Shown: positions 1 through 24,000 of the stretch, piece after piece
Layout: each line of letters begins with the position of its first letter
Numbering within the stretch: the stretch's first letter is position 1
Assembly (NCBI GenBank): GCA_046152925.1
Contig: JBJXFX010000002.1
Location: 1-24,000 of the forward strand
Source: Dehalococcoidia bacterium
Lineage (GTDB): Bacteria > Chloroflexota > Dehalococcoidia > Tepidiformales > Tepidiformaceae
Length of the DNA stretch: 24,000 nucleotides
Direction of reading: 5' to 3'
Notes under the pieces: model-generated
Database searches by the model: none
What the model was told of the DNA's origin: nothing
The model's input: only the letters and a program-made list of their open reading frames with translations
Translations under genes and position numbers: made by a program

Positions 1-433
1 GGACGCGACCGCCGCCGCGCTCGCGGGCGGCGCCCCGGCGGTCGCCACGCCAGACGTCCGCGACGTGCTCGCCCGCATCCGGCCGGGAGACTACGTCGCG
101 ATCTGCGCCTATCTCCCGCGCGACACGGCCTCCATCACCAAGCTCCGCGCGCTGCGCCACCGCCTTCGCACCCGCTACGCGGCCGCGACGACGGTCGGCT
201 TCGGCCCGCGCTTCCTCCACTCGACCGGCCAGCTCCATAAAGGCGGCCCGGACTCCGCGGTCGTCCTGCAGCTGGTGGACGAGCCAGTCGCGGACCTGGC
301 GATCCCGGGTGCGGCCTACGGTTTCGCCGAGCTGCTCGCGGCGCAGGCCGCGGGCGACCTCGCGAGCCTCGTCGCGCGCGGCCGCAGGGTCGCCCGTGTG
401 TCCCTCCAGGAGCTGGAGGCCGCCCTGGCGTAG
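1..433 (+). CDS. C-terminal fragment of a glucose-6-phosphate isomerase-domain protein, as found in bifunctional transaldolase/PGI enzymes; the 5' end lies outside the window
   Basis: The frame is open from base 2 to TAG at 431-433. The motif GFGPRFLHSTGQLHKGGP matches what I recall from the PGI domain of transaldolase/PGI fusions. GC3 is high. Confidence 0.6.
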   Translation, partial: DATAAALAGGAPAVATPDVRDVLARIRPGDYVAICAYLPRDTASITKLRALRHRLRTRYAAATTVGFGPRFLHSTGQLHKGGPDSAVVLQLVDEPVADLAIPGAAYGFAELLAAQAAGDLASLVARGRRVARVSLQELEAALA

Positions 434-567
434 ATGGGCCCCTTCTCCCGCACACTCTGGTCAGACCGGTACGCCACCTGGCCCTCCGGCTTCCCCCGTC
501 CAGCACGCTACGCTCCGGCCGATGCACCTCACGCTTCCGTCACCAAGCCCGCGCAACCACCCCCTGA

Positions 568-631
568 ATGAGCCAAATGAGCCAAGGCTCATGAAATCGC
601 GATCATGAGCCTCAGGCTCATCCAGGCTCAC
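568..631. repeat. Array of six heptamer half-sites ATGAGCC/GGCTCAT in the order > > < (12 nt) > < <; it contains two perfect palindromes
   Basis: Read directly: ATGAGCC at 568-574, 577-583 and 605-611; GGCTCAT at 586-592 and 615-621; GGCTCAC at 625-631. The central spacer GAAATCGCGATC contains the palindrome ATCGCGAT. Confidence 0.9.
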
Positions 632-785
632 CGGGCGGACGAGCCGGGACATCCCCGGAGTGAGGGGCACATGCGCACGCTCATGGCGCCAAACCACCAC
701 GCCAATCCAGCGCACGCTCGCAGCGCAACGGGAGCCTCCCTCCCCGGATGCACCGGTAGACCGCTGCGGCGGGCGGGCCTAGCGT

Positions 786-1115
786 GTGGCCGTGCCCGTG
801 TCCGAATGGCGCCGGTTCGATGCCTACGAGGTGGCGAAGCTGCCACCCTCGCCGGGCGTCTTCGAGCTCGCCGACGCCGAAGGCCGCGTCCTCTTTATTG
901 GCATCGCGGGGACGAAGACGCGCGGGGGCCTCAAGGCGGCGCTGACCAAGGAGCTCCAAGCCCCCGGCGAGGCGTATCAGTTCCGCTACGAGCCGACGCC
1001 CCGCTACCTGCCCCGCGAGCAAGAGCTGCTGACGGCGTATGCGGTGGCCAATGGTGGCCTGCCGCCGGTGAACCGGGCGCGGGCGCGGAAACGCGCCGGT
1101 TTACCGCCAAAGTAG
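786..1115 (+). CDS. Hypothetical small protein with a GIY-YIG-like N-terminal motif (PGVFELADAEGRVLFIGIAG)
   Basis: 109-aa ORF with high GC3. The motif resembles the GIY...YIG beta-hairpin of the GIY-YIG superfamily. The start is uncertain: GTG 786, or GTG 792, which lies 6 nt after a TAGCGT box at 780-785. Confidence 0.5.
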   Translation: MAVPVSEWRRFDAYEVAKLPPSPGVFELADAEGRVLFIGIAGTKTRGGLKAALTKELQAPGEAYQFRYEPTPRYLPREQELLTAYAVANGGLPPVNRARARKRAGLPPK

Positions 1116-1409
1116 CGCCTCGCGGCCGAAATTCCTGTCATCCCCGCCCGCCTTCTGTGTCCTTCATAACAGCGCGGGCACGGTGTTCTGCCTATGCTGC
1201 GCGCGAGTTCCCGCCGCGGACCACGGCGAAGCTGGCGGAAGGAGGGGGCGCCGTCGAATTGACTCAAAGGGGGAGTCGCGGGAAAGGCTCTTGACAGAGG
1301 TCAAATGGCCTTGACGCGGTTCCGTACTGCACGCATGATGCAAACCATTCGCGGCCTGCGGGGCGGCGCCTTTGGCGTCCGCGGGCCCAGAGGGACAGGG
1401 AGGTCCTTT

Positions 1410-3485
1410 ATGTACAGACCCACACGCCCCCGGAGCTATGCGCTGCTCTTGGCGGGCCTCTTGGCCATCATCTCGATGGTGCCCCTAGCGCTGCGGGACC
1501 AGCAAGAGGCGAAAGCTATCGGCCCCGGCGTCGACCACAACTTCACGACGTTCAATGGGGCCGGTCTCGCGCCAGCCTACCCCGGCAACGTGACCGTCGC
1601 GGCGCAGTTCTATAGCTGCACGGGCTTCAACAACACGAACCCCTCGTGCGACACCGCGGCGAACTTTGGCGACATGCGCCGGGTTGAGATTCAGGACCAA
1701 AACCTGAGCACCGGCGGCCCAATCATCAACGACAGCAACGCCCCAGCCGGCGCCTTGGTTGAGCGCACAATCGACAGCCACTCTCGCGTCGTGTCCGGTG
1801 AAGGCCGCCACGAGATTTATACGATTGGCTGGGACAAGAACGTTGCGCTGACGGGCGACGGCGTTTCCAACGTGCAGGGGCCGTTCATCGTCTGGATCGA
1901 CCTGACCGACCCCACGGGGACATGGACGACAACGCCAGCCTTCACGACGGCCAACCCAGCCTTCTCGTTCACGACGGCCAACCCCGGCTTGGACCCAACG
2001 GCCATCGTTTCGGTGGAGTGCCGAGTCAACGGCAGCCCGTTTGCAGCCTGCGTCAGCCCCTTCGCGCCAGGCCCGCTCGCCGACGGAGCCCATCTCGTCC
2101 GCCTCCGCGTGACCGACGCGGCCGGCAACTTCTCGACGACCACGCACAACTTCATCGTCGACACGACCGCCCCGCAGACCACGTTCACCGGGGGCACGGC
2201 CTTCAGCGGTGCAGCCGGCGACGCGGTAGGCCCGTTCTTCACGAACACCAACGCGCCCTACACGTTCAACCTCGCCGCGCTCGACCCGAACCTGCCGAAC
2301 GCCTCGGACTCGAACTACTTCGAATGCTCGATGGATAGCGCCGTTGGCCCATGGTCGCCGTGCAACCCCGCCGAGCTCCAGGACTTCACAACCGTCCGCA
2401 CGACGAGCACCCACACGCACGCTGGCGCCCTCGCCGACGGCCTCCACACGCTCTATGCGAGCGCCTGGGACCGCGCAGGCAACGGCGACGCCAGCCGCGC
2501 GACCTACCAGCTCTTCATCGACCGGGTGAAGCCGGACACCACCATCTCGTCGGGCCCTGGCGCGTACGTAAACATCCTCGGGCCCTTCAACTTCACCCTC
2601 ACCGGGACCGACGCAGCCCCGTCCTCGGGCGTGGACTACTTCGAGTGCCGTCTCGATGGCGGCGCCTGGGCCCTCTGCTCGGGCGGCGGGATCAACGACA
2701 ACACCGTGACCAACCCCGGCACGCACACCATCGCCGGCCCGCTTGGGCTCGGCTGCCACACCCTGGAAGCCCGCGCAGAGGACCGCGCTGGCAACCTGGA
2801 AGACACGCTCGCTTCGTGGACCTGGTGCATCGACACGACGCCTCCGCTCGTGACGATCACGGCGAACCAGCAGCACTACACCGGCCCGGCCTACACGTTT
2901 GGCACCTGGTCGAAGTACAACGTCTTCGTCCACTTCGCCTGCGCTGAAGACCTCACCGACGCCAACTACGACTCGGGCATCGGCACGAACACCTTCCCGA
3001 ACGGCCCGCAGGCCTTCATCGTCGATGGCGTCTACAACATCAACGCCAACCCGGCCTGGAACTGCATCGACAAGGCGGGCAACTCCGCCGTCGGCACCAA
3101 CCCCGCCCTCCCGCTGGTCGTCAAGACCGACCAGACGAACCCGGTCTGCACCGTCAAGGGCAGCCCGACGTCGGTCAAGAAGACCGGCTCGACCAACGTG
3201 ACGATCTCGGCAGCTGAGAGCGACAAGACGAGTGGCATCGCCTCCGTCATCCTCAGCAAGCTCTACCTGAACGGCACGCAGATCGACACCCAGTCCGCAC
3301 CAGCGACTGGTCCGCAGCAGTTCGCCTACGTCAGTGGGTCGAACATCGGCGGCTCGCTCAACGGCTCGCTGACGGGCGTGTTCAAGTTCATCGGCGCCAA
3401 GCTCCGCAGCTGGACCGCCGAGGTGATCGCGACCGACAACGCCGGGAATACCCAGCTCTGCAAGCTCAAGATCAACGCCCGCTAA
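1410..3485 (+). CDS. Secreted or membrane-anchored protein made of Ig-like domain repeats, with tandem Cys-containing modules that carry a D-x-AGN motif
   Basis: ATG 1410 is preceded by GGGAGG at 1398-1403. The N-terminus is signal-like: RPRSYALLLAGLLAIISMVPLAL...AKA. At least three clear modules of about 100 aa have the pattern (F)EC-x-(V/L/M)(D/N)G...C...L-x-DG-x-H-x-L...D-x-AGN...(V/I)D-T/R-x-x-P. They start near nt 1917, 2181 and 2541, and two more degenerate copies follow. Confidence 0.85.
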   Translation: MYRPTRPRSYALLLAGLLAIISMVPLALRDQQEAKAIGPGVDHNFTTFNGAGLAPAYPGNVTVAAQFYSCTGFNNTNPSCDTAANFGDMRRVEIQDQNLSTGGPIINDSNAPAGALVERTIDSHSRVVSGEGRHEIYTIGWDKNVALTGDGVSNVQGPFIVWIDLTDPTGTWTTTPAFTTANPAFSFTTANPGLDPTAIVSVECRVNGSPFAACVSPFAPGPLADGAHLVRLRVTDAAGNFSTTTHNFIVDTTAPQTTFTGGTAFSGAAGDAVGPFFTNTNAPYTFNLAALDPNLPNASDSNYFECSMDSAVGPWSPCNPAELQDFTTVRTTSTHTHAGALADGLHTLYASAWDRAGNGDASRATYQLFIDRVKPDTTISSGPGAYVNILGPFNFTLTGTDAAPSSGVDYFECRLDGGAWALCSGGGINDNTVTNPGTHTIAGPLGLGCHTLEARAEDRAGNLEDTLASWTWCIDTTPPLVTITANQQHYTGPAYTFGTWSKYNVFVHFACAEDLTDANYDSGIGTNTFPNGPQAFIVDGVYNINANPAWNCIDKAGNSAVGTNPALPLVVKTDQTNPVCTVKGSPTSVKKTGSTNVTISAAESDKTSGIASVILSKLYLNGTQIDTQSAPATGPQQFAYVSGSNIGGSLNGSLTGVFKFIGAKLRSWTAEVIATDNAGNTQLCKLKINAR

Positions 3486-3510
3486 CCGCGGTCGAACATC
3501 ACCAACACGA

Positions 3511-3550
3511 AGAGGCCCGCCCCGGAGCACCGGGGCGGGCCTCTTTCGTT
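3511..3550 (+). terminator. Rho-independent terminator after the Ig-repeat gene
   Basis: The 15-bp GC-rich stem AGAGGCCCGCCCCGG / CCGGGGCGGGCCTCT has loop AGCA and is followed by TTCGTT. Confidence 0.85.
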
Positions 3551-3751
3551 GTCCGGGCGATGTCGAACGCAATTCGGCAATCCGCCCTTCGCCGGAGCAG
3601 GCAGTGCCCTTCCGTCTGATTGCACGCTCGGCGGGAAGCCTCACCCCGGATTCGGCCCGACGCCCGGCGGCGCGCGCCCCTGTTCGCGGCACCATGGAGT
3701 CATCCCCGAGGGGAGCAGCCCTCGGGACACTTCTTGGAGAGGTCCACCACG

Positions 3752-4594
3752 ATGTACGAAGCCCACGCCCCGGCGATCCACCACGCACCACAAATGGTCA
3801 CCCCCGACACCTACGTCATCCGGCAGCTCTTCGGCGAAGGGACCGCCCCCGTCGGCGTCTACGTCAACGCGATGGTGATCAAAGCGAAAGAGCCGGTGAT
3901 CGTTGATACCGGCACGTTCAGCAACCGCGAAGCCTACCTTCGCGACATCTTCAGCCTCGTCGACCCCAAGGATGTCCGCTGGATCTTCCTCTCGCAGGAC
4001 GACCACGACCACGTCGGCAACGCGGAGCTCCTGATGCAGCTCTGCCCCAACGCGACGCTGGTGACCACCTGGTTCATGCTCGAGCGCCTGGCGGGCGACT
4101 ACGAGTTCCCCCTGAACCGCGTCCGTTGGATGAACGATGGCGACGCCCTGCACGTTGGGGACCGCACGCTCTACGCGGTCCGCCCGCCGGTCTATGACAC
4201 GCCGACGACTCGCGGCCTGTTCGACGCCAAAACGGGCGTCTATTGGGCGAGCGACGCCTTCGGGACCCCCGTCCTTGAGGCGACCGAGGACGTCGGCGAC
4301 CTCGACAAGGCGTTCTGGGACGAAGGCTTCTCGGGACTCCAGCGGATCATCTCGCCGTGGTTCGAAATCGCGGACGCGGGGAAGTTCAACAAGACGGTGG
4401 ACACTGTCGCGAATCTCCAGCCTAAGGTGATCGCCACCGGCCATGGTCCGCTGATTACGGGCGCCAACGTCGCGGAGTCGATGAAGATGATGCGCGAGAT
4501 CATCGGGCAGCCGGCGGCGCCGCTCCTCGGCCAAGCCGACCTGGAGGCGCTCATCGCCGCGACCATGGTGGCGCCAGCGAAGAAGGCGGCCTAA
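3752..4594 (+). CDS. MBL-fold metallo-hydrolase family protein
   Basis: ATG 3752 is preceded by GGAGAGG. The beta-lactamase-fold layout is visible (VIVDTG..., IFLSQDDHDHVGN, ATGHGP). The metal motif is atypical: QDDHDH where HxHxDH or HxExDH is expected. Confidence 0.8.
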   Translation: MYEAHAPAIHHAPQMVTPDTYVIRQLFGEGTAPVGVYVNAMVIKAKEPVIVDTGTFSNREAYLRDIFSLVDPKDVRWIFLSQDDHDHVGNAELLMQLCPNATLVTTWFMLERLAGDYEFPLNRVRWMNDGDALHVGDRTLYAVRPPVYDTPTTRGLFDAKTGVYWASDAFGTPVLEATEDVGDLDKAFWDEGFSGLQRIISPWFEIADAGKFNKTVDTVANLQPKVIATGHGPLITGANVAESMKMMREIIGQPAAPLLGQADLEALIAATMVAPAKKAA

Positions 4595-4633
4595 CGGGGA
4601 GGGCGCAGCTCCCCAGAGGCCAGCACCCTCCCG

Positions 4634-4668
4634 AAGGGGCGGGGCGCACGATGCGTCCCGCCCCTTTT
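4634..4668. terminator. Bidirectional stem-loop terminator between convergent genes
   Basis: AAGGGGCGGGGCGCA / TGCGTCCCGCCCCTT forms a 15-bp stem with one mismatch. TTTT flanks it on the + side and it sits between the stop codons at 4594 (+) and 4704 (-). Confidence 0.75.
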
Positions 4669-4703
4669 GGGTTGCATGAGGACGCAACGGCTCGCGCGAG
4701 CGG

Positions 4704-5162
4704 CTACGCCCGGATGAAGCTGCGGCCGCCCTCGCCGGCGGGGAGGACGCGGACGACACGGTCCCGCGTATCGGGTTCGACGCCAAGCGCTTCCATCGCG
4801 AGCGCGCCGAACAGGGGCCGCGCTCCTGCCGCAAGCTCGAGCACTTCGACCACGGCGCCCCGCCCTTGGAACTCCGCGCGCGCGTGTTTGAACACCCGCA
4901 ATGTGACGATCCCAGTCGGCGTCTCGACCGGGACTTCGCGGTCGAGGGGGAGGCCAAGGTCGGCGATCACCGAAGCGGGCAAGCAAAGGTGCGAGGCACC
5001 AGTGTCCATCAGAACGTCATCCAACAGGGCGCTCCGCACCGTCGTCCTGTTCGCTCCATGGCTCCGGGCGACGAGGTCGTCGTCGTTCACGACTGCAAAC
5101 GAAATGAAGACTTGACCCATCTCCGCCCCGGCAACCGGTGGTTGGGTGAGCACGCTCGCCAT
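4704..5162 (-). CDS. Retropepsin-like (clan AA) aspartic protease, small single-domain bacterial type
   Basis: It has the catalytic DTGAS motif (LMDTGASHLCLP) and is about 140-150 aa. I prefer ATG 5162 as the start because a TATACT box (reverse complement of 5169-5174) lies 6 nt upstream. The alternative is ATG 5120 (MGQVFISF...). Confidence 0.75.
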   Translation of the reverse strand: MASVLTQPPVAGAEMGQVFISFAVVNDDDLVARSHGANRTTVRSALLDDVLMDTGASHLCLPASVIADLGLPLDREVPVETPTGIVTLRVFKHARAEFQGRGAVVEVLELAAGARPLFGALAMEALGVEPDTRDRVVRVLPAGEGGRSFIRA

Positions 5163-5263
5163 CGCACCAGTATAGCCGCTCTGGAGCCGCGGCCGACCAG
5201 GCGACGCACCGCCTCTGGCTCCGTATACTTGCCGACCATCCAGTTTTGCGGAGCACCTTCCCA

Positions 5264-6211
5264 ATGGAATTCAAGAACATCGGCAGTTCGGGCCTTCAGG
5301 TCAGCATCGTCGGCCTCGGCTGCAACAACTTCGGCATGCGGATCGACCTCGACCAGACGAAGGTCGTCGTCAACACGGCCCTCGACGCAGGGATTAACTT
5401 CTTCGACACGGCCGACGTCTATGGCGGGAACGGCAAGAGCGAGGAGTTCCTCGGCCAGGCGCTCGGCGGCCGCCGCCACGAAGTCGTGGTCGCGACCAAG
5501 TTCGGCATGGCGATGGGCCAGGGCCAACACCTCCAGGGCGGCGCCAGCCGCCGCTACGTCATCGCCGCCACCGAGGCCAGCCTGCGGCGCCTCGGGACCG
5601 ACTACATCGACCTCCTCCAGGTCCACTTCCCCGACGCGAAGACGCCAATCGAGGAGACCCTGCGCGCGCTCGACGACCTCGTCCGCGCGGGCAAAGTGCG
5701 CTACATCGGGAGCTCGAACCTGAGCGGCTGGCAGGCGCTGGAGGCCCATTTCGTCGCCAAGCAGGCCGGCCTCACGCAGTACATCTCGGCCCAGAACGAG
5801 TACAACCTTCTCCTCCGTGGGATCGAAGGCGACCTCGTGCCGGTCGCGCAGAAGTACGGCATCGGCGTCCTGCCCTACTTCCCGCTCGCCAGCGGCTTCC
5901 TGACAGGCAAGTACAAGCGCGGGGAAGAGGCCCCGGCGGGGACGCGCTTCGGCGAGTGGTTCAAGGGCCCCTACGGCGCCCGCACGATCAACGACCGGAA
6001 CTTCGACATCCTCGAAAAGCTCCAGGCGTTCGCCGAAGCGCGCGGCAAGACGGTGCTCGAAGCCGCCTTGAGCTGGCTGGCGTGCAAGCCGTACATCCCC
6101 AGCGTGATCAACGGCGCCACCAAGCCGGAACAGATCAAGCAGAACGTCGAAGCAGCGAGTTGGAAGCTCAGCTCCGAAGAGATGGCCGAAATCGACGGCC
6201 TCGCGAAGTAG
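5264..6211 (+). CDS. Aldo/keto reductase family oxidoreductase
   Basis: MEFKNIGSSGLQVSIVGLGCNNFG, FFDTADVYG and the overall length are typical of the AKR family. GGAG lies 10 nt upstream of the ATG, and a TATACT box is at 5224-5229. Confidence 0.92.
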   Translation: MEFKNIGSSGLQVSIVGLGCNNFGMRIDLDQTKVVVNTALDAGINFFDTADVYGGNGKSEEFLGQALGGRRHEVVVATKFGMAMGQGQHLQGGASRRYVIAATEASLRRLGTDYIDLLQVHFPDAKTPIEETLRALDDLVRAGKVRYIGSSNLSGWQALEAHFVAKQAGLTQYISAQNEYNLLLRGIEGDLVPVAQKYGIGVLPYFPLASGFLTGKYKRGEEAPAGTRFGEWFKGPYGARTINDRNFDILEKLQAFAEARGKTVLEAALSWLACKPYIPSVINGATKPEQIKQNVEAASWKLSSEEMAEIDGLAK

Positions 6212-6241
6212 CAAGCACGCCCGTTCCCGCCTCGGAAGGCG

Positions 6242-6280
6242 CGAGAGGGGCCGTACGCCGGACCTGTACGGCCCCTCTCG
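6242..6280 (+). terminator. Strong stem-loop downstream of the AKR gene; probably a terminator, though it lacks a U-tract
   Basis: CGAGAGGGGCCGTAC / GTACGGCCCCTCTCG forms a perfect 15-bp stem with a 9-nt loop, 30 nt after the stop codon. Confidence 0.5.
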
Positions 6281-6414
6281 GTGCCTGCGCCGCCCGCATT
6301 GGCCGCGATTGAGCGGACAAGCCGAGGACCAGGTGTAAATTCGGCTGGCCAACCAGTTTCCGGGCACGCCAGTGGCACGTATACTTCCGCCCACATCACC
6401 CGGAGGGATCCCTC

Positions 6415-7257
6415 GTGGCCGAAGCGCCAACCTTGAACACCGTCGCCTGCGACGTGCCGCGTCCCGCGGTCGCCCGCATCACCATGAACCGCCCTGAGCG
6501 CCGCAACGCCCAGGACACGGAGATGACCTACGAGCTCAACGAGGCGTTCGACTGGGCCAACCAGGACGACGACATCAAGGTCATCCTCCTGGCCGGCGCC
6601 GGGCCCCACTTCTCCTCGGGCCACGACATGCGCGGCGGCGGCGGCCGCACAATCGCCGACTTCAAGACGATGGGCACCTGGGCCGGCTTCAACAAGAAGG
6701 GCGCCGAGGGCATGATGGCCCGCGAGGAGGAAATCTACCTCCAGTCATGCGTGCGCTGGCGCAACCTGATGAAGCCGACGATGGCGATGGTCCAGGGCAA
6801 GTGCATCGCGGGCGGCCTGATGCTCGCCTGGGCGATGGACATCATTATCGCGAGCGAAGACGCCGCCTTCATGGACCCGACGGTCGGCTTCGGCGTGAAC
6901 GGCGTGGAGTACTTCATGCACCCGTGGGAGCTCGGCGCCCGCAAGGCGAAGGAGTTCCTCTTCACCAGCGACTGGCTCACCGCGCAGGAAGCGAAGGAAG
7001 CCGGGATGGTCAACCGTGTCGTCCCCCGCGACCAGCTCGAGGAGTACACCCTGGCGATGGCCGAGCGGATCGCGAGCAAGCCGTCGTTCGCGCTCAAGGT
7101 CTCGAAGCTCTCGATCAACCAGATGCTTGAGGCCCAGGGCCAGCAGGTCGCGCTGAGCGCGGCCATGAGCCTCCAAGAGCTCGCACACAGCCACAACCAC
7201 TGGGTGTTCGGCACGGGCGTCGACCCGTCGGGCATCCCGGACGCCGTGAAGCGGTAG
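6415..7257 (+). CDS. Enoyl-CoA hydratase/isomerase (crotonase) family protein
   Basis: GTG start with GGAGGG upstream. The crotonase signature is present (VILLAGAGPHFSSGHDM, oxyanion-hole region) and the length is 280 aa. Confidence 0.9.
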   Translation: MAEAPTLNTVACDVPRPAVARITMNRPERRNAQDTEMTYELNEAFDWANQDDDIKVILLAGAGPHFSSGHDMRGGGGRTIADFKTMGTWAGFNKKGAEGMMAREEEIYLQSCVRWRNLMKPTMAMVQGKCIAGGLMLAWAMDIIIASEDAAFMDPTVGFGVNGVEYFMHPWELGARKAKEFLFTSDWLTAQEAKEAGMVNRVVPRDQLEEYTLAMAERIASKPSFALKVSKLSINQMLEAQGQQVALSAAMSLQELAHSHNHWVFGTGVDPSGIPDAVKR

Positions 7258-7330
7258 TCCGAAGCCTGCAAAACGCGATGCGCGGCCCTCATGCCTCAGC
7301 TATGCTGGTGGGCATGAGGGCCGTTTCGTT
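7212..7330. repeat. Direct repeat copy 1: the 3' end of the enoyl-CoA hydratase gene plus its terminator hairpin
   Basis: 7212-7301 matches 7843-7932 at 88 of 90 positions. The next ~29 nt are diverged but still alignable. The region contains the hairpin GGCCCTCATGCC...GGCATGAGGGCC. Confidence 0.95.
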
Positions 7331-7568
7331 CCGCTACGCACAAGAGAACCTGGAAACCACATTGGACCGCGTCCGCGACGATTGTGAACCCGTGATCATC
7401 ACCCGCGAAGGCGACGACGCCTACATCGTGCTCACTCTGCAGGAATACAACCGCCTCGAAGAGACCGCGCACCTTCAGCGGAGCCCAGCCAACGCCGCAC
7501 ACCTCCAGCGTGCGCGCACACAAACGGAACGGGGCGAAGCCCGCGAGCGGGCGATTGACCTCGGGTGA
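7314..7568 (+). CDS. yefM: Type II antitoxin, Phd/YefM family
   Basis: MRAVSFRYAQENLETTLDRVRDDCEPVIITREGDDAYIVLTLQEYNRLEETAHL is a typical YefM fold sequence. Its stop overlaps the toxin start (GTGA at 7565-7568). A TATGCT box lies 7 nt upstream of the ATG. Confidence 0.85.
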   Translation: MRAVSFRYAQENLETTLDRVRDDCEPVIITREGDDAYIVLTLQEYNRLEETAHLQRSPANAAHLQRARTQTERGEARERAIDLG

Positions 7569-7888
7569 GGCTCACGTTCACGGAGTCTGGCTGGAGCGAC
7601 TACGGGTACTGGTTCGAGACGGACCCGGCGGTCACGCGGAGGATCCACGCGCTCCTGCGTGACGCCCTGCGAACGCCCACCTCGGGCATCGGCAAGCCAG
7701 AACGACTTCGTGGGAACCTCTCGGGCCGATGGAGCCGGCGGATCACGGGGGAGCATCGGATGGTCTATGCCATCGAGGGCGACGAGGTGGTGATCGAGTC
7801 GTTACGCTACCACTACAGGCCCGAAAGGGCGGTCACCATCCTCACGGGCGTCGACGCGTCGGGCATCCCGGACGCCGTGAAGCGGTAG
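7565..7888 (+). CDS. yoeB: YoeB/Txe-family toxin (ribosome-dependent mRNA interferase) with a non-native 23-aa C-terminal extension
   Basis: It aligns by eye with E. coli YoeB along the full length (WSDYGYWFETD, GKPERLRGNLSGRWSRRITGEHRMVY, RYHY). The canonical C-terminus RYHY ends at 7816. The ORF continues to TAG 7886-7888, inside the duplicated hydratase 3' end. Confidence 0.9.
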   Translation: MRLTFTESGWSDYGYWFETDPAVTRRIHALLRDALRTPTSGIGKPERLRGNLSGRWSRRITGEHRMVYAIEGDEVVIESLRYHYRPERAVTILTGVDASGIPDAVKR

Positions 7889-7961
7889 TCCGAAGCCTGC
7901 AAAACGCTATGCGCGGCCCTCATGCCTCAGCTCTGCAGATGGCGTGGGGGCCGCTTCGTTT
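7843..7961. repeat. Direct repeat copy 2: duplicated hydratase 3' end and a degraded terminator
   Basis: See copy 1. The offset is 631 bp. The hairpin arm is degraded in this copy. Confidence 0.95.
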
Positions 7962-7981
7962 GTGGCCGCCGTCAGCCGGCC

Positions 7982-8251
7982 ATGCTAGCCTTCGCGACGA
8001 TGGACGAGCCGCTCCTCCTCCGTGTGCTGCGCGAACGACACCCGCGCGCCGAGGCATTGGCGATCCTCGCCGTCGAAGAGCTGCCCGGCGGCGCCACACG
8101 CGTCGAAGCCGAGTGGGCGGACACCTGTGAATACGTCCGGCGCGACTTTGTCTTTTCCCCTTCGCCGGAAGGCGAGGTCGTCGGGCCGGGCGGCGCGCGG
8201 TGGACCATCTCCGAGGGCGGCACCCGCCGCTCCAAGCCGCCACTCACTTAA
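7982..8251 (+). CDS. Hypothetical protein; weak call
   Basis: The ORF has fairly high GC3 (MLAFATMDEPLLLRVLRERHPRAEAL...). I recognise no motif. The longer ORF-track version starts at ATG 7922, inside repeat copy 2. Confidence 0.35.
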   Translation: MLAFATMDEPLLLRVLRERHPRAEALAILAVEELPGGATRVEAEWADTCEYVRRDFVFSPSPEGEVVGPGGARWTISEGGTRRSKPPLT

Positions 8252-8277
8252 CCGTCGCGGTTCGTTGGTGCGACCGC

Positions 8278-8305
8278 TTGGTCCTTCTTGCTACTGTGCT
8301 AGCAT
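8278..8305 (+). promoter_or_regulatory. Candidate promoter for a leaderless RHH gene (TTGGTC-16 nt-TAGCAT)
   Basis: The -35-like TTGGTC is at 8278-8283 and the -10-like TAGCAT at 8300-8305. ATG 8312 follows 6 nt later with no Shine-Dalgarno sequence. Confidence 0.4.
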
Positions 8306-8311
8306 ACCAGC

Positions 8312-8500
8312 ATGCAGGAGGGCAGGCCGCTTCGCCAGTTCAACGTCTACCTCACGCCGGACCTCATCCGGCGGGTGAAGCACCACGCCGTCGATGCCGA
8401 GCTCTCGCTCTCCGCGCTCGTCGGCCACGCGCTCGAGGAGTACCTCGTACGGCGCGACCCTCCCAAGGCCCCGCAACCCACGACCCAGGAGCATCCATGA
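8312..8500 (+). CDS. Ribbon-helix-helix (CopG-like) DNA-binding protein
   Basis: [38 protein letters not shown] has the beta-strand/helix/helix pattern of RHH proteins. The protein is 62 aa. Confidence 0.75.
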
Positions 8501-8898
8501 GCACCACCGGATTCGTCGGCTACTACATCGAGACACGGAATTTTGGGGCGACGGCGGCGCTGTGGGCCTCGCTCGGCTTCGAGACCGTCTTCGAAACCGG
8601 ACACGGCTCCGGGCAACTGCAACATCCCGCGGGCGGGCCGTACGTCTTCATCGCCGAGCAACACGATGGACCGCTGGAAGCCCACGCTATCCTCGGTGTC
8701 GCCGATGTCACGGCCTTCGCACCTGCGCGCCCACCGGAATACGCCATGCCCTTCACCGCGCAGCACTGGGGCGTCATGGAGGCGCACGTGCGCGACCCCG
8801 ACGGCCGCGTCGTCAGCCTCCAGGGCCCGCTCCCGCCCGGCGTCGAGGCCCCGGACGACGACCACCACCACCACGAAGCGAAGTACGGCGCTCCCTAA
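8497..8898 (+). CDS. VOC (glyoxalase/bleomycin-resistance/dioxygenase) family protein
   Basis: The ATG at 8497 overlaps the RHH stop (ATGA). The VOC-like sequence includes [22 protein letters not shown] and [14 protein letters not shown]. The C-terminus is natively His-rich (DDDHHHHE). Confidence 0.8.
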
Positions 8899-8902
8899 AC
8901 CG

Positions 8903-9223
8903 CTACGCCGACTCTTGGAGCTTCAACCCGATGATCCCCGCCAGCACCAGCACGACGGAGCCCACGCGCAAGAGGTTCGCTGGCTCGCGGAGAAAGAGTA
9001 TGCCGACTAAGACGGTGCCGGCTGCGCCGAGCCCGGTCCAGACCGCGTAGGCCGTGCCCACGGGCAGATCCTTGAGGGCCAGCGTAAGCAGGAGGAAGCT
9101 GCTCCCGCCAAAGACGCAGACGGCGACCGACGGCCAGAGCCGCGTGAACCCGTGCGAGCCCTTGAGCGCCACCGCAAACGCGACCTCAAGCATGCCTGCC
9201 ACGACCACGAGGAACCATGCCAT
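8903..9223 (-). CDS. sugE: SMR-family small multidrug/guanidinium exporter (SugE/Gdx type)
   Basis: 106 aa with four TM segments. The membrane Glu is conserved in MLEVAFAVALK, and WTGLGAAGTVLVGILFLREP is a typical SugE sequence. Confidence 0.9.
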   Translation of the reverse strand: MAWFLVVVAGMLEVAFAVALKGSHGFTRLWPSVAVCVFGGSSFLLLTLALKDLPVGTAYAVWTGLGAAGTVLVGILFLREPANLLRVGSVVLVLAGIIGLKLQESA

Positions 9224-9244
9224 TCCCGCCGCCTCCGCGAGACG

Positions 9245-9556
9245 CTAGCCGACCGCCACCCGCGTGCCGCACTTTGGGCAGAACTTGGCGGTGAGCGGCA
9301 CTATAGTCTCGCAGCGCAAACAGCGCATTTCGGCGCCGGGGCTCGGGAGGAGCGCGCCGCATTCCTCGCAAAAGCGCGAACCGGGCGCGTTCCGGTGCCC
9401 ACACTCCATACAGAACAGCGGAGGTGCTGCGGGTGGGGCCGGCATGCCGGCCCCACCCGCGCTGGATGCGTCCGCCCCAGCTCGATCGCGCCTCTTCTTC
9501 TTGCCACGACGCTCGAAGAGGTCTTCGAAGACGTCGAATAGCTCGTCAACCATCAT
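9245..9556 (-). CDS. Double zinc-ribbon domain protein with an acidic amphipathic N-terminus
   Basis: Four CxxC pairs are present (CMECG...CEECG, CLRCE...CPKCG). The N-terminus reads MMVDELFDVFEDLFERRGKKKRRDR. Its start overlaps the upstream stop (TGATG), with GGAGG upstream. Confidence 0.75.
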   Translation of the reverse strand: MMVDELFDVFEDLFERRGKKKRRDRAGADASSAGGAGMPAPPAAPPLFCMECGHRNAPGSRFCEECGALLPSPGAEMRCLRCETIVPLTAKFCPKCGTRVAVG

Positions 9557-9846
9557 CAGCCTCCGGCGAGCGCCGGTGCGAGGCCGGCCCCCCCAAGCAG
9601 GGCGCGAATCTCGCCCAGTGAGCTGTCATCGGCCGGCAAGATCGCATCCGAGGGCACGATCTCGTCGTCGGACAGCGGCAGCCCGTGTTCCCGCACGATG
9701 CGGAGCATCTCGCTGAGGTGGCCCGCAAACTCAGTCGGCGTGTCCTGTTCAAGGTCTTGGTCGAGCTCCAGGTCCAGCGCCTCAAGCTGCGTCATGATGT
9801 CCGCATCGAGCCGGTACTGTTGGTCACCGAGAATTCGGACAATCAC
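9556..9846 (-). CDS. PspA-associated small protein, PspAA-like
   Basis: MIVRILGDQQYRLD... and the acidic 96-aa protein match my recollection of the PspAA family that is encoded next to pspA. GTG start in a GTGA overlap, with GGAGGTG upstream. Confidence 0.65.
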   Translation of the reverse strand: MIVRILGDQQYRLDADIMTQLEALDLELDQDLEQDTPTEFAGHLSEMLRIVREHGLPLSDDEIVPSDAILPADDSSLGEIRALLGGAGLAPALAGG

Positions 9847-10064
9847 GCGCCCACCTCCGCCAATCGGTGTCGAGCCGTCCGAGGGACGCGGCCGTGCCGT
9901 TCCAGCAAGCGCTTGAGGATCGCGTAGCGCAGGTGGAAGCGGTCCATCCGGCCGGCCCGCTGGTCTTCGATCGCGGCACGGTCCATGTCCTCAACGAACG
10001 AGGCCATCAAGGCGGGCACGGCATGCTCGCCGAGCTGCGTGACAACGGTCACTTCGTTGTTCAT
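9843..10064 (-). CDS. Hypothetical 73-aa protein embedded in the psp operon
   Basis: Its start overlaps the PspA stop (ATGA) and its stop overlaps the PspAA start (GTGA). GGAGG lies 8 nt upstream. I recognise no family. Confidence 0.6.
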   Translation of the reverse strand: MNNEVTVVTQLGEHAVPALMASFVEDMDRAAIEDQRAGRMDRFHLRYAILKRLLERHGRVPRTARHRLAEVGA

Positions 10065-10792
10065 GATTTCGCCTCCGAAAGCAGCTTGGGCTCTGGCGCT
10101 GGGGCCAACTGCGCCTTGAGCGCGGCGAGCTCCAGCTCGATGGTGCCGGCCGCCCCAAGGCGGTCGAGCTCCCGGTCCAAGGGGTCGCTGGTGGAGAGAG
10201 GGTCGTCGAGCACGCCGCTCTCGATGAGCTCGCCGATCGCGTCGCCGCGGCTGCGGAGCTGCGCGGTCTTGTCCTCGGCGCGTTGGATCGACATGCCGAC
10301 GTCCGCCATCTCCTCAGAGAGGCCGGTGACGGCCTCCCCGATCCGGACGGTGGCCTTGGCTGCCGTGTACTGGGCCTTCACGACTTCCTTCTTGGTGCGG
10401 AACGCCTCGACCTTGGCGGCCAGCCGGGCCTCCGCCTGGATGAGGCGGTCTTGCTCGCCCTTGAGCTGGGCAACCTGCGTTTCGAAGCCATCGAGCTGGC
10501 CCTGGGCGAGTTGCTTCCGTTCGAGGGCGAGGCGGGCGAGGTCTTCGCGGCCAGCAACCAACGCTTGGCGCGCCTGCCCGTCGAACTTGGCGAGCTTGGC
10601 GCGGACCTCCTCGGCCTGGAGCTCGAGGCGCCGGCGGGCCGCCGTCACCTCGACCACGCCGCGCTTCACATCGCGCAACATCTCCACCTGTTTTTCGTAG
10701 CTCAGGTCGAGCATTTCGCGTGGGTCTTCGAGCGCATCGACGGCCTTGTGAGCCTTGGCTTCGAATACCGCCTTTATCCGGCGAAGCAACAT
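10061..10792 (-). CDS. pspA: PspA/IM30 family protein (phage shock protein A-like, ESCRT-III superfamily)
   Basis: The N-terminus is ...ALEDPREMLDLSYEKQVEMLRDVKRGVVEVTAARRRLE. The protein is long coiled-coil sequence of 243 aa. Confidence 0.92.
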   Translation of the reverse strand: MLLRRIKAVFEAKAHKAVDALEDPREMLDLSYEKQVEMLRDVKRGVVEVTAARRRLELQAEEVRAKLAKFDGQARQALVAGREDLARLALERKQLAQGQLDGFETQVAQLKGEQDRLIQAEARLAAKVEAFRTKKEVVKAQYTAAKATVRIGEAVTGLSEEMADVGMSIQRAEDKTAQLRSRGDAIGELIESGVLDDPLSTSDPLDRELDRLGAAGTIELELAALKAQLAPAPEPKLLSEAKS

Positions 10793-10837
10793 CGCGGGAT
10801 TCCCCTTTCAGTTGGATGGTCCGCCAGGGCGCGGCGC

Positions 10838-11791
10838 CTAGTGGGCCGCGCCTGGCGCGATAGCGTGCGGGTCGCCCGGCGTGTCCTTGTCCTTACGGGC
10901 GAGCGATCCGATGACCGCGACCGTCAGGATGGTGATGATGACGCCGAGGCTGACGAGCGGGTCGATCTTGTACACGTCGATGAGGAGCATTTTGATGCCG
11001 ACGAACACCAGGATGGCCGCCAACGCGGGCTTCAAGTACTTCATCCCGGCCAGGTAGCCGGAGAGCACAAAGTACAAGGCCCGCAAGCCGAGGATGGCCA
11101 AGATATTCGAGGTGAAGACGATGAACGGGTCGTCCGTCACCGCATAAATCGCGGGGATGGAGTCGACCGCAAAGACGAGGTCCGTGCTCTCCACGAGCAG
11201 AAGCACGAGGAAGAGCGGCGTCACCATGAGGACCCCCGCGCGGCGTACGAAGAACTTCTGCCCTTCGTACGCTTCCGTCACTGGGAAGAAGCGCTTCGCC
11301 ACGCGGACGAGCGGGTTCTTTTCAAGCGACGGGGCGTGTTCGCCCGAGTCCCGGAGGAACTTGAGGCCCGTCAGGATGAGGAAGGCCCCGAACAAGTAGA
11401 TGACCCAGTGGAGCGCCCCAAGAAGCACGCCCGCCGCGGCGATCAGGATCGCCCGCATGATGAGCGCGCCGACGATGCCCCAAAACAGGATTCGGTGCTG
11501 ATACATCGCCGGGACGCCAAAGCTCGCGAAGATCAGCAGGAAGATGAAGACGTTGTCGACCGCCAGCGATTTCTCGATGAGGTAGCCAGTCGTCCATTCG
11601 ATGCCGGAATCCCGGCCCTGGAACAGGTAAACGCCGACGTTGAAGCTGGCGGCAAGGCCGATCCAGACGACGCTCCAGATGAGCGATTCCTTTTTGGTGA
11701 CTTCGTGGGCATTGCGGTGAAACACGCCCAAGTCGAGGGCGAGCATTGCACCGACGAGCACCAGAAATCCGATCCAGGGCAAGAGGTCCAT
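10838..11791 (-). CDS. TerC family integral membrane protein
   Basis: The TerC motifs ESTDLVFAVDSIPAIYAVTDDPFIVFTSNILAILGLRALYF are present, along with multiple TM helices. I prefer ATG 11791 (GGAG upstream); a TTG at 11797 is also possible. Confidence 0.92.
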   Translation of the reverse strand: MDLLPWIGFLVLVGAMLALDLGVFHRNAHEVTKKESLIWSVVWIGLAASFNVGVYLFQGRDSGIEWTTGYLIEKSLAVDNVFIFLLIFASFGVPAMYQHRILFWGIVGALIMRAILIAAAGVLLGALHWVIYLFGAFLILTGLKFLRDSGEHAPSLEKNPLVRVAKRFFPVTEAYEGQKFFVRRAGVLMVTPLFLVLLLVESTDLVFAVDSIPAIYAVTDDPFIVFTSNILAILGLRALYFVLSGYLAGMKYLKPALAAILVFVGIKMLLIDVYKIDPLVSLGVIITILTVAVIGSLARKDKDTPGDPHAIAPGAAH

Positions 11792-11821
11792 GAACAAATG
11801 AGGGCTCCGTCAGGTAGGGAT

Positions 11822-11856
11822 GCCGGGCCGGCCAGTGGTGGGCTGGCCGGCCCGGC
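11822..11856 (-). promoter_or_regulatory. Very stable GC hairpin between the leader ORF and terC
   Basis: GCCGGGCCGGCCAG / CTGGCCGGCCCGGC forms a perfect 14-bp stem with a 7-nt loop. There is no U-tract on either strand. On the minus strand it ends about 14 nt before the terC SD. Confidence 0.8.
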
Positions 11857-11874
11857 GAGGAGAGGGGCAACCGG

Positions 11875-12102
11875 CTAACACAGGTCGGAGTCGCTCTGAT
11901 AGTGGCGGCGGTGCGCAGCTGGCCGGCCTTCTTCGTCCGCCTCGCGGCCGCCGCCGAGCGCCTCTATCAGGCGAGCGGCCCACCCTCGAAACCCCTTACG
12001 GGGCTGAGCTGGCGCCGCGTCCGGATCGGTCTGGACGCGGCTTTCATCGCGATCCTCGTCGCCGCGGACGACGATATCCCAGGGGGTAAACACGTAGTCC
12101 AT
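11875..12102 (-). CDS. Hypothetical 75-aa acidic/Arg-rich protein; first ORF of the terC-psp transcription unit
   Basis: ATG 12102 is preceded by GGAGGTGTCAGGAGTG. GC3 is moderately high. The sequence is MDYVFTPWDIVVRGDEDRDES... and I recognise no family. Confidence 0.45.
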   Translation of the reverse strand: MDYVFTPWDIVVRGDEDRDESRVQTDPDAAPAQPRKGFRGWAARLIEALGGGREADEEGRPAAHRRHYQSDSDLC

Positions 12103-12259
12103 CACTCCTGACACCTCCGAACGCGGCCGTGCCCGGGGCACGGTTCTCGCGTAACTGTTGTGCCAGGGTCTTACCGGGCGAGGCTTGGTCGCCTCGCTGC
12201 ATGGCCGGCGCGTGTGCGCGTGTTGACGGCCGATACGCTGCCGATGTGGTGGCAGCGGT

Positions 12260-12285
12260 TACTCCCCCGTGGTAGTTACTACAAT
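12260..12285 (+). promoter_or_regulatory. Candidate promoter for the SbtA-like gene (-10 TACAAT)
   Basis: TACAAT is at 12280-12285, with a weak -35 (GGTTAC/TTACTC) upstream. It would give a 5' UTR of about 80 nt containing two small hairpins. Confidence 0.35.
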
Positions 12286-12373
12286 ATGCGACCCAGGAGT
12301 CGCGTGTCAAGAGTCAGACTTTGCTCGGTGGGCGGCTGGCGTCACGACACGCTGGTCGTGTAGCTTCAGGCGG

Positions 12374-13333
12374 ATGATGCCTTTGGACGCGGCCGCGACC
12401 AACCTCACTTCGCCCCCCGTCCTCGCTTTCGCTCTGGGCGCCGCGGCCACCTTCCTACGCGGCGACCTCCGCTTCCCCGACGCGATCCACACGGCGATCA
12501 CGACCTACCTGCTGCTCGCCATCGGCCTCAAAGGCGGCGCGCAGCTTTCGGAGAGCTCGCTCGGCGAGGTCTGGCTCCCGGCGGTGGTCGCCGTTGGGTT
12601 AGGCTGCTGCATCCCGCTGTGGGCCTACGCTGGCGCCCGGCAGTTCGGCAAGCTCAGCGTCGCCGACTCGGCGTCGATGGCGGCGCACTACGGCTCAGTC
12701 AGCATCGTGACGTTTACCGCCGCGACTGCCTTCGCGACCGCATCCGGGCGCGAGGCCGAAGGCTTCCTGCCGGCGCTCGTCGCGATGATGGAGATCCCGG
12801 GGATCATCGTCGCCCTGCTGGTTGCCGCCCGCTTTGGCGGGGGCGTCCAAGGCGCCGAGGCGATCCGCGAAGTGGTCTCCGGGCGCGGCGTCCTGCTCCT
12901 GGGCGGCGGTCTGATCATCGGGTTCGCCGCGGGGACCGACGGTTCGAAGGCCATTGAGCCATTCTTCGTCGCGCCCTTCTACGGGGTCCTCGTGCTCTTC
13001 TTGCTCGAAATGGGCTCGACGGCGGCGGAGCGGTTTGGCGAGGTGCGGCAAGCTGGCGCCTTCCTCCTCGGGTTCGGCCTGGCCATGCCCATCCTCAACG
13101 GCGCCCTCGGCGTCATCGCGGGCACACTGGCCGGCCTTTCGCCGGAGGGAGCGGCAATCCTCGGCGCCGTTGCGGGGAGCGCGAGCTACATCGCGGCGCC
13201 CGCAGCCGTGCGCATCGCCCTCCCGGAGGCGAACCCGGGCCTCTCGCTCACAGCCGCGCTCGCCATCACCTTCCCCTTCAACCTGATCGCCGGCATCCCC
13301 TTATTCTTCCTCTTGGCCGACGCGCTGGGCTGA
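12374..13333 (+). CDS. Sodium-dependent bicarbonate transport family permease (SbtA-like)
   Basis: SPPVLAFALGAAATFLRGDLRFPDAIHTAITTYLLLAIGLKGG and the polytopic membrane layout match the SbtA family. No SbtB (PII-like) gene follows. Confidence 0.85.
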   Translation: MMPLDAAATNLTSPPVLAFALGAAATFLRGDLRFPDAIHTAITTYLLLAIGLKGGAQLSESSLGEVWLPAVVAVGLGCCIPLWAYAGARQFGKLSVADSASMAAHYGSVSIVTFTAATAFATASGREAEGFLPALVAMMEIPGIIVALLVAARFGGGVQGAEAIREVVSGRGVLLLGGGLIIGFAAGTDGSKAIEPFFVAPFYGVLVLFLLEMGSTAAERFGEVRQAGAFLLGFGLAMPILNGALGVIAGTLAGLSPEGAAILGAVAGSASYIAAPAAVRIALPEANPGLSLTAALAITFPFNLIAGIPLFFLLADALG

Positions 13334-13389
13334 CCGGTGGAGCATTCGGCATCCTCGGTGACGAATGTGTGATCCGACAATCATCAGTC

Positions 13390-13426
13390 ATTGACGAAGT
13401 ATTGACGAAAATCGTACGCTAGGCCC
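13390..13426 (+). promoter_or_regulatory. Promoter plus candidate CarH/LitR operator: tandem 11-bp direct repeats overlapping the -35 and -10 boxes, with a leaderless start
   Basis: ATTGACGAAGT (13390-13400), ATTGACGAAAA (13401-13411) and TCGTACGCTAG (13412-13422) follow one another. TTGACG 13391-13396 and TACGCT 13415-13420 are separated by 18 nt, and ATG 13427 lies 6 nt after the -10 box. Confidence 0.5.
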
Positions 13427-14281
13427 ATGGACTTGACACCCCTCGGAGTTGCCGCTGCAACCGGCATCACCGTCCACCAGCTCCGGCTCTGGGAGCGGCG
13501 TTACGGCTTTCCGACACCCCAGCGCGCACCCAGCGGCCACCGTCGCTACAACCCGGCGGACGTCGACGCCGCGCGCCTCATGCGCCAGCTCATCGCGGCA
13601 GGCGTCCCGGGGGAAGTCGCTGCGCGCACGGCGCGCGAGCGGCTGAGCGCCCCGGCGCAGGATCCGGCTGCGACGCCGGAGGGACCGCGCAGCTTGCTCA
13701 CGCTGATCGCCGGGCTCGATGCTCGGGCGCTCCCCGCCGCGCTCGCCGAGGCATTCGCGGAGCGCCAGCCGGAGGCGGCCTTCGACGAGGTCGTTGCGCC
13801 GCTGCTCCGCCAGGTGGGGGATGCCTGGGAGGCTGGCGACCTCAGCCCAGCCCAGGAACACTTCGCCACACTCGCGGTGCTGCGAGCGTTTGAACGCTCC
13901 TTCGGCGGGGCCGGCGGCGCCATCTACCCTGGCCCCATCCTCATCGCTTGCCCTGCCGGCGAAGAGCACGACCTGCCGGCCGCCCTCCTCTCGATGAGCC
14001 TCGAGTGGCACGGCCACACAGTCGTCTCACTCGGCGCCAACGTCCCTGGCGACGCGTTGCTCGATGCGGCAAGGGCCGTCCGGCCGGTCGCCGCCTGCCT
14101 CGTGGTCACCGCCGACAGCAGCATCCCCGCCACCCGGTTGGCGGCTGGCGCGTTGATCCGCGCAGGGATCCGCGTCCACACGGCGGGCCGTGCGCTGTCC
14201 GCCGCGAACCCTGCCTTGCCAGGGCCACTCCTCAGCTTCACCGCCGCCCTTAGGGCGTTCGGCGTCAACCAAGGAGGTTGA
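13427..14281 (+). CDS. MerR-family regulator with a cobalamin-binding domain (CarH/LitR-type light-responsive repressor)
   Basis: The HTH reads ITVHQLRLWERRYGFPTPQRAPSGHRRY. The Wx9EH motif is intact (W134 at nt 13826-13828; E144-H145 at nt 13856-13861). The B12-binding Rossmann segment ILIACPAGEEHDLPAALL carries the candidate lower-ligand His181 (nt 13967-13969). Confidence 0.88.
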   Translation: MDLTPLGVAAATGITVHQLRLWERRYGFPTPQRAPSGHRRYNPADVDAARLMRQLIAAGVPGEVAARTARERLSAPAQDPAATPEGPRSLLTLIAGLDARALPAALAEAFAERQPEAAFDEVVAPLLRQVGDAWEAGDLSPAQEHFATLAVLRAFERSFGGAGGAIYPGPILIACPAGEEHDLPAALLSMSLEWHGHTVVSLGANVPGDALLDAARAVRPVAACLVVTADSSIPATRLAAGALIRAGIRVHTAGRALSAANPALPGPLLSFTAALRAFGVNQGG

Positions 14282-14282
14282 A

Positions 14283-14807
14283 ATGTCCATCCATCGTGTC
14301 CGCGAGTCCGCAATCGTCCAGGCCGATCTCGATTCGGTCTGGCGCTTCTTTTCGGACCCGCGCAACCTCGCACGCATCACGCCACCCTGGCTGGGCCTCC
14401 GCCTCACGTGCGAGCCGCCCGCCGAAATGCACCCGGGTCTCATCCTCACCTACACGGTCCGTCCGTTCGCGGGCGTGCCCCTCACGTGGGTGACCGAGAT
14501 CACGCATGTCGTCGACCACCGCCTTTTCGTGGACGAGCAGCGGATGGGGCCTTACGCCTTCTGGCATCACCAGCACCACTTCCGTCCCCACGCCGACGGC
14601 GTCGCGATGGAGGACATCGTCCACTACGCGCTGCCGGGCGGGCCCGCCGGTGACCTAGTCAACCGGCTTAGCGTCGCCAAGCGCGTGGCGTCGATCTTCG
14701 CCTACCGGACGACCGTGATGCGGGAGGTCTTCCCCGTCCTGACGAGGGCTGAGGGTGCGCCTACTCCGCCCTCGGCCCTGCCCGCCTTCGGCCATGCAAC
14801 GGCCTAA
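14283..14807 (+). CDS. SRPBCC (START/Bet v1-like) ligand-binding family protein
   Basis: The ATG lies 1 nt after the regulator stop, and the AAGGAGG SD is inside the regulator's 3' end. The sequence is typical SRPBCC (DLDSVWRFFSDPRNLARITPPW, FVDEQRMGPYAFWHHQHHF). Confidence 0.8.
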   Translation: MSIHRVRESAIVQADLDSVWRFFSDPRNLARITPPWLGLRLTCEPPAEMHPGLILTYTVRPFAGVPLTWVTEITHVVDHRLFVDEQRMGPYAFWHHQHHFRPHADGVAMEDIVHYALPGGPAGDLVNRLSVAKRVASIFAYRTTVMREVFPVLTRAEGAPTPPSALPAFGHATA

Positions 14808-14825
14808 CGAGAAAGAGGATTCGAG

Positions 14826-15728
14826 ATGAAGATCGCGATCACCGGCAGCACCGGGTTGCTCGGCACCGCCCTGCACGACGCCTGGGGCGAAACGCATGTC
14901 ATCACCCGCGTCATCCGCGGCCCAAGAGAAGAGACCGTCAGCGTTTGGGATCCGCGGCAAGATTGGGTCCGCCCCGGGGCGCTTGATGGGTACGATGTCG
15001 TTGTCCACCTTGCGGGCGCGTCGATCGGCTCTGGCCGGTGGTCGGCGGCCCGCAAGGCCGAGATCGTCGCGAGCCGCGTTGCAGGCACCCGGACACTCGT
15101 CCGGCACCTTGCCTCGCTCGAACACAAGCCTTCGTTGTTCATTTCAGCGTCCGCGGTGGGCTTCTACGGCTCGCGCGGTGACGAAGTATTGACGGAGGAA
15201 AGCGCGCTCGGCGCGGGATTCCTTGCCAACCTCTGCAAGGATTGGGAAGCGGAAGCGAGGGCCGCCGAGCAAGCCGGCATCCGCACGGCGATCCTTCGGC
15301 TCGGTGTGATCCTCTCGCGCAATGGCGGCGCGCTCGGGCGCATGCTGCTCCCGTTCAAGCTCGGCGCCGGCGGGCGGATCGGCTCCGGGAAGCAATGGAT
15401 GGCCTGGGTCGGGCTCGAAGACGCGGTCCGCGCATTTGACTTCGTGGTCCGCGCGCCCGGCGCGCAGGGCGTCTACAACGTGACCGCGCCAAACCCCGCG
15501 ACGAACGCCGAGTTCACCAAGGCCCTCGGCAAGACCTTGAAGCGGCCCACGCTCGTGCCCGTGCCCCCGTTCGGCCTGAAGCTCCTGTTGGGTGGCGAAA
15601 TGGCCCAAGAGCTGATCCTCGCGTCGCAGCGCGTCGTCCCTCAGCGACTGGGCGAGGCCGGCTTCCAGTTCCGCCAGCCACGGATCGCGGATGGCCTGGC
15701 CGCCGCGCTCGGCCGGGGAGGCGGCTAA
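14826..15728 (+). CDS. TIGR01777/YfcH-type atypical SDR (NAD-dependent epimerase family, SDR39U1-like)
   Basis: It aligns by eye with E. coli YfcH along the full length (MKIAITGSTGLLG, HLAGASIGSGRWS, ISASAVGFYG, LPFKLGAGGRIGSGKQWMAW, RLGEAGFQF). Confidence 0.9.
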   Translation: MKIAITGSTGLLGTALHDAWGETHVITRVIRGPREETVSVWDPRQDWVRPGALDGYDVVVHLAGASIGSGRWSAARKAEIVASRVAGTRTLVRHLASLEHKPSLFISASAVGFYGSRGDEVLTEESALGAGFLANLCKDWEAEARAAEQAGIRTAILRLGVILSRNGGALGRMLLPFKLGAGGRIGSGKQWMAWVGLEDAVRAFDFVVRAPGAQGVYNVTAPNPATNAEFTKALGKTLKRPTLVPVPPFGLKLLLGGEMAQELILASQRVVPQRLGEAGFQFRQPRIADGLAAALGRGGG

Positions 15729-16513
15729 TGGCGGTCGCAATCGCCCAACGCCAAGCCGGCGCCGCGCGTCTTCGCCAGTGGAACCTCGCCATGGGGGCCC
15801 TCCACTTCATCCAGGGCGTTGGTATGCTTGCCCTGGCGAGCAGCTTCGCCCTTCCGGTGACCGCCGCCTTCGTCGTCATGGACCCGGAGAGCGGCGGCCT
15901 CGAACCGGACCTCCGGACGCTGTTCGATGTCCGGCTCGGTCCGGTAATCGCGAGCTTCCTCTTCCTCTCCGCCGTGGCCCATCTGGCGGTCTCCCTGCCG
16001 CGCACGTACCGCTGGTACACCTCCAACCTCGCGAAGGGGATCAACTACGCCCGCTGGGTCGAGTACTCGCTCAGTTCGTCGGTCATGATCGTCGCCATCG
16101 GGATGATCGTCGGGATCTACGACGTCGCCGCGCTCATCGGGCTGTTCGGCCTGAACGCGATGATGATCTTCTGCGGTTGGATGATGGAGCGTCACAACCA
16201 GCTCACCGCGCGCGTCGATTGGACGTCGTACGTGTTTGGCTGCTTCGCTGGGGCGCTGCCCTGGGTCGCGATCTTCATCTACCTGATCGGCGCTGGGGGC
16301 CAAGACGGCGGCCCGCCAACCTTCGTCTACGCGATCTTCGTGTCGATCTTCGCCTTCTTCAACGTGTTTGCGCTGAACATGTTCCTTCAATACCGCAAAC
16401 TCGGCCCTTGGCGGTCGTATCTCTTCGGCGAAAAGGCGTATCTGATCCTCAGCCTCACGGCGAAATCGGCGCTCGCGTGGCAGGTCTACGCCGGCACCTT
16501 GCAGCCGAGCTAA
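15728..16513 (+). CDS. Heliorhodopsin (retinal-binding seven-TM protein with inverted topology)
   Basis: It closely resembles the prototype heliorhodopsin 48C12 as I recall it: ARWVEYSLSSSVMIV (counterion Glu112), FCGWMMERH, GEKAYLILSLTAKSALAWQVYAGTL (Schiff-base Lys246, AAA at 16463-16465), plus His26 and His85. The start overlaps the SDR stop (TAATG). Confidence 0.92.
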   Translation: MAVAIAQRQAGAARLRQWNLAMGALHFIQGVGMLALASSFALPVTAAFVVMDPESGGLEPDLRTLFDVRLGPVIASFLFLSAVAHLAVSLPRTYRWYTSNLAKGINYARWVEYSLSSSVMIVAIGMIVGIYDVAALIGLFGLNAMMIFCGWMMERHNQLTARVDWTSYVFGCFAGALPWVAIFIYLIGAGGQDGGPPTFVYAIFVSIFAFFNVFALNMFLQYRKLGPWRSYLFGEKAYLILSLTAKSALAWQVYAGTLQPS

Positions 16514-16530
16514 GCCTCGCGAGTGAGATG

Positions 16531-16559
16531 TTGATAGCCTTAGTCAACTATCGTACGCT
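16531..16559 (+). promoter_or_regulatory. Candidate promoter of the rhodanese gene (TTGATA-17 nt-TACGCT)
   Basis: TTGATA is at 16531-16536 and TACGCT at 16554-16559. The AAGGAG SD lies before ATG 16593. Confidence 0.5.
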
Positions 16560-16592
16560 CGCAGGGCAATCATCCCAAAAGGAGCCCGCCCC

Positions 16593-17459
16593 ATGTCCGC
16601 AATCGCCGACCGCGGCTATGCCAACCCCGACGTCCTCGTCTCGACCGACTGGGTCGCCAGCCATCTGAGCGACCCGTCGGTGCGGATCGTTGAGTCCAAC
16701 GAAGACCAGCTGCTCTACCCCTCGGGCCACATCCCGGGCGCCATCCAGATCGACTGGGCGGCCGACCTCAACGACCAGGTCCGCCGCGACTACCTGGACA
16801 AGGCCGGGTTCGAAGCCCTGATGTCGAAGAGCGGCATCAGCCGCGACACGACCGTCGTCTTCTACGGCGACAAGAACAACTGGTGGGCCTGCTACGCCTA
16901 CTGGATCTTCCAACTTTTCGGCCACACCAAGGCGAAGGTGATGGACGGCGGACGCCTCAAGTGGGAAAAGGAGAGCCGGACGCTGACCCGCGAAGCCCCG
17001 AGCTACGCGGCCACCAGCTACACCGCCCCCGAGCGCGACGACAGCGCGATCCGCGCCTTCCGGGAAGAGGTGAAGGCCCACTCGGCCGCCGGCAAGCCGC
17101 TCGTCGATGTGCGCAGCAACCCCGAGTACACGGGCGAGCGCACGCACATGCCCGAGTACCCGCAAGAGGGCGTGCTCCGCGGCGGCCACATTCCCGGCGC
17201 GAAGAACGTGCCCTGGGCGCGCGCGGCGAACCCCGAGGACGGCACCTTTAAGTCGGCCGCCGACCTCCGCGCGATCTACGAGCAGGAGCAGGGGCTGAAG
17301 GCGTCCGACGACATCGTCGCCTACTGCCGGATCGGCGAGCGCTCCAGCCACACCTGGTTCGTGCTCACGAACCTGCTCGGCTACAAGAACGTCCGCAATT
17401 ACGACGGTTCGTGGACCGAGTGGGGCAACAGCGTCGGCCTGCCGATCGAGAAGCCGTAA
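16593..17459 (+). CDS. Thiosulfate/3-mercaptopyruvate sulfurtransferase (tandem rhodanese domains)
   Basis: The two-domain rhodanese layout is present. The active-site loop is [12 protein letters not shown], and the protein ends in YDGSWTEWG. Confidence 0.9.
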
Positions 17460-17488
17460 CCCGACCAGCAGCAGCAACACCACCACCG

Positions 17489-17525
17489 CGGGGTTGCGAC
17501 GTGGACGTCGCAACCCCGTTTCTGT
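17489..17525. terminator. Bidirectional rho-independent terminator
   Basis: CGGGGTTGCGACG / CGTCGCAACCCCG forms a 13-bp stem with loop TGGA, followed by TTTCTGT. It lies between convergent genes. Confidence 0.85.
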
Positions 17526-17549
17526 CGCCAAGGAGTTCCCGCGGACCGT

Positions 17550-17894
17550 TCAGGCCCGCGGCCGCGCGCCCTTCGCTGGCAACGTCGCCGTGAACGCCAA
17601 TCCGCGGGCCAGCCACGCGCGGAGGTCCGCGTCGGAGGCAACCGCGGCCGCCGCGACGTACACCCAGCCCCGCATCGGTTTCCCTGGGTAGTCGAACGGC
17701 CGCGCGCCGGGCAGCGACTGCGCCTCGGGATAGGCGAGCACCCCCACCCGCACGACCAGCTCCGTGCCGATGACGCCCGCAAAGAGGTGCCCGCGGTCGA
17801 AGAATCCCAAGCCGCCAAACAGGTGCTGCTCGACGGCGCCTTCGCCTGCCGTGAGCGCCCGGACGCGCAGCGCCAGGCCGTGGTCGAACGCCAT
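17550..17894 (-). CDS. TfoX/Sxy N-terminal domain family protein
   Basis: 114 aa; GGLGFFDRGHLFAGVIGTELVVRV and the C-terminal DLRAWL pattern are TfoX_N-like. A TAGGCT box lies 7 nt upstream of the ATG. Confidence 0.65.
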   Translation of the reverse strand: MAFDHGLALRVRALTAGEGAVEQHLFGGLGFFDRGHLFAGVIGTELVVRVGVLAYPEAQSLPGARPFDYPGKPMRGWVYVAAAAVASDADLRAWLARGLAFTATLPAKGARPRA

Positions 17895-17950
17895 AGCGTC
17901 GAGCCTAACCGGCCGCTGCCCGGTTCGCCATCACCGTGCACAATAGCGCC

Positions 17951-18625
17951 ATGACTGATCCCGGCCTCTTCCAGACCCTCTATACCACCCGCGCGTTGCG
18001 CCGGTTCAAGCCGGACCCGATCCCCGATGATGTGCTCTTTCAGGTGCTCGACGCCGGGATCCGGGCGTCGAGCGGGCAGAATGCCCAAGACTGGCGCTTC
18101 CTCGTGATCACGGACCCGGCGGTCAAGGCGAAGCTCCAAGAGTGGGCGCTCGAAGGCTGGGCGCGCTATCAGGCGCGCTTCGGGACCCAGGAAGCGATCG
18201 ACGCCCTGCCACGCAGTCAGCGTCTCTCGCTCAACAGCGTCCGCGACCTCTCCCACACAATCGGGAAGGTGCCGGTCGTCCTCGGGGTGCTCGGCCTCAA
18301 GGGACGCCACTCCACGCCAGGCGGGAGCGTTTTTCCCGCTGTTCAGAACATCCAGATTGCGGCGCGGGCCTTGGGACTCGGCAGCTCGATCTTCAACCTT
18401 CCGTTCGGCCACAAGGACGAACTCCTCACGATGCTCAACATCCCGGAGAACAACGAGCTCTATTGCCTCTTGCCGATGGGCTACCCGACGGACAAGCAGG
18501 GGCCGGTGAAGCGGAAGCCACTGCGCGATGTCGTGTATTGGGAGAAATTCGGCGAGCGCTGGCCCTTCGCGGAACAGCAGCCGGCCACCGGCTATCAGGA
18601 CAAGTGGGTGCCGCCTCAATCGTAG
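17951..18625 (+). CDS. Nitroreductase family protein
   Basis: TTRALRRFKPDPIPDDVLFQVLDAGIRASSGQNAQDWRFLVITDP is a classic nitroreductase N-terminus. A CACAAT box lies 6 nt upstream of the ATG. Confidence 0.88.
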   Translation: MTDPGLFQTLYTTRALRRFKPDPIPDDVLFQVLDAGIRASSGQNAQDWRFLVITDPAVKAKLQEWALEGWARYQARFGTQEAIDALPRSQRLSLNSVRDLSHTIGKVPVVLGVLGLKGRHSTPGGSVFPAVQNIQIAARALGLGSSIFNLPFGHKDELLTMLNIPENNELYCLLPMGYPTDKQGPVKRKPLRDVVYWEKFGERWPFAEQQPATGYQDKWVPPQS

Positions 18626-19284
18626 CTCGGCACCAACTCCAGGTGCCCCGAGCCGATCTCCACGATTTCCGACGGGATCGTCTCGCCAAATGCGACCGTC
18701 ACGGGCGGGCCATCTGCCCAACGCAGTTCGACGACGCGCTTGTCGACGTCCACCAGCCAGACTTCGCGCACGCCATAGTGGAAATACGATGGCAGCTTCA
18801 CACCCCGGTCGTACTCGGCCGTGCTCGGCGAGAGCACTTCCACGATCAAGTCGGGCGGGCCGTTCACGCCGTGCCGGCCGCGGCGGAACATGCTCTCTGG
18901 GGCGAGATACATGATGTCGGGCTGGAACCCGATGCGTTCGGCGAAGTCGACGTTCTGCGGCGCGGTCCGCACCCAGCCGCCTCGGCTGCGCGCGAGCATC
19001 GCCAGATCCGTCGCAATGTTGGTCACGGCATCCTGATGGACGCCGGATGGCGCTGCACACATGATCAGCATCCCGTGGAGAAGTTCGTACTGGTTCGGGT
19101 CGTCGTCCGGGAGGTTATGCCAGTCCTCGACCGTCATCGGAAACGGCGGCTCGATCACGAGCATCCCGTGGAGGAGCTCCTTGACACGCGGGTCACGATT
19201 CTGAATCTCGCGGAAGTTCTCCACCGTAATGACTTGTCCGGGTTCGAGCAGTGGTGCGCGCGTGAGGTTGGACGTCGCTGTCAT
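18616..19284 (-). CDS. Uma2 family (DUF820) endonuclease with a duplicated N-terminal segment
   Basis: PDLIVEVLSPSTAEYDRGVKLPSYFHYGVREVWLVD is the PD-(D/E)xK Uma2 signature. A TAGAAT box (reverse complement of 19291-19296) lies 6 nt upstream of ATG 19284. Confidence 0.85.
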   Translation of the reverse strand: MTATSNLTRAPLLEPGQVITVENFREIQNRDPRVKELLHGMLVIEPPFPMTVEDWHNLPDDDPNQYELLHGMLIMCAAPSGVHQDAVTNIATDLAMLARSRGGWVRTAPQNVDFAERIGFQPDIMYLAPESMFRRGRHGVNGPPDLIVEVLSPSTAEYDRGVKLPSYFHYGVREVWLVDVDKRVVELRWADGPPVTVAFGETIPSEIVEIGSGHLELVPSYD

Positions 19285-19365
19285 GGCCCCATTCTACGCC
19301 GTCACGATCGCCCTCGCGTGTCCTGACGGCTATCCTTCGCCCACCCCGCCCTCCGGAGGCCTCCC

Positions 19366-20283
19366 GTGCGCTTTGGCATCGTCACAGCCGACCAGAAGTG
19401 GGTCACGCGCGAGGCGCTGGCCGCGATCGACGCCACCCGCTTCACCACCCTGAGCGTCGTCGACCATCCGTCGTTCGCCATCCCGGACCCGTGGACCTGG
19501 CTCGCCTGGGCGGCAGGCCAGACGCAGCGGATACGGCTGGGCACCCACGTCACGGGGGCGCCCTTCCACCACCCGCAGAACCTCGCGCGGCAGGTCGCGA
19601 CGGTGGACATCGTCAGCGGCGGGCGGGCGTTGCTGGGCATCGGCACGGCCTACGAACACGCCGACTTCCACCCCTTCGGCTACGCCATGCCGCGCTTTTC
19701 GGAACGGGTCGCGATGCTCGAAGAGTGTGTCACCGTGCTTAGGTCGTTCTGGACGCAAGCCTCGACCACGTTCGCCGGCCGCTTCTACCACCTTGAAGGG
19801 GGCGCCGCCTTCAACCCGAAGCCACTCCAGCAGCCGCACCCGCCGATCTGGGTCGGCCTCAACACCGATGGGTTGGCCCTCAAGGCTGCCGTCCGGGTCG
19901 CCGATGGCCTGAATACCTGGCAACTCGGGCCAGGGCAGCTCCGCGACCTGATCCCCGCCGCGCGGGCCCACTGCGAAGCTGCCGGCCGCGACCCCGCGAC
20001 CTTCGCCATCACCGCGGATGTCGTCTTCCTGCGCGATGGCGATGCCGCGGCCGCCGACGCGATGGCCCGGCGCATCTCCGGGATGGCCCGCAGCTGGGGC
20101 CGCTCCGAGCGCGTCACGGAGTGGGATGCCGGCGGCGTGCTCCACGGCGACGCCGCCCAGATGCGCGACCAGGCCGCCGCCTTCCACCTACTCGGGGTAG
20201 AGGAGCTCTCCGTCTCGCTCTCGAACCTCGAGGACATTCGCTGGTTCAGCGACGAGGTGATCGCCAAGGCCGGGCTGAGCTGA
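19366..20283 (+). CDS. LLM-class (luciferase-like) flavin/F420-dependent oxidoreductase
   Basis: GTG start after GGAGG. The sequence is typical of the LLM family (RLGTHVTGAPFHHPQNLARQVATVDIVSGGRALLGIGT, PKPLQQPHPPIWVG). Confidence 0.88.
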   Translation: MRFGIVTADQKWVTREALAAIDATRFTTLSVVDHPSFAIPDPWTWLAWAAGQTQRIRLGTHVTGAPFHHPQNLARQVATVDIVSGGRALLGIGTAYEHADFHPFGYAMPRFSERVAMLEECVTVLRSFWTQASTTFAGRFYHLEGGAAFNPKPLQQPHPPIWVGLNTDGLALKAAVRVADGLNTWQLGPGQLRDLIPAARAHCEAAGRDPATFAITADVVFLRDGDAAAADAMARRISGMARSWGRSERVTEWDAGGVLHGDAAQMRDQAAAFHLLGVEELSVSLSNLEDIRWFSDEVIAKAGLS

Positions 20284-20379
20284 GGCGATTCCGGCGCTCC
20301 GGCGGGCCGCGCCCCTTCTCCGCGCGCCTTCGCCTGCCGATGGTACTAGTGCCGACCCCTTGATCCTCGGCGGAGCACC

Positions 20380-21120
20380 ATGGCAAGTAGCAACGTCTCC
20401 CCGTCGAGCGGCCAAACCCCGAGCTGGCGTGCCTGGGCACAGCCCGTCCTCGTGATCGGCTGGGTCGCGGTCCTCGCCTACCTGGCGTACGCCACCGTAA
20501 CGAGCCCAGGGCTCCTCACGATCGTCGCCTTCGCGGGTTCCGTCGTGCTCTTTGGGCTGTTTTGGGCCCAGGTCTGGGCTTCGCGCTGGGTCGGACGCCG
20601 CCAGTGGCGCAGCCTCATCGCCAAAGCCCACGGCTCCGCCTACATCAGCGACATCGACGGGATCCCCAACCGGAACTACCTCCTCTCTGAATTGCGCCGC
20701 GAAATGCCGCGCGCACGCGCGGCGGACACGCCGTTTGTGCTCGTCATCCTTTCGCTCGAGGCGTACGACGAAGTCGTCGACCGCCGCGGGGCCGAATTCG
20801 GCCAACGCGCGATCCGCGGGCTCGGAGAGGTCCTTCGCCGCTTCACGCGCACCTCGGACTTCGTCGCGCATCTCGATGGCTCCCGTTTCTGCGCCATGTT
20901 GAACGAATGCACGTTGGAAGACTCGTTTATCTACCTCCAGCGCGTGCCCGGCACGATCGCGGTGAGCGACGGCCACCGGATGCTCGAAGTTCCGGTCGCC
21001 GCGCGTCTTTTCCAATACGACCTCGAGGGTCTCTACGCGACCGACGTCCTGCGGGATGCCGAAGAAGCGCCGGCCCTGCGCCGACGCGTATCCAAACAGT
21101 TCGGCACCGAAGCGGCCTAA
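20380..21120 (+). CDS. Membrane-anchored degenerate GGDEF-domain protein; the A-site is lost and the RxxD I-site is retained
   Basis: There are two N-terminal TM helices. The GGDEF-fold sequence is present (IPNRNYLLSEL, FVLVILSLEAYDEVVDRRGAEFGQRAI). The signature reads DGSRF (nt 20875-20889) in place of GG(D/E)EF. RTSD (nt 20848-20859) lies 5 residues upstream. Confidence 0.8.
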   Translation: MASSNVSPSSGQTPSWRAWAQPVLVIGWVAVLAYLAYATVTSPGLLTIVAFAGSVVLFGLFWAQVWASRWVGRRQWRSLIAKAHGSAYISDIDGIPNRNYLLSELRREMPRARAADTPFVLVILSLEAYDEVVDRRGAEFGQRAIRGLGEVLRRFTRTSDFVAHLDGSRFCAMLNECTLEDSFIYLQRVPGTIAVSDGHRMLEVPVAARLFQYDLEGLYATDVLRDAEEAPALRRRVSKQFGTEAA

Positions 21121-21130
21121 AGCTCCCCAC

Positions 21131-21189
21131 CACGGCAACCAAAACAGAGCCCTGAGCGACAGCCAGGGCTACGGACGCCTTCTCCTGAT
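21131..21189. repeat. 59-bp repeat, copy 1 (intact hairpin)
   Basis: CACGGCAACCAAAACAGAGCCCTGAGCGACAGCCAGGGCTACGGACGCCTTCTCCTGAT recurs at 21264-21322. The only differences are a 5-nt patch in the 3' stem arm. Confidence 0.9.
21134..21170 (-). terminator. Terminator-like hairpin with a T-run on the minus strand (distal pyk terminator)
   Basis: On the minus strand, AGCCCTG-GCTGTCGCT-CAGGGCT is followed by CTGTTTTGGTTGCC. Confidence 0.5.
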
Positions 21190-21263
21190 GCCCCACCCAC
21201 GCCAGTCTCATCAGCCACTCCGAGCCACAGCCGCCCTTGCCTACTCGCCCATCGGCCCCCACG

Positions 21264-21322
21264 CACGGCAACCAAAACAGAGCCCTGAGCGACAGCGATG
21301 GGTACGGACGCCTTCTCCTGAT
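21264..21322. repeat. 59-bp repeat, copy 2 (stem arm mutated)
   Basis: It is identical to copy 1 except that CCAGGGCT becomes GATGGGT, which weakens the hairpin. Confidence 0.9.
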
Positions 21323-21333
21323 TCCTCAGCACG

Positions 21334-22803
21334 TCAGTGCGCGTACTCCGCGGATTCCCCCACCCGGTGAAGCTTCAGGAAGTTGGTGGCCCCGCGCGCC
21401 TGCACCGGCAGGCTGGCGACCACGACCACCTCTTCGCCAGCGACCATGAGGCCCTCTGCCTGAAGCCGTGCATCGACCACCCCCAGCAACTCCTCCGACG
21501 TCGCGACCATCGGCACGACCATCGGCACCACGCCGCGGACCAGGGCGAGCCGCCGCGCCGTCGCCGCGTGGGGAGTGAAGGCCAAGATCGGCACACCGGG
21601 CCTCGCCTTGCTCAGGAGCAGGGCCGTCCGCCCGCTGATTGTGAAACAGACGACGCTCCGGATCGCTCGGTCGGCTTCGACGATGCGCCGAGCGGCCTGA
21701 GCGACCACCCAGCTATGGTTGTCCGTCTCTGGCGCCAGCATCTCGACCGGGACGCCGGGCAGCGACTCGGCCCGGCGGATGATCCGGTCCATCATCTCCA
21801 CGGACTGGACAGGGTAGGCTCCGGCCGCGGTCTCGCCGGAGAGCATCAGGGCATCCGAAAGGTCCCAGACGGCGTGGGCGACGTCGCTGCTTTCGGCCCG
21901 CGTGGGGCGGGGCGACACGGTCATCGATTCCAGCATCTGCGTCGCCGTAATTACCGGGATCATGTGGCGGCTCGCGGCCGCGATGATCCTGCGCTGCTGG
22001 AGCGGCACTTCCTCCGGCGGGAGCTCCACGCCGAGGTCGCCGCGGGCCACCATCAGGCCGTCGGCCTCGGCGGCGATGGCGTCGAGCGTCTCCAGCGCCT
22101 GGCGCCGCTCGATCTTCGCGATCACCGGCGTCTCGCCGCCGGCGGCGCGGATCAGGGTGCGCGCAAGGCGAAGGTCCTCCGCATCGGCCACGAAGCTCAG
22201 GGCAAAGTAGTCCACGCCGGCGGCCACACCGGCGGCGATCGCCTCCCGGTCGCGCGCGGTGATTGGGCGCAGCGAGAGCTTCGAATCGGGAAACGCCACG
22301 CCCTTCCGGGAGCTGACCGGCCCACCATCGACGACCCGGCAGCGCAGCCCGGCCCCTTCGTGGGCAACCACCAGCAGCTCCACGGCGCCGTCGTCGATGA
22401 GCACCCGGTGGCTGGGGAGGACGTCGGTGGTGAGCTGCGGGTAGGCCACCGCGAGACGCCCGGCCACCGTCTCCGCCCCTCCATCGACGAGCAGCACTTC
22501 GGCGCCAGTCGAGAACTCGACGGCCCCACCGCCGGCCACCATCCCGGTCCGCAGTTTTGGACCGCCGAGGTCCATCAAAACGCCTGTCGGTCGCCCGAGG
22601 CGCTCCGCCGTCGCCCGCACAAGCGCGGCGACCGTGACATGGCCTGCGACTTCGCCGTGGCTCGTGTTCAGGCGGGCGAGGTCCATCCCGGCGAGGATGA
22701 GGCGCTCGACCACCTCCGGGCTGTCCGAGGCGGGGCCAAGCGTCGCGACGATCTTCGTCGCGCGTCCGGGACTGCTGTGTCTCCGCTGGGTCGCTGCCAC
22801 CAT
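21334..22803 (-). CDS. pyk: Pyruvate kinase
   Basis: TKIVATLGPAS, NTSHG, MVARGDLGVE and the 489-aa length fit pyruvate kinase. A TAGACT box (reverse complement of 22811-22816) lies 7 nt upstream of ATG 22803. Confidence 0.95.
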   Translation of the reverse strand: MVAATQRRHSSPGRATKIVATLGPASDSPEVVERLILAGMDLARLNTSHGEVAGHVTVAALVRATAERLGRPTGVLMDLGGPKLRTGMVAGGGAVEFSTGAEVLLVDGGAETVAGRLAVAYPQLTTDVLPSHRVLIDDGAVELLVVAHEGAGLRCRVVDGGPVSSRKGVAFPDSKLSLRPITARDREAIAAGVAAGVDYFALSFVADAEDLRLARTLIRAAGGETPVIAKIERRQALETLDAIAAEADGLMVARGDLGVELPPEEVPLQQRRIIAAASRHMIPVITATQMLESMTVSPRPTRAESSDVAHAVWDLSDALMLSGETAAGAYPVQSVEMMDRIIRRAESLPGVPVEMLAPETDNHSWVVAQAARRIVEADRAIRSVVCFTISGRTALLLSKARPGVPILAFTPHAATARRLALVRGVVPMVVPMVATSEELLGVVDARLQAEGLMVAGEEVVVVASLPVQARGATNFLKLHRVGESAEYAH

Positions 22804-22853
22804 ACTCGTCAGTCTACCCTGGCACGGTTATCGGGCCGTGGTCACGTACACTG

Positions 22854-23366
22854 GTGCGAGTGGCGTCACACCTGAAAGCCCGTGAGTTCCTCTTCCTGTG
22901 TGAAGAGCTCGCCTTCGAGCCCCCTGCAGGCCCGCCGCGAGGGCTCACCCGGAAACTGATGTGGACGATTCTGCAGTATCAGTACCCGAACCCCGCCGTG
23001 CACTTCGAGTTGCAGCCCCAACCGTCGCGCGGCCTCGTGGAGCTTGGCCTCCACTTCGAAGGGCCCGTCGAGACCAACGACGCGCTGGCCGCTGTCGTTG
23101 CCGCGGCCTCGGGCGAGCTGCTCCCGGCGCTCGGCGAGGGTTGGGAGCTCGAAGCCTGGACGGCGAGCTGGCGGCGGCTGCACCGCCCCTTCCCCTTCGA
23201 GACCCTCACACGAGAGCTCGCGGCCGACGTCTCCCATGGCCTCTCATCCGTGATCGCGACACTCGACCCGCTGATCCGCGACCTCCCGGAAACGCAGAAC
23301 GCTCCGCCCCGGCGTGCGGCAACACCGGTCACACGGTCCCGAAGACGGGTGGCAGCCAGCCGCTAA
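22854..23366 (+). CDS. Hypothetical protein
   Basis: The ORF has high GC3 and no motif I recognise. The start may be GTG 22860, which lies 7 nt after a TACACT box at 22847-22852. Confidence 0.5.
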   Translation: MRVASHLKAREFLFLCEELAFEPPAGPPRGLTRKLMWTILQYQYPNPAVHFELQPQPSRGLVELGLHFEGPVETNDALAAVVAAASGELLPALGEGWELEAWTASWRRLHRPFPFETLTRELAADVSHGLSSVIATLDPLIRDLPETQNAPPRRAATPVTRSRRRVAASR

Positions 23367-23794
23367 GCGAAGGCCGTCTCGACCTTGGCGGCCATGTCGA
23401 AGTAGTCCTGGAGCGTCTGGTTGAAGCGGTAAAACGCGTCGCGGCGGTGGTAGTCCTTGCCGCGCGCGAACTCTGCGTCACTCCGGAGGTCCAGCGAGTT
23501 CAGCGTGAAGTCATGGGTCGCGCGGCCGTTGTCGCGGATGTCCTGGATCATCGCCTGCCAGGCGTCGGGCTCTTGGACGAGCGTGAAGTCCAGCTCGGCG
23601 GCGCGATTGGCGTCGATCTCCTTGACCTTGGTCACCTCGAACGCTTCGAAGTCGACCTCCCAAATGCGGGAACCAACCTGCACGCCCATCTCACAGTCGC
23701 ACGTCCCGAGCCGCCGGAAGCTGTCGGACTCGTTGAGAAGCTTCGCTAGCGATTGAAAGTACTCGGTCGAGGGAAACTGCGGCATGGGAGGCAC
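23363..23794 (-). CDS. Hypothetical protein, possibly SCP2-like (the functional call is weak)
   Basis: 143-aa ORF with GAGGAG upstream. The N-terminal half (YFQSLAKLLNESDSFRRLG...WEVDF...LDFTLVQEPDAWQAMI) loosely resembles the SCP2 sterol-binding fold pattern. Confidence 0.5.
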   Translation of the reverse strand: MPPMPQFPSTEYFQSLAKLLNESDSFRRLGTCDCEMGVQVGSRIWEVDFEAFEVTKVKEIDANRAAELDFTLVQEPDAWQAMIQDIRDNGRATHDFTLNSLDLRSDAEFARGKDYHRRDAFYRFNQTLQDYFDMAAKVETAFA

Positions 23795-23877
23795 TCCTCA
23801 CGGTTCTGGGGCGACGGATAACGAGTCACGAGTCTACTGGAGCCATCGATACCGCGGAACGGGCGTACGGTCGTTCC

Positions 23878-24000
23878 TTACCGCCGGGTGCTTTCGACCG
23901 TCACCACCACCGAGTTCGACGGCCCACTCACGCGGACCGTCGCGGAATAGGCGCCCGGCTCGGCTGGCGGGTCGGCGACGACGCTGATCTGCGTGCTCGT
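23878..24000 (-). CDS. 3' end of a gene that extends beyond the window; the C-terminus looks like an Ig-like beta-sandwich
   Basis: The minus-strand frame is open from 24000 to TAA (reverse complement of 23878-23880). It translates as TSTQISVVADPPAEPGAYSATVRVSGPSNSVVVTVESTRR with high GC3. It is absent from the ORF track because it has no start codon in the window. Confidence 0.45.
   Translation of the reverse strand, partial: TSTQISVVADPPAEPGAYSATVRVSGPSNSVVVTVESTRR

What the first reader, a model, noticed from the sequence alone, without database searches (positions are those of the whole stretch)
13390..16513. A cobalamin-photoreceptor regulator (CarH/LitR type) heads a translationally coupled operon that ends in a heliorhodopsin
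Seen in sequence: four same-strand genes have almost no intergenic space. The regulator stop TGA is at 14279-14281 and the next ATG at 14283. The second junction is an 18-nt gap with an SD. The third is a TAATG overlap at 15726-15730. The first gene has the MerR HTH typical of CarH/LitR (LWERRYGFPxPxRxxxGHRxY), an exact Wx9EH motif and an ExH B12-ligand motif. These are the hallmarks of AdoCbl-dependent light-sensing repressors. The last gene is a heliorhodopsin with its Schiff-base Lys, counterion Glu and both conserved His residues. Inference: heliorhodopsin expression is probably released by light through a B12 photoreceptor, so a transcription-level light sensor would gate a retinal-based one. 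Heliorhodopsin function is still poorly defined, and fixed operon partners (regulator, SRPBCC, YfcH-SDR) would give a concrete functional handle. I cannot verify from here whether this linkage has been described.
Basis: partly seen in the sequence, partly recalled or inferred. Interest (0 to 1): 0.85.

Follow-up and report, generated by a model that had tools for sequence, protein, structure and literature searches.

The report
B12 light-switch operon carrying heliorhodopsin
A vitamin-B12-type light-sensing repressor sits at the head of a four-gene operon that ends in a heliorhodopsin; this points to the operon being switched on by light, but the regulator family is well known and the B12–heliorhodopsin gene linkage was already reported statistically.

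Summary
Four + strand genes (13427-16513) are separated by 1 nt, 18 nt and a 1-nt overlap. They encode a MerR/B12-binding regulator, an SRPBCC protein, a YfcH/TIGR01777 SDR and a heliorhodopsin (HeR).

The regulator aligns over its full length to Thermus CarH, by sequence and by predicted fold. It keeps the Wx9EH motif and the axial His.

Its leaderless promoter carries tandem 11-bp direct repeats (ATTGACGAA twice, then a degenerate third), which is the CarH operator design. A 16-nt copy of this operator core lies inside yfcH. It is written in rare codons, so I read it as an auxiliary operator.

The linkage recurs. 8 of the 80 most similar HeR loci from genomes carry a B12-MerR gene, 7 of them within 1.1 kb. 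So do 3 of 7 close metagenomic HeR contigs, and a fourth has a split HTH/B12 regulator. The regulators belong to at least four lineages, and most loci show strong CarH-type repeat arrays. Photolyase, DUF1295, acyltransferase and NmrA/DUF2867 genes join the cluster in relatives.

The partners are recurrent, not fixed, and 80 CarH-like metagenomic loci had no HeR. Two published neighbourhood surveys already list cobalamin-binding and MerR proteins near HeR.

Verdict: a new member of a known kind, with moderate interest. Light control is inferred, not shown.

The parts
13359..13365 (+). Upstream third copy of TGACGAA. It lies 33 nt (3 x 11) before the first operator repeat and also forms one arm of a 9-nt hairpin (13343-13367) after the sbt-like gene.
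   Evidence: direct repeat family D1 with spacing 33 and 11; inverted repeat I1. (TGACGAA occurs only 4 times in the window, all on the + strand). Its role is uncertain.
13387..13419 (+). Putative CarH-type operator made of three tandem 11-bp direct repeats: GTCATTGACGA | AGTATTGACGA | AAATCGTACGC. It spans the -35 element and spacer and runs 5 nt into the -10 element.
   Evidence: ATTGACGAA is repeated exactly at an 11-bp period, and this is the only period-11 8-mer repeat in 24 kb. It scores 9/15 against the published nAnnTnnACAn x3 consensus (locus-wide frequency 3e-4, region P 0.04). The same ATTGACGA forms the third repeat of the 14/15 array upstream of HeR in L071. The operator rule comes from PMC8156234.
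13391..13420 (+). Promoter: -35 TTGACG (13391-13396), 18-nt spacer, -10 TACGCT (13415-13420). Only 6 nt separate the -10 from the ATG, so the mRNA is predicted to be leaderless.
   Evidence: A TAnnnT hexamer lies exactly 6 nt before the regulator start codon, with no SD, in all 9 regulator loci examined: window, L088, L001, L002, L004, L045, L081, L082 and L084.
13427..14281 (+). Class-I CarH/LitR-type regulator, 284 aa. It has a MerR winged-helix DNA-binding domain, a four-helix bundle with Wx9EH, and a Rossmann B12-binding domain with His181.
   Evidence: TtCarH 5c8d E 4e-27, query residues 7-256; model pLDDT 88.6; top Foldseek hits are full-length TtCarH; cobalamin-binding domain TM 0.75-0.81.
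14283..14807 (+). SRPBCC (START/Bet v1-like) ligand-binding protein, 174 aa.
   Evidence: Polyketide_cyc 33.4 bits against a cut-off of 23.4. (5315 homologues; the 120 listed are stand-alone proteins of 153-214 aa). Its SD AAGGAGG lies inside the regulator's 3' end.
14826..15728 (+). YfcH/SDR39U1/ThyD-family extended SDR (TIGR01777), 300 aa, with an N-terminal GSTGLLG nucleotide-binding motif.
   Evidence: TIGR01777 318 bits against 207; ThyD model 264 bits, below its 400 cut-off. (3oh8, 4b4o).
15179..15194 (+). Intragenic copy of the operator core, TGACGAAGTATTGACG. It matches 13392-13407 at 16 of 16 positions and lies inside yfcH, 534 nt upstream of the HeR start codon. I read it as a candidate auxiliary operator.
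   Evidence: expected 0.07 matches at up to 3 mismatches. (it is the longest promoter-versus-rest match; 0 of 200 simulated windows reach 16 nt). (it encodes GDEVLT using GGT 5.6%, GTA 2.6% and TTG 9.3% codons; P of this codon string given the peptide is 1.9e-5). (relatives encode the same motif with GC-rich codons). No -10 element follows it (sequence).
15728..16513 (+). Heliorhodopsin, 261 aa, with Schiff-base Lys246, counterion Glu112, and His26 and His85.
   Evidence: TaHeR 6is6 E 2e-73.

Best explanation
The block 13387-16513 is a single transcription unit controlled by its first product, a class-I (adenosylcobalamin-type) CarH/LitR photoreceptor-repressor.

Proposed mechanism:
- In the dark, the AdoCbl-bound regulator oligomerises, as TtCarH does into a tetramer. 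It then occupies the tandem 11-bp repeats that overlap the -35 to -10 region of its own leaderless promoter, and probably also the two-repeat copy inside yfcH. This keeps the operon off.
- UV, blue or green light photolyses the Co-C bond. The oligomer falls apart and RNA polymerase transcribes regulator, SRPBCC, YfcH and HeR together. The three downstream genes are translated from their own SD sequences at 1-nt, 18-nt and overlapping junctions.
- HeR would therefore be made only when light is present. It would be one member of a photoprotective, membrane- or lipid-directed light regulon. In relatives this regulon also contains photolyase, a PlsC-type acyltransferase, DUF1295, NmrA/DUF2867 and DUF4397 genes.

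Shown here: the gene identities, the junctions, CarH motifs and fold, the repeat architecture, and recurrence of the linkage.

Inferred: AdoCbl binding, repression, light release, co-transcription, and any HeR-YfcH/SRPBCC interaction.
For: Regulator identity:
- Full-length alignment to TtCarH, with Wx9EH and the axial His conserved.
- The predicted fold matches full-length TtCarH.
- Both signature motifs together define CarH homologues (PMC8156234).

Operator:
- An exact 9-mer is repeated at an 11-bp period over the -35 element.
- CarH operators are 3-4 tandem 11-bp repeats that overlap the promoter.
- Related loci carry strong arrays of the published consensus, all in the top ~0.01% of their locus. 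L071 scores 14/15 and L065 13/15, both directly upstream of HeR. L045 and L004 score 13/15, L084 12/15, and L001 and L002 11/15, all in the regulator-HeR intergenic region.

Operon:
- Junctions of 1, 18 and -1 nt, each with an SD.
- The only sigma-70-like sites on the + strand flank the block.
- The order regulator-SRPBCC-YfcH is repeated in L088, where the regulator is 59% identical.

Linkage:
- A B12-MerR gene is present in 8 of 80 genomic HeR loci, 7 of them within 1.1 kb.
- By taxon this is 5/29 Chloroflexota, 3/9 Actinomycetota and 0/42 others.
- It is also present in 3 of 7 close metagenomic HeR contigs, and a fourth (L083) has a split HTH/B12 regulator.
- The regulators fall into at least 4 lineages with three gene arrangements. 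This argues for repeated recruitment rather than inherited synteny.

Intragenic operator copy.

Context:
- The YfcH homologue ThyD is induced by high light and needed for high-light acclimation in Anabaena (PMC11711299).
- LitR regulons elsewhere include photolyase and lipid-modifying genes (PMC9758184).
Against: - No expression or binding data exist for this uncultured Dehalococcoidia MAG.
- The Pfam Rossmann B12-binding score is below its cut-off (27.1 against 32.1). The NCBIfam CarH equivalog score is far below its cut-off (127 against 400). The Gly of ExHxxG is Pro here (EEHDLP).
- His132 of TtCarH, which forms the bis-His light state, is Glu here, so the photochemical end state may differ.
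- The window operator matches the generic consensus only 9/15 (region P 0.04). Its support rests mainly on the exact periodic repeat and on analogy.
- A period-11 8-mer repeat is expected about once per 24 kb by chance; only its location makes it notable.
- Whether this organism makes or imports AdoCbl or retinal is unknown. No crt or blh genes are in the window.
- Most HeR loci lack such a regulator, and 80 CarH-like loci lacked HeR. This is therefore one of several HeR contexts, not a general rule.
Confidence: 0.6

Rival explanations
1. The regulator autoregulates, but HeR is mostly expressed independently from an unrecognised internal promoter or by read-through control. The adjacency would then reflect co-location of light-related genes rather than CarH gating of HeR.
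For: My promoter rule is crude, and promoter rules for Chloroflexota are poorly defined. The operator-like site inside yfcH could mark a separate control point. In A. photophilum, HeR transcripts rise in the dark (PMC8591293), so HeR is not universally light-induced.
Against: The 1-nt overlap of yfcH and heR, and the absence of any TTGnnn-16..18-TAnnnT site within the block, argue against it. In L065 and L071, high-scoring CarH repeat arrays lie directly upstream of HeR itself, with the regulator co-transcribed behind it.
Confidence: 0.12
2. The protein is a B12-independent paralogue like M. xanthus CarA, or it uses another ligand or partner as class II-V LitRs do. Control would then not come from AdoCbl photolysis.
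For: PF02310 scores below its cut-off. ExHxxG is altered to EEHDLP. The protein shares only about 27% identity with TtCarH and scores far below the NCBIfam CarH cut-off. LitR classes II-V show that this family has diversified its sensing.
Against: CarA lacks Wx9EH, whereas this protein has it exactly, plus the axial His. Both are invariant across 12 homologues and present in all 13 HeR-linked regulators. The complete four-helix bundle and Rossmann fold are predicted with high confidence.
Confidence: 0.1
3. The regulator reports corrinoid supply, acting as a nutrient sensor, rather than light. The operon would respond to B12 availability.
For: CarH repression strictly needs AdoCbl, so in a corrinoid-limited organism the operon would be derepressed regardless of light. 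Many Dehalococcoidia depend on salvaged corrinoids (general knowledge, not tested here).
Against: The recurrent partners are light-related: HeR, photolyase in 10 HeR loci, and a ThyD-family protein. None is a B12-dependent enzyme or transporter. No cobalamin riboswitch is present in the window.
Confidence: 0.08
4. The regulator acts as a classical MerR-type activator that remodels a suboptimal promoter, not as a repressor.
For: It belongs to the MerR family. The -10 element (TACGCT) is weak.
Against: The spacer is 18 nt, not the 19-20 nt typical of MerR-activated promoters. The sites are direct repeats at an 11-bp period rather than a palindrome between -35 and -10. This is the CarH repressor design.
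Confidence: 0.05

Closest known systems
Thermus thermophilus CarH (LitR, TTP0056; PDB 5C8D/5C8E/5C8F)
   Same: It has the same three-part architecture, the Wx9EH cap and the lower axial His. Its operator is also built from tandem 11-bp direct repeats over the promoter. The regulator is likewise encoded in a unit it controls itself. (From my own knowledge: litR is the first gene of the autoregulated litR-ldrP operon.)
   Different: - Identity is only about 27%.
- His132, the bis-His partner, is Glu here.
- ExHxxG is EEHDLP.
- The repeat word is ATTGACGA rather than a clean nAnnTnnACAn.
- The cargo is HeR, SRPBCC and YfcH instead of carotenoid genes.
- There is an extra intragenic operator copy.
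Bacillus megaterium LitR/CarH and Streptomyces/Myxococcus class-I LitR/CarH regulons
   Same: They are AdoCbl-dependent, light-relieved repressors that control photoprotective genes from operators overlapping sigma-A promoters.
   Different: Those regulons centre on carotenogenesis. No crt genes lie in this window or in the related HeR clusters I examined.
Class II LitR light regulons of Pseudomonas (PplR/PmlR)
   Same: Their regulon content resembles the extended cluster seen in relatives: photolyase, SDR, FAD oxidoreductase and lipid-modifying genes (PMC9758184).
   Different: Class II LitRs lack the Rossmann B12 domain and work through LOV partners. The protein here has both B12 subdomains.
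Heliorhodopsin operon-partner systems (AbHeR-glutamine synthetase, TfHeR-photolyase, OcHeR-OmrDE ABC transporter)
   Same: HeR is encoded in an operon with soluble or membrane enzymes that it may regulate by binding. Photolyase joins the cluster in relatives of this locus.
   Different: The partners here (YfcH-type SDR and SRPBCC) have not been tested as HeR partners. Those studies did not describe a photoreceptor-type transcription factor that controls the operon.
Auxiliary intragenic operators (lac O2 in lacZ, gal OI in galE)
   Same: A second copy of the operator lies inside a downstream structural gene of the same operon.
   Different: This is only a sequence-level analogy. No such site has been described for CarH as far as I could find, and the distance (1.79 kb) is larger.

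Membership tests
CarH/LitR class I (AdoCbl photoreceptor-repressor) | N-terminal MerR-type winged-helix DNA-binding domain | tested here: met
   PF13411 46.1 bits (cut-off 21.6) and PF00376 37 bits. Residues 7-70 align to the TtCarH DNA-binding domain.
CarH/LitR class I (AdoCbl photoreceptor-repressor) | Four-helix bundle carrying the Wx9EH motif that caps the 5'-deoxyadenosyl group | tested here: met
   PF02607 45.3 bits (cut-off 23). W134, E144 and H145 align to W131, E141 and H142 of TtCarH. They are invariant in 12 homologues and in all 13 HeR-linked regulators.
CarH/LitR class I (AdoCbl photoreceptor-repressor) | Rossmann-type B12-binding subdomain with the lower axial His in an ExHxxG-type motif | tested here: met
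   H181 aligns to H177 of TtCarH and is invariant. The predicted cobalamin-binding domain superposes on the TtCarH domain with TM 0.75-0.81 and rmsd about 3 A. Caveats: PF02310 scores 27.1, below its 32.1 cut-off, and Gly is replaced by Pro (EEHDLP).
CarH/LitR class I (AdoCbl photoreceptor-repressor) | Operator of 3-4 tandem 11-bp direct repeats (nAnnTnnACAn) overlapping the target promoter | tested here: met
   Three 11-bp units lie at 13387-13419, spanning the -35 and spacer and reaching into the -10. The first two share the exact 9-mer ATTGACGAA. The consensus match is modest at 9/15, P 0.04. Binding itself was not tested.
CarH/LitR class I (AdoCbl photoreceptor-repressor) | AdoCbl-dependent oligomerisation in the dark and light-induced disassembly and DNA release | not testable with these tools
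   This needs purified protein for spectroscopy, SEC and EMSA.
CarH equivalog (NCBIfam NF052513) | Score at or above the curated cut-off of 400 bits | tested here: not met
   127.1 bits, E 7e-37. The protein is a family member but not an equivalog of the curated CarH set.
Heliorhodopsin | Family profile above cut-off, with retinal Schiff-base Lys, Glu counterion and the two conserved His residues | tested here: met
   PF18761 337.9 bits (cut-off 26.7) and NF038020 345.8 bits (cut-off 100). K246, E112, H26 and H85 are invariant in 16 sequences and align to TaHeR 6is6.
TIGR01777 / YfcH / SDR39U1 / ThyD | Family profile above cut-off, with an Epimerase domain plus C-terminal DUF1731 and a GxxGxxG nucleotide-binding motif | tested here: met
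   TIGR01777 318.3 bits (cut-off 207.35). PF01370 and PF08338 both hit. GSTGLLG is at residues 7-13 (sequence). The ThyD equivalog model scores 264 bits, below its 400 cut-off, so this is not a ThyD equivalog.
SRPBCC (START/Bet v1-like) | Pfam Polyketide_cyc or Polyketide_cyc2 above the gathering score | tested here: met
   PF03364 33.4 bits (cut-off 23.4) and PF10604 28.1 bits (cut-off 27.4). No solved structure is detectable by sequence.
Single operon (polycistronic unit) | Same strand, short or overlapping junctions, one promoter, one transcript | tested here: inconclusive
   Strand and junctions are met. Simple scans find no internal sigma-70-like site and no convincing internal terminator. 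The transcript itself cannot be tested here.

The most novel reading that the evidence does not exclude
The locus could be a two-tier light circuit. An irreversible B12 photoswitch would license transcription. The retinal protein it induces (HeR) would then act after translation on its co-induced partners, the YfcH-type SDR, the SRPBCC lipid-binding protein and, in relatives, acyltransferase and DUF1295. The result would be remodelling of membrane lipids under light. The codon-disguised operator copy inside yfcH would give the repressor a second grip, by looping or as a roadblock, that specifically tightens dark-state silencing of HeR. That would be the first intragenic auxiliary operator described for a CarH-type photoreceptor, and a fourth, lipid-directed class of HeR partner.
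Probability: 0.2. Interest if true: 0.75.

Novelty: new member of a known kind. Interest (0 to 1): 0.5.

Why it matters
Heliorhodopsin function has been an open question since the family was described in 2018. The few functions proposed so far all came from operon partners.

This locus and its relatives place HeR inside a CarH/LitR-type light regulon, together with photolyase and several membrane- or lipid-directed enzymes. That has two consequences:
- It predicts that these HeRs are made only in the light.
- It names concrete candidate partners: the YfcH/ThyD-type SDR and the SRPBCC protein.

The operator sequences identified here make the prediction cheap to test in vitro, even for uncultured organisms. 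The intragenic operator copy, if functional, would add a new element to CarH operator design. CarH is already used as an optogenetic tool.

Tried and rejected
- Greedy longest-ORF gene calling on related loci failed in this 68% GC DNA because of spurious antisense ORFs. I replaced it with stop-to-stop ORFs plus jackhmmer profiles.
- Carotenoid or retinal genes in the window: none.
- Cobalamin riboswitch or any other Rfam family in the window: none.
- Reverse survey starting from the regulator: 80 metagenomic CarH-like loci at 28-40% identity, and none had a HeR. The linkage is therefore visible only from the HeR side and in particular regulator lineages.
- The contig holding P0123 and P0142 (a second full relative of the window's regulator clade) could not be retrieved. 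L088 ends just before the position of the intragenic operator. Conservation of that site is therefore untested.
- The idea that SRPBCC and YfcH are a fused 'Rosetta stone' pair came from the 516-aa chain 3oh8. It was not verified. The SRPBCC protein has no PDB sequence match, and its 120 listed homologues are all stand-alone.
- An internal promoter downstream of the intragenic operator copy: no TAnnnT lies at 16-18 nt, so I rejected it.
- The rhodanese promoter as a second target of the regulator: it shares ATCGTACGCT, but its upstream repeats match poorly. I left this as an aside.
- In L019, no CarH-type repeat array was found upstream of HeR (7/15).
- A second repeat array serving the divergent HeR-side promoter is visible in L081 and L082 only. 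I do not claim it for all loci with the divergent arrangement.

Full report
**Source and observation**

The window comes from a 72.5-kb contig of an uncultured Dehalococcoidia bacterium (Chloroflexota). The HeR and regulator proteins are identical to NCBI MAG entries.

The four + strand ORFs exist as described:
- regulator, 13427-14281
- SRPBCC, 14283-14807
- YfcH, 14826-15728
- HeR, 15728-16513

The junctions are 1 nt, 18 nt and a 1-nt overlap (TAATG). Each downstream gene has a Shine-Dalgarno sequence (AAGGAGG, AAGAGGA, GGGGAGG).

Profile searches confirm all four identities:
- Regulator: MerR_1, B12-binding_2 and B12-binding. The last scores 27.1 bits, below its 32.1 cut-off.
- SRPBCC: Polyketide_cyc.
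- YfcH: TIGR01777, 318 bits against a cut-off of 207.
- HeR: 338 bits in Pfam and 346 bits in NCBIfam.

HeR aligns to the solved TaHeR structure (E 2e-73). His26, His85, Glu112 and Lys246 are invariant in 16 relatives.

**The regulator**

It aligns over residues 7-256 to Thermus thermophilus CarH (5C8D, E 4e-27). W134-x9-E144-H145 falls on W131, E141 and H142, and H181 falls on the axial H177. These residues are invariant in an alignment of 12 homologues. They are present in all 13 regulators I found next to HeR genes.

An AlphaFold model (pLDDT 88.6) has full-length TtCarH as its best PDB matches. Its cobalamin-binding domain superposes on the TtCarH domain with TM 0.75-0.81.

The literature states that the Wx9EH motif together with the His-containing B12 motif defines CarH homologues. 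The B12-independent paralogue CarA lacks Wx9EH (PMC8156234). In the five-class LitR scheme, the presence of both B12 subdomains makes this a class I protein (PMC9758184).

Caveats:
- The NCBIfam CarH equivalog score is 127, against a cut-off of 400.
- ExHxxG reads EEHDLP.
- The His next to Trp, which forms the bis-His light state in TtCarH, is Glu here.

**Promoter and operator**

The 93-nt gap upstream of the regulator contains TTGACG, an 18-nt spacer and TACGCT. Only 6 nt separate the -10 from the ATG, and there is no SD. A TAnnnT hexamer exactly 6 nt before the start codon recurs in all nine regulator loci I could read: window, L088, L001, L002, L004, L045, L081, L082 and L084. The regulator mRNA is therefore very probably leaderless, and both the promoter and the start codon are well supported.

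ATTGACGAA occurs twice over this promoter at an 11-bp period. It is the only period-11 8-mer repeat in the 24 kb. About one such repeat is expected by chance per window, so location is what matters. The chance of it falling in this particular gap is about 0.004.

CarH operators are three (Thermus) or four (B. megaterium) tandem 11-bp direct repeats of nAnnTnnACAn that overlap the promoter. I scored three tandem units of that consensus in each locus:
- Window: 9/15 at 13387-13419 (region P 0.04).
- L071: 14/15, and L065: 13/15, both directly upstream of HeR.
- L045 and L004: 13/15. L084: 12/15. L001 and L002: 11/15. All are in the regulator-HeR intergenic region.
- L081 and L082: 10/15.

The arrays scoring 11/15 or more sit in roughly the top 0.01% of positions in their own locus.

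The third repeat of the L071 array is TACATTGACGA, which has the same ATTGACGA word as the window. The window regulator's recognition region (TVHQLRLWERRY...GHRRY) differs from that of the main HeR-linked clade (SAEVLRSWERRY...GFRLY). This fits their different repeat words, TTGACGA and TTGTCAA/GACAA.

**A second operator copy inside yfcH**

This was not part of the original finding. The 16-mer TGACGAAGTATTGACG at 15179-15194 is identical to 13392-13407.
- It is the longest match between the promoter gap and the rest of the window. None of 200 simulated windows reached 16 nt.
- TGACGAA occurs only four times in the window: three in the promoter gap and once here.
- The site encodes the conserved family motif GDEVLT, using GGT (5.6% of Gly codons), GTA (2.6% of Val codons) and TTG (9.3% of Leu codons). 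Given the peptide, this codon string has probability 1.9e-5.
- Relatives encode the same motif with ordinary GC-rich codons.
- No -10 element follows the site, so it is not a promoter.

I read it as an auxiliary operator (looping or roadblock), 534 nt before the HeR start codon. That reading is an inference. Conservation could not be checked, because the only retrievable close relative (L088) ends one codon before the site.

**Operon boundaries**

A simple rule (TTG with 5/6 of TTGACA, 16-18 nt spacer, TAnnnT) finds only two + strand sites in 24 kb. One is the regulator promoter. The other is at 16531-16559, just after HeR and in front of the rhodanese gene. No Rfam family is present, so no riboswitch.

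**Survey from the HeR side**

A scan of one genome per species returned at least 596 HeR loci, of which I received the 80 most similar. Profile searches of all ORFs in those loci gave these results:
- A MerR plus B12-binding regulator is present in 8 of 80: L001, L002, L004, L019, L045, L065, L068 and L071.
- Seven of the eight lie within 1.1 kb of HeR. For uniform placement in +/-10 kb, the chance of at least 7 of 8 being this close is about 1.6e-6 (my arithmetic). The loci are not all independent.
- By record title, that is 5/29 Chloroflexota, 3/9 Actinomycetota, and 0/42 CPR, archaea and others.

Annotated contigs of seven close HeR relatives from metagenomes add three more cases and one variant:
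- L081: MerR-B12 divergent from DUF4397-YfcH-SRPBCC-acyltransferase-DUF1295-HeR.
- L082: MerR-B12 divergent from DUF4397-HeR-YfcH-SRPBCC-acyltransferase-DUF1295.
- L084: MerR-B12 divergent from HeR, with an SRPBCC gene downstream.
- L083: a split HTH_17/B12 regulator, then NmrA/DUF2867, acyltransferase, DUF1295, photolyase and HeR.

Two of the seven contigs lack a regulator (L085, L087), and one is cut at its end (L086). L088, whose regulator is 59% identical to the window's, repeats the window order regulator-SRPBCC-YfcH. Photolyase lies near HeR in ten loci.

**Independent recruitment**

All-against-all comparison splits the HeR-linked regulators into at least four lineages:
- A clade spanning Chloroflexota and Gaiellales, with the regulator divergent from the HeR operon.
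- The window clade, with the regulator first in the operon.
- A Chloroflexia pair with HeR followed by the regulator.
- An actinomycete regulator whose closest relatives are soil CarH genes not linked to HeR.

Different lineages, three arrangements and shuffled gene order argue for repeated selection for co-regulation rather than inherited synteny.

**Limits of the linkage**

- 72 of the 80 genomic HeR loci have no such regulator.
- A scan seeded with the regulator returned 80 CarH-like loci (28-40% identity), and none had a HeR.
- The SRPBCC-YfcH pair also occurs alone (L169).

The partners are therefore recurrent in the nearest HeR clade, not fixed.

**What was already known**

- Chazan et al. 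(bioRxiv 10.1101/2021.02.16.431466) analysed thousands of HeR neighbourhoods. [quoted passage not shown] They note that none is unique to HeR.
- Their Dataset S3 gives, for Actinobacteria group A, PF02310 near 18 of 876 HeRs, PF02607 near 6 and MerR_1 near 14.
- Cho et al. 2024 (PMC11109279) class 'MerR family transcriptional regulator', 'SDR family oxidoreductase' and 'TerC' among ten frequent HeR operon partners, without mentioning B12.
- I found no paper in the searchable library that combines heliorhodopsin with CarH or LitR, or that describes operators or light control of a HeR operon by a B12 photoreceptor.

The gene-level association is therefore published. The mechanistic reading and the operator evidence appear to be new.

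**Likely function of the cargo**

The YfcH family includes Anabaena ThyD. ThyD is a membrane-associated protein that is induced 5-8 fold by high light and is required for high-light acclimation (PMC11711299).

SRPBCC proteins bind hydrophobic ligands. In relatives, a PlsC-type acyltransferase and DUF1295 (a steroid-reductase/ICMT-like membrane protein) join the cluster. This fits the earlier suggestion that HeR is connected with membrane-lipid remodelling and photo-oxidative stress.

It also resembles LitR regulons elsewhere, which include photolyase, SDR, FAD oxidoreductase and lipid-modifying genes. By analogy with the three characterised HeR-partner pairs, HeR may modulate YfcH and/or SRPBCC directly. 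That step is pure inference.

**Verdict**

The core interpretation, that a CarH-type light switch gates a HeR operon, is the best-supported reading (confidence about 0.6). It is unproven, and part of it was anticipated in the literature.

The locus is a new member of a known kind of system. It has two features worth following up: HeR as CarH cargo in several independent lineages, and the codon-disguised intragenic operator copy.

Noticed in passing
window 16531-16559: A promoter-like site (TTGATA, 17-nt spacer, TACGCT) lies in front of the rhodanese/sulfurtransferase gene (16593-17459). It shares the exact 10-mer ATCGTACGCT with the regulator promoter (13411-13420). These two sites are the only + strand sigma-70-like sites in the window by my rule. 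It could be a second target of the regulator or just a shared -10 context.
   Followed up: partly
window 10061-11797 (- strand): A pspA (PspA/IM30) and terC pair lies 1.6 kb upstream of the operon. TerC is directly next to HeR in L085 and 6.7 kb from it in L004. It is also one of the ten frequent HeR neighbours listed by Cho et al. 2024.
   Followed up: partly
window 13343-13367: A 9-nt inverted repeat (CATTCGGCA / TGACGAATG) lies just after the Sbt_1-family transporter gene (12269-13333). Its right arm is the third, upstream copy of the operator word TGACGAA. It could be a terminator hairpin, an extra operator unit, or both.
   Followed up: no
L083:591-1387: In this HeR/photolyase cluster the regulator is of a different type and is split. 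One ORF of 119 aa carries HTH_17 plus B12-binding_2, and a second of 146 aa carries B12-binding. They lie beside BMC/EutN microcompartment shell genes.
   Followed up: partly
L061:3351-4307 and L050:7695-8009: Other MerR-family genes without a B12 domain lie next to HeR. One is a MerR plus GyrI-like protein adjacent to HeR in an Acidimicrobiales MAG. The other is a 105-aa MerR 2 kb from HeR in a Dehalococcoidales MAG.
   Followed up: partly
L065:10823-12115 and L071:10814-12106: The Chloroflexia regulators encoded directly downstream of HeR carry a C-terminal extension of about 150 aa after the B12 domain. It has no Pfam match.
   Followed up: no
L084:5878-6657, L004:3231-3950: A conserved ORF of about 259 aa with no Pfam hit lies immediately upstream of the regulator on the same strand. 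Homologues occur in 7 of 80 unrelated metagenomic CarH-like loci. The regulator's promoter and operator would lie inside its 3' end, so either the ORF call or the operon structure needs checking.
   Followed up: no
L081:2771-3640, L082:6077-6916, L002:8855-9772, L032:639-1481: A DUF4397 gene is the first gene of the HeR-side operon in several loci where the regulator is divergent. In L032 it lies about 340 nt upstream of HeR with no regulator nearby.
   Followed up: no
window 20380-21120 and 19366-20283: A GGDEF-domain protein and a luciferase-like monooxygenase lie downstream. A Uma2-family endonuclease (18616-19284, - strand) and a nitroreductase (17936-18625) lie between them and the rhodanese gene. 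No link to the operon was seen.
   Followed up: no
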